In this document: one piece after another, positions 1 to 64,000 of the stretch
Numbering within the stretch: position 1 is the first letter of the stretch
How the letters are laid out: every line of letters begins with the position of its first letter
DNA from: Sphagnum compactum
Taxonomy: Eukaryota
Direction: 5' to 3'
Assembly (NCBI GenBank): GCA_965153455.1
Contig: OZ234493.1
Span: forward strand, 34,276,213-34,340,212
DNA: 64,000 nt
The notes under the pieces: generated by a model
Database searches by the model: none
What the model saw: the letters and a program-made list of their open reading frames with translations, nothing else
What the model was told of the DNA's origin: nothing
Position numbers and translations under genes: made by a program

Positions 1-441
1 TAGTGAGAACCGGATGTGGGGTGATTAATATAACCTGGTTGAGGTTTATTTTGTGAAGGGGTCCCAAGGGGGGGGGGGAGTCAATCCTTTGCCAACTGGT
101 TCTCACTCACTTGATACCCAGTGGGTAGGGTATTAACCTGGGTATCTCTCTTGAGGAGAGGATACTTGCCAGTTCAGAAAGAACCGGGTCTGAACCATGC
201 ATGCCCCCATTCATTCTGAAACATTCATCCAAATTAACTGGGCCCAAAACTGGCGCAGATCCACCCACACCTACTTACTCTAACCAATGAATGTATAACA
301 CATCCAAAATATTGTGCAAGTTATTTCTCATCCAGGTCCAAACTTTAATTTTACATCCAAAGCTGTTTTTTTTTTTTTTTTTTGGGGTGTTAAAAGCTTG
401 AACTTCATCCAAATTACTCTTTACAAGCCCTTCTATTATTA

Positions 442-590
442 CATGAGACATGGATGGGATTTTCATAAAGGCTGCAAACAGAGTTGGCAAGTGCCTTCCC
501 AAATGAGACATGGATGAGATTTTCATTTAAAGCCCGCAACGTAAAGAGAGTTGGCAAGTGCCCACATGAGACACACGGATGAGATTTTGG
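442..590. repeat. Degenerate tandem repeat, ~62-bp unit, about 2.5 copies
   Basis: ATGAGACA(T/C)GGATG(G/A)GATTTT recurs at about 442, 503 and 566; GAGTTGGCAAGTGCC occurs twice between them. Confidence 0.8.
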
Positions 591-900
591 CATTACATCC
601 ATCCCCCCCTCCCCCCTCCAACTGGGCTTGCCCGGCCCGGTAGTAGCAAGTGGGGCGAGCCCAGTGAGGGTGGTAGGTAGTACATCACCGTCTTTTTCTG
701 TTAAGGAATTCTTTTCGGGTTAAGAGAAAATTGGAGTCATTTCATTACGTTACGTAAAGGAAATAAAAAAGTGTCTCTGGGTACCTAATGAATGACAAGG
801 GGGAAAATTAAATTTTTTTAAAAAAAAATTCGATAAATGCATTCCAGATCAAAATTAAAAATAGAAATCTGTTTTCTGCGGTGTAAAAATTCCCTAGTAA

Positions 901-1853
901 GAACCGCCGGATATTAAACAAAATCCCACCACATACTCCTGATGTTCCTTGGCCTAGGCTGGCCCTGAAAGAACCTCCGGGTATGATATGATCCGCTGGT
1001 GCATTCTGGGCAATCGTGTTAACCGCCGGGTATGAGACGAGCCCCAGCTGTAGTGAGTTTTGAGCTGCGGGAATTGAGACAGCAGCAGCACCTGCAGAGA
1101 TGCATGTGATGACGGAGCGTAAATAAAGACCCGGCTGCGCACTGATTCCTGTTATTTTCTTGCTTCTCCACGATACCTGGCGGGTATAATGGGAACAAAA
1201 AGCTAAAGGAATTTTTTTTTCCCCATTATAAAAAATTTCTTTTTTTAGCTTTTTCCCCATTATACCCGCCAGGTATCATGGAGAAAAAAGAAAAAAACAG
1301 GGGCATTCCAGCACAAGTCCTTTGCCTGTGATGATGGGTCGGGTTGAAATTTCCAGCGGGCCCGACACAAAACCCACAGATACATGTTAGTTTGTAGTGG
1401 GTTTGACCTCCGGGCAGGAGACAAAACCCCTCTCAGACTGCTGGTTTCTTTGGTGCCAAACAGCGGTGAGAACGTTGTTTGGCCGATGCGCTTACGAACC
1501 TCCGGGTATAACTCTCGCGCGCGCACACACCCCGTGCTGCGTCATTCCGGGGTTCGATTCGCAGCCCCTGTGCACCTTTTGGCAGTGTGGTGGTCAAGCT
1601 TGGCTGCTGCTGCTGCAGGAGAACTTCCGGTTATGAAAGCACAGAGAGATGCATTCTTCCGTGTTAGTTCAGCGACGGGCGCTTGTGGAAGTGGTCAAGT
1701 GAAAGAACCTCCGGGTATAAACCCACCCTTCGAGAGGCGAGCGCATACCCGGATTCTTCCTGCCCGCCGACGACGATTTCACAGACTGCAATTTTGGGCG
1801 GGTACCTGGGGATGGTGAACACGGGCTGACGCGGGATTAAGAACCTCCGGGTA
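901..1853 (+). promoter_or_regulatory. Homotypic cluster of GAACCTCCGGGTA motifs upstream of the CNGC gene
   Basis: Exact copies at 971, 1496, 1705 and 1841. Variants at 901 (GAACCGCCGGATA), 1021, 1405 and 1621. The region is GC- and CpG-rich. The regulatory role is inferred from position only. Confidence 0.5.
1148..1302. repeat. Long imperfect inverted repeat (foldback or MITE-like hairpin)
   Basis: Left arm CCTGTTATTTTCTTGCTTCTCCACGATACCTGGCGGGTATAATGGGAACAAAAAGCTAAA pairs with right arm TTTAGCTTTTTCCCCATTATACCCGCCAGGTATCATGGAGAAAAAAGAAAAAAACAGG. Confidence 0.85.
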
Positions 1854-3007
1854 CATTCGGACAGATTCATCTCCGGATTCTTACCGATGGTCCTTCGTCT
1901 TCTTCTTCTTCTTTCCGCCTTTCTTGCTTGCTTTTCTTACTTCCTTTGCTTCCTCCTTTTGTGGTTTGCTTGTTTGTTTGTTTTTACCTCCACGAGATGC
2001 TGTTGAGGAGAGGCGGGTAATAGCGGCATCCCCTCTGCTGTGGCGATGCTCTTGTTTCTCGCTTGGATCTAGACAAGGAGGAGCAGGTGTTCTTCTTCCA
2101 CTGTGAGGTCGAGCAGCTGGTTCTTCTTCTTCTTCTTCTTCTTTTCGGATTGTGAGGTCGAGCAGCTGCTTCTTTCGACTGTGTGTGGCTGGAAACCAAG
2201 AGATTGCAATTCCAAGAGATTGCAAACAAAAAAGGCCGGAGAACAAAGAAACCAAGACAGAAGGGGACGGGAAATAAAAAGAAAACACAAAAGCAAAAGC
2301 TAGAACTAGTACTCGTTGCAAAGCGAGCTGAGGCGGGACGGGGTGACTAAGAAGAGGTTTTGATGATGCGGTCCCCGTAGTTGTAGTCGAGAAATGGATG
2401 CGTAAAACTGGAGCAGCTTCTGAGCTTGCGGTGCGTGGATTGGTAGTCTAGAGGCCGGATGATGGCATACCTTGCTAGCTAGCTACTGCCGGTATCTACC
2501 AGCAGCAGCCGCAGCGCTTGACTCCTTCTTCTTCTTCTGTTGTGTTGTGTGAGCGGAGCAGATGAATCATGGAGAAGATGTGTTTGAGATGTGGGAAAAA
2601 AAAGAAAGATCTCACTCATGTGTAGCAGCCGGGGATTTGCTTGGAGTACGTAAGGGTTGTTCCCTTGTGGAACTGGAATAGGAAGAGGGCGCTTCTTGTA
2701 GTTTTTCTGTTGTTGTTGTTAATAATCTTTCTTCTTATTCGTCTTCCTTCTATGCTTTTAACATTCTTCCTTTGGAGATGCTGGGGACGAGTATTCATCA
2801 TTCTCAGCTTGTAGAAGAAGAAGAAGAAGAAGAATAGGACTAGGTTAGCGTGGAATTATTAGTTTTTGTTTTGGCGGATGTTTGTGGAAGTACACTCTTG
2901 AAGAAGAACAACAAGAGCGAGCGAGGCAGGCAGCCAGCGGCTTCTTCATCATCGGCAGGCAACAGCGGAGGAGTGCTGAAGAAAATCACAAGAAAGAAAG
3001 AACGAAG

Positions 3008-6000
3008 ATGTTTCATGATTTGAAACGCCCTGTGACCATCCATTCCATGGAAGGCCAGAATAAGAAGTTCGTTAGGTACTCATTGCGACCCTCGCTAGCA
3101 TCAGCCGTCCCCTCTTTTGAATTTTGGAGGAGTATTCGTGCTCATCTTGTTTGTTTCTTCTTATTTTGCTTCTTCTTCTCCTGTTTGGGTTTTTTCTTGT
3201 TTCTTCTTCTTCTCCTGTTAGGTTTTTTCTTGTTCTTTCTTCTTCTCCTGGTGTTAGGTTTTTTTCCCAAATTTGCAGCCAAGGAATTTTTTTTCCTTGT
3301 TTTGTGATCCTGATCCTCCTTTGCTGGCTGATAATAGCAGGTTTTTCAACGAGTATGACTCGGAGAGATCATTAGGGTCTGAAAGTGAGTCAAGGAAACC
3401 ACTTCGTGTGGAAAGATTGGAAAGTTCGTCATCCTCAGTCTTCCAATGGGGATGGCAGAAGGGCTCAAGAGGGCTTAGGAGTGTAGGGAGATCATTATGC
3501 CTTGGTCCTTCAAGGGTTTACTCAGAGGATTTTGATGGTGGATCCCAGATCAAGATACTCGATCCACGCAGCCGATTTTGCCAACAGTGGAACAAGTTTT
3601 TTGTTCTCTCGTGTTTAGTTGCTATTTTCGTAGATCCCCTCTTCTATTACCTTCCAGTTGTTGATACTTCACAAGATGTTGATGGTGTTGGAACATGCAT
3701 CAGAATCTCCAGGAAACTGGCTATATCAGTAACGGTCTTTCGCACCACCACCGATTTTCTCTACTTGATTCACATGGCTCTTCAATTCCGCACAGCATTC
3801 ATTGCACCTTCCTCTCGGGTATTTGGCCGAGGCGTGCTTGTGGTGGATCCCCATCAAATTGCTATTCGGTACTTGAAGAAGGATTTTTGGCTGGACTTTG
3901 TGGCCCTACTACCTCTTCCCCAGGTACTACTACACAATGACTTTTGACTTTAGGAGAGCAGTTTTTCTATTCTAGAGAGGGTTGGGGTTGATGGGCGTTT
4001 ATAATTTCCATGTGATTGACTGAGGCCCGAGTTTACATGTCCTCTAACCCTGTCAAATCATTCATTGGGTGTTGGAATGCAGCTGGTTATATGGATCATT
4101 ACACCGAGAATGGTTGGCAAAACTGCAGTTGCCACCAAGAACATTCTAGGCTTCATTGTCTTTTTCCAGTATCTTCCCCGCCTGTTTCGAATCTTCCCTT
4201 TGACATCTCAAATGGTTAGGAATACAGGGGTACTGCTGGAAACTGCTTGGGCAGGTGCTGCGTTTAATTTACTCCTGTATTTACTTGCCAGCCATGTAAG
4301 TCCTCTTCTGTTCTCTCACCCATTTCCCGGGTAGACATGAGTCATAAAAAATCACAGAAATTGTATGATGGAGAAATTGGTACATACAGGATGACAGACT
4401 CATCGTCTCACAGCATCCTACCTGCAGGTAGTAGGAGCATGCTGGTACTTGCTGGCAGTTGATCGCCAAGTCACATGCTGGAAGAATTTATGCCCAAACG
4501 AGGCCAATTGTACCGATGCATTCTTTGATTGTAGTTCACTTCATCCATCATATCCTCTTGCTGCTAATCGGACAAGTTGGATGAGCATTACAAATATCAG
4601 CACTAATTGTGATACAGCCAACAACAACAACTACTTCAACTTCGGTATCTATGTCGATGCTCTTAATTATGGCATAACGACATCATCCATAGAGTTCATG
4701 GAGAAGTACTTTTATTGTGTGTGGGTGGGTTTGTTGAGCTTGAGGTGAGTAGTACCTTGCCATTTCTTAGTAGAGCAGCTGTTGCTATAATTGATTGAGC
4801 TAGTTTTCATGCTTTGGAGTGTTGCCTTTGCCATCAGCAGGTGATTGGTTGATCAGTCTTCAATTTCTGACTTTGGTGTTATTTGGGCTCAATTGTCTCT
4901 GCAGTTCCCTGACACAAACCTGGTCAGTGAGCACCTATATATGGGAAATCATCTTCACTATCTGTATCATCATTGTGGGCTTGCTCCTCTTTGCCTTCCT
5001 TATTGGGAATATGCAGGTGAGCTACCAATCTCTGTCAGTTTCATTTTGCATGATGTTTTCTTTTTAGGGAGCTGTTACTTTTGCATTGTGACTGTAATGT
5101 ACGTACCAAGTTTGGACAGACTTGTGAAAGGAAAAAAGAGATTGCCTACTGGAGGGAGTCACCCACATGTTGCTGACAGAGCACCATGAATGTGGTTTGC
5201 TGTTGTTTGCTAGACGTATCTACAATCTCTTACACTGAGGCTTGAAGAGATGAGAGTAAAAAGACGTGACACTGAGCAGTGGATGAAGCATCGACAACTA
5301 CCCCGTGAGATAGTGGAGCGTGTCCGGCGTTTTGACCAGTACAAGTGGGTGGCAACCCGGGGAGTAGATGAAGAGGTCCTTGTGCAGAGCCTCCCATTGG
5401 ATCTTCGGCGAGATATTAAACGCCATCTGTGTTTGGATCTTGTCCGACGGGTATGCTTGATTTCTTTTGGTGGTTGTTATGGTTATGGCACTCTAGTTCT
5501 CATCTTGGTGTCCCCTCCCCAGGGCATTTTCTCTATCTGGTTTCCTCAATTTTGCTTGTTGGAGTACTTATGGGACCATGTTTTGTGTGTCCTTGTATTG
5601 TTCAGGTTCCATTGTTTGATCAAATGGATGACAGTCTCTTGGATGCTATGTGTGAGCGGTTAAAGCCTGCTCTCAACACAGAGGGCACATACATAGTCCG
5701 TGAGGGAGATCCAGTGAATGAAATGCTGTTCATCATCAGGGGCAAATTGGAGAGTGCAACAACAAATGGTGGTCGTACTGGCTTTTTGAATGTTGGGAAT
5801 CTTGGACCAGGAGATTTCTGTGGAGAGGAGCTGCTTACATGGGCTCTTGATCCCAAGCCTAGCAGTAATCTTCCTACCTCGACTCGTACAGTGAAGGCAT
5901 TGGTGGAGGTGGAAGCCTTTGCGCTGTTTGCTGAGGATCTCAAGTTTGTGGCCAGTCAGTTCCGGCGCTTGCATAGCAAGCAATTGCAGCATACGTTCAG

Positions 6001-6537
6001 GTTTCTGCTTTTGATCTCTCCATTTGTGGACCTTGTTAAGCTTTCACATTTCCAATCTGGGTAAGATAAGGGCAGTCTCTATTGTGGAGACTGTTGAGAG
6101 ACTGCCTGCCTTGCATTTAGAATGTTGAGTTCCTGATATAAAGCTACCCCATTTACTCATCATTCTTTATCACCCATGTCAAAGATGCAAGCTGCCTTAT
6201 TCTTCCATCATAACTGGTTGTTTTCTTTTGCTGCAGGTACTATTCACATCAGTGGCGCACTTGGGCAGCATGCTTTGTCCAGGCTGCATGGCGACGCTAC
6301 TGCAGACGCAAGATTGCAGAGCTGCGGCGCAAGGAAGAAGACCTGAATCTGCAGGCAGCAATTGCTGGGGCTGATGCAATGCTTACCAAGCCAAGCCTTG
6401 GAGCCACATTAATGGCTCATCGCTTTGCCTCAAATGCAATGCAAGGAGTTCAAAGGCTACGGACCATGCATGCAGCAGAGATGACACGCATATCCAACAT
6501 TCCTAAGCCCACTGAACCTGATTTCTCTCTTGAGTAG
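3008..6537 (+). CDS. CNGC: Cyclic nucleotide-gated ion channel (plant CNGC, group I-III-like), 8 exons, ~741 aa
   Basis: Exons 3008-3075, 3341-3923, 4083-4295, 4428-4744, 4905-5016, 5214-5450, 5606-6000 and 6237-6537; all introns GT-AG and the frame is preserved. Motifs: KFVRF, ILDPRS..QQWNKFF, DPLFYYLP, QYLPRL, ETAWAGAAFNLLLYLLASHVVGACWYLL, LIGNMQTYLQSL, phosphate-binding cassette GDFCGEELLTWALDP..LPTSTRTV, IQ motif FVQAAWRRY, C-terminal KPTEPDFS. Confidence 0.96.
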
Positions 6538-7466
6538 GTGGGCTCTTGATCTATCAGGGTTTGTAAGATATGGTCTCAATAACTTGCTGCAAAACCAATC
6601 CACAGACTGTGATCAGAGTTGTCTGGCCCGTCAAAATACTTATGAGTTGTTTGGTATGGGTGAGGAATTGGAAAAAAAGTTAGGAGGAAGTTTCCTTGAT
6701 GAGTTGTTCAGTATGTGTGAGAACTTGGGAAAAAAGTTAGAGGAGGAAGTTTCCTTCTCCTTGCAAATGGGAATCACCCAGCATTTTAGGCAGTAAGACT
6801 GCATTAAGTCCTGTTGAGGCCAGGGATCAGACTGGGAGTAAGTGACCATTGTTTCAGGTGTGTGGTACAGAGTAGCACTGGATAGAAATACAAATTCAGA
6901 GAGCATGCTAAACTATTGACTGAGATACTGTATTGAAAATTAATGTCATGAAGTCCAAAGGTATTCATTACCCGTTTCTCATTGCCCTACACACTTACTA
7001 CACTGCCGATTTTCATGGTGGGGTTACAGGGGCTCTGATAGAACCTTTTTCATCTCCTCTTGCATTTCAAGATTTGGTTCAGCAACGATGTTCACATCTC
7101 TTCTGTTTGGGTCACCAAAGATTGAGAAAGGAGAGTTTGTGTACAATGAACTAATTGTGCTCATGTTTTGGAGGTTCTCACAGAAATGCAGGTGGTTCCC
7201 TTGTTACAACTTGGAGAATTGTGTATGGAAGTGAAGGGTTAGATGGACCACTGTACTCCACCTGTGTTTCTCTGTACAAATAAACTTCTCACATTTACCA
7301 AATTTCATGCAAATTGAATAGTCCATATGCTTTTGGGATTGTTGTTTGAAGAAGGCAAACTCTTTAGGAACAGAGTCCACTTGTTGGACAACTGCAAGCT
7401 ATAGAGCTGTGGTTCTCAAGGCCATGCTGCTCGGGCTGGTACTTGCATGCCAAGGCTTCAAGGCTT

Positions 7467-7813
7467 TCAAGATGCGTGACGTTGTGCTTGCCAAATGGAA
7501 CCTGCATACCAACACAGCTGTCAGATTCATGGCTGATGGTCAGCCTACACTCTCAAACTTGCTTGGTCCTTAGATATTTGGTTGGTATTCCTTCTGCCAA
7601 ATACTTAAGAACATATTCCTTCTCCCAAATACTTTAAGAACTGTCATGTTTGTCTTGTTGACTGAAAGCATTTCCTTGTGTTTGCAGCAACTGACTGCAG
7701 CTCTGTTGGTTACCATAATGCCTCCTGCACAGACTGGGTGTAGGAACTAGTGCAAGCGTTGTGCTAACACCCACAATACTGATAATGGCCGCCAGAGCCC
7801 ACCTTGTTCTCAT
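7467..7813 (-). CDS. Candidate small secreted peptide convergent with the CNGC gene
   Basis: ATG at 7813 gives MRTRWALAAIISIVGVSTTLALVPTPSLCRRHY (basic N-region plus hydrophobic core). A possible donor G|GTAACC at 7713 and acceptor TGCAG|G at 7502/7501 would give ...GSIWQAQRHAS* (stop ends 7467). Unspliced, the ORF ends at 7634. No family recognised. Confidence 0.35.
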
Positions 7814-8445
7814 GTTTCCAGTTTCTTGAACAAACATTTTGAGTGATCTTCTTTGAAACATTTTGTGTGCTTGATCCAGTTTGGCTACCTGACGATTTTG
7901 TACTCTTTTCTCCCTCCCTGGCCTGCATACCACTCCACCTGAGTCTAGAAGCAGAGATTGATGATGAAAGGTGGGCCAGTATTGTGTGTTGTAGGAGGGT
8001 ACTAAGCTCTAGGTTTTCTGTCAAGGTGATCCTTAGCAACTCTTTAACTATTTCAATCTCAAATTGCTATTGGGAGAGAATAGTTAGGGAGTTGTTGGTT
8101 GCTACTTCAATGGAGTGAAAAATGGTTTTATCATTGCAGCTCAGCTTATGGAGGTCAGAGCTGTTATCATATATTCACGCTGTCTATTTCACTTGTGAAT
8201 CCTAAAGCCCTAAAACTGAAAATTCTGTACTGCAGGATTGTGCCATCTCTGGAAGGAAATGGAAAGACTCCCAATGTGCTAAATCCTGTGTCCCTAATCG
8301 GGACCTTTGGGGAAGCAAGAAGCCAAGTAAGAGAATCCCACCTCTTTCCCATTGTTCATGGCTGGCAGTGCAGAAGGTTGGTGATCAGTTGGCAAGGAGT
8401 TGAAACCCTAATTTGTTACTCTGGCTGCTAACGGTGATGCAATTT

Positions 8446-8582
8446 GTTGTTGTTATTGTTGTTCCATTGGCTAGCAGTTCTGCATTCACAATATGCAACT
8501 CATGAGCTTGCAAGTTGTTGTTTTTATTGTTGCTCCATTGGCTAGCAGTTCTGCATTCACAATATGCAACTCATGAGCTTGC
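8446..8582. repeat. Tandem duplication, ~68 bp x2
   Basis: TCCATTGGCTAGCAGTTCTGCATTCACAATATGCAACTCATGAGCTTGC is present twice in tandem. Confidence 0.9.
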
Positions 8583-8879
8583 TGGCGGTGATGGATCTCA
8601 GGGTCACCAGAACTGGTCGTAGTTGGCAATATGTGCTTGAGCTCATCCAATTGAAGAAGCCGTGTATTCAATGTCTCTTCAGGCTCTACTACTTGCTCTT
8701 CCTGCAACACAAATTCGACAGCAACATATTTGTTGGTGTATTCTTAAGCACTGCTGTGTGAGTTCAATTGCAAAAGATGGGTTTGGTTGGTGAGGAACAT
8801 GGTGCATGTAGGGTGGGTATACGGATCAGGAAAATAGGTCCTCGTTCAAAATGCTCACTTACAACAACCACAAACGGCA

Positions 8880-9130
8880 TAACTGGGAATGAAAATTTTA
8901 TAAAGTGAAATAACTGAGACCCAAACTAGTTTTTCCACCAATTTTGGTGGTAAACTGAGTTTCATGCTGTCTTTCCTTTTTCCTGAGGGCCTGCACTGCT
9001 GCTACACATATTTTCACTGCTCCTACCTGTACGACGACTATAGTTACTTTCAAACCTTGTGCATTTAATGCTGAGTTTCCGCATTTCATACTGAGATCTA
9101 ATAAAATGTGGTTACTTCCTGGATACCACT
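8880..9130 (-). repeat. Dispersed ~250-bp element, copy 1 (related copies at ~38443-38767 and 63905-64000)
   Basis: The reverse complement aligns by eye with 38507-38767. Shared blocks: GTGGTATCC, TTTTATTA.ATCTCAGTATGAA, AAACTCAGCA, TGCACAAGGTT, TGAAACTCAGTTTAC.ACCAAAA.TTGGTGGAAAAACTAGTTTGGGTC, CATTCCCAGTT. Confidence 0.85.
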
Positions 9131-11507
9131 GAAAGATTTAATGTGGAATAAACTCATGTTAAACCTAAAATAACAAGTTCTTATGAAAGTTGAACTCTTC
9201 AAACTTGGGATTGTTGGTTAAGAAAATTCAATGCAACCTCAGAATTAGCGAGTTTTAATTTTGGAGAACATTTCCTAAACCCAAACTTAATTTGTTTTTT
9301 GAAGAATGGAACCAAGAATTGAAACCGAGATTTTTTTGGGAAGAAATGGAAAACCATTGGGTAACATTTATGCTTAGGGTTTAGACCTTGACATACATTG
9401 GCAACACGACATGACAAAGTGCACATTTGAGCCCCCAAGTTCCCATTGCCACAAAATGATTTAAACTTTGCTTTTCATGATTTAAAAAAAATATGGAAAT
9501 GAATCCTATTAAGGATTCAAGCCCACTCAAGCTTTAAGGTGGCAATATTTGCTATTTTGCAAAAAAAATTTAAAAAAATTTGCGAAAATGTGTTTTCAGT
9601 GTTGAATGCATGTTTCAGCAAACAATCGACACTTTTCTTTAATAAAAATATTGAAAAATAAACACAAACATTGATCAAGCCAAAATGATAAAGGTCGATG
9701 TTGTTCATTGGTTTTCAAAAGGCAATTGGCTTTCTCGTTCCCATAATGAGCACAAAGTGATTTGCAAGAGCTTATCTATTAGAGGAATGAGGTTACAACT
9801 TACAAGGTTGAAAATGTTTTAAGAAAATGTTAGGGATTTTGCAAACCCTTAGTAAAATAGGAGAAGCATGTATCAAAAGTTCCAAATTTGTGTTAAAAGC
9901 TCCTTTGCACTTTGCCATATCCTCGGCACGGGTCACATGCATGTACATGCATGTCTATTACATGGAACGCATGCAAACGACATGCAACATTTAAGTACTA
10001 GTTCTAAGGCAACCCTCTAGTATTATTAAAACCAAGCCTACGATGTCTTAGCACAACATTTAAGTGCTTGTTGTTATTGAAGATAACTCCTTAAAAAACA
10101 ATTCAAGGCTCTTGTCCTAATAGTCTCATTGGCCGCATTAGACAAATGTTCAATGCTTGCTTCACTCATACTATGACCTTGAGATTTGGTGGAGAATGTG
10201 ATATTGCGGTTACAAACATTTGGTGAATATTATTATGTATGTCAAAACGTAACACAAAATTGCTTCAAAAATATTTATTTAATTAAAAGTCACTTTGTAT
10301 ATTTCTCACTCATTTTCAACAACACGAATCCTCCATGCATCCTACCGCAACCCACTTCATTTTGAAGACAATACCAATGAAAAAAAGATTCGCAAAAAAG
10401 AATTCAAGAAATATAAAGAAAGATGCAAAAAAAAAAATCAAGAAATTTAACACATGAATGTTACACATAAAACATAATACATCAGCATTCATGTGAAAAA
10501 TGTCAATAGTTTTCAGAATCCAAGCCAAAATTCATGAAAATATCATAATATATATGACAAAAAGAACAATTTAATAAAATTTTAAAATCACACTTTTCAA
10601 AAAATCTTTGATTTTTTAAATTTTTTTTCAAATTTCATTGTCATCAAAGTGTGAAAAAAAAATTCATCCCCAAAAAAAAAACCTCTACCTAGATACATTT
10701 ATATTCATTGAGGGCTTTTCAATAATTTATCCTCAATGTTTAATTATTGATTTTTATTTTATTTTCAAGGATGAAAATACTCAAAATTAAAGCTACAAAA
10801 CATTACAAAATCACACCTTGGTGCACCCCACTATTCATTGAAGGCCTTTCAAACTATGCCAACACCTTCACCTATTGATGAGTTTTTTGGGGGGTTTTTG
10901 TTTCCCATTTCATCGGATTTATGGAAAAATTAGTATAATTAAGAATACTATCCAAAAAGACACCTTTCAATTCCATTATGAGCAAAATTTCCATATCAAA
11001 ATTTATTTTGGTAGGATAAAATAATATAGACCTTGTAGCTAGTAATGCCAAAACATGACATTCTTGACTAAACCGATAAACTTACACATAACATAAATGT
11101 CTACCCTAGTCAAAAAGGACGAGTCATGGGTGCCATGTTTTGGCTATATATATATATATATATATAATCATCCCTAAACTAATTCCAATGTAACTATTAT
11201 TACCAAAATTTTAAAATAAAAAATCTTAATTTAAAGAAGGTTGTTTGCTTGTTTCATCACATGGCACTAATTCCAGTTCAAGAACAAAAACTATCAAGTA
11301 ATTAATTAAATTTTAAAATTTTAATTTCAGCACTTGATTTTATTTATAAATTTAAATTTATTTATTTATAAGAAAATTTATTTAAAAATTTTTAAAGTAA
11401 AAAAAGGGCTGCATGGGACCCCTAGGTGGTAATTTGGGCTTCGGTAAGTTACCTAGAATGGGAAACTGTTTGCGGTAAGTTTTAAACTTACCCTTTTGGA
11501 CTATAGT

Positions 11508-11768
11508 GTCTAGAAGTCTCCAGGACTGCACGTGTCGGGAACTTTGGAGAACTGGGTGTTAGGGGAAGCCGGTGCGTTCCCACTTGAAGAACAGGGTGGT
11601 TATTTACACGGGGACAAGTGGGAACGCTGTCGGTAACTCGTTCCACTAATTGGACGGAAATTTATTACAAATGGAGGAAGTTTGGGAGCTTCGGAGAGTT
11701 TTAGCCGTTCGATAACAGATGCTCTGCCATCGAACGGCGAGAACCTAATGGAAAGTACTAGAAACGTC
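11508..11768 (+). promoter_or_regulatory. HSP90 promoter: imperfect heat-shock elements and an ABRE/G-box
   Basis: nGAAn-type arrays gTCtaGAAgtcTCcaGGA (11508-11525), GAActTTGgaGAA (11539-11551) and GAAagTACtaGAAacGTC (11751-11768); CACGTGTC at 11529-11536. All lie 400-650 bp upstream of the ATG. Confidence 0.55.
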
Positions 11769-12064
11769 GTATCCGAGTTTGGCCTTACTCCGCACCTTGG
11801 ATAGTAAGGCTACGGACGTACCGGATGTTGCCTCGTTGGCGAATCGAACGGCTGTGAGTGGTGTAATTCCTTCCCTCTTGCAGACCCTCCTTCAAAGCCT
11901 CTGGCGTTCGTGCACATTTATCTCGCGTTTTCAGAGAAATTGTAGAGCGTTTCCATTGCGTGCTTTGATCGTCGTGCTTTTTCTTGTGCTCGCTTGCCTT
12001 CTCCGATCTGTTGAGCGTCTCTGTCTAAAGCGGTTTGTTCGGTGCAAATTTTGTCTCTCTTTTT

Positions 12065-12068
<4 letters not shown>

Positions 12069-12110
<42 letters not shown>
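12069..12110. repeat. (TC)n microsatellite in the HSP90 5' leader
   Basis: About 21 perfect TC units. Similar GA/TC tracts lie upstream of the rhomboid (~19176-19207), kinase (~39577-39609) and acidic-protein (~47602-47640) start codons. Confidence 0.95.
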
Positions 12111-12113
<3 letters not shown>

Positions 12114-12163
12114 TTTCAGGCTGTTTTGGTCACGTTCTCGTGTTTTCGAGGGTTTTAGAAGCG

Positions 12164-15100
12164 ATGGCGATCGTCTCCGAGGACGAGCAGCAGCAGGGAA
12201 GTGAGATGATAGTGGAGGAGCCGCAGGAGCAGGAGCAGGAGCAGCAGCAGCAGCAGGAGGGTGGGGAGGTAGAGACTTTCGCCTTCCAGGCTGAGATTAA
12301 TCAGTTGCTCAGTCTCATCATCAACACTTTCTACAGCAACAAAGAGATCTTTCTTCGGGAGATTATCTCGAATGCATCTGATGTAAGTCGCCATTCTTAT
12401 AAGCCCACCTCTTTTGTTTTTCAAAGGCCTCAAGTTACCGACGTAATAAGGAGGAAGGAATTTCCGATTTGTAAGAGAACTTAAATGGAAAGCATTATCG
12501 AGAAGGAACGTAAGTCTCCGTTCCGAAGCCTCTTTGGTTTTTCAAGGCCTCAACGTTACCGACATAACATGGAGGAAGGAATTTCCGATTTGTATACTAG
12601 AGGACGTAAATTGGAAAGCATTAAGGAGAAGGAACGCAGTTCTATGTGACTTTGTCTTTCTGGTTCTTAGAATTGCCCTGGGAAGCTTCTGCCTGTTTAT
12701 TGGCCTGTTAGTTCCTTCCATTTCCTGCTCCATGTATATCAAACAAGAGGTTCTGGTGCTGAATGCTGAATGCATTGTGATATGTCTTGGCAGGCATTAG
12801 ATAAGATTCGGTTTGAAGGCCTAACAGACAAAAGCAAGCTGGAGAGTCAGCCCGAGCTCTTCATTCACATTGTTCCAGATAAAACCAACAACACAATTGC
12901 CATTATTGACTCTGGAATTGGGATGACAAAGGCTGGTACGGCCTTACAAACTTCTCTGTAATGTCATTGAAAGTTGTGGTTTTCATTGCTGCCGACTTTG
13001 ATGACTCTTTTCAGTGGATGCTGGTCTTGCAATCAGTGATACCTTTGTTATGTGTCAGTGCTGAGTTTTGGTGTCGAGTCTCTTATGCCTGTGCTTAATG
13101 TATTATGATGTCTTCCTGTGGTTCAGATTTGGTGAACAATCTTGGAACAATTGCAAGGTCAGGAACCAAGTCGTTCATGGAGGCGCTCTCTGCTGGTGCG
13201 GATATTAGCATGATTGGACAGTTTGGAGTGGGATTCTACTCTGCCTACTTGGTTGCTGACAAAGTTGTTGTGACAACTAAGCATAATGATGATGAGCAGT
13301 ATGTATGGGAGTCTCAGGCTGGAGGCTCCTTCACTGTCCGAAGAGACAATGGTATGAACTATGAATATTCAAATCTCTGTTGCAAGGAAGCATGCAGCGC
13401 CCCTAAAAGCAAGGCTGTAACCAAATGCCACTTTTTCAGTCTGTTTTCTTTGGTCAGGGAGACACTGTGATGGCAGTGCAGGAATGTGTGTTATTTCCCT
13501 GCTTGATATATTTTTCTTATACACTTTGTCAGAACTGTTGTTCTGTAGGGGTTCGAGTAATAGTAGTGATACTCATCTGTAAGAGATGGGGTTGAGGTAA
13601 AAGGTAATAGAGTTCAGTAGGTTGGGTTGTTTTCTGTAACTGACAGTATAATGCAGCTTGCTCCATAAGGCCTGTGAAGGTGTGGATAATTGAAGTGTAT
13701 ACATTCCTGCAGGTGAGGACTTGGGCCGAGGCACAAAGATACTCTTGCACCTCAAAGAAGACCAGCTGGAGTATTTGGAGGAAAGGAAGCTGAAGGATTT
13801 AGTGAAAAAACACTCAGAGTTCATCAGCTACCCTATTTCTCTATGGACTGAGAAGACAACTGAGAAAGAGGTGTCAGATGATGACGAGGAGGATAAAGAG
13901 GAGAAGGATGAAGAGGAAGGCAAAATTGAGGAGATCAAGGAGGATGAAGAGAAGGACAAAGCAAAGAAGACAAAGAAGGTGCTTATATGGTTAAGTGGTT
14001 CCTGGTTATGAGAAAGAAGTCTATGGAAATAATTGCATGATGCAATTGACAAAGGTAATGGAAATATCTCAAGTTCCATGAAGACTTTTGTGTCCATACT
14101 CTTTGTGACATGTTGCTGTTGCCATGTGCAGGTGAAGGAGGTTTCACATGAGTGGGCGCTAATAAACAAGCAGAAGCCTATCTGGATGCGACAACCAGAC
14201 CAGATCACCAAGGAGGAGTATGCTGCATTCTACAAAAGCTTGACTAATGATTGGGAGGAGCATTTGGCTGTAAAGCATTTCTCAGTCGAGGGTCAGGTAA
14301 TGTAACAGTGAGTTGTCTTCATCAGTCATCCACTTCTGGTAGTATGTCAGTCTCTTGGATACACGACATTAAGGGTTCTCACTGGTTCCCCATGGGGTTT
14401 GCAGCTGGAGTTCAAGTCAGTACTGTTTGTGCCTAAGAGGGCTCCCTTTGACATGTTTGATGGGCGCAAGAAGCAAAACAATATTAAGCTGTATGTGCGT
14501 CGCGTATTTATAATGGACAACTGTGAGGAGATTATCCCTGAGTATTTGGGTTTTGTGAAGGGCATTGTGGATTCTGAGGATCTTCCCTTGAACATCTCAC
14601 GAGAAATGCTTCAGCAGAACAAGATTCTGAAGGTTTATTTCACTAAACATTGGTGTTCTATTTGTGTGTACAACACATTGAACAGTCTTAGGAGTTGTAT
14701 AGATTGTCCTACAATGTCCAAGCAGTATGGTTGTGTATGTCAAATTACTTGAGCATGCCTCTGGCATCTGCACCATTGTACCTTAACTGCAGATCCTTGT
14801 ATGCCCCATCTTGGCAGGGGAGGATACACATAGATTTTTGACAGTGACTCTCCATTGCAGGTTATCCGAAAGAATATTGTGAAGAAGTGTCTAGAGTTGT
14901 TCAATGAGATTGCAGAGAACAAGGAAGATTATGGAAAATTTTATGAGGCCTTTGGGAAGAACTTAAAACTTGGCATCCATGAGGATTCCCAGAATCGTGC
15001 AAAACTTGCTGGTACTTTCTTCCACTTAGTTCTGTAGTTGTGCTTATTCATTCAATTGTCAACAGTTTAGGATGAAGGTAAGTGGTTGTGATTGTTTGGT

Positions 15101-16656
15101 GTGTTGATGGTGGGCAGTTGTTTGTTTCTTTTCAAAACTCATGAGGGTTCATTGTTTGTCATTTTCAGATTTGCTGAGGTATCAATCAACCAAGTCAGGA
15201 GAAGAGATGACTTCCCTGAAGGACTATGTGACCCGCATGAAAGATGGACAAAAAGACATTTACTACATCACTGGAGAGTCTCGGAAGGCAGTTGAGAACT
15301 CTCCATTCTTGGAGAAGCTGAAGAAGCGGGGTCTTGAAGTCCTCTTCATGGTTGATCCCATTGATGAGTATGCAGGTAGGGATAGCTGCAAGAGGTATTG
15401 GGTCTCTTATGTTTCCTTTCTTTCATGATTTGAATCCTATGTTTTGGGGACTAGGCTTCAGAGCAGCATGAGTATTTATGAAGGAAATTTTTTGGGGAAC
15501 CTTCTGGGGGTTCTGCAGAGACTGCAAGGTCTTTGTGGGAAGTTTGGTACAGTTGTATGTGTTCTACCACAATCTTACATATGGAGACAATCTTAAGCTC
15601 ATCTGTGCTGGTGCAGTCCAACAATTGAAGGAGTATGATGGCAAAAAGTTAGTATCTGCAACGAAAGAGGGTTTGAAATTGGATGAGACAGAGGAGGAGA
15701 AAAAGAAGAAAGAGGAGACAAAAGCTCAGTTTGAGCCTCTTTGCAAAGTTATCAAGGTGCGGAGAGACTGCCAATTTGTATGTCCATGACAGTGTTTGCT
15801 GACAAATGCATGTTCTGGAATTTTTATGGTTTGTGGATGTTTTCAGAAAGTTAATGCTGACTTTTATGAACAGGAAATTCTTGGGGACAAAGTGGAGAAG
15901 GTCCAAGTCTCTGACCGTATTGTGGATTCACCCTGTGTCTTGGTGACGGGCGAGTAAGTCTCAGTCCCTGGTCTCTGTTTGATTAAGGCCTCTTCTTTGC
16001 TAGAATTCTTGATAACTGAAGAAGCTGTCAAATGGATTTAAAGATTTGTAATGCGTCGTATGTAAACTTCTGGATTAATGTAATGTAGATATGGTTGGAG
16101 TGCAAACATGGAGCGAATTATGAAGGCACAAGCACTCCGAGATACTAGTATGGGCAGCTACATGAGCAGCAAGAAGACTCTTGAGATCAATCCGGAGAAC
16201 TCTGTCATGATTGAGTTGCGCAAACGTGTAGATGTCGACAAGTCTGACAAAACGGTCAAGGATCTTGTCTTGTTACTGTTTGAAACGGGTATGTACTGAG
16301 CAAATCATGGCTGCTAAATCTTTTACATCTAGTTGTTTCATCCATTTACCTTGGGAGCCTGCTCAATGCAGCAGGCAAATGTGCTAGTTTAAGTGGAGAA
16401 ATGTGTTGTTATTCTGGTGTTTGGTTACTCTCCTTTGCTACATGATCTGATAAATTCTTTTTACTTCTATACTGCAGCAATGTTGACATCTGGATTTAGC
16501 CTTGATGATCCCAACACCTTTGGCACTCGAATTCACCGGATGATTAAGCTGGGTCTCAGTATTGATGAAGATCCGACTGCTGCTGACGAAGAAGCTGATA
16601 TGCCCACCCTAGAAGACGAGGTAGATGAAGGTAGCCGCATGGAGGAGGTGGATTAA
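12164..16656 (+). CDS. HSP90: Cytosolic heat shock protein 90, 12 exons, ~733 aa
   Basis: Exons 12164-12382, 12794-12935, 13127-13351, 13713-13978, 14132-14296, 14405-14632, 14861-15011, 15169-15375, 15617-15756, 15874-15953, 16089-16288 and 16478-16656 (all GT-AG, 2202 nt in frame). Signatures [80 protein letters not shown] and the cytosolic C-terminal MEEVD. Confidence 0.98.
12412..12642. repeat. Diverged tandem duplication (~120 bp x2) in HSP90 intron 1
   Basis: TTTTCAA(A)GGCCTCAA(C)GTTACCGAC..GGAGGAAGGAATTTCCGATTTGTA..TGGAAAGCATTA..GAGAAGGAACG occurs at ~12412-12512 and ~12533-12637. Confidence 0.85.
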
Positions 16657-17384
16657 TTTTGGCAGGCAGAAACGATGGTGGCAGATGTATCAAGTCTTGG
16701 TTCCTCGACCGAGTGCGTCAATTTACAAGTGGGTTTTTGACCTCCAGAAAGGACTAAAAAGGTGGTGCTGTAGTTGCAATCTGGATATATGTCTAAAATG
16801 AGGTAAAAAAGCTTTTTCCATCAGAGACTGTTATCATATGCACACTATAGTAGTAGTGACCAGTAAATGATGTAATCTCTCCTTTAATGCAAATATGTTT
16901 GTCTAAATATCTCCTTTAATACAAATACATGTGAGAGCAATCTATGTAGCCTACTTCATTGCTATGTGGTGTTTCCTCATTGGCAGTGGAACACTATTGG
17001 AGGGATTTACCCTAAACTGGTGCAATTTTTGAGGTTTCTTGTTTCACGACAGTGTGTCCGGGGACCCATGTACATCCAGTGATCTGGTGTATGTTCTGAA
17101 CCCTACTCAAAATGGGAACTCAGAATAGCTCCAGAAGAAGTGCCAATTCCCATTGATTCAAACAACGGGCTATTTTTTATGTGAACCAATTGATACACTG
17201 GGGCTTCAAAACTGTGCATTTCAAAGAAATCCACTAGTTAATTCTGTGATGATAATAATGTTTTTTTTTTCACAGCATGAGGTTCCAAGAACTCAGAAAT
17301 TTCATGCAAGTGAGGATGCTTGTATGAAATACACAATGAGTTGACAAGGTCCTGTTGTTTGATTGTTTGATACTCACAAATGTT

Positions 17385-17507
17385 GACAGAAGAAGAAGAA
17401 GAAGACTCAAGACGTGAGTGCATCCCAAATCAAGAGACTGATTTACTGACAGAAGAAGAAGAAGAAGACCCAAGACCTGAGTGCGTCCCAAATCAAGAGA
17501 CTGATTT
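17385..17507. repeat. Tandem duplication (~63 bp x2) between the convergent HSP90 and rhomboid 3' ends
   Basis: GACAG(AAG)nAC(T/C)CAAGAC(G/C)TGAGTGC(A/G)TCCCAAATCAAGAGACTGATTT is present twice. Confidence 0.9.
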
Positions 17508-17869
17508 CCAAACGCAAACAAATCGGTTCCTCTAGGAAAACCCCCCAAAAAAATACTAGCACAGAGATACAAATTTGTCCTCTCCTCCTCCTGTCTTGAT
17601 TCATCTTTTTGATATTTTTGTTGCAGGAGTTGTTGCTCTACTGTTGTTAGCTTACTACTCCTCCCTGTGCAGCATGCATGCATGCATGCATTCATGCAAT
17701 GCAAGCAAGAAAGCAAGCAAACAAGAGAGTACCCCACACCCTCAATTCTGGTTTGCACAATTAGCTGACTGAAGATGATCTGCAGAATTTGCTTCTGTGG
17801 AAAAGATGGATGGATCTCTGTAACCAAAAAAAATGGTTCTCTGTTTTAGCTTTTATGATGGCTACCTAG

Positions 17870-19031
17870 TTAACACTGCCATTTGCTGGTAGGAACACAG
17901 TTGAGGTAATGGCACCAGGAGCAGTTCTTGCTGGCATTGATTCCCGTGAAGAGAGTGGCACAAGCTGCTGCATACAAACCAACTAGCAGAATCACAGATG
18001 CAACCATGCAAACAATCTGGTACACTTTGTACTTTCTGTTGATGATCATGGCCACAACGTCTGCATGATCAACAACAGTTCCAGCTCCTCCTCCTCCGCC
18101 TCCTAAGTATGGAAGCAGCTGATGATGATGATGATCTGAACCACCAGCCTTGTCGTTATTCTTCTTCTTCTTCTTGTACCCCTTGTGCACGCGCATGAGA
18201 ACCGCAAACCCCAACAGGAATCCAGCTAAGAACCCACCACTGTGTGCGAAATTGTCGACGAATGGCATCAAACCTAACGCGAGATTGATGAACAGAAGCA
18301 AGAGCAGTGTGACCAACGACGCGCACTTGCTGCTGTTCTCATGGTGAGACCAGTTTGTGAGAAGCTCGGCAAGAGTTGCACCTAATAACCCAAAGAGTGC
18401 ACCTGATGCACCCACCGAGACTTGATCCTCCTCCAGGAACAGCGCAGAAAGCAAACTGCCTCCGATTCCTGACAAGAGATAAATGAGTCCGATCCTCAGA
18501 GCTCCGAACTCCATCTCCATGCGAATACCCACGAGGAGAAGAGCGAGGATGTGAGCAAGTAAGTGGAAGAGACCTGCGTGCAACCAGATGCAAGTCACGA
18601 GACGCCATGCCTGGTGATGGTGTGGTTGTTGTTGCGAGATGACTAAACTTCGCTGCAACCCGCCCATCTTGTCACGGAGCGTCACGGCAGATGGACCCAG
18701 CAGCGGATTCTCGTGCCAGGGTTGGAAGGAGAATCTGTGCAACCACGGGAGGATGCAAGACTTCTTCTGGAGCTGCTGCTCAGCGCTTTGTACTGGGCAA
18801 TTGTTGTAGTACATGGTGACGATGAAGACAGCGATGTTGGCAATTATGAGAATGGAGACGAGGAAAGGAATGTGTTTCCTCCGACGACTCCGCTTTTGTT
18901 CTGAGCTTGCTGCTGGCTGTAGCGGACTCATCGTGTGAGGCGGTGATGGTTCGAAGTTGTATTGCCCGTGTGCATTCTTCCTGCCCTTGAATGGCGAGCT
19001 GCCGCCATCACGCGGGCTCAGATCCACTGGC

Positions 19032-19033
<2 letters not shown>
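17870..19033 (-). CDS. RBL: Rhomboid-like intramembrane serine protease (secretase type, RBL1-7-like), intronless CDS, ~387 aa
   Basis: Single ORF from ATG 19033 (MPVDLSPR). Motifs: NIAVFIVTMYYNNCP, RFSFQPWHENPLLGPS, WRLVTCIWLHAG, catalytic SVGASGALFGLLG, VDNFAHSGGF (catalytic His) and C-terminal CSWCHYLNCVPTSKWQC. Confidence 0.93.
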
Positions 19034-19062
<29 letters not shown>

Positions 19063-19171
19063 GGGGTGTGTGGGTGGGTGTTCTCTTCTTCTTCCAGAAT
19101 TCGACTATTGCACTAGACTTGAAACAGCTCCTTGATCCATGTGAGGCCGGAGATGAGCACACAACCCCACC

Positions 19172-19210
<39 letters not shown>

Positions 19211-19379
19211 ATCTGCTGTCAAACCGCCAAAACTCCACCATTCAAAAAACACGTCTCCAACAACCTCCTTCACCTCTACAATCCCAACTTCCACAACAAC
19301 ACCACCAGTTGCAGCAACAACAACTACAAGTTAGTAGATTGATCTGATCCTGCAGAGCACCAAAAGGGCCAGAACAAAA

Positions 19380-19730
19380 GAATCCAGCTGGGGTGGGAGG
19401 CGGACCAAAAACCCAAAACCAAAACCAAAGATCCTTTGGTAACAACAACAGGAGCTGGACAATCAGCTGTGCCAGGGGAGCAAAAAACCAGAACCAAAAC
19501 TAAACCTTTGACAACAACTCGGAGAGCTGGAGGATCAGCTGTGTACTAGAGGAGCAAAAACCAAAACCAAAACCAAAACCAAACCAAACCAAACCTCTGG
19601 GAACAACTCCAAGAGCTGGAGGAATCAGCTGTACTAGGGGAGCAAAAACCAGAACCGAAACCAGACCTTTTGGCAACAAGCTGAAGAGCTGAAGAAGGAT
19701 CAGCAGCAGCTGTTACTAGAGCAGCAAGAA
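19380..19730. repeat. Tandem array of ~70-bp units (4 full plus a partial) upstream of the rhomboid ATG
   Basis: Unit (AAAACC)n-CCTTTGG-ACAAC-GAGCTG-N6-CAGCTG-TACTAG-GAGC, with units starting at about 19408, 19483, 19556 and 19644. Confidence 0.9.
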
Positions 19731-19794
19731 GATGAAAATTTTAAGCTCCAAATTTTCAACCACACAAGCCCTTCTCAAAAACAAGTTAAAGTAT

Positions 19795-19832
<38 letters not shown>

Positions 19833-20514
19833 TAGCTTCATTTCTTTCTGCCATGGAAAGCTTCATTTCATTCCTAGAGCAGTCTCACCAGTGCAGCACC
19901 AACTAACAACAACAACAACAATAATGAAGCTCTTCCCCCTTCCATGACAGAAATAGGAAGTTTTTGACACCCAGTTTTTTTCTAAACTCAGTGTGAGTGA
20001 AAATGGGTTTGAAAATAAAAGTTCCATTTTTGTGATGCTCTTCTCTTTAGCCTACTTGTTTGCTGTTATTACCCCATTTCAGTCTAAATAAATATATGGT
20101 ACCACCACCCAATGCCCCATGTTTCCATTGTTTGGAAATATATTTTTACAGACAGGCTACTTATTACTACCTTGACAACTTCAAAACTAATTAATTATAT
20201 TGTTTTCAGAAATGTTGAAAAAGTTTCAGAAAAAAACAGAAAGAAAAAAAATAAAAAAGATTTTTTTTTTCATAACAAATATTCTGTGAAGGAAAATATT
20301 TTTAAAATCTTCAAGAATATTCTATTTGTTTGGAAATGAAATTTTCAAAATTAATTAATTATTTATTTATTTTCAACAAATATGTGTTGAAGCCTAGGTA
20401 CTATGATGGTCTCAAACTTTTATGATCTTCTTTCTTTTCTTCTTTGTTGTCCCTGTTCTTTCAGAGGGACAAGGGATATAGGCCTTAGGTGAACCAAAAA
20501 TCTACACTTGCACC

Positions 20515-20680
20515 ATGGTCAAAATCTCAAATTATTTTGGGTTTGCTTCTAAACATTATACTATTAATTATGGTCAAAATCTCAAATTATTTTGGGTTTG
20601 CTCCTAAACATTATACTATTAATTATGGTCAAAATCTCAAATTATTTTGGGTTTGCTTCTAAACATTATACTATTAATTA
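20515..20680. repeat. Near-perfect 55-bp tandem repeat x3
   Basis: ATGGTCAAAATCTCAAATTATTTTGGGTTTGCT(T/C)CTAAACATTATACTATTAATT starts at 20515, 20570 and 20625. Confidence 0.97.
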
Positions 20681-23600
20681 TCTACATTATTTTGATTATT
20701 TGGGGGTCCTCATACTAAATTAGGTTCTTTGAGTTCAAATCTTAACATTATAAAGTTTGCCACCAAGAGTTCCATATTGCCACCCAAGAAGGTGAAGGTT
20801 ACCCCGAGGTGTTGTTGTTTCACCTTGGTTGAGATTTAGTAGAATTGTAAGATTTGGAGCAATGCATAATATACTTAATTTGTTGGTGAATACCTTATGA
20901 CAAAGAGTGAAAAAAAATTTCAACCCTGAGAGAATTTGTTAGAAATGACCTTGGTACTTGTGTTTATTATTTCAAACATATAATGACTAGTTTTTAGGCT
21001 TTAGCAATCTTCTTAGAGATATTGATATTTTGGGTTCAAGTTAAAGATTGCTTTTTCTATAATAAATTTTCAAATGAAACAATCAATTTTATGACACAAT
21101 TGAACCAAGAATCATTCACAAGAAGATTTAGCCAATTCTAGCCATAAATGAGATATGAAAATTGTGTACTTAAGTGTCCTTCTATATTCTATATTGTTGG
21201 CTACCTATTGAAACTACTCTTAAAAAAACCTAGTGAATTTTTTTTATTTTGAAAAAGTAATTATGAAAATTTGAATATTTAAAACAAATGTAAAATCCTA
21301 CCGTATAGGTAAAAATTTGGCCAAACTTTTCCCCCAAAAAAACCACTAACTAGGGATACAAATCACATTTTGGAACTTAAAATTTTTTTCACTTTCATTT
21401 TTTGTGTTAGACTATCCAAGATGGAAGAGAATTTGCATAGATGCAATATTTGAATTACAATTTGGCTTGAATTTAGGAATCAATTTGTGGTTGATAACTT
21501 AAGACATTAGATAGTTAAATTTTTTTGGTAATTGCTTAACCATATTACATGGTGTTCTAATATCTCATGATTTGAATGTTCCATAAAATGCAAAGGTCCT
21601 TACATCATGATAATATCCTTAAATTGCACTACTTGTATTTGTTTTCTCCAAAACAACACACACACACACACATAAACAAAAAGCCATAGTTTTGTTTTTT
21701 GTTTTTTTTTAAATGATCAAATCCTAAGGGAACTGTTGAAGATTTCATTCATATACCTATCTCATTTCCTACAAAGACGAAGGCGAAGTTGCTGACATTT
21801 TGATGAAATGTCTGGAATAATTCCTTGATGAATAATATTTTGATTTTATGAATTTAATGTTGCTAAGATTTTTCACTTGTTTTACACATTGTTCAACCAT
21901 GCAAAACAACCAACAAATCGTTGTGGACATGGTCCAAAGTTGTAATCAACAATTTTGCATAAGGATTGAATGAAAAAGAATTCTTGGGCTTGTTTCCATT
22001 ATTTTGTTCATATTATAATATGATTTTGGAATCAAATATTTGAATAGTTGAAATTGATTACATACTAATGCCAATGTAAGTAGAGTTGTGAAAGAATTGT
22101 AAATGATGTTGGCCTTATTAAGTTCATGAATGAGTTACTAACCTAATTATTTCATACAAATTTTTAAATTAACTTGTTCAAAGGTGTTGCAAGGATTGTT
22201 GTGAACTCCATTCACAACATTTAGAATGATTATTATCTTCAAGAAGTAGGTAATCACATGTTATATGAATTTTGGACATGTTCACATCAGGAAATGTCAT
22301 AGATTGTCAATTTAAGCTAAAATTTTCCCTTTCACATTATCATAATAAAAAAAATCATTTTTGTGAGAGCACATCATTATTTATTGTCAAGTTAAACTTG
22401 TCATATCACCATTTGTGCATTAAAAAATCATCCCTATTTATTGTTTTTTCATATGGTCGAGGGCTAACTATCCTTCTTTTGGCCATTGATCCAATTTAAA
22501 TGTTCCTTAAAAGTCCATGAGTTCACACAACCTTATAGGACCAATACTTTCAACTTCAAGAACATTTGTTTAAAAGTGGGTTATTAGTGATAACAATAAA
22601 ATCATCACATTGTGAATTTCAAAAAAAGATGAGTCCTTCTTAATAGAACCAACTTATTACAATGTAATGTAAAAGTATTGCCAAGATGTATCAATAAATT
22701 TGTATTAAACTAAGTTTCAAGCCTTTTGTTCATTTGATAAAATAAGAAATCCTCAACAATAGATTTATTATTCAAAACACAAACAATCAGCATGTAATAA
22801 ATTCATGACAAAAAAGTGAAGTAAAATAGTTCAAGATTCAAAGCAAATGTTTGTCCAAATAAAATGCATCCCAAGAAATTTCCAATATCTTAGTTTGCAA
22901 GAAATAATTACATTCAATTTCACATGGTATGAAATATTTCATGCATTGTCCACTTGGGTGAAGGTTACATTAATGTCCAAAAGGTTTCATATTTGTATTT
23001 TCAATATGCACATTGCATTCAACCTTTGAGAAGGGGTTGAAGATTGGTTGAATTACTCAAGGTAAGGAAAATAAATAATTCAAAATTTGATCCAAATTAA
23101 AGATTTTATTTTTTTTGGGGATATATCTCAAGGAAGGATGGAATATGTGTGTACAAAATGTTTCATTTATTAGGCCATGCATTTGGGTAAAAGCACACTA
23201 CATTATCCATAAAATGTTGTCACAAGGTAATTTTTGCAAGATTTTGGAATTTATAATTGGTCATGTGATTAAATATAATTGATTAAAATGAATTCAACAC
23301 TACAATGTTATATATATTATAATCACATTATATGAATTTCATGGATAGTTTTTGAATAATCATAACATAATGAACTTTCAAAAGAATACCTAAACACTTA
23401 TAACAATCCATTATCAATGAATATGGATTTCATGCACCTTCATATAATGTTTTTAAATGAATAAAGGACTCAATGGTGATATGATGTAATAACATTGATA
23501 CGAAAGAGGATTTTTTTAGAAGGATTTTGATAATCAAAATTTTTTATGTACTTTGAATTATGGTTTTTTTTATTACGTCCTTTATTTAACAAAAATAATA

Positions 23601-24019
23601 GTTTAGAAGCTCATATTTCAAATTTAAGTTCTCCATTAGGTAGACTAGGGTTGAAATATTTTTTATAAATTTCTAATGATAACTTGTTAAATGACTTATG
23701 TGATTCAAGGTATCATGTTTTCACACTATTTTCGCAGTGTTAATTTAAGCAATTATTGACTTCCACATGTGCCTAAAAATGTTACACCTTAGTGTGCTTT
23801 CACCCATTCATGAAAGGTTTACACATTTCCAGTGTGTCTCCTATGCATCATTTATGATTTGGATCTCCATTTATTTTAGACACAAATAGTTTGCCTCATA
23901 TGCATCATTTATGATTTGGAATTTATAGATATATTTTTTAAGTTCAAGCACCCCAAATCTTAAATTCTATGTTAAATTGTCACTCACTTAAACCAACTTT
24001 TAAGGATTCGACACCATGC

Positions 24020-24385
24020 TCAACTTGGCAACAGACCTCCAGTCACTTAAAATATTGTTTCTATCACATACGTTATCCAAATATATCTTGCCTTAGTTCA
24101 TTAGAAAACTAACTATAAGATGCATCTCCCTACCAAATTCCAAGCTCTGCACCTAAATCAGTAAAACGTTGTGCTACCAAACCCAAAAGGGTTCACAAAA
24201 GTAGGAAGTTCAACTTGGCAGCAAACCTTTGATCACTTAAAATATTATTCCTATCACATACGTTATTCAAATATAGTTTGCCTTAGTTCATTGGAAAACT
24301 AACTACAAGACGCATGTACCTATCAAATTCCAAGATCTGCACCCAAATTAGTAAAAAGTTGTGCTACAAAACCCGAGAGGTCTCA
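24020..24385. repeat. Diverged direct repeat with a 190-bp period (2 copies)
   Basis: CAACTTGGCA..CACTTAAAATATT..CTATCACATACGTTAT.CAAATATA..TTGCCTTAGTTCATT.GAAAACTAACTA.AAGA..CAAATTCCAAG..GTGCTAC starts at 24021 and 24211. Confidence 0.9.
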
Positions 24386-27300
24386 TGCAATTTGTCTAAG
24401 ATTTCAAGTTCCCAAATTTATCCTTACTCACTTCCATTCTTTCAAAAGTACCATAATCATCGAATCTATTCTCCCTCTTTCCACCATCTGCTCTGATTAA
24501 TCATTCTTTCCTCCCAAAGAAAGTTGTAAGAACAAGTTTTCTCAAGATTCAAATCGAAAGTTAAGTCTGGAAAAAAAAAGTCCCAAATGATCCGAATTCG
24601 CCTTTTAAAGAGAAGGAGAAGGATGGAGGTGAAGGAATACCCCAATTCGGTGACCTATGGAAGGTTCCAATGCTTGGTTGCCCTTGAAAGGTTCCAATGT
24701 TTGGTGACCAATGGAAGAAGAAAGAAAAGCATCTTTTTCACCTCTTCTCATTTTTCCCCCAACAAATTTACTTAAACCTTCTTTTTTTCCATTGATTTTA
24801 AAGTTTTTACTTTACCATGGCTTTAAACCGTTACTTACGCCTTTCTTTCTTTTCCCTTGACCTATAAATTATAACAACGCATCTCGATGTAACAAGTCTC
24901 TTGCACATTCATTGCCAATTTGATTTTGATTAAATATATTTTTTTTCCTTTCCTTGAATTCATGGTGTCATGTATGACCATGTTTTACGGGCCTCAAGTT
25001 GCATAAGTGAATGAAGAACCACCTTAAGAGTTATCCCCAAATTTGACATCGACATAGCATTTTCATGATAAAGATCCCGAACCGCGAGAGGTGCGCCCTC
25101 GTCTTGAAATTGAACCTCTTCGAACTTGGCATTTTTTCGAACTCCCGCACCTTGGTGATCTTGTTGCAAGTCGACCTCGTTTCTAGTTCTGAACTTGAAA
25201 CTATCTGCGAAGGTTTTTACGAAATTGAAGACACCTCCATCTTTGCATGGTCTTCAATTCCCGGCATTGAACACTATCGTTGGTTGTGTGGTTCGATTCA
25301 TCGATTACCTCTTAATAACAAGGTGGATTACTTAATTCGCACCATTTGACGCATCCTAGATTTTTTGTAATTATGAATTATCATTGTGGCATAGCCTAAG
25401 ATTCAACATGTAATTGCAACTCCTCGTGGAATTTATCCATAACCTGAATAAAAGTTTCATTCATCATGAAATCCATGTTGTCATTGCCACCCTATCACAT
25501 TATTTATCGTTATGTTGTTTCGAATTAATCTCACGTTTACTATATTTGAAAAATATTTTATTCCCATTATATTTATCATTGACACCCCTTCAACTACTTC
25601 ACGAATCTCAAAATCCTTGTTTACATAATTACCCACTAAATACCAAAACAAAAATCAATGTTTTGTCGAACATTATGAATTTTGACATCTACTTTCAAAC
25701 TCAACCCTCTATAGATTTATCACCTTTAATCACGGAACTAAAGTTTTAAAACTATGATTACCAACTTTTGTTGAAGAAAAAAATTAATCTTACACCTCAT
25801 TCATCTAATATCAAATTTCGAAAAAAAACCAACCCCCCATGCAACCATGTGCACTCATCATTCTTTATTTTAACATGAAGTTACTAAAAACCCCTAATAA
25901 CTTTACCACACCCTCAATATCCTTGATGTAATTCTTCAAAATTGAGACTACTCACATGATTATGTCAGTATGGTTCACAGCGAGATATGGGTATTCTTCA
26001 AACACATACCTATTAAAAATATTTAGTACTTTAAAAATGGTTTTAAAAGCTAGAACTCAAAGTTGTAGACATAGGTAGGAGGAAACAAATGATTTAATAT
26101 TTCATTTATTTCAAATATCCATTTTAATTAATGTGTTAAGAATCTCATGTTATTCTTTATTGTGCAATTTTTTAATTTAACCGCAATTTTAATGGTTTGT
26201 TCATAGCTAACATAAGTTGTTACATAAACTATCATTATTTTTGGGTTTTCTTTTTTTAATTGTTAGTTTGGTCAAAACTATCTAAGGTAGTGTCAAGTGA
26301 CATATTTGTGGCATATCAATATTGGGATGGTTATACATTGTCCTTGAGGGTTATGAAGATGGTGATTTTTCAAACTTAGAATTCAAATATGTGGCAACAT
26401 TGAATTTGATGGGGATACATCAATGATGCAAATAAAAGGTAATTTTAATAAATAGTTGGTGAATGTGAATTATGCACAAGTCCAAACCAATTAAGGTGCA
26501 TTGCCTATGATTAAAAGGGCATACTCATTAAAGGATTGATATAATTTTATTCCCATCAATATTAATGAATGCAAAAAATGTCAAATATTTTACAATATAA
26601 TAACTTAAACCATCATATTTAGATTCATCAATATCATTTAATTTATGTTCATGTGTACGGTGAAATAAAACTAGTAAAGGAGCATAGATAAGGGTGACAT
26701 TGTGACAAAATATTAATACACCTTGAATGTGTAATGGGACTTAAATATGAGATAAAATTATGCTAGAAAGTAGTTTGTCAAAATTCAAATGTGAAATATG
26801 CCAACAAATGCAACAAGTAACACACCAAGTTGTAAATATCGATTTAAATTTGGCCCTTTCAAATTCAATGATAACAAACATTGACATGATATTTCATACA
26901 TTGGTAATTTCAATGTTAGCATTTACAAGTTAGTGTCAACATTTACAAGTCAATGTCTAATGCTGATCATGTTGGAAGGTTAGTGATAACCACAAAACCT
27001 TATCTCTTACAACAATTGCCAAATGTGATGTCATGTATTGTTTTGGAATATGTACTTTATCACCTTCATTGCACCACAATCAAATTTGCAGTGTTGTTAG
27101 TTGGGGTTTTGTGCACACAAAACAAACTACAAGAAGGAATGCAATCATGATTCATAACATGCCATCTTATAAGGACTTAGGATTGTTGCCATTTGGATTA
27201 TGTAGCATCTAATATGGATTAAAATAATAATAATAATAATAAGATGGTCGCAATTTGCCATATTGTGTCAATCATCATTGTGCATTATGGGTAAGAAATT

Positions 27301-27649
27301 ATTTGAAGTTGGGATTTGGGGCATGCTTCCATCTCTATTTTTTCTTATACTTTTGTAACTCATGTTAGTTTCCAAATCAATTACCAATTTTCCAAATCAC
27401 TTGTGTAAAGCTATAGTCTCAATCTCAAACCGTATACCATGACAAAGGGCAAAAGAAACATAATTAATACTATTAAGGGACTCCAAACCTAATCCAAAAA
27501 TGGACTTTGCCCAATGCAATGGATGGTGGACAAAATAACCTACATTATTACTAAAATCCTTACCGACAAAGTAATGAATTGCCGATAAGAGGATAAAACT
27601 TATTGTTGTTAACAACATAATGTAGCCCTATGTCTCCAAAGCCAATCAA

Positions 27650-29900
27650 ACGCCTATAACTCCAACCACAGTGAACCTTCATCAAATAATGATAATATAA
27701 AATGGGAAATCCTAATTTTATCAAATTCTTGCACATACATCCTCACCACCATATCTTGGCAAGTTGTAAGTCGATTTCTCAATTTAGATTTCATGAAATT
27801 AAATGTAGAGAATGTACATTCATGCTCCACACTTCCCATAACACCCAAAATTGTAATTTCAACAAGCTTGAGGTATTCAAATAACCTGCTCCTAAAAACT
27901 TGACTAATGGTGATATAGATCCACATATGATTAGTAGGGTTGCACTCAAAAGGAGGTTGCACAATAAATGGATTATTAGATTTCAAGTGACAACAAAAAA
28001 ATCAAATGTTGACAAGTGAAACCTCATCTAATAGGCCCAACCATATGAAACTACATTTGCCTTAATGGTTTTAACGTTGCACTAATATGCCAAGTCAACA
28101 TTTTCAAGTGGCACAAACTATGATGGCAATTCTTGAATTAGAAAAGTGTCAAAACAAATTCATCAATTAAGCCTTTAGTTGTTCAAGTGCACTAATCTTT
28201 AACACTTTTTTATGCAACTACCCAATCATCCTCAAAGTAACCACTGACATTGCTAAATTGAACCCTTTTAGTCTTGTGCAACATGTTATATAAGCATTGC
28301 ATGAAACTAAAGGCAACAAATCCAACCCATAATTGTGAGCCAATCCACCACACAATGCAAAGTCCATCATTCCTACATTCCACCAAATCCACTTGAAGCT
28401 TTGAAAATGGTCATGGTAGTACCATTGGTCAAGGTTCCATATACATGGCGTACAAATTAGCCTAACATAATTTGACAACAACAAAGTCACAAATGAACAT
28501 ATCTATGTGTTTTAAGCTAATTTGTATAAGTCTTGCACTATTCTAAACATAAGCAACATGCACAAGTTGGCCCCATGACTATATCCACATCACATAAAGG
28601 TTTGTAGTTAACTTTAGCAATGACATTACTAAGTGAATCATCACTTGCACTCAATACTATTGTTTTGTACTAATTAACTAGTCATTTAAAGGAGCCAACA
28701 ATGACACCATCTTGTCTTGGGGTCTAAAGGGGTATAAAGAGTTAGATGTCATGAAATGTAAACATTGGTTAATTTCATTGTGATAAATGATAACTTAAAT
28801 TGATGTTGATTTTATTTTTATGAACTTGAACTTTAATATTTTAAATGTATAATGGGAACATTTGGATAATTTTGAAATGAATTTGATTACAGTATGGAAT
28901 ATTCAAAATGAATTAAAAATAGTGCAACCTTTGTTTTATGTTGGTTAAAATACTTTTGAGGACTTGAAATGATTGAAAAAAATTTCAATAATATGGGAAA
29001 TTTCTATGCATACCTTCACATAATAGTGTAATTCAACACTTTTTTTGGGGGTTATAAAATTGTTTTAAGAAAGAAATTTATTTGTAAATCATGATTTTAT
29101 TAACATTCTTGAAAATATGTTGTTTATAAAGACTCATTCCTCAATGTAGATGACTTTGTTTCTTTTGTTTCATCCCTTGATGTTCCTTTGGACCCCTTAA
29201 CTTTATAACTCATCCAACTTATTTTATTCAAAATAACTTTTTGGGGATTGGTTATAATAAGTATACATCTAGAAGTAAACAAACCTTCATTCTTTGAAAT
29301 TAAGGTCAAGTATGAAAAAACTTGCACTACCAAATTACATGGGCATATGCCAACAATGTAAATCCCATCTTTAATATCCTTCAACTAAATAATCACACCT
29401 AATTTTAACCTTTGAAATGTTATAACACCATCAACCCCAAAATACAACAAACCTTTCATAAATCTCAAACTTTATCCAACCACCAAAACAATGAGGGAAT
29501 GTACTATTATGGCAGTTATGCTTTAAAATATGACTCCTTCCACAAGTCTTTCAAGATTTAAAAAGATCGACACGATTGGCTAATAGTTTTCAACCACATA
29601 AACATGGACATAAATCCATGATTGATTGTCCATAGGTGTGACCTCACTACAATTGTTGAAAGGAATTTTGAATTATGAACACTCTTAGTTTGTTTTAAGA
29701 TAATTCTATACATCACCCTTGTCATTCCTCACACATTAAATTTTTTCCAATGTTTATTTAATGTATTGGCAACCTATAAGAAATCAAAAAGGTTTCTAAG
29801 CTACTCAAAATTAATAACTAGCTTATCATGTTTCAAAAAGTGCCAAATGGACACAAATTTTGTTTTATTTTCTAGCCTACCACCATTGAGCACCAATTGC
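27650..29900 (-). mobile_element. Decayed hAT-superfamily transposase (many stops and frameshifts)
   Basis: 27700-27900 translates to EYLKLVEITILGVMGSVEHECTFSTFNFMKSKLRNRLTT..DMVVRMY, resembling the hAT C-terminal dimerisation domain. Colinear upstream remnants: ..DMFICDFVVVKLC.. (~28450-28520), GVDGVITFQ..GV (~29390-29440) and CSEVTPMDNQSWIYVHVYVVEN (~29590-29655). Element ends were not identified. Confidence 0.75.
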
Positions 29901-32900
29901 ATAACAAAATATTGGCCTTGACAAGTTTAACATAATTCACACCACCGAAATTGAAATGAAAACATTTCATTTGGGACTAAATGGAAATTTAAATGTAATA
30001 GGTGTTTTAGATTTTTTGTAATGCACATTACAATGCATGATCCCCAATCTTAGTTAACAATTGAGGTGCATAGGAGAAGAAGTTGTAGTTTTGTGTTGAG
30101 ATCTTACAAACTTCTAAAGCAAGTCACAAATTTATGAGCAAACACAGTCATTGCAACTTGCAAATTTACAAGAATCCCAACCACACATACATGTTGTAGT
30201 GTGCATTACAAGAAATCAAGAACCTTTAGTTGCAACTTGCACATGACTTGTAGTACATATACTTTAAAGCTCAGAGTGAAATGGTGCAAACTTAACATAA
30301 ATGTTGGCAACTAAACAATCATAAAGCCCTAAAGCACCATTTTTGAACTCATGTCAATGCACAAAGGAACTCAAAACAACCAACAACTATCAAATGCAAG
30401 TTTTCAAACCTACAAGGTTGTACAAACTTCAAACATGGTCATAAAAATTATTGTAATTGAAACATAAATCAACTTCAAGCATACAATTGGTGACCTAACA
30501 AGATATGAATTGACTGTGTATCCAAGTCTTGGAGGTTGAACTTTGAAGCTCAAAAGTTGAAATCAAACAAATGGCATAAATGAAAAAATCATTCTATAAT
30601 TTGGTTATAACATTTTTGATCCTAGTAACAAACGCAAAAATATTGTAACTTGCAACTATTCAATGCTCATTATAAACAAAAAAATTTGGATTATGCAATG
30701 AAAACTAAGACCTATGCTTGGAATGTATGTGGTGATGAAGTCCACATAAATGGCAATTGAAGGTGGCAATGAAGTGGGCAAAAGTAAAAAGTGATGACAA
30801 CTAGTCCACCATTTTGAGGGAAAGCTTTGGACCCTATCATGGGCAACAAAGTCAAAACAAGCTTATAAGAGCCAGAAAAGACATTAGACACAATGAAGAT
30901 TGCAAACTATAGTAAATGTGAAATTATATAACTTTGACATTTTAAAGTTATGTCAATCATTCCAAATTGTGCTAAACGACTAATTTGAGTGTGAAGAAAT
31001 TCAAAATGAAAATTTATTTGATCCAATTTTGGGATTTGGTTTTAGTTAAGGGTTTTTAAAACTGACCAATCGTTGCATTAAATAGGGTGAATGCAAGTTA
31101 ATGGCTCATCTTAGGTAGATGTGGGATTCCTTAACATGTTTTTTTATATTATCCATATGGATATGGTTTTAAAATTTAAAATTTTAGTAGTGTAATCTTT
31201 GACTATTACAATTTCATTCATTTATGGAACCTTTTAAAACTAGGTGAAAACTCATATTGAATTTCTTTTTTGTTAGCTAGTATGGTGAAATCACTTTGGA
31301 AATCTTTTTAAAAAAACCTATAAATTCCATAAAAATAAAGCCCCACTTAAATATTTCAATTATATACCGTTGGGCATAGAAATTTAAACAAACACAAAAA
31401 AGTTAATTTCAAAAGAACTTTCTAAAATAAGGTCCAATTTTGACCATTCAAAAGTTCATAACTACCATTTGGTTAAGGTTTCTCAAAAAATGATTTCACA
31501 CTTAACTTTATCATTTCATTTTTCAACCTTTTTTTAGTCTCTATAAACAATTTACAATGAAATTCAATACGAACTTTTGATTTTTTAAACAATATAACCA
31601 ATTAATTAATCCATTTTTTTAATTTCAAAAGTCCACTATGAATGTATTATTTTCATGAAATAGTTGTGCAAATGTTTTCATGATCAAGTTATTAGTTTAA
31701 AATAAATCATCATTTAATGTATTTAAGGTTAAATTATTCACTATAAGCATTTAAACACAAAGCACATTGTAAAAATTGTCTTTGTGACACACAAAAAAAG
31801 AAGCCATTATAGCTTGCATTCACCCACTACTATCCATTTTGAAAAGGGCCTTTTGATTTTTTTGATACAAACTTGTTGATAATTAAAAAAATTTGGTTGA
31901 GAGGAAATTATAAACCACATGAGAATAATACTAATTATTTAAAAATGTGTAATTTGAATTTTTCATTAATAAGTTTGAATTTTTAGTATGTAAGAATTTC
32001 AAGAATTTTTTACCACCACACGTAAATGTGGTACAATGTAAAGGAGGTACAAAATAAGTTGTGGTTTACAATAAAAGAAATTGAACCATGAAGTAATTAT
32101 TATATTTGTAATATGATTTGAAAGTTGAACCATTTTTCATATGAATGAAAAAAACTTGTACATTTTCAAAAATGAAGATATATTCAACAATGATTAACAC
32201 ACGACTAGTGATGTATTGGACCAATGACCAACATATTTCACAATAAGTTGCAAAAACATAGATTCAGAATTCCCATTATATGAAAATTTATGTTTTTGGC
32301 AAAAGGATAGTTTGATCATTTTTAATAAGTAATGTCAAGTTTGGGTCTTGTGAGCTCATTTTGGCCATTGTGCATTATCAAAACAAACCAAATCACACAT
32401 GAAAAAACATGCATACAAAATCTTGTTTGTGCTTTGAACTTGGATTCATATGGTTTGCAAATGGATATATTTTGTGACACGAAAAATGAGACTCCAAAGC
32501 CACATCTTGGGAAATAAAACACTCAAACTCACAAATTAGCTGAAACTCTATTCCCACAAATATTGGGTTCCAACCATCAAATAAACTAAAACCTTATTCA
32601 CATTAGACCAAGTTTCAACAAAAATTAAATAAACATAAAAAAAAATCTTTTGCAATAAAAACTTGACATGACCCAACATCACATTTTTGCAACAAAAACA
32701 TATCAATGTTATCATACAAACCCAAGCCCACGATGGATCCTTGACATTGATTGGGGTTTATAACGTCTCCCTCATTGCCACTATCAAATCCAAGCAAATT
32801 ACCCTAAATTGAATGACCTAAACACAACCATGGCCTTCACCCAACCTTTGCCCATCCCAAAATTTTGTGAAAAATTTGCCACTTTAGAAAAAACAATGAT

Positions 32901-35900
32901 ACGAAGTGTAACTGTAATCAAAATGAAAACAATATCATGGCAATGGCTCTCATGTAATTTTTGACACCTTAATTTGATGAACATGTTGGTGACTCTCCTC
33001 ATTGATTTGTTTACAAATTGTTTTCTCAAGGTTTGCTAGATTTTTTTGCATATGGCTGGTAAAACGGCTTGGTCACCAATGTAGGGTTTGCCAAATTTTT
33101 GTGTATGATTCCAAAATTCAACAATGCTGGATTTCTGGTTAGTAAAATGGCTTTGGTCACAAATGTAGTTAAATTGTTCCCCTCACAATCTCTACTTGTT
33201 CAACTATGAGTTTATGGTTTCAAGTTTCTTTTGCACACTTTTTTATCACAACCCAAATCACAACTTTACTATAAAAATTCATGTGCTATTGGACCTCAAG
33301 TTAGCATGGATTGTCCATCAAAGGAACTGGATACCTATGTGTTGTTCAACTTTGCTAAACTGGGGCAATTTTGTCATGTTCATAAGTATAGCTTCAATCA
33401 TGGGCATTATAGCTCCAATGCCACCACCTCCAATAGCATGTCCTCACCCCCCTCCACCTCCCTCCTTCAATGTTATTGGGAGTGTACCAAAGATGGGTAT
33501 GAATTAGGCTTCCAGGCTCAAACTAGGGCCCAAAGACAGGATGACTTTTATGATAACTCTTTAAAAAAAGAGCAATGCAATCCATAGGTTCAAAGCTATG
33601 AACATAGCCAAATTTATTGCTGACCAAATGCACCCACCCATTTTTTTTTTCCCTCTCTTTGGGGGAACAAGGGCAAGGGTAGTAGGCTTTTGAGATTCTT
33701 TTTGGTTTTTTGGTGTTCTCACCATGTTCCCAATTTGTTCCCACCAGGTAGCCCAATGGTTTCAAATCACACTCCCAATGTGTGCATATTACTTTGGGTT
33801 TTTATAGCTTTTGCCACTTCATCTTCCATTTGGATCTTTCTTTAAACATTGAAGTGTACACCATTTTCAGCTCATACTATATACTTGACTCAATATGACT
33901 TTGCACTTGATTCTTTTATTGCTACAAGATGTACTTGGAGCATAACAACTTATTATTATTATTATTATTGTTATTATTCTTCCCATGGCTCTTGCATTTT
34001 TTCATGGTTTTTCAATTCATTGACCTCCTTGGCTCTTGCATTTCTTCATGGTTTTTCAAATCATTGACCTCCTTGGCCCCCATCTTCCATGGACTAATTG
34101 ATTATTTATTTCCCTCTTCTTTACCTTTTGTACATTATTAATTATATTTTTAATTATTCAAGTGAAATCATGGATGGGGATGTAAATTTTTAAAAAATGA
34201 GTGTAAGTTGTAATCCAACAATTAAATTGGGGTTTTCATGAATTAATCTTAATGCTTAAAAATCAACTCACAATTAAAAGAAATGAAAATAATTTTTCAA
34301 ACACCTAATTTCAAGCTATGGTACAATGGTTATAACTTATCACTCTTAAGCAAATCTATATAAGGTCTAGTAGGATGAGCCAATATCCATTTTAATTTTA
34401 GAAAATGGATGTAGAGACACTAACTAAAGAGTGCAATCTTAGACTTGTACACATCTAATCAAAGAGTTTGATGTTGTCTACTTTGTTGCAATAATATCAT
34501 AAGTTGTTCACTCTAGTTCATTAGCCTGATCTTCACAAGTATTACCCTATTTTTGGCAAGGCAAGTTTCAAAGTGAAATAAAATTGTAGTATGAACATTG
34601 GAGATGATATGACAAATTGTTCCATTTCCCTTTTACTTTTGCTTTTTGAAATATGAAACACCAAACCTTCCCCTTAAACACACACATGGCAATCATCATT
34701 GCCCTAACCTTGTACACTATATAACCTTCAACCACACCATAACCTTACACTCTAGTCTATTATTAACCTTCAAGACACACCTTGGAAAGGGTATTTTACT
34801 TTTTACCAATAGTATATCATACCTTTATTGTCCTAGTAAATGACAATAGGTAAGTCAAATTTCTCACAAGGAAATGCTTAGAAGAAACCCTCCCTTGATT
34901 GACTTTTATATGATACTTTAATTTTGGTAACCTTTTGGTTCTTTCAAATTGGATTTTTTTTTTTTTTTTTCCAATTCTTCACATATGCATGCATTTTCCA
35001 ACACACGTATTGGTCTTCTTTTTGTTAAAAATGTATGAAAGTGTGAACATGAACACTATCTAGAGCTCGGTGCTAGTCAACCCAAACGTGGATTGTTGTT
35101 TTTCAAGTGTTCACTTTGGAGGGCATGTTGTAAGCCTAGTCAATCCAAGATTCTAATACTTGTGAAAACAAGCTCCAAAGTAAACAATTTGCTCTAATTA
35201 GATAGTCCAATACCACAATGCTAAGAAACCCATTGGAAGTTGCCCAAGGTGCCAAAAGCCCGTTTTTGGGTTTTATTGTGGTTGTCCCCGAAAATGTGTG
35301 ACAAATCCCTACTATATTATTATTACTTTGTTGGGGTCCAATCGATTGTTGTTTTTAGAAATTTTGGAGTAGCACTATCTTGTACGGAGGGTGGAAAAAA
35401 ATGTCATCAAGCAAAATCACTTTGAAATATGAATTGCGTCAATTGCTTGAAGATTAGAATTTTTTGGACACTATGTTGAATTTTCATTTCAAAATTTTAC
35501 ATGTTGTATAGGCATTGCTTTCCGTGTGTTGATTCATATTGTCGAACAAGAAATTAAGGAACAAAGGTTTACATCAATTCAAAGACCGAAGAAATCCCGA
35601 GCATGACACGGGTTGGTGTGGAGAAAAAAGGAAGTCATGGGTGGTGAGACTTCGAGTGGTAACTAAGGGAGGGGTCAACAAGAATATATCTATGGAAACA
35701 ACTGGGCATGGAACCCAATGTGGGGACCAAACTGAGCGTCAAATGGGGGGGGGGGGAGAAGAAATTTACGGATAACTTTGACGTCTAACGATTTTGTCAA
35801 TCTCAATTTCAAGCTGTAGTCCAAAAGGGACGTGTTTTTATGCGAGAGTTGTAAGTTTGCGTTCGGTTTGTATTTCAGTGTATTTTAATGTTGGATTTAG

Positions 35901-36134
35901 TCCTCACCTTACCCCCAATTTATTAAGCCATTTGAGTTCTAGCCTCATCTCGAGTATGTGACCCTGCAAAGTTGTTTTTCACATCCAGGTTTAGTTATGG
36001 ATTGTTTTGCAAGCCCACCCATAAAACTGGAAACTGGGACAGCAAATAGATGGGGGACAACTAATAGCAAACCACCTGGACCAATCATTATGATAGACCA
36101 ATCAGAAACACTGAACAGCAGTTAGATCATATTT

Positions 36135-36420
36135 TTGCCTACCAAGAAGGCAAGGCTATTGTGTTTAGATTTATTATAGAGTATACTAGCTTAATGGATA
36201 AGCCACCAAGGCCATTACGAAAGAGAAGACCGAATCGAATTGCTGAGAGAACCAGCTGAAGAGAAAGAAGCGAGACAAAGACTAGGGACAGCCAAGAGGA
36301 ATCAACTAAACGCATAAAAACATAACGCCCATGAGTCTAATGGAACGTCCAATGAACACTCATGTAAACCACGCGGCAAAGTGCCTCTCTTGAGAGTGGA
36401 CCCTGGATAGGCTACGAACA
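36135..36420 (-). mobile_element. Possible 5'-truncated LINE 3' end
   Basis: On the minus strand a short coding-like tail (..ALCRVVYMSVHWTFH*) is followed by a U-rich tract, AATAAA, a small GCC..GGC stem and an A-run at the boundary. The segment is GC-richer than its flanks. Pattern-based inference only. Confidence 0.3.
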
Positions 36421-36514
36421 CCTTACTTCTTATCCTCTTCTTCACGTGTGTGTATTATTTATTACCTTGTGCAAAATTCTAATTTATAATGCGGTAACTT
36501 AACTTACTTTTAGT

Positions 36515-37069
36515 AGTGCATTCACAATTGAGATTTTAAGTCGATGTTAAAATGAAAACCTAGGTGGCATCCTAAGTGGCACCCAATGCTAAATGGGTGA
36601 TAGCTTAATGTTAAGTGAATGTTTGCTTAACATAAAATTTTCATGGTTAATAAAGGTGCATTCACACTTGGTGTTAGGGACTCTACTAGTATTGAGTCCC
36701 TTAACACCATGCTAGTCATTTATGACTTACACCTACTTATCATGAACATTTTTATGTTAAGCTACGGGTCACTTAACATTAAGCTATCACCCATTTAACA
36801 TTGGGTGCCACCTACTAGATTAATGTTAAGTGACCCGTAGCTTAACATAAACCCTAAACCCTAAACCCATTTTTTAATCTACGGTGCCACCTAAACCCTA
36901 AACCCATTTAACATTGGGTGCCACCTACTCGATTTTTTTTCATTCAACACTGACTTAACATAAGTGTAAATGCACCATTGTAAGTAGGATTAAGTCCTAA
37001 ATGACTAGCATGGTGTTAGGGGGGTTAGTACTCAACGCTAGAGTCCCTAACACCAAGTGTGAACGCACC
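36515..37069. mobile_element. MITE (TIR GGTGCATTCACA../..TGTGAACGCACC) containing an inverted copy of itself at 36655-36976
   Basis: Four TIR-like ends at 36516, 36655, 36976 and 37069. 36516-36650 is the reverse complement of 36741-36976, and 36655-36740 is the reverse complement of 36980-37069. TAA next to some ends is compatible with a PIF/Harbinger (Tourist) type. Confidence 0.75.
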
Positions 37070-38442
37070 TTAAAATCCTTGCCAAATACTACCAACATGA
37101 TGCATACTTTGGTCCTTTCTTTTTTTCTTCTCTTGTTCCCTTGCCTTGCGGGGGTGTTTTTCCTTTATTAATTTATTATGAGTCTTTTGCTTCTTGTGTA
37201 ATTTACATGGGGGAGGAGGCAACCAAAAACCCAATGAACCTAATCGCCTTATATGAAGACCCGGGCTTAAAGAACTCTACTAGTCTTATGCTAACGGTAT
37301 ATAGTCAGCTATGAATTTAAACAATTTTTTTAAAAAAATTTTCAAGCTGCTGACTAAAAGTTCATAGACTTTTGTAACTTTTCTAACAACACGTGTGACT
37401 CGGGGTCATTTTTCCATTGGGGAATTCGGGATCCTCCTCAACCTTGTGATGGGTTTTCTTTGTATTTTTCTTACATATTCCTTGTGACCACTCTACTATT
37501 ACCATCGCATACATGTGTCAATTTTGGGGAGGAAAAAAAATTAAAAAAATTAAAAATGAAGAAAATCAAGAGCTGGAAGCCTACAGGCATATCCGGCATT
37601 GATAATTTTATAATTATAAATATATATATACTTTTCCTCTACCTTTGTTTGATTTTTTTGATATCCCAGAATTTGTGGGTTATGCTACATTATAGTTTGA
37701 AAAATTCTCGAGGGAACAAGTTTGACCCCAACCGACATGATCAAAATATGACCACGGTCAAAAGACGATTGTGAATCAAATGAGGCAAGAAATTCTATCC
37801 CTTGAATTGTGGGGGTCATGTGCATAATAGTTCATGGGTTGTGTTCACATGTAATAACCCGGAATTTTGTGCTACCAAAGTGACCCAAAATACCTAAGCT
37901 TTTGTGAGACTAGCTAGGTACTCCTTTCTAAGGTTGGGTGAGAGGCCCAACATGTAGGCTTTTTGTATGGGATGATAGACAACCTCACAATTTGCATAAC
38001 TAAGCATGTTTTTTAAACAACCGAAAAAAATGGTGTTTAGAGCTTGTGATTGTGCAATGGGTTGCTCAGACATCTATTGATTTTCATGATATTGAAATGG
38101 TGTAGCAAAAAGAAGAAGAAGAAGAAGAAAGTGAAATAAGAAATGAACTTATATATGTTCATAGTTAGCCTTTGATGAGGAGAGAATACAATTCTACCAT
38201 TTTGCTAGTAAAAAATAATTTTTTTTTTTTGGTAATGAAAGTATGAGAAATTAAATTTTTTAAATTAAAGTAGAAATAACTAAAAATAAATTTGGAGGTT
38301 TTAAAGTTTTTTTAGGCTTAAATTTTATGTTTGGGTTTTCTTCTTTTGGGGGGTGGGTGTTTGTCACATACATGTTCAGCAATGAACGAATAAACTGTGA
38401 AACAAAATTCTAAACAAACAAACAAGATATTAAAGTTATCCG

Positions 38443-38767
38443 TAAAGTCACCTTCTTTTTCACCCCCTGTCGTCCCCTCCGCTTTCACCCCTTGACCTCT
38501 CTCTTTTAGTGTGGTATCCGCAGCGTAAGGAAATTTTATTATATCTCAGTATGAATGCCGAAACTCAGCAATTTAATGCACAAGGTTCGATGATCGAGAG
38601 TATCTATAGTAGTTGTACAGATAGGAGAAGTGAAAAAATATATGTAGCATCAGTGGAGGCGCTCAGGAAGGAAAGAGGGGATGAAACTCAGTTTACTACC
38701 AAAAATTGGTGGAAAAACTAGTTTGGGTCCCAGTTATTTTGTTTTTGTAAAATGTCATTCCCAGTTA
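38443..38767 (+). repeat. Dispersed element, copy 2
   Basis: Aligns by eye with the reverse complement of 8880-9130; its 5' part also matches 63905-64000. Confidence 0.85.
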
Positions 38768-38934
38768 AGCATTTGATGCCTCATCATGCCGAAAGTGCTG
38801 ATTCCGCCCTTTAATGTGACACCTGAAAAACCTGCCGAAATCGGCAAGTTACTTATGGTCCTTAACGTAACTGAAAAAGTAGTATGGGTCCATCTGCAAA
38901 ACTTTTCCTTCTAAATCATCCAAAGCATGGCCAA

Positions 38935-39392
38935 CTTTATGGATGAAATAGTTGAACTTTAACACAATCACATGGATGAACAGAAATCATCGCATGGATG
39001 TAATTTAGAAGGAACCTAAACCCATACCAAATCGCAGGATGGCTCATGGAACATAATTGGACTCAAATGGATGAACATGCCGTATCGTATCAAATGGATG
39101 GAAAAATGACATATATGGTCTCTTTGGGGTGAGGCCCCTTGGTATGGCACAGTGGTTGTTATTGACATATCAAGTGGATGGACATCATATATCAAATGGA
39201 TGAAAAATGATCAAGTGGATGAACATAACATATCAAATGGATGAAAAAATGACATGTCAAGTGGATGTACATCACATGTCAAATGGATGGACATCACATG
39301 TCAAATGGATGAGCATGACATATTGAGGTGGATGGATGCACGTGACCTATCAAATGGATGAAGATGACAAAGGTAATAAAATGGATGAAGAG
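38935..39392. repeat. Minisatellite with core TCAA(A/G)TGGATG upstream of the receptor kinase
   Basis: More than 10 TGGATG-centred units, about 20-22 bp apart in 39165-39360. Confidence 0.9.
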
Positions 39393-39574
39393 AACCATGA
39401 CATGCATGAAAAGTCTCTTTCCAACTTACCAAATTTCGGTACAGGGAACAGAAAACATCCGTTCAACTGGGCGCGTTGAATGCCCGCGCAGGGACCGCGC
39501 GGCGATGGCGGTCACCGCGCAGCAATGGGGAAAGCGAGAGCGAAGAGGCGCACACTCTCACACGCAGAGACGAC

Positions 39575-39613
<39 letters not shown>

Positions 39614-40431
39614 GGGTCGCTGCGCGCTGCCAGGGATTGCGGGCACGCGGCAAAAGAAAGAAAACAAGTTGGTGGAGAGAGGATTCGGGGGGACTGGAAC
39701 TACTTCTACTGCTGCTGCTGAGTGCGAAAGACTTAAAGAAGTGTTGAATGTTTAGACTAGAGTTACAATACAAAGGATGATGGACTCAATTGTTCCTCGA
39801 GTCTCAACAATCCCCCTAAAAGATCTATATCTCTTGAGAACTGCTAGAATTGGATTGAATTTCCAAGACCCAAAGACAGCTCTGTGTTTTTTTTTTCCTC
39901 CCCTTCACATGGTATTGGTTTTTGGGAAAAACACCTTTCAAGTTTAGAAGATTGATGTTCTTTGTTGCAAATTTTCTTCTCTCATGAATTTTTGATGATG
40001 GGGTGGTTTTAAGAAGGCTGCTCATCGACATCCAAATTGAGCATGGCATGCGTTCAACAGTTGTGATGTTGATGGTTAGAGTAACAAACTGGGAGACAAA
40101 TTTTACAAAAGAAAGAATTGTGGAGACACAGAGTTAGTTAGTTCATGCTTTGGTGGTTGTGTTACTGTTCAAAATTCAGTTGCAGCAGCTCCATGCAAGC
40201 AGCAGCAGCATTTGAGCTTGGGAAATTTGAAAGTTTTTTCATGACGCCTCCTTCTTGCAGCAAAGCATCTCTGAGCCAAACAAAAGTAGTAGAGAACCCT
40301 GGGTTTTTTTGAATACAGCAACTCAACTTGCTGGAGCAGCTCAAAGAACAATTGTGATCAACATAGATTTTAGATGTTTTTGAGATGTATTCACAATTTC
40401 AGCAGCAAGGTGCTTGAAACTAATCTGAGGT

Positions 40432-43234
40432 ATGCAGTTCAGCTCATCAAGATGGTCACCACCCACTGTAGCAGCAGCAGCAGCAGCAGCAGCATCCATG
40501 AGCTTTTGGTTTTTACTTTATGCAGCCATTGTTGTTGTTTCATGCCTCATCCCTGGCACAGAGGGCTTAGGCTCCATGACTTCCATGGCCACACCCTTCA
40601 GCAACAACTATGGACTTGAATCAGCATCAGCAGCTCCTCCAGTGTGTGGAATTCATGCCCAGAACCAGTCAATCTTCTGCTGGAACTACAACAACAACAC
40701 TTCTCTACAATTCACAGCTCGCAATTTAACTGCAGTTGCATTTTCTGGCTTGGCTGGTGGCAGAGATTTTTTCTGTGGGCTCAGAGAGTCCACTCATCAG
40801 CCTTTCTGCTGGCCTCTTCCCAATAGTAGCAGCAACAGCAATATCTCCTCATTGAAGCCCACTCGTCTGTCTCGAAACCAGTATACACAAATAGTAGTTG
40901 GAGAATTGCATGTCTGTGCTATCCAAGCCACAACTGGCTTTGTGGATTGCTGGAGGTCAAGGAGCAACAAGCAAGCAGGAGGACAACAAGGAGCTTCATC
41001 ACCTCCACCAGCGAAACCATTTGTCTCTCTTACAGCTGGTGCAAATTTCACTTGTGGGTTGGATTCAAATTGGAAGATGACATGCTGGGGCGACGGCAAT
41101 GATGGTTTCAACATCACACGTTCTGTTGATGCAGCAGCACAGGTGCAATACCAATTGATCAGTGCGGGTAGTTCCCACATGTGTGGACTTGGGAAGCTTG
41201 ATGGCAGATTGAGTTGCTGGGGGGACAATTCCTTTGGTCAAGCTTCGACAACAATGATGACAACAGCATCAAACTCCACAATTTTCTTCACAGCTCTGGC
41301 ACTTGGAAGAGCTCACAGCTGTGGATTACAAGCAGATACACGTGAGGTGGTCTGCTGGGGATCCAATTCCTTCTCACAGCTCGATTCTCCCTCGGGGGTT
41401 CAGTTTGCATCCATTGCTGCAGGGGAGGATTACACTTGTGGGGTTGAGGTTGGGAATCTTGCACTCATCTGCTGGGGCAAAGGGTTTAGCAACAACAACA
41501 CTGCAGTGAGGAGGTCTTCTCAGATTGCCTCAGCTCCCTATCCTCCTCCTCCTTTCAATGTGGAGCCAGGAATTTGTCAACCTTCGAGCTCTTGTCTCTC
41601 TGGGACTTACCCTCTCAGCTCATACTATTCCAACAACACCAGAAACAGTGTTGCGGTCTGTAATCAGCCCAACAATGCTGTCTGCATAGCTTGCAGTGGG
41701 GAGTGCCCAACAGGCTATTACGAGTCACAGAGCTGTGGCTTTCAAGGAGACCGAAAATGCACCAAGATCACAACAGAACTTCCACAGCCCAAAACCAGGA
41801 ACAGGTATGACTGGAGGGTACTAGTACCCTTGTCTGTAATTGGAGGAGTTGGAAGCCTGGCAGGCTTGCTTTCGGTCGCCTGGTGCTTCTCGAACATGCA
41901 GTGCTGCTGGATAATGAAGAGGCGTAACTCTTCTTGTCAATGCACCACACATTCAGATGAAAATAGTCTCGCTCGGGTTCACAACAGCTCAGATGTGATG
42001 GAGAATGGAGAATTGGACAAAAGGGAAGATGGCATCAATCGTCAAAGGGTGCAAAGCTTGGCATCCTCCAACAGGTCAGTTTCCAATGTTCCTCAGTGCC
42101 ATCCTCTTGAATTTCTGAGAAAAAAAAGCTGTCAACACCCATCATGTGTCTGACTGATTGATTGTTCGAATGTGCAAAAGCAGGAGCAGACGTGACCTTC
42201 TGAACAAAACAGAGATCTTTGAGTTTGACATGTTAGCTGCCATCACGGACAATTTCAGCGACACCCACAAAATTGGAGCTGGTAGCTTCGGGAAGGTGTA
42301 CAAAGCAGAGCTGCCTGATGGGAAACAAGTGGCAATCAAACGTGCCGACAAAAGTGGGAAGAAGTTGGAGGACATAGAGAGCCCATTCCAGACGGAGCTT
42401 GAAAGCCTCACCCGTGTCCACCACAAATACTTGGTGCAGTTGGTGGGCTATTGCGATGATGGTGCAGAACGAATTCTGGTGTATGATTTCATCTCCAATG
42501 GAACCTTGTGTGACCATCTTCATAATAATGGCAACAACAAAGACGACTATGAACACGACAAAACAGCTGCTTTGAACAATTGGCATGTTCGGATCAAGAT
42601 TGCATTGCAAGCTGCAAGAGGAATTGAATACCTGCACACATATGCAAACCCACCACTCATCCATCGTGACATCAAATCTTCAAACATCTTGCTGGATTCT
42701 TCATGGACGGCTCAGGTGTCAGATTTTGGGTTATCCATAATGGGTCCATCTGAGGAGATGTCACATCTGTCCATGGTTGGAGCTGGTACTCTAGGGTTCA
42801 TGGATCCTGAATACTTTCGACTCCAACATCTGACGACAAAGAGCGATGTGTATAGCTTTGGAGTGGTGTTACTGGAGCTTCTTACTGGAAAGAAGGCGAT
42901 TCACCAAGGGAATTCAGGAGTTGCAAACCTTGTGGACATAGCAGTGCCTTCGATTTTAGATTATAACTCATCGCTGCTGTCGATTCTCGATCCCAGGTTG
43001 TATGCTCCTCAAGGATTGGAGCTGGAGGCCATCTCCATGGTGGCACATGTTGCGGAGCAATGTGTGAAGCAAGAGGGCAAAGATCGACCATCCATGACAC
43101 AAGTGGTCAACCAATTGGAACGAGCTTTCGACGTCTCTAATCTGCACAAAAAATTCATCTCTGCTAAGAGTGGCTACGAGATTCAAGAAATTGATCTGCA
43201 AATGCGCGACGAGGATGCAGACCAACACCACTAA
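40432..43234 (+). CDS. CRINKLY4-family receptor-like Ser/Thr kinase (CCR3/CCR4-like kinase domain), 2 exons, ~897 aa
   Basis: Exon 1 40432-42074 (alternative ATG at 40498 just before the signal peptide); exon 2 42184-43234 (or from 42181, NAGNAG acceptor). Domains: signal peptide, crinkly/RCC1-like repeats (AGGRDFFCGL, VGELHVCAI, AGANFTCGL, AGSSHMCGL, LGRAHSCGL, AGEDYTCGV), Cys-rich TNFR-like region, transmembrane helix, and a kinase with GAGSFGKVYK, VAIKR, HRDIKSSN, DFGLS, GTLGFMDPEY and KSDVYSFGVVLLE. Confidence 0.94.
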
Positions 43235-43723
43235 CACCAGCAAGTACCACCATTCTCCTTAAACCCCAGCAAACCCAAAACCTGCAAGCTCCAGGTGGGT
43301 GGGTTTAGAGTTTTCAGGGTTTAGGATTCAAAGGGTACCACAAATTCACATGTAATTCAGGAATTTGCAGCAGCTAATTCCAATCAGTCCACACACACAC
43401 ATACAAACAAGTAAACCCTGAACCCTAACTTGCCAATTGGCTTCACTAATTCCATTCAGTTTTGGATTGAATCGCTGATCCAAAAGTGTGTACAATAATA
43501 ACACTTGAAAGAATTCATTCATGGCTCAAAACACAGAGATACAGACTTGACTCAAAACACAACTTCAAGAATGTTTGTCATGAAATCATTCTTTTAGGGG
43601 GTTGAAACCCTAGTATAGGGTTTGCAAACCCATTACTTCATTTTAGGGGTTGCAACCCTATTTAGGTCATTACAGGGTTTGCAAACCCATTGGGTCATTT
43701 ATGTACATCAAACACCAGATGCC

Positions 43724-44009
43724 AAAGAGCCTCTGAAACATTTTGCAAAATTGCAAAAGATTTGTATACCAAACAAGAAAATCCATGTTCATTCTTGGCT
43801 CAAAACACATAGTGAGACTCAAAACAAACAACACAAATTTGTCATGAACCATTTTTTGGGGTTTGCAAAGAGCTCTGAAACATTTTGCAAAATTGCAAAG
43901 ATTTGTATACCGAACAAGAAAATCCATGTTCATTCTTGGCTCAAAACACATAGTGAGACTCAACACAAACAACACAAATTTGTCATGAACCATTTTTTGG
44001 GGTTTGCAA
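43724..44009. repeat. Near-identical ~143-bp tandem duplication, with an older third copy at ~43480-43610
   Basis: AAAGAGC.TCTGAAACATTTTGCAAAATTGCAAA..CATTCTTGGCTCAAAACACATAGTGAGACTCAA..TTTGTCATGAACCATTTTTTGGGGTTTGC is present twice. Confidence 0.93.
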
Positions 44010-44919
44010 CCCTGATTAGGTCATTTTAGGGTTTGCAAATCCATTTAGGTCACTATTTTTTAATGTGAGTGTTTTTGGGGCTATTGAATCCAGCCTTGAA
44101 GATGAGTTCAATGGGCAACTACCAGCTATTCCTAGCAATCTAAAGGCCTAGAAGCAACTCAAGCTCTACTACATGCCCTTAAATGTCAATTCAATCTACC
44201 ACTAAGCTAAAACCATCACTTGCCACTAGCAAAGCACATTAGCATATTACGTGTATGTGTGTGTAAACATAAGGTTTAGAGTCTAGACTCATTTGGTCCA
44301 AAATAAATTCTTACCATTTAAAAAAACCCAATGCAAAATTAGAGAGCTAAATTTTTGAAGCAACAAATACAAGCACAAATCTCATTTGAGATGCAAAAAA
44401 ATCGATTCACTAGTACAAAATGTGGGTGCAGTTCATTAGTCCCTGTTCACTAGACCAGTCAATTCACTACTTCTTCACTGGTCCCCGTTCACTACAACCA
44501 ATGAATTCACTCAAAATTCAGTGAAATCACTTAACGTACAGGGACACCTTTTGTTATAGTGATTTCTTTCCATCTTATTCCTTTAAAGGATCTTACACCT
44601 AAATCTTTAATGCCTATAACTAGGAGTAAGGTCCCTGCCACTCTTGACCCCTAAAACACGAGAAAATTCAGAAATACATTGAAAAGAGGACCAATTTTGG
44701 TAATGCAAAGTATCTTAATGCAGAGAAAGAAGAATTATGAAAAATCCAATATTTCACCATGCAAAAAATTATAATATTAAAAAATTTCCTCTAAAAGAAA
44801 CCAAAAGCTTTCAAAAATATTATATAACTCATAGAACTAATCTCAAGTTTCAACAACACAAGCACAAATAAGTACCCCCCAGTTTATAATGGAGGTATTA
44901 TTAGCCCAGGCCAAAAATG

Positions 44920-45052
44920 GGGAGGATTTTTTTTTTCTTTTTTTCGTTTGTTCCCAACATGTTCCCAATGGGTTCCTAGTATGTTCCCCAGGCTCCCAAT
45001 GTGTTCCTCGAGGGTGTTCCCAATAGCACCTCGCTTTAATCCCATATGTTTT
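44920..45052 (-). repeat. Dispersed repeat carrying GTTCCC(A) micro-units; inverted copy at ~47100-47190 and a diverged copy at ~33700-33790
   Basis: GTGTTCCCAATAGCACCTCGCTTTAATCC.ATATGTTTT here matches the reverse complement AAAACATATAGGATTAAAGCGAGGTGCTATTGGGAACAC at 47102-47140. Confidence 0.85.
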
Positions 45053-45119
45053 CAACCTACACAAAGGTTTTTTGATGAACAAATGGGCCCAAATTAAATT
45101 TTTTAAAAAATAAAATCAA

Positions 45120-45500
45120 AATTTGCCAGATTTTTATGATAAGTTCTAGTAGGTAGCCAAGAATATGGAAGGATTATGTTTTTTCTTTCTATTTTCATAT
45201 CTAGAATGTAGCTAAATCTGGCTAAATCATCTTATGGATGATTGCCACTTTAGCTACTCAAAATTGGATATTATAAAAATTATTTAAACTTAAATTTAAA
45301 AAATAAAATTAAAAAATAAACCCTGGTATTCATAGAACATGTCCCTTAGGGAATCCTTTAGCCCCACCCTTTCTGTTCCCCCACATGAAGATTTAGCCAA
45401 ATTTGGCTACAAGATAGTTTTTTTTTTCTAAAAAAATCAATTATTTTTATTTGTTTTTTACTACCTACTTGAAAGATGTATAGAAATCTGGCATTTTTTT
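45120..45500. repeat. Two oppositely oriented copies of a TAGCCAAATTTGGCTA-type dispersed repeat; another copy at ~21120-21240
   Basis: TGCCAGATTT..AGTAGGTAG..GTAGCTAAATCTGGCTAAATC (45124-45228) is the reverse complement of GATTTAGCCAAATTTGGCTAC..CTACCTACT..AAATCTGGCA (45390-45493). Confidence 0.75.
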
Positions 45501-47368
45501 TTATGAAATCAAATGTATGAGAATTTCCCATCTCAAATTGTGACCAAGAAATTTTGGATATGTCTACTACAAGTGGCAAGTTCATCATTTCATTGTCAAA
45601 TAATTATTTTTTATTTTATTTCAAAAATAAAAAAATTCCCAAATAACACTAAAAGCTTCTCTTTTTCCCTTCACAAACATTTTTAACTTTGAAAATTGTA
45701 TATTTAAATTGTCAATATTTCTGAAATTAATATTGTTGGTGTCAAACTTCGTTGGGATCAGCCATTAATTTTTCCCTTGCAAATTTCACACGAATGCGAA
45801 GTTCTCAAAAAGGAATACTTTGTAGCGTATTGCCTTTTTTTGAAATTGTTTTTGCCAAATTTCCCCCAAAAAAATTGAAAAAACTTCATGACATTTCTAC
45901 TTGTATTTTAGAAGGGGCCCGCCCATGTTTTGTACTAGTTTTTTAATTTTTAACTTTTTGGGTCACTTGTAGAAAACTGTTGCCATCTAATGCTAAATCT
46001 AAATAAATAAATAAACAAATAAATCCCTCTTGGGATGCTTGCATGTGACGCAACATTAGAAATTTTGCAAAATAAAATAAAATAATTAAAATAATAAAAA
46101 TACGGGCTACATTTGTGGCAATGGCTCAATAGAGCTTCTCAAATTTCTAGAATCTTATAAGTTTGGATTGATTGTTTGTTTTGCAAAAAAGAGAGGGGCA
46201 CTAAGAAGGGTGCGTCTTGGTGATGCGATTAAGTGAACTACAAGGGAGCAAAGATGCAACGGCTTTTAGAGTGTACAAAATTAGGATAAGTTGTTAAGTA
46301 ATGTACACACACAATGAGCATGAGACCATTAGTGTGTAGCCATAGTGAAATTTGCGTGTCAACACTCAAATGTTTGGTGGGTGGACTGATGGATGTTACA
46401 ATTGTTCTAAACCCTAAACCCTTAGTTATAACAACTATGAACAACCCATGGTGATGGTCATCTTTTTTTTTCCCATTAGTTTGTGGGAATTGAAGGAGGA
46501 CATATAGTTTTAAGATAGATTTAGCATTTAATTAAATGGTGAGAGGTCTTTAGAACTAGTTCCAAAAAGTGAGATTTTGCTTTGAAAAATGGCCCCAAAA
46601 TAAAATCCAAGTGAAAAAAAATTGTTGCATCTTTTATTTTAGAAAAAAAATTGGGATTTTTTACCTAAAAAATAGGGAATTTTATTTTTGTTCAAGATTG
46701 AAGAGAAAAAGGGCTAAAAAATTTAAGGAAAAAAAAAAAAAAAAACCTCTCTTCTTGCACATAGAGCACCCCAATGAAGGGCATTGAAAATTTGTTTGTT
46801 GAACTCAATGTAATCTTGGATGATATTTGGCGAGAGTTACATAGATGATGATGAAAAAAAATCCAAACATAGGTTCATTAAAAACCTTATCATCCGCATC
46901 GATAATTCACAATTTAGGATATTATAATATGGTTTTAGAGTTCTTAGCAATGAGACATGTAGCAAGAATTTGATTGGCCCATCACAAAAAAAAAAAGTTG
47001 AAACTATGGAGACTCCCCCAAAATAAAAGATTTTTCTGGAAAGATGAAGTGATGTCCCCTTTGGCCCAACTATATAGATGAGAAGGGGAGGACCTTCGGG
47101 CAAAACATATAGGATTAAAGCGAGGTGCTATTGGGAACACATTGGGAACATAGGGAACATATTGGGAACCCATTGGGAACTTGAAAGGCAAAATGAAAAA
47201 AAATCCTCCCCCCCTCTTTTGGACCTTACCTACTACCAACAAAAAAAAAAAAAAAACCAGTTTGGCAAATTGTTTTTAAATTTTTTTAAAAAACAAAAGT
47301 TGTGTTTGTAACTTTGCACACCTTCCGCGTCTCAGACACGAAAAATTTTAGTTGAGTTTCCGAACCTG

Positions 47369-47569
47369 AGGCTTGGCAATTGGCTAAGGCTCGGAAAAGG
47401 AGTGTCAGGTGGCTAAGGCACGACAGAAGGCTCGGACTCAGGCTTCGGCGAAAGGTGCGACAATGTGCAAAAGGCTCGGAATAAGGCTCGGGATCCGGTT
47501 CCGGTTCCGGTTCGGAAGAAGCCTCTGCATGTGCTTCAGGTTCGGCAAAAGGCTCGGTTCGAGGCTCGG
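47369..47569 (+). promoter_or_regulatory. Cluster of AGGCTCGG motifs in the proximal promoter of the acidic-protein gene
   Basis: Exact copies at 47387, 47428, 47472, 47484, 47550 and 47562; variants at 47369, 47440 and 47538. The role is inferred from position just upstream of the (TC)n tract and the ATG. Confidence 0.5.
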
Positions 47570-47601
47570 CGTAGTGAGCCGCGCTGCAAGAGACCTGTGA
47601 A

Positions 47602-47637
<36 letters not shown>

Positions 47638-47745
47638 CCTCTCTTTTTGGAAGGTTTTTGGATTACGATCGTTGCGTGCGAGCGGAGTTCGTAAAGAAAA
47701 GTGCTGCAGCAGCAGCAGCAAAAGAAGAAGCGGGAAGATAGAAAA

Positions 47746-50700
47746 ATGCCTCCAGGTCCAAGGAAGAGGCGACGGCGGCGGCGGACAGAAAGTTCTCCAG
47801 GCTTCTCCGCCTCTGCAGGTTTCTTTCTTTGCAGATTTTGCTTGCCAATCCTGTTTTGGTTGTTGTTTTTTTTTTTGGTTGATTCTGGTTCTGTCTCTGC
47901 GTCATGTCATGCGGGTTTGGTTTCGTTCTCGAGAGCGTTTTCTCGGACTTTCTGTCGTTGTTATAATAATGGTCTCCAATTTGGTTATTACGGACGCGGA
48001 GGAGTAGGAGAAGGAGGGGGTTAGTAGTATATGCTGCTGTACTCGGGGGTTTTGTAATGTTGTCTGCGTTTTGTTCTTGTGAAGAATGCTTTCATACACT
48101 TCTTTCGGCATCTTGTTTCCTTTCTCCGTCTCTGTTGTCTTCTCCTTCTTCTTCTTCTTCTTTTTCTTCTTAGAATGGCTATTTCCTTTTGTGATTCTCG
48201 TAGTGCTTTCTTTCTTTCATGCAGGAGGTACTACACTACGGCTGCTACTAACCTCGCGTAAAACTTAGGCGAAAAACTCTTTGCTTGCCGTTGTTTTCAC
48301 TGTGCTGTAATGCTGCGCTTGCTTTGTGTACTCCCTTCCCGATGATGTTCTTGTAGCTTTGAGCTTTGCACTGGCAGAAGAAGAAGCAGCAGCAGCGTCT
48401 CCGGACGCATTGTGCAGTGGCCGTTTCCGTGCCTCGGCGTGGGGGAAAGCTGTCTGTCAAATGTGCATGTTTTGTTTTGCTCTGTAGTCTTGTCATGACA
48501 AAATTGTGCAGGCCACTGTTGGGATGCTGTTGTGTTGGTTCCACCATGGTTGACGGTGGAACGAGGAACTGGGATCGGTGTCCTTTTAGATGATGTCTTA
48601 TTAGGCGCAGATTTCTGATGTCTGACCACAAATCTTCTTCTTCATTTTGTGGGTTTTTTTGCTGTATAGGTTTTTGTTTTTTCTGTTGTTGTTGCACTAC
48701 TGATGCAATAAATTATTATTTTTGGTGTGTCCACTTCTGCTGCAGATGAATCTCACGAATCTGATGAAACCACTTCATGTCCAGACACGCCAGACCATGG
48801 GAAACGAACATTTTCATCAGAAGATGTGCCTTCTGATCAGAAGTTCCACACAGAAGACTGGGTGAGGGTTTCTGATTTTGATGTTGGCACTCCTACTTCC
48901 ACAACAACAGCTGACTCTAAGGTGGCTGACTATGGTGTTGTGGCTCTCGACTGTAATTACGATGGTGATGTCAGAGGCCATGACAAGCTTGCAGATTGGG
49001 AGACTGTGTCAAGGGACATGGGTGGTGGAATTTCTTCCACAGAAGTTGTGGAAAATTTGGAAGGTGATGATTCAGTGGTTGACGAAGAATCAGTCAGTCC
49101 TTCTCGAGGGCAAGGGCTCAATCAACTGCCTCACGTGGATGCTGAAAATTCAGAATGGTTGTCAGAAAAGCAAGATGAGCACAAGGTGGCCTCTTCATCC
49201 AGAACATCAGAAGACCTGGAGAAGATGAGCAGTTCTTTTGAAGCGGGTTCCCCAAGTAAGGAAGAGGATCAGGAAGCTGCTGCCTCTATTGTGGAATTTC
49301 CCCAAGAAAAAGTCTACTTATGTGGCAGTTCAGAAGTCACTTCTTTGCAGCAAGAGCATGATAATGAAAGACAGAAGAGTCACATGGAAGTTCATCCAGT
49401 GAAGCTCCAAGAGCAAGAAGAAGCCTGCAGTAATAATGGGAATGAATCCTTGTCTGAAGAGCAAGAGGAAGAAGATCATCATGTGACAAGTCCCAGGCAA
49501 GAGGACAGCAAGATGATTGGCCATGCTCTGGCGGAAGATAGAAGCATACAGCTGATGGATGCTGCCATATCTGGGATGTATGAGTCCAGTGACCAGAGTA
49601 CTGAAGCAGTGGATGTTGCTCCTCTTGAACCACAAGAGGACAATGTGAAAGGAATTTCTGAGCAGGAGAGTGACGAGCATGATTGGCTTCTGGACATTGC
49701 ACACTCCACAGAACTTGCTGATTTAGGGAAGGAAGAGGAGAAAATAATTGCCCAAGAGGAGGAAGATATCGGGGAGAACACTTCAGAAACTATAGTTGAA
49801 ATGCTAGCCTCTGCAGGGAACTTACCTCAGACAACAGAGCATGGTGAAGTGGAAGATTTGCAAAAGGTTGCAATTGAAGAGTCACCCTTGATTGAGGAAC
49901 ATTCTGATGCACCTGACGCCATGGTGTCTGAAGTGGCAGAACCAAGCATTAAAGCACAAGGATCTGGGCAGTTTTCTGTTTCAAATGAAGACTCTTTTGC
50001 TGATGCCATTCCGAGGGAATATGAGAACATGCGTTTGTCAGAGGATCTGTCAACGACAGCAGAAGTGGAGAAGATGTCACATCTGGACACACATGACCAA
50101 GAGCAACGAACATTGTCATTGCTGGACACACCTTCTGATAAGATATTGCAAACTGAGGAATGGGTGAAAATTTCCGATTTTGATGTTGGCACCCCAACTT
50201 CCACAACAGCTGACTCGAGGGCTGACTATGATATAGCAGCTGAGAAAAGTTATGGTGATGTCAAAGGCCATGACAAGCTTGCAGATTGGGAGACTGTGTC
50301 AAGGGACACAGTTGGAGCTTCTTCTTCCATTGAAGAAGTTGAAGAAAGTCTGGAAGGAGACCATTCAGCTCTTGACGAATCAGTCAGTTCTTGTCAAGGG
50401 CAGGCGCTTGAACTTCCTCATGTGGATAAGGGAGATCTGGAACGTTTGTCAGGCAAGGAAGATGATCATGAAAGGGTTAACCTCAGTTCTCAATCTTTGT
50501 CAGAAATATCAGAAAATAAGGAGAAGATAAGCAATTGCTCTGTGGCTGGTTCTCCAGTTAAGGAAGAGGATCAGGAAGCTGCCTCAACTTTGGAGTTTCA
50601 AGAACACAACCGAGAAAGTGGTAGTCCAGAAGTCCCTTTGCAGCCTGATTATGATAATGAAGAGGAGATCAGTAGCATGGATGTACAATCCCAGACACTC

Positions 50701-51830
50701 CAAGTGCGACAAGAACCAGAAGAAGAGCATCATGTCACAAATTCCAGACAGGATAACAACATGATACTTAGCAATTTTCTGGAGGAAGGTGAAAGCATGC
50801 AAACTGTGAATACTACCATATGTGGGGTAGACGAGTCCGGTGACCAGAGTGTTGAACCAGCAGATTATGCCCTACATGAGCCACAAGAGGACAATATGCA
50901 AGGAGTTTCTGAACAGGAGAATGATGAGCTTGTGGATATTGCACAGACCACACAACTTGCTAATTTGGGGAAGCAAGAGGAGAAAATTATTGCCCAAGAG
51001 GAGGAAGATCTTGGGAAGAACATTTTGGAACCTCTGGCCAATGTGCTAGCTTTTGCAGAGACTTCATCTGAGACATTGCAGCTTGGTGAAGTGGAAGATT
51101 TGCAAAATGTTTCAGTCGAAGAGACACCCTTGGTTCAGGACAGTTCCCTTGGTGCTGTGGTGTCTGAAGAGGCAGAGCCTTGCAGTAGAGGACGAGAATC
51201 TGCTCTTGTAGAGCAGTCTTCTGGTGCAAATGCAGATTCTTTTTCTGATGCTATTCCTGTGGAAGATGCACGTTTGCTGGAGGACCTTTCAACTGGAGGT
51301 CATACATCACAAATTGATGCACCACTGGCAGAAAAAGAGAATTATGATCTCATACAAAGCAAAACTGCAGCTGGTGCTAAATTGCCAACAAATCTTTCCA
51401 TGGCTAGAACTGATGATGCTGAACTTGGGAAAGGACTTAGCATAGGAGGATCTGGATCAAGCCCAGAGGACCTGCTGCATTACAACTCTCCCAGAAAATC
51501 TGTGGTGAGTATGTTGACCACAAGAAAAGCCTCAATTTCTGTATTGCAGCAGTTCTCTAACCAAGACTGCTATAACCTGTTGCAATCTTGAATCATAATG
51601 TGATCATGCAAGAGTTGGATGTTTGTTGTTCTTTGGTTTGGGACAGACTGTGTGGATGGATCCACTGTAAAATGGACAGGACACATTTTACTTAATTTCT
51701 GAACCATAATTCTCTCTCTCAGGAACAGGTGAGGTCTAATGAGCGCTGGGATGGGTCATCAGAGATCAGGGGATGCTGTGAGCCTGTGCATTGGATTTTG
51801 GTGCACATTTTTGGCAGGCAGATTGATTAA
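47746..51830 (+). CDS. Uncharacterised acidic, probably disordered protein (~979 aa) with a basic N-terminus, an ~400-aa internal duplication and a C-terminal GCC/hydrophobic tail
   Basis: Exons 47746-47818 (MPPGPRKRRRRRRTESSPGFSASA), 48746-51504 (E/D/S-rich long ORF) and 51723-51830 (EQVRSNERWDGSSEIRGCCEPVHWILVHIFGRQID*). GT-AG junctions are phase-consistent; total 2940 nt. Confidence 0.85.
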
Positions 51831-53269
51831 GCCTTCAGGGATCAAAGGGCCCTTAACTACCATACACATCCCTATGCAGTTCTTCATCTAAAAAGTGCAC
51901 AGGTGAGCCCCGATTCTGAGCATGAGGGCAGCAGAGACTCATGAGATCTTGGATCCAGATTGCCAGAGACTGTAGAGATTGATTGGTTCATATTTTGCCC
52001 TCATCATGTATGGTCGAGATCTAAACCAGTGGATGTTTTTTGAGGTTTTATAAATTACTGACATTGTGCAGAGTTAAAAGATGTTAAAATATTGTAGAAA
52101 AAAATACAAGTCAGATTGCTGCAGAGACACAGCTTTCACCATTTTGTTTTCATTTTTCAGGATGAAGAATCCTGTTATAGTCCTTTTGGTCATCCAGTAG
52201 TAGTAAAGGCCTCTATAACAGTCTAAATCAGGTATAGGTATACTGTTGCAAATTCAGGTACACTGACGAGGAATCAGAGACATCCTTGGTTGCAGCAATT
52301 ATGACCACCCCTGTCAATGTGAATGGTGTACAATGGTGTCCGGATGGTCTCATGCTGCAAAGGCAACACGACCATCACGGCATCATACACTCTCTTCACT
52401 TGTATTTTCTGGATATAATCTACCACACGTAGTATAGTCATCAGTAAGATACTTTTTTAAAATTAATTTGACTAAAAGATGTTTTAGTTGAATATATTGC
52501 CCAACTGTATATGTGTATGATTAGAAGTGACATATATTAGATTCATTCATATACTTGATTACATAATAAGAACTTAATATGTATTATGTATCTTCCATGT
52601 TACTATTGTTATCATGAAACAGATGTAAAATGATAAGTATATTGATGTGTGATACTATTATGGATCTAAGATTACATATTTTCAAAAATATGCTTCACTT
52701 TTGTACATTTTCTTTCATGTGATTGAATTTTTTCCACGTGTTACTTTTCATCATCCATGTTATCAATTTTAATTGGTGTTTTCGTTTTAATTCCTGTTAT
52801 TGTTTTCATCGATATGGTATGGTTCATTTTTGTCATCAGTTTAGTCCAAATGTTTAGATTTTACCTCAAAATCAATTTCATTTTTTGAAGTTCATTTCTT
52901 CCAAATTGTTGAAATTCATTTGTGTAATCTGTTTTCACCCATATGACCATTGGCAATTGTGTGTTCAAATTCATCTATCATCAAATTTGATTACCTAGTA
53001 TTGCCAATTGCTTCGTGGATTTGATCATGGTTCATCCATTTATGTTATTTAAGGACCTAGACTTCTGGGAGCTTAGTTTTTTCAGGGATGGGGTCTGGAC
53101 TAGGGCTTTTTGGCATCATCAAGGTTTGAACATTGTTTTAGGGTTCAGCTTTGGATCATGAACTTGTAGGGTTTTAGGGCTTGGGTAGGTTGTAGGGTTA
53201 GGGTATGGACACTCTTAAAACCTAAGGTGCACATCCACCCCTTAGCATTAAGGGTGCACATCAAATCAT

Positions 53270-53750
53270 TAGACCCCATTCACGTGCCAAAACTTTAAAA
53301 GCCTAAACCCAAATCCAAAATTTTCATTCATGTGTGAAACCTCAAAAACCTTAAAACCGATGTGCCATTGTGTATGCCTAAACCCTAGAACCCCATTCAT
53401 GTTTCAAAACCATAAAATCCCTTTTGCACTACCCAAGCCCCAAAACCATTTTCACATGCCAAACATACAAAAATCGCTTTTGGGTCAAAACCTTAAAACC
53501 CATCCCAAAACCACATTAGTGCACCAAAACATTAAAACCTACCATGGGTGCCCAAACTCCAAAACCCCATTCACATGCCAAAAATTTTGAACTCATACGT
53601 GCCCCCAAATTTCAAAACCCCATTCACCTTCCATAACCCTAGAACCCTTTTTGTGCCCCAAAATCCCAAAACCCTATTCATTCACCAAACCCCAAAATCT
53701 TATCTGCAATCAAAAACCCTTAAACCTAGTGAACCCCCCAAACCCCAAAA
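53270..53750. repeat. Degenerate minisatellite (AAAACCCC-ATTCAC(A/G)TGCC-type units)
   Basis: Recurrent AAAACC(C)(T/C) and CCATTCAC.TGCC blocks every ~25-30 bp. Confidence 0.75.
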
Positions 53751-54039
53751 CAATATTGAGGTTATTCAAGACTTTCAACAATTTTGCCTAAGGGGAATTT
53801 GATGTGCTAACAATTTTTGTGGTCCCCACGATCGTAGTTCATGCATGATCTATAGATGCAGTTTTCTTTTTTTAAAATTTCCTTTTTTTTCAATTTTGTG
53901 ATTTCAAAAAATTGAAGAATGTTTCAAAAAAATGTAGAAAAGATTGGCCAAATTGGATAGAAATTTAAAATTTTCCAAATTTTTTTCAAATTTTTGGTCA
54001 AAATTTGTATATTATTTAAAAAAAAACAAAACTATACAT

Positions 54040-55420
54040 GTGACCTTGTTTCTAGCCATCACGGAAGTTGACACTAGAGCATTGTCATCTTAACTTTATT
54101 ATGTACATGAATTATGTATGACACATTTGTTTGGAATTGGTCAAAGATCATGCTTTGTCATAATGTCATTTTCATTGTCTCATCCGTTAATGAAGCAATG
54201 AGAAATGAGATTCAATGAGCGATTGCCCAAGAAAGAATAACACAATCGATCAAGATATTTTAGTTCCTTGGCTACAATGGTTTCATTGATGGCATGTTCA
54301 TCAAGATTTGAAAGCCTTGGCAAAATGCCACCCACAAGACATGGTTTAATGGGCATAATAAGAAGGTTTGTTCAATGAACAGCAGCTTGGTCATCGGGGC
54401 CTTTTCATTTACTTGGATGTAGGGTATCAAAGGTTCTTATCACAATCTGATTATCTTGCATGCTTTGAAGCTACATAGAAGTTGGTGTCAATTTTTTGTG
54501 CATGACAAAAAGTATTTGAGGGTGAAAGCATGGTAAACTATACAATTAAAAATACTTGCCAGTCTATTTGTCAAATAAACAAAAAGTAGGACCAAAACCC
54601 ATCACAAAATTGTTATACATTCAAATTTTTTAGTTGAATGATAAATAACAAGATACTTCCTCATAATTATACATTAATGTTTAAATTTTGCATTGTAAAA
54701 GTAGGCTTCAAATAGACTTTTCTAAATGCAAGTAGCTTTTAAAACCTACTTTGTGTAATGTAACATTTGATTCAAGTATGTCTAAAGTATATTCTACCAA
54801 AGAGAAAGTAGATTTTTTTTTTGTGAGGTTTTTGAATATACAATGATTTTTATGCTATAACTTCATACATGTATATGTCATTAAATTTTCTAATGAAAAA
54901 GTAGGTTTGAACACCATATTGACTAGTCAATTTCAAACCTACTTATTCACTACTTTAATTATTCCAAAAAAATTGAAATTTTGTAATAGATTTACGATAA
55001 ACCCAATTGAGAGCTCAATAGTTTCAAAATGAAATTTAAGTAAAATTTGAAACTACTTTCTTGTGTTTTCATGAAAAAATGTCTTTTTTTTAACTTGATA
55101 TTTTTTCGGCGACTTTTTCTATATACTTTACCATGCTTTCACCCTTGAGTACTTATTGGGGGACCCAAAGTACTTGTTGAGGAAATGTTTATTATGTGAA
55201 GGTTTGGCAATCACAAATTAAGTTTCAATGCAAATAATGATGTATTATGAGCATACAACACCATGCATATGGGATTCAAAGTGCAAGTGGAATGGGGCAT
55301 TGGGGATTGAAATGCAACTAGAAAAGGTTGATGAAAAGATTTGATTTCACAAAACCCAAATACAACATTTTGTTCATAACAACAATTTTTTTCACAAATT
55401 TTTTGCTTATGCATTACATG
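54040..55420 (+). mobile_element. Decayed PIF/Harbinger DDE transposase interrupted by a TIR element
   Basis: Translates, with stops and frameshifts, to FLGYNGFIDGMFIKI*KPWQNATHKTWFNG..GLFIYLDVGY..GSYHN (54265-54450). After the insertion it reads YLLGDP..EMFIM*R..AYNTMHMGFKVQVEWGIGGLKCN*KRLMKRFD (55150-55345). These match the IDG, GSxHD, LLGD and VExxIGxLK motifs of DDE_Tnp_4/HARBI1-type proteins. Confidence 0.8.
54515..55149. mobile_element. Non-autonomous TIR element (~635 bp) inserted in the Harbinger transposase
   Basis: Perfect 18-bp TIR core GGGTGAAAGCATGGTAAA (54520-54537) / TTTACCATGCTTTCACCC (55127-55144). It extends to TA|TTTGAGGG ... CCCTTGAG|TA, which suggests a TA target duplication (Tc1/mariner type). 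Confidence 0.85.
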
Positions 55421-56918
55421 GACTTCACATACAAAGTCATTGATGATCTCATGATAGCTAAAAATTTAATATCTCTTTAATCTCCTATTCACTTACAAAA
55501 CCAAGTGCCTTAAGATCCTTCAAGTCATTGATGGTTGCATTATTTGTTTACTAATCATTGCATTGCTTTCCATCAGTCAATCATGCTTATCAAAGGCATG
55601 GTGTATGAAGTGAGGCATACCTTTGATGCCTTGGTTTGGGCCCCCATTTTTTTGTGACTTCTCCAAGCAAGTGGATGCAGCACTAGTGGGGGTTGATGTC
55701 ATGTTAAATATAAATGGTATTTCCAAATCAACAAAAGGAAATGAAGGAATAGATGGTAGAGATAGGTTACTTGTACCATTAATTAGAAATTGCGGTCACC
55801 TTAAAACATTGTGTGTCACATGTCCATTTGTATTTTTGAGGTGTGTAAGCACCTCATCATTTTGTAGTGTGAAATTTTTGAGTGTTTTTAATTAGCTTTT
55901 AGCTTTCTCAAAGTTTCATGCAATTTCTCCTTTAGAGTTTCCTCTTTAAACATTAATTTTGGGTACTCATCCTTGTAAGCACCATATACTACCTTGCACA
56001 CAATGAAAGAGATCAATTAGGTGACTTGCTTCTTGTTGTAATTATACAACACAAAGTGGTGGTGGTATGCACTACACATGGTGCCCAACTACAAAGATTC
56101 CACAGTTTGCCATGTCAACCAATCTTTACATGGTGCCTTTGCCACATGCTAGTTGGAGAAGGCCTTTCATGCTTAAAACATTGAATTTCTAGTGCCCCAA
56201 GATTCACAACATCCAACATTAGCCTTGGCAACATTAGTAAGGATTGAACAAAAGGTTTGGAACAAGTAACAATTGCAATGGCGTAAACAAGCATTGGAAT
56301 TAGATGACGAAAAAAGAATAAAAAACAAAAAAAAACTTATAGGTCTTTTGATTAATTTTTCACATTTCACATTTTTGTTTACTCTAGTTGTTCTAAACTT
56401 TTAAACCACATTTTCAAGTTGTATGCTCATTTGATTGTAGGTGCACTATTCTTTAGGTAGAATATTAATAATTTGGAAATTCAACCATATGCAATAGGAA
56501 TGTCTTGTTGACATATGTACATTGTCTTTAAATTCTCAATATCATCTCAAATAATTTAATGTTTCACATTAGTTAAAGATTTATGGCAACTACTATCATC
56601 AAACATTGATCTTCAAATAAACTATAACAAAACCATATTATCAAAGAAGAATATTTTGCTTTCAACAAATGCTTAACAAATGACTAGGAATACATCTAGC
56701 TGTCTTAACACATTTTTATTTAAGGCTAGGCTATTGTCCCCCAAAGTTAAATGTGGAATTCCAAAGTTTTGCACTCTTTGCATTTGACTTGTGATAATGT
56801 ACATGTTTCCATACAAAAAAGGTTGTTATTTGAGGAATGAAATGATTGCAGTTTTCATGCTATATTTTATTATATAACACTTTTTCCATTTATTATACCT
56901 TTGTTTCTTGTCATGTAA

Positions 56919-57131
56919 TTGAAATTCAAGTTAGTGTTCTTTGTGCCCAAAGGAACTTGTTTTGACATGTTAACTTGGTGCAAGATGCAAAACAATATCG
57001 AATTTATGTTTGATGAACATTTATTATGGACGATTGTGAAGAATTGGTGCATGCATACCTTGGCTTTGTCAAGGGCAATCGTTGATTCAAAAACCTTCCT
57101 TTGAACATTTGTTGTGAAATGCCATAACAAG
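56919..57131 (+). pseudogene. Decayed single-exon fragment of a cytosolic HSP90 (equivalent to exon 6 of the 12-kb gene)
   Basis: Reads LKFKLVFFVPKGTCFDM..KMQNNI then, after a frameshift, YV**TFIMDDCEELVHAYLGFVKG..NLPLNICCEM. The intact exon reads [59 protein letters not shown]. Confidence 0.85.
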
Positions 57132-60100
57132 GTTGGTACTTGGATCTCATAGAATTGACTATACCCATAGGAGGGAGCTAAAGTCAATGAATTTGTTGAT
57201 TTGATTGATTTACCATTTTGATTTTTTAAGATTCATGACAAGAACAAATAAACCTTGAATGTGGTCCCAATCTCCTCATCAATGGGTTCAAGTAATGGAA
57301 TGTTCAAAATTTATTAATGGCATATTATTTTGCCAAAAAAAATCTCATTAATACATTTTGAATATTCTTTAATAAGTTACTAAAAATATTGTTCACCAAA
57401 AAAAAAATCTTAAGAAATTTTTTTATCGACAAAGGTAATATGTCATTAATACATTGAATATTTTTTAATACATCATTAAATATTTATGTTTAATTGAACA
57501 TGTTTGTCAACGTATCGATAATCCAAACATTACTAGGATGTAATTCCCCCTTTACAATGTTATATAGCTCTTTGAATGCATTAAATGTGTTCATTTGGGA
57601 CAATTTGAATATTCAATGTTTAATTGACCATAACATCAGGTTGTCATTGAATATGTCTTGGGATGTGTAATTTGTTAATATTCAAAAAAGTCATTGAGGT
57701 TTATCCAATGTTTTGTATATAATCAATGTATATAAATTTCAATCAAACTTGATTTCCTTTGCAAATTGAACTATAATTATTTAATATTTCCAAAAATCAT
57801 GTGGCTCACATGGGCATTGGGATAGCAAGTCTCCTTTGAATATTGTCTAAGCAAATATAGTATTATGTATTTCTCCCAAATGCCCTCTTGAAGTTTACAC
57901 TCACTTCACTCATTGTCAAATGTTAGACATGTATTTGACCCCCATTTTACATTTCTCCCATATTTACATTTTGAATCCAAGTTCAAAACCATTTCTTCCA
58001 AGGACTTTTTGATGGTCCGACCATAAAGACTTGTGATTTCTATTAAGTCTTTTCCCATTGCCCCCCCAAATCTAGCAGTTAAAGCTCCAAAAACTATTTT
58101 TAAAACATATATCTCCTTTTAGTTATTCCCTCAAAGAAAGGCCTCAAACAATGTAATTTTTGTTCCCTAGCTACCCACTTTGAAGATTATTATACTTGTC
58201 ACTATTCACATTAGGTGGCAAGTATGATCAAAAGCTTTTTGACAATAGCTTAATGAATAGAGATCATGTCCATATGATTTTTGACAAAAGACATTTTCTT
58301 TTTGTTTACTTGTGAGAGTTGGAAACTCCTAGAAATGAAAAGTCGTTTCCAAGTTGTGTTTGAACTTTGATAGTTGTGATTATATAGGGTGGTGAAGGCC
58401 GTTGTAATTTGTTGAAGTTAAGAGCACAAAATGCACGCCAATAGGAATGTTATGTTTGTTTGATCATCTACATTATAGTAGGGGTAGGGGAAGGTGGCAC
58501 ACCTAAACATGTCTTTCTAGGTGGAAGTAAGGTAAATTAAACAACTTTTGATCTTTGCAATTTAATTTGGAACACAAATGAAAGTAACCATAAAATAACC
58601 TTTGATATACTAATATTAAGGACATTATTTATTAAATGATGAATATAAAAATGTTATTTAACTTTATGACAATGGCGTTGAAAAATTCCAAGTTTAGTAT
58701 GCATTTAACTAGACTCTAAAAAATGAAGGTACATGAAATATTACAAATTAATTTATTTTAAGTTAACAAACTTTGTACTTATGTATTTTCAACTTTTGCA
58801 TATTATAATCATAATATATCCAACTTCTCACCTATAAATAATTTTCAACATTATATTCACCTAGTTAATTTCATATCTACCTACTATTTATTGTTAAAAT
58901 ATTTTTAAAAATTCAAATTTTGTATTCAACTTACCATAAAGGAAATGGACCTCCCAAATTCTTTATAATGAATTCTTCTAAATAAAGATATTGAATTTGC
59001 TCTTTTGTGTTCATGTCCAAAAATGTTTCATTTTTTAATCAGATTTTGTGAAGACAAGTTTTTTTTATCTACTTTCACCATGCTTGCACTCTTCCCTAAA
59101 TAATATGTTTTTAGAATGTGTGATTGTAATGACTTTAATCAAAGATAAAAATTTAGATTGTTATTAGTTAAAAACATTCTTTGCAATTTCAACAAAATTG
59201 TTAATGATCTTGATTTTTTTATACATAATTAAATTGCAACACGTAGATATTGTATGATGTGGAGAGCTTGAGATTCATGAGACCATGATTAGATTGGTTA
59301 AATTGATGTTCTCAAATACACAATTAAGGTTTTAATAAGAATGAATATGAATATTTATGTACCTTGATGAACCTAATGATGTTTGTAAAGCTACATAGAT
59401 GAATTCATAAAGCCTCCTGTAAGGTTCATTGTGTAAAGGACAATGGTATATTTTATAGCAAAGCTTTGCAAAATCTTTGCTTGAAAATTTTGATTTTGAC
59501 TCATAAAAAAAAATTATATTAAAAAAATGGGCCTAAATGTTCCGTGTACTCAAGGAAAAATTTCCAAACAACAATTTTAAAAAAAAGGATTCCAATAATT
59601 AGTAGCTAATAATATTGAAAATAAACAAATTTTATACATTTGGGTAACTATTCTTACGGATGATTGCCATTTCAACTACATCACAGAATTGAAAAAGAAA
59701 AAAGAAGTTGTTTAATTTTTCTTTGAATTATTTTTTTATATGTGATTTTATGGATGATTAATGGTCAATAATTGATGCTACCATGGATGGACATCATTTA
59801 TGAATCATGAGAGTTAGATTAGTTAAACAATTTTTGGAATATTCATGATTCAAGTATAACTATTTTAATGATTTTTGGGATGCCTTATGAATTCATGTTA
59901 GAAATAAACTTGTCTCATGGAAATTGTGAAACATTGTAGAGTTGGATTAATTTCCTCCCTATTCTAAATGAACTTAATGCATTCCTAAATATGTAATTAT
60001 GTATGTAATTGAGATAATATACTATTATAATTACTTTTATATATGTAATTACAACCTCCTTGTAGTCATGTGTAAGGAGTTTTCCAAGGTATCAAATAGG

Positions 60101-61003
60101 TTTGAAGTGTAGATTTGCAATATTGATTCAACCATACTTAAATAATCTATTTTTAAAGTTTGATTATAAAAATAAATAATGAAACCATGTTGGGAAAACC
60201 TATACAATGAAATTTTGTATATTGTCATGGGTTTTTTTTTCCTAAAAAAAAAAGCACTTCTTAAATCCAAATTCCTACCAAATCTACTTTCTAGCTATTT
60301 TTTGGAAAGCTTTCAAGGACAATTTTGATCAACTATCTATCTACTCATGGGGGAGGTTATTCTGTGTATTTTATGAAGCACGTGAGATAAAAGGGTATTT
60401 TTTGTATGCTACATGACATAATAGAATATTAAAATAATATTTTACTAAAATTGAGAATATTTTTAAAATAGTTTTGTAATCCAATTCTTGACACACTATT
60501 TATATTGAAGTGAATTTTGAAATTTACTTTTCTTCATTAAATTGCACTCTATTTTTTTGCATGTCATTTGAAAAAAAACTTTGAAAAAATTGTAATACCT
60601 TTACTAGTGTGGCATCTTCTTGCCATTTATTTATTTATTTATTTATCATTTTTTCACTCGAACAATAACAATATAAATTTCCTGAAATTCCAGCACCCTC
60701 AAAGATCTAGCCATGTAGACCTAGAATAAGCAAAAAAATAATAACCATGTACACTAACTATGTAACAATAGAATTTCTAAAATTTTCAACATTGTGGGCA
60801 GCTAATTTTTTATTTTTAAAAAACACTTATTAAAAATAATTTAATTATTGTTAGAGAATGGTAAAAGTATTATGGTAACCTCCCCTTAATCTACTCTCTA
60901 TGTCTCTCTTATATGTGTACCCATGAACATAAAAATAATCTCTTAGTTATGTGGGATGGATGTTTATTGATAATATGTAGATCGATTAGACACACGATAG
61001 TTA

Positions 61004-61137
61004 CCAAATCCTCCAACCAGTTGTTATCACACAATCAACATCGATGTCCAAATCCTCCAAACCAGTTGTTATCACACAATCGACATCGATGTCCAAATCC
61101 TCCAACCAGTTGTTATCACAATCGACATGGATGTCGA
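61004..61137. repeat. ~44-bp tandem repeat x3
   Basis: CCAAATCCTCCAA(A)CCAGTTGTTATCAC(AC)AATC(A/G)ACAT(C/G)GATGT is present three times. Confidence 0.95.
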
Positions 61138-62302
61138 TGATTCATAAACACCTTCTTCACACAATCGTTGTGAATGTTTGTGACACTTGTTGTGGCAAAA
61201 GTAATCATATGTGACTATGGGGGTGGAAAAGGACAAGATTTTAAAACGCAAAATCTTTAGTAAGCTGGTTGCAAATGGGGGGGTTGCAAAGGACAAGATT
61301 AAAACGCAATGCTGTAATCAATCTTTAGTAAGTTGGTTGCAATAGAGAACTTCATAAATTAATGACTAGTTACGGAATCGACATATGCAATTTTTATATA
61401 ATTAATGGAAAAGTAAGTCCAAATTGGTCACCACAAAAAAATCAATTCACATGACATTCTTGGAAAATAAATAAAAATAAAAATATAATCTAATAAATAG
61501 ATATTCTTATAACCCTACACACAGAAAGTTCTCTGAAACCATGATGTGGTTGAATTGACATTAGGGTCAAAAAAGCAAAGTGCAAGAGTACAATAAATGG
61601 ATAGAAACTAGAGGAAAACCCTGCACCAGGTGTGTATTAGGACCGATTCTGCCATGTAATCCCTCACTTTGCAATGACACATTTTGGTGGAATCAGCCGT
61701 ATATCTGATTCCTTGAGATTTAAAAGGGGGGTCTACATGCAGAAAAGTTGATCGGACGACAAGCAGAATCGGCGGCAAGGGAAGGATTCCACCTTGGAAT
61801 GAGGGGTAGCATAGGGACCCTGAACACGCATCCCTGTTTATTGGGCAAGAACTAGAAAATTCCATTACGTAATCTAATCGAGCTAGTGTTGTGGATTATT
61901 TCTGGAACATCATAATCTCTTGATGCTGATAAAATTATGATTTGGAATTGACCCTTTACAAGAGAATTCTGTCAGAGAAATCTGTCAAAATCAGACTCAT
62001 TACAAAGGCAGAATCCGCCAGTTCAGACCATTCTGGTTTAGGGTTCTGGGTTATAAAGCAAGCCGGAGGCGAAGGTGAGGAAGTCTGCATAGTTGGGAGG
62101 ATCATTCCTTCGCATTGCACGCATCTTCTCGTTCTTCTTCTTCTTCTCCTTCTTCCTCTTGGCTTTCTTCTCTCTTGCTCATTTTCTCTCGCTCGTCTGG
62201 GATCCCATTTCAGTCATCTGTACTGTGAAGAAGTAGATCAAAGTTTCAACCTCAAAGGCAGCAGCTGACTTTACTATTACTACTGCTGCTGCTGCTGCCA
62301 TC

Positions 62303-62555
62303 ATGTCTCACTTCCAGCTTCCACAGCTATTTCTTGCAGGTGAGTAAGTGCTCATCAAACTATAATGCACATTATATGAATCTGGGTATATCAATTACAT
62401 CTAGAACTCTAATCTATCTCCTTAAGGACTTATCTGATCATGGCTTGGTGACTGTTTTGAATGTTGTAATAGGTATCATGGCGATGTCGATCCTGGTGGC
62501 ATTTCTGATGGTGCCCACGGTCACCTGTAGAATTATTCTGGACACGGACGAAAAG
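62303..62555 (+). CDS. 5' part (2 exons) of a signal-peptide-bearing protein; remaining exons not identified in the window
   Basis: Exons 62303-62339 (donor CAG|GTGAGT) and 62473-62555 (donor AAG|GTGAGA) join in phase to give MSHFQLPQLFLAGIMAMSILVAFLMVPTVTCRIILDTDEK. A TATA-like TTATAAAG at 62051 and a CT-rich leader precede it. Confidence 0.6.
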
Positions 62556-63904
62556 GTGAGAGACATGAGTTTATGTACCCAAAACAGAAAAAACAGACAT
62601 GAGTTCACGTTGAAATCTGTGTGTTATTAGTTAATTTCCTGCGCCAAAATGATCCACAAATTCACAGCAATACGATACCATATAGAAGGCCACGATAGCA
62701 CAGTAGCCGCTGTATGCAGCAGATTACTGTTTACTGTGGCTTCTAAACTCTAAACCCGGCTAATTAATTAGTTCATTAATTCTCAAAGTAGTAGTCACAG
62801 AAACATCAATAATTTTAATACCCAATTTGGGTTTTAGCCACTTCTGTGTTAGTAGGACAATAAAGGTGTTCAAACACACTACTAGGTCCAAGTTCCATTG
62901 ATTTTTGTTTTTTTTTAAATAAATTTCTTTAGTTTTTTGGTAGTGAAGTTTTGCATAATTTTAGACCTCAAGAAATAAAAAGGAATATTTGGTCACAAAT
63001 TTTCCCTGCTAAAGAAAATTGTCAAATTTTTGAGATTCTTTTTTTTTTTTTTTTTTTTCTGAAAAAATGGCAGAAATATTTCATATGCATGAGTAAAAAG
63101 AACAGTGTTTTTCGTAACTTGTTTTATACAACTACACATGTCGCATGCAACTAATTTTTTTTTTGCATGCAACATTTTTTGAGTTGCATAAAACATAAAA
63201 ATGTTGCATAAGTCCACAGCACCTTGTTATGAATTGAATGTAATAATTGAATGTACTTGCAATATATGTCTCTTGACAATTAATGTCACATTTATGTGTC
63301 CAACTTGATCACTTCCATCTTATTTTGGAAATCAAATTCATATCTCTAATAATGATGAAGGTGATGTTATGTGTATAAACTATAAAAACATAAGAGTGAA
63401 TTTAATAAAATTTAAAAGAATAACTGAATGTGAACACTGAAAATAAAATTCATATTCAAACTTTTATTTTCCCTTTGGGTTTTTTTTTAATTTTGAAAGT
63501 TGAACTAAGAATATCATTTGCAAGGAATACCATGAGACATTAAAATATTGGCTTGCATTTTAAGATGGCCAAATTTAAATATATTAAAAGGCTAATCGGT
63601 ATGGTGGAAAAAAGGACATTAAACATTTAAGTTGTATTGTCATTTTAACTAGTAAGGAACACAAGGAATTTCGAACGATTACACATCAAATATCAACCCA
63701 CCTTCCTTGAGAAAAAAACGAACCTTTTCATTCTATGTACATTATTAAACAAGTTATCAAAACAATGTACCCTATGGTAGATACATGATTAATCAAACTA
63801 GAACCTAGAGAATTCACACATGTCAACCATATGTGAATATGAAACACACATTACAAGTACAATTTATATTAGGGGTATGCAAAGGCTTACATGACAATAA
63901 TAGT

Positions 63905-64000
63905 AAAGTCACTCTGTCTTCATCGTCTCTTTGGGCCTGCTTTCACCCCCTATCCCCTCTTTGAGTGGTATCTGCAAAGTAAAGAAATTTTAATATTAAA
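63905..64000 (+). repeat. Dispersed element, copy 3 (cut by the window end)
   Basis: TAAAGTCAC..GCTTTCACCCC..CTCT.T.AGTGGTATC.GCA..GTAA.GAAATTTTA matches 38443-38540. Confidence 0.7.

Follow-up and report, generated by a model that had tools for sequence, protein, structure and literature searches.

A three-exon gene on the forward strand of Sphagnum compactum, at 47746..51830 of the 64,000-nucleotide window (the whole stretch of DNA that was analysed), is a genuine gene encoding a protein of 979 amino acids. It is a Sphagnum member of an unnamed family of mosses and liverworts, and a peat-moss gene not previously studied. It is tentatively proposed, with a little less than even confidence, that the protein would be a disordered arm, fixed to a membrane by S-acylation, which presents tandem motifs for ATG8 and perhaps also for ATG11.

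Results and discussion

The coding sequence ends in one terminal stop and lies in exons at 47746-47818, 48746-51504 and 51723-51830 (all + strand), separated by introns of 927 nt (47819..48745, phase 1) and 218 nt (51505..51722, phase 0), both with GT..AG borders. Exon 1 encodes MP(P/S)G and then a polybasic stretch (MPPGPRKRRRRRR), exon 2 encodes a long acidic body that is predicted to be disordered, and exon 3 carries GCCEPVHWILVHIF, with its Cys pair at 51774-51779. The original prediction, that separate first and last exons are joined to the long exon, was borne out in RNA: the splice joint of intron 1 was present in 7 raw reads (4 starts) and that of intron 2 in 17 raw reads (9 starts), plus contigs from 3 further runs in each case.

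The product is, as had been noted, rich in E (14.3%), S (12.6%) and D (8.9%). Its net charge is -155 and its FoldIndex is below zero in 92% of 51-residue windows, which predicts disorder. In the region of the Trp blocks described below FoldIndex is about zero, so local order is possible there. For the orthologue from Calypogeia, the ESM Atlas model shows a mean pLDDT of 0.38 and a pTM of 0.10.

The body holds two internal repeats with approximate ends, copy 1 at 48775..50076 (+, about 430 residues) and copy 2 at 50077..51300 (+), which are 55% identical (222/402 columns) and appear at the nucleotide level as direct repeats spaced 1236-1302 nt. When windows of the two repeats were compared, HDKLADWETVSRD was the sole 13/13 match; DVGTPTSTTTADS gave 12/13 and the DSFADAIP window 9/13. 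EEKIIAQEEED, a block that had not been named previously, is equally well kept between the repeats (12/13). Block C, at 49687..49773 (+, LLDIAHSTELADLGKEEEKIIAQEEEDIG) with its repeat counterpart at 50929..51015 (+), is conserved in mosses and unrecognisable in liverworts; it is probably helical.

Each repeat carries two Trp blocks. Block A has an AIM/GIM/FIR-type core with an extended conserved tail in copy 1 (48850..48894, +, TEDWVRVSDFDVGTP, core WVRV) and the core WVKI in copy 2 (50152..50196, +, TEEWVKISDFDVGTP). Block B, with the AIM-type core WETV, is identical in its two copies (48979..49017 and 50269..50307, both +, HDKLADWETVSRD). The cores had been placed correctly from the outset, WVRV at 48859, WVKI at 50161 and WETV at 48997 and 50287.

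These W-x-x-V motifs proved to be conserved islands in the moss and liverwort homologues, as had been envisaged. The core of block A (consensus E-W-V-R-V-S-D-F-D-V-G-T-P) is kept in 20/20 homologues and that of block B (consensus D/E-W-E-T-V) in 19/20, although this conservation is partly circular because the homologues were found largely via blocks A and B. The remaining four AIM-like cores were rejected as motifs since they are poorly kept (4/20, 7/20, 0/20 and 1/20). Over block A, a 10-column window of the Marchantia protein has a mean identity of 0.97, against 0.42 overall (22 sequences), and near-invariance spans some 17 residues of the block (T-3, E-1, W0, R+2, V+3, S+4, F+6, V+8, T+10, P+11, S+13). 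The core of block B can be lost, as WETA stands in 5 and WETM in 1 of the 78 matches to block B among the proteins fetched (a count that leaves out one further pattern match outside block B); paralogue 2 of this genome also reads WETA.

Counting motifs within the protein proves little; cross-species conservation is the real signal. W/F/Y-x-x-L/I/V cores are not enriched (8 observed, 5.6 ± 2.1 expected from 2000 shuffles), and of the 5 W-x-x-L/I/V cores observed (1.4 ± 1.0 expected, 2000 shuffles) four are two motifs duplicated. By hand arithmetic on the protein's own composition, the chance that two conserved Trp residues both have an acid at -1 and L/I/V at +3 is about 0.002-0.005.

Acid or Ser/Thr residues are present at -1 to -3 of both motifs (T-E-D/E before block A and D at -1 of block B); WVRV does not match the xLIR pattern. 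The canonical AIM consensus, as given in PMC7615515, is aromatic-x-x-L/I/V with an acid at -1 to -3, and the cores of both blocks match it. Block A also matches the GABARAP-type core (W/F)-(V/I)-x-V and the FIR consensus; it carries an Arg at +2, which reportedly favours proteins of the GABARAP type, and D/E at +7, which reportedly increases affinity (PMC7615515).

Block A is, however, conserved far beyond the four-residue AIM core, which may indicate a larger, different partner. The same anchored arm would in that case be a vesicle-capture or coat-recruiting tether, its Trp blocks binding the ATG11 claw alone, a coat or adaptor domain, or an exocyst-linked factor. Domains of the delta-COP or AP-2 type read Trp-acidic motifs, and the W-x5-F of block A may fit a di-aromatic acidic motif, which we count for such a partner. 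The invariance reaches R+2, S+4, F+6, V+8 and T-P, an alternation that suggests a longer beta-strand interface. In supplementary data of PMC12626893 the Marchantia orthologue, Mp1g28680, appears in the MpSec6 IP-MS with 11, 2 and 1 spectra against 1, 0 and 0 for GFP (logFC 2.6, p 0.036), but this signal depends on one replicate, Exo84 and Exo70III give 0, 0, 0, and with an adjusted p of 0.52 the co-purification was rejected as real support. Block B, a plain D/E-W-E-T/S-V, is well explained as an AIM, and a PDB sequence search gave no match below E 0.9 (best E 0.9-1.2), so that the Trp blocks resemble no solved structure in that search. A partner other than ATG8 is a serious rival, given a conservation of block A that exceeds what ATG8 would need, though we hold such a tether to be less likely than not.

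Family members from mosses and liverworts alike start with a basic stretch, carry a pair of Trp motifs separated by about 40 residues, and have Gly-Cys-Cys with a short hydrophobic segment at the C-terminus; the acidic body is poorly conserved and its length runs from less than 400 to 979 residues. Mp1g28680 (UniProt A0A2R6XTT5 / A0A176VES5) is the single orthologue retrieved from Marchantia, and it is present as protein in IP-MS (supplement of PMC12626893); its two motif Trp residues are W79 and W119 and its Cys pair is C576/C577. A Physcomitrium orthologue is A0A2K1IRD1 (LOC112274051). Outside Sphagnum every orthologue examined carries one motif pair and, on a quick tree, the internal duplication is specific to Sphagnum and limited to this Sphagnum gene lineage. 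A four-motif design was rejected as a family-wide feature for this reason: the multivalency by duplication that had been proposed would hold for the Sphagnum copy, with its four motifs, and not for the other orthologues examined, with their one pair.

Pfam returned 0 families for the three exons and none for 11/11 aligned members. In the ESM Atlas no named cluster was found by features, and structure matches by query had TM ≤0.23. No paper naming the family was found in the literature, the main texts searched containing none of 12 gene or protein identifiers and none of 6 motif strings.

The homologues in both groups begin with MP(S/P)G-x-(R/K)-K-R, and the polybasic stretch is possibly a patch for anionic lipids or a nuclear localisation signal. 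Among angiosperms there are uncharacterised proteins that start MPSGAKKRK and finish with a CCGL-type motif. The liverwort members resemble these, starting MPSGPKKR and finishing S-G-C-C-G-V-I/L-x-W-L-L, as does paralogue 3 of this genome, which starts MPSGLRKRKAAAA. As a hint from a language model, unnamed Streptophyta clusters of 289-450 residues came out in the ESM Atlas as the nearest neighbours of the protein from Calypogeia, with scores of 0.93, 0.90 and 0.90. No vascular-plant or hornwort homologue was named among the 15, 19 (unfiltered profile search) and 9 matches obtained, nor among the 9 matches from 342 candidates when the N-terminal 125 residues were the query; three of the four homologue searches were word- and length-limited, members lacking the Trp blocks would have escaped notice, and several matches were nameless and were placed by tree.

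At the other end of the protein, GCC followed by V/M-x-x-W-(L/I/F) was found 14-24 residues from the C-terminus in 14/14 full-length family proteins examined, which upholds the di-Cys tail as a conserved feature, and exon 3 is also present in both genomic paralogues. The 11-mer behind the Cys pair ranks third of 969 for hydrophobicity in the 979-residue protein. As the highest 19-residue Kyte-Doolittle mean is only 0.71, there is no transmembrane helix and a transmembrane anchor was rejected; the corresponding maximum is 0.26-0.69 in 12/13 homologues, and 1.29 in the thirteenth solely within an extension upstream of the probable start. CaaX prenylation was rejected on the length of the tail, with 16 residues after the Cys pair here and 11-21 in homologues. 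The tail encoded by exon 3, hydrophobic or amphipathic, is probably S-acylated and serves as a membrane anchor. In plants, RIN4 and the remorins are held at membranes by S-acylated cysteines at the C-terminus. Like them, the family is disordered, lacks a transmembrane helix and has C-terminal cysteines beside a short run of hydrophobic residues, but there is no homology and the acylation is a predicted one.

The charge of -155 and the predicted disorder of 92% would also suit an ion buffer, a stress protectant or a nuclear acidic chaperone, in which the basic N-terminus, rich in P-R/K-K-R among the homologues, is a nuclear signal and the Trp motifs are mere turnover tags; the variable length of the body agrees with this. 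Such a protein is nevertheless improbable, because a di-Cys hydrophobic tail with its own exon, kept from liverworts to mosses, would be needless for a soluble nuclear protein, and because the motifs are near-invariant against a poorly conserved acidic body.

The original prediction had further allowed for VAP27 binding through the FFAT-like SFADAIP (49993..50013, +) and SFSDAIP (51238..51258, +), whose positions were given correctly and whose Phe residues are F442 and F857. The likeness to FFAT-motif VAP clients (as described in PMC7610837 and PMC7705450) lies in a single F-x-D-A core that is flanked by acidic residues and sits in disordered sequence; the difference is that the core is unconserved in the family and not clearly over chance. 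When scored with a matrix based on Table EV4 of PMC7705450, SFADAIP comes to about 2 and SFSDAIP to about 3, with F/Y at 2, D/E at 4, A/C at 5 and the acidic flank present, but 12/100 shuffles reached the best score of the protein. A tether between the ER and the plasma membrane, with the FFAT-like motif on the VAP MSP domain and the acylated tail in the other membrane, could call on the F2, D4 and A5 of SFADAIP and on the fact that both repeats, as well as close Sphagnum orthologues, keep the motif. It is highly improbable, the F-x-D-A core being kept in 1/20 (copy 1) and 0/20 (copy 2) homologues and absent from the Sphagnum paralogues. In other family proteins the best conventional FFAT scores are 2.5-5 at scattered positions, each matched by at least 8/100 shuffles. 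Two proteins from Riccia reach a phospho-type score of 2, as do 2 and 4 of 100 shuffles respectively, at sites that are not equivalent. FFAT was rejected as a family feature on this non-conservation, and the VAP27 arm of the prediction is not supported.

For the acylated arm presenting ATG8 motifs the following may be envisaged. With its Cys pair S-acylated and the short hydrophobic segment that follows sitting in the bilayer, the product would be attached through its C-terminus as a peripheral membrane protein; we infer that the membrane is most likely the plasma membrane or post-Golgi. The acidic arm of several hundred residues would extend from this anchor into the cytosol, with the two Trp motifs near its far end and some 40 residues between them. 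From motif fit and conservation, at least one of these would dock in both hydrophobic pockets of lipidated ATG8, and block A, on the same grounds, might also engage the ATG11/FIP200 claw. In the Sphagnum copy the motif-bearing arm would be doubled, with four motifs on show. The protein would then act as a selective-autophagy receptor or an ATG8 tether of the TEX264/CCPG1/Atg39/ATI type, a reversible lipid anchor replacing the transmembrane helix. Any cargo is likewise something that we infer; no cargo-binding module or domain was recognised in the Pfam searches with the exons and the aligned members.

In known membrane receptors, according to PMC9126229, a long disordered arm bears the LIR at its end, and TEX264, CCPG1, Atg39 and ATI1/ATI2 all have an anchor at one end and a LIR/AIM at the far end of the arm. 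CCPG1 and Atg39 combine an ATG8 motif and a FIP200/Atg11 motif close to the N-terminus (PMC9126229), an arrangement much like the pairing of blocks A and B. These receptors are transmembrane proteins, whereas the moss and liverwort family has no transmembrane helix, a probable lipid anchor and putative ATG8 binding, and no sequence homology between them was found (no Pfam match). Precedent for AIM proteins restricted to bryophytes, and for synergistic tandem AIMs, is given in a cross-species ATG8 interactome preprint (bioRxiv 10.1101/2024.09.08.611708), whose main text, which names few genes, does not contain the identifier Mp1g28680. CESAR, MpVWA41/43, MpYHBC and MpRING1/2, described there as AIM-dependent ATG8 interactors, are similarly uncharacterised bryophyte AIM proteins, but they have folded domains (CUE/ELKS, VWA, RimP and RING) and the present family has none.

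Conclusions

Few membrane-bound autophagy receptors of plants are known and those in the reviews consulted are integral membrane proteins. This family is a sharply defined candidate, whose small conserved elements number just three or four, and in Marchantia, where Mp1g28680 was the only orthologue retrieved, ATG8 tools and atg mutants exist. A wider proposal, which we hold to be quite doubtful, is that of a plant family of selective-autophagy receptors anchored by reversible S-acylation, not by a transmembrane helix, and bearing an extended, near-invariant dual ATG8/ATG11 motif. In bryophytes acylation would then turn on and off the autophagic removal of domains of the plasma membrane or post-Golgi membranes, or else their ATG8-dependent repair; vascular plants may have kept the anchor and the basic N-terminus and lost the Trp blocks. 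If the partner of block A is not ATG8, the 17-residue motif, near-invariant in mosses and liverworts, would be a new linear motif with a new partner. If the ATG8 reading is true, the protein may mark a membrane for recycling.

Gene structure

The exons proposed in the original prediction (47746-47818, 48746-51504 and 51723-51830, + strand) join to form a frame of 979 aa whose only stop is the terminal one. Both joints were found in public RNA, confirming that the first and last exons are spliced to the long exon. Of the 415 reads aligned from a poly(A) library, 312 were at least 99% identical to the locus and nearly all first mates lay on the minus strand, the pattern expected of a plus-strand transcript. 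The 927-nt intron was skipped in 7 reads and the 218-nt intron in 17, both at GT..AG; 14 further reads, in which the second joint was shifted by one base, are probably paralogue reads or alignment ambiguity. Both joints were also present in contigs of three other runs, although the independence of two related-moss studies among these is in doubt because their tables are identical. A 978-aa protein annotated in Sphagnum shares the termini of the window protein and is 94% identical to it across exon 2, which places the window in a peat moss.

The 3' untranslated region contains an intron of 355 nt (51903-52257, GT..AG) that is spliced optionally, as three raw reads showed. The window has ten GG(C/T)TCGG sites, and nine of them are grouped (47366-47569) within 400 nt upstream of the ATG. 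At the paralogue-3 locus (L006, 6151-6549) eight of nine such sites lie directly upstream of the start; paralogue 2 has one. The cluster is possibly a common promoter element, or the remnant of a small repeat.

The upstream neighbour (40429-43231, + strand) has two long frames, of 574 and 358 aa, a few bases apart. The first reads as a signal-peptide-bearing extracellular part and the second as a protein kinase domain, which suggests a receptor-like kinase interrupted by a small intron or a break. Elsewhere in the window are a frame resembling a cyclic-nucleotide-gated channel (3258-6061, + strand) and a 486-aa frame (17873-19330, - strand).

The family and its conserved elements

The protein contains 23% Asp+Glu and 13% Ser, with a net charge of -155, and FoldIndex, below 0 in 92% of its windows, predicts disorder. 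Hydrophobicity is nowhere high enough for a transmembrane helix. Part of exon 2, about 1.25-1.30 kb long, is duplicated in tandem, and the copies are 55% identical as protein. A Pfam search with this protein and family members matched no family, and a search of solved structures found none similar. The family is unnamed in the main texts of the literature searched, and the protein belongs to no named family.

The searches recovered homologues from other mosses (Ceratodon KC19_8G181300, two Physcomitrium genes and several others) and liverworts (Marchantia Mp1g28680, Riccia sorocarpa, R. fluitans and Calypogeia); two proteins were assigned to liverworts, and several to mosses, by tree position alone. 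The homologue searches named no vascular-plant or hornwort member; as blocks A and B (below) aided detection, members lacking them would go unseen. Another contig of the same genome carries two more intact-looking paralogues, each with a single arm copy and the same last exon, and the genome also holds one 3' relic. In a quick tree both repeats of the window protein cluster with paralogue 2 with full support, and the duplication therefore appears to have arisen within Sphagnum.

What remains in the relic (L103 7890-8667; G000:C3, about 5768890-5769670) is the 3' part of a gene resembling paralogue 3. It begins about 130 nt past the stop codon that closes a long pentatricopeptide-repeat-like frame. 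Its long-exon end is apparently out of frame and its GCCEPV last exon looks intact; the 7.9 kb upstream contains no N-terminus or Trp blocks.

Four elements are common to liverworts and mosses: an MP(S/P)G start followed by basic residues; block A, T-E/D-E/D-W-V-R-V-S-D-F-D-V-G-T-P-T-S; block B, L-A-D/E-W-E-T/S-V, 37-55 residues C-terminal of block A; and G-C-C followed by V-x-x-W-L/I/F, 14-24 residues before the end in 14/14 full-length proteins. In family entries that lack the GCC tail the gene caller ran into the intron, so that they stop at the exon-2 donor. The central ten columns of block A have a mean identity of 0.97, against 0.42 overall (22 sequences). A fifth block, LLEIAHSKE...EEKILA, is conserved in mosses only.

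ATG8-type and FFAT-like motifs

Plant ATG8s are GABARAP-like. In PMC7615515 an ATG8-interacting motif (AIM) has the core aromatic-x-x-L/I/V with an acid at -1 to -3, and the GABARAP-type core is (W/F)-(V/I)-x-V; Arg at +2 is reported to render one motif GABARAP-selective and an acid at +7 to increase affinity, and a FIP200-claw consensus is also given. Block A matches all of these, and block B has the AIM core with an acid at -1. The W-x-x-V motifs originally singled out proved to be conserved, the block A core in 20/20 homologues and that of block B in 19/20, counts that are partly circular as the same blocks helped to retrieve these homologues. Of the eight AIM-like cores in the window protein only those of blocks A and B hold; the others are kept in 4, 7, 0 and 1 of 20.

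Two observations count against ATG8 binding: conservation of block A extends well past what ATG8 requires, and block B reads W-E-T-A in paralogue 2 and in 5/78 block-B matches. A peptide-competition ATG8 interactome covers both Marchantia and Physcomitrium (bioRxiv 10.1101/2024.09.08.611708), and its main text does not mention Mp1g28680. The main rival explanation, somewhat less favoured than ATG8 binding, is that a partner other than ATG8 binds the Trp motifs.

The same genome has at least ten ATG8-family loci (L007-L016) on nine contigs; several of these loci have a last intron free of in-frame stops. An annotated Physcomitrium isoform (A0A7I4CB21, entry P0053) leaves out everything between the end of block A and a point beyond block B, and so loses the second Trp motif.

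The proposed FFAT motif did not hold as a family property. Scored by the canonical E-F-F-D-A-x-E definition (PMC7610837) and a matrix adapted from Table EV4 of PMC7705450, which approximates and differs from the published conventional matrix, SFADAIP reached about 2, matched by 12/100 shuffles. The F-D-A positions are kept in 1/20 and 0/20 homologues. At most, and with low probability, the motif may be a VAP contact confined to Sphagnum.

The C-terminal tail

The tail, on its separate exon, has a Cys pair adjoining a short hydrophobic segment, with neither a transmembrane helix nor a CaaX box. This combination is an established pattern of S-acylated anchors, and the tail is most simply read as a predicted anchor of this type. 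A second isoform annotated for CY35_08G021900 of Sphagnum magellanicum (P0028, compared with P0022) has a different last exon without the Cys-Cys tail; such an isoform, if real, would be a soluble form.

The liverwort termini (MPSGPKKR..., SGCCGVIYWLL) and paralogue 3 (MPSGLRKRKAAAA) resemble the angiosperm proteins of the original prediction, which would start MPSGAKKRK and end in a CCGL-type motif. The nearest ESM Atlas entries were unnamed Streptophyta clusters (scores 0.93, 0.90 and 0.90); a score of 0.9 was also attained by shuffled proteins, in 4-10/100. As the searches yielded no sequence of such an angiosperm protein, the link is a lead.

The one experimental trace obtained was the detection of the Marchantia orthologue as a protein, with weak enrichment alongside the exocyst subunit Sec6, in supplement files 3 and 4 of PMC12626893 (spectra 11, 2, 1 vs 1, 0, 0; p 0.036, adjusted 0.52). 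The spectra show that the protein is made; the enrichment is too slight to identify a partner.

Conclusions

PMC9126229 places ATG8-binding motifs at the distal end of a long disordered arm in known membrane receptors; in CCPG1 and Atg39 motifs for ATG8 and for FIP200/Atg11 occur together. The best-supported mechanism, favoured tentatively, is that an acylated, membrane-anchored disordered arm would present tandem ATG8-type motifs, and the protein would function like a membrane-bound autophagy receptor. The gene and motifs of the original prediction were confirmed and its interpretation stood in part, in the conservation of the Trp motifs and not in FFAT. The family offers a clear-cut candidate that can be tested at low cost in a tractable model.
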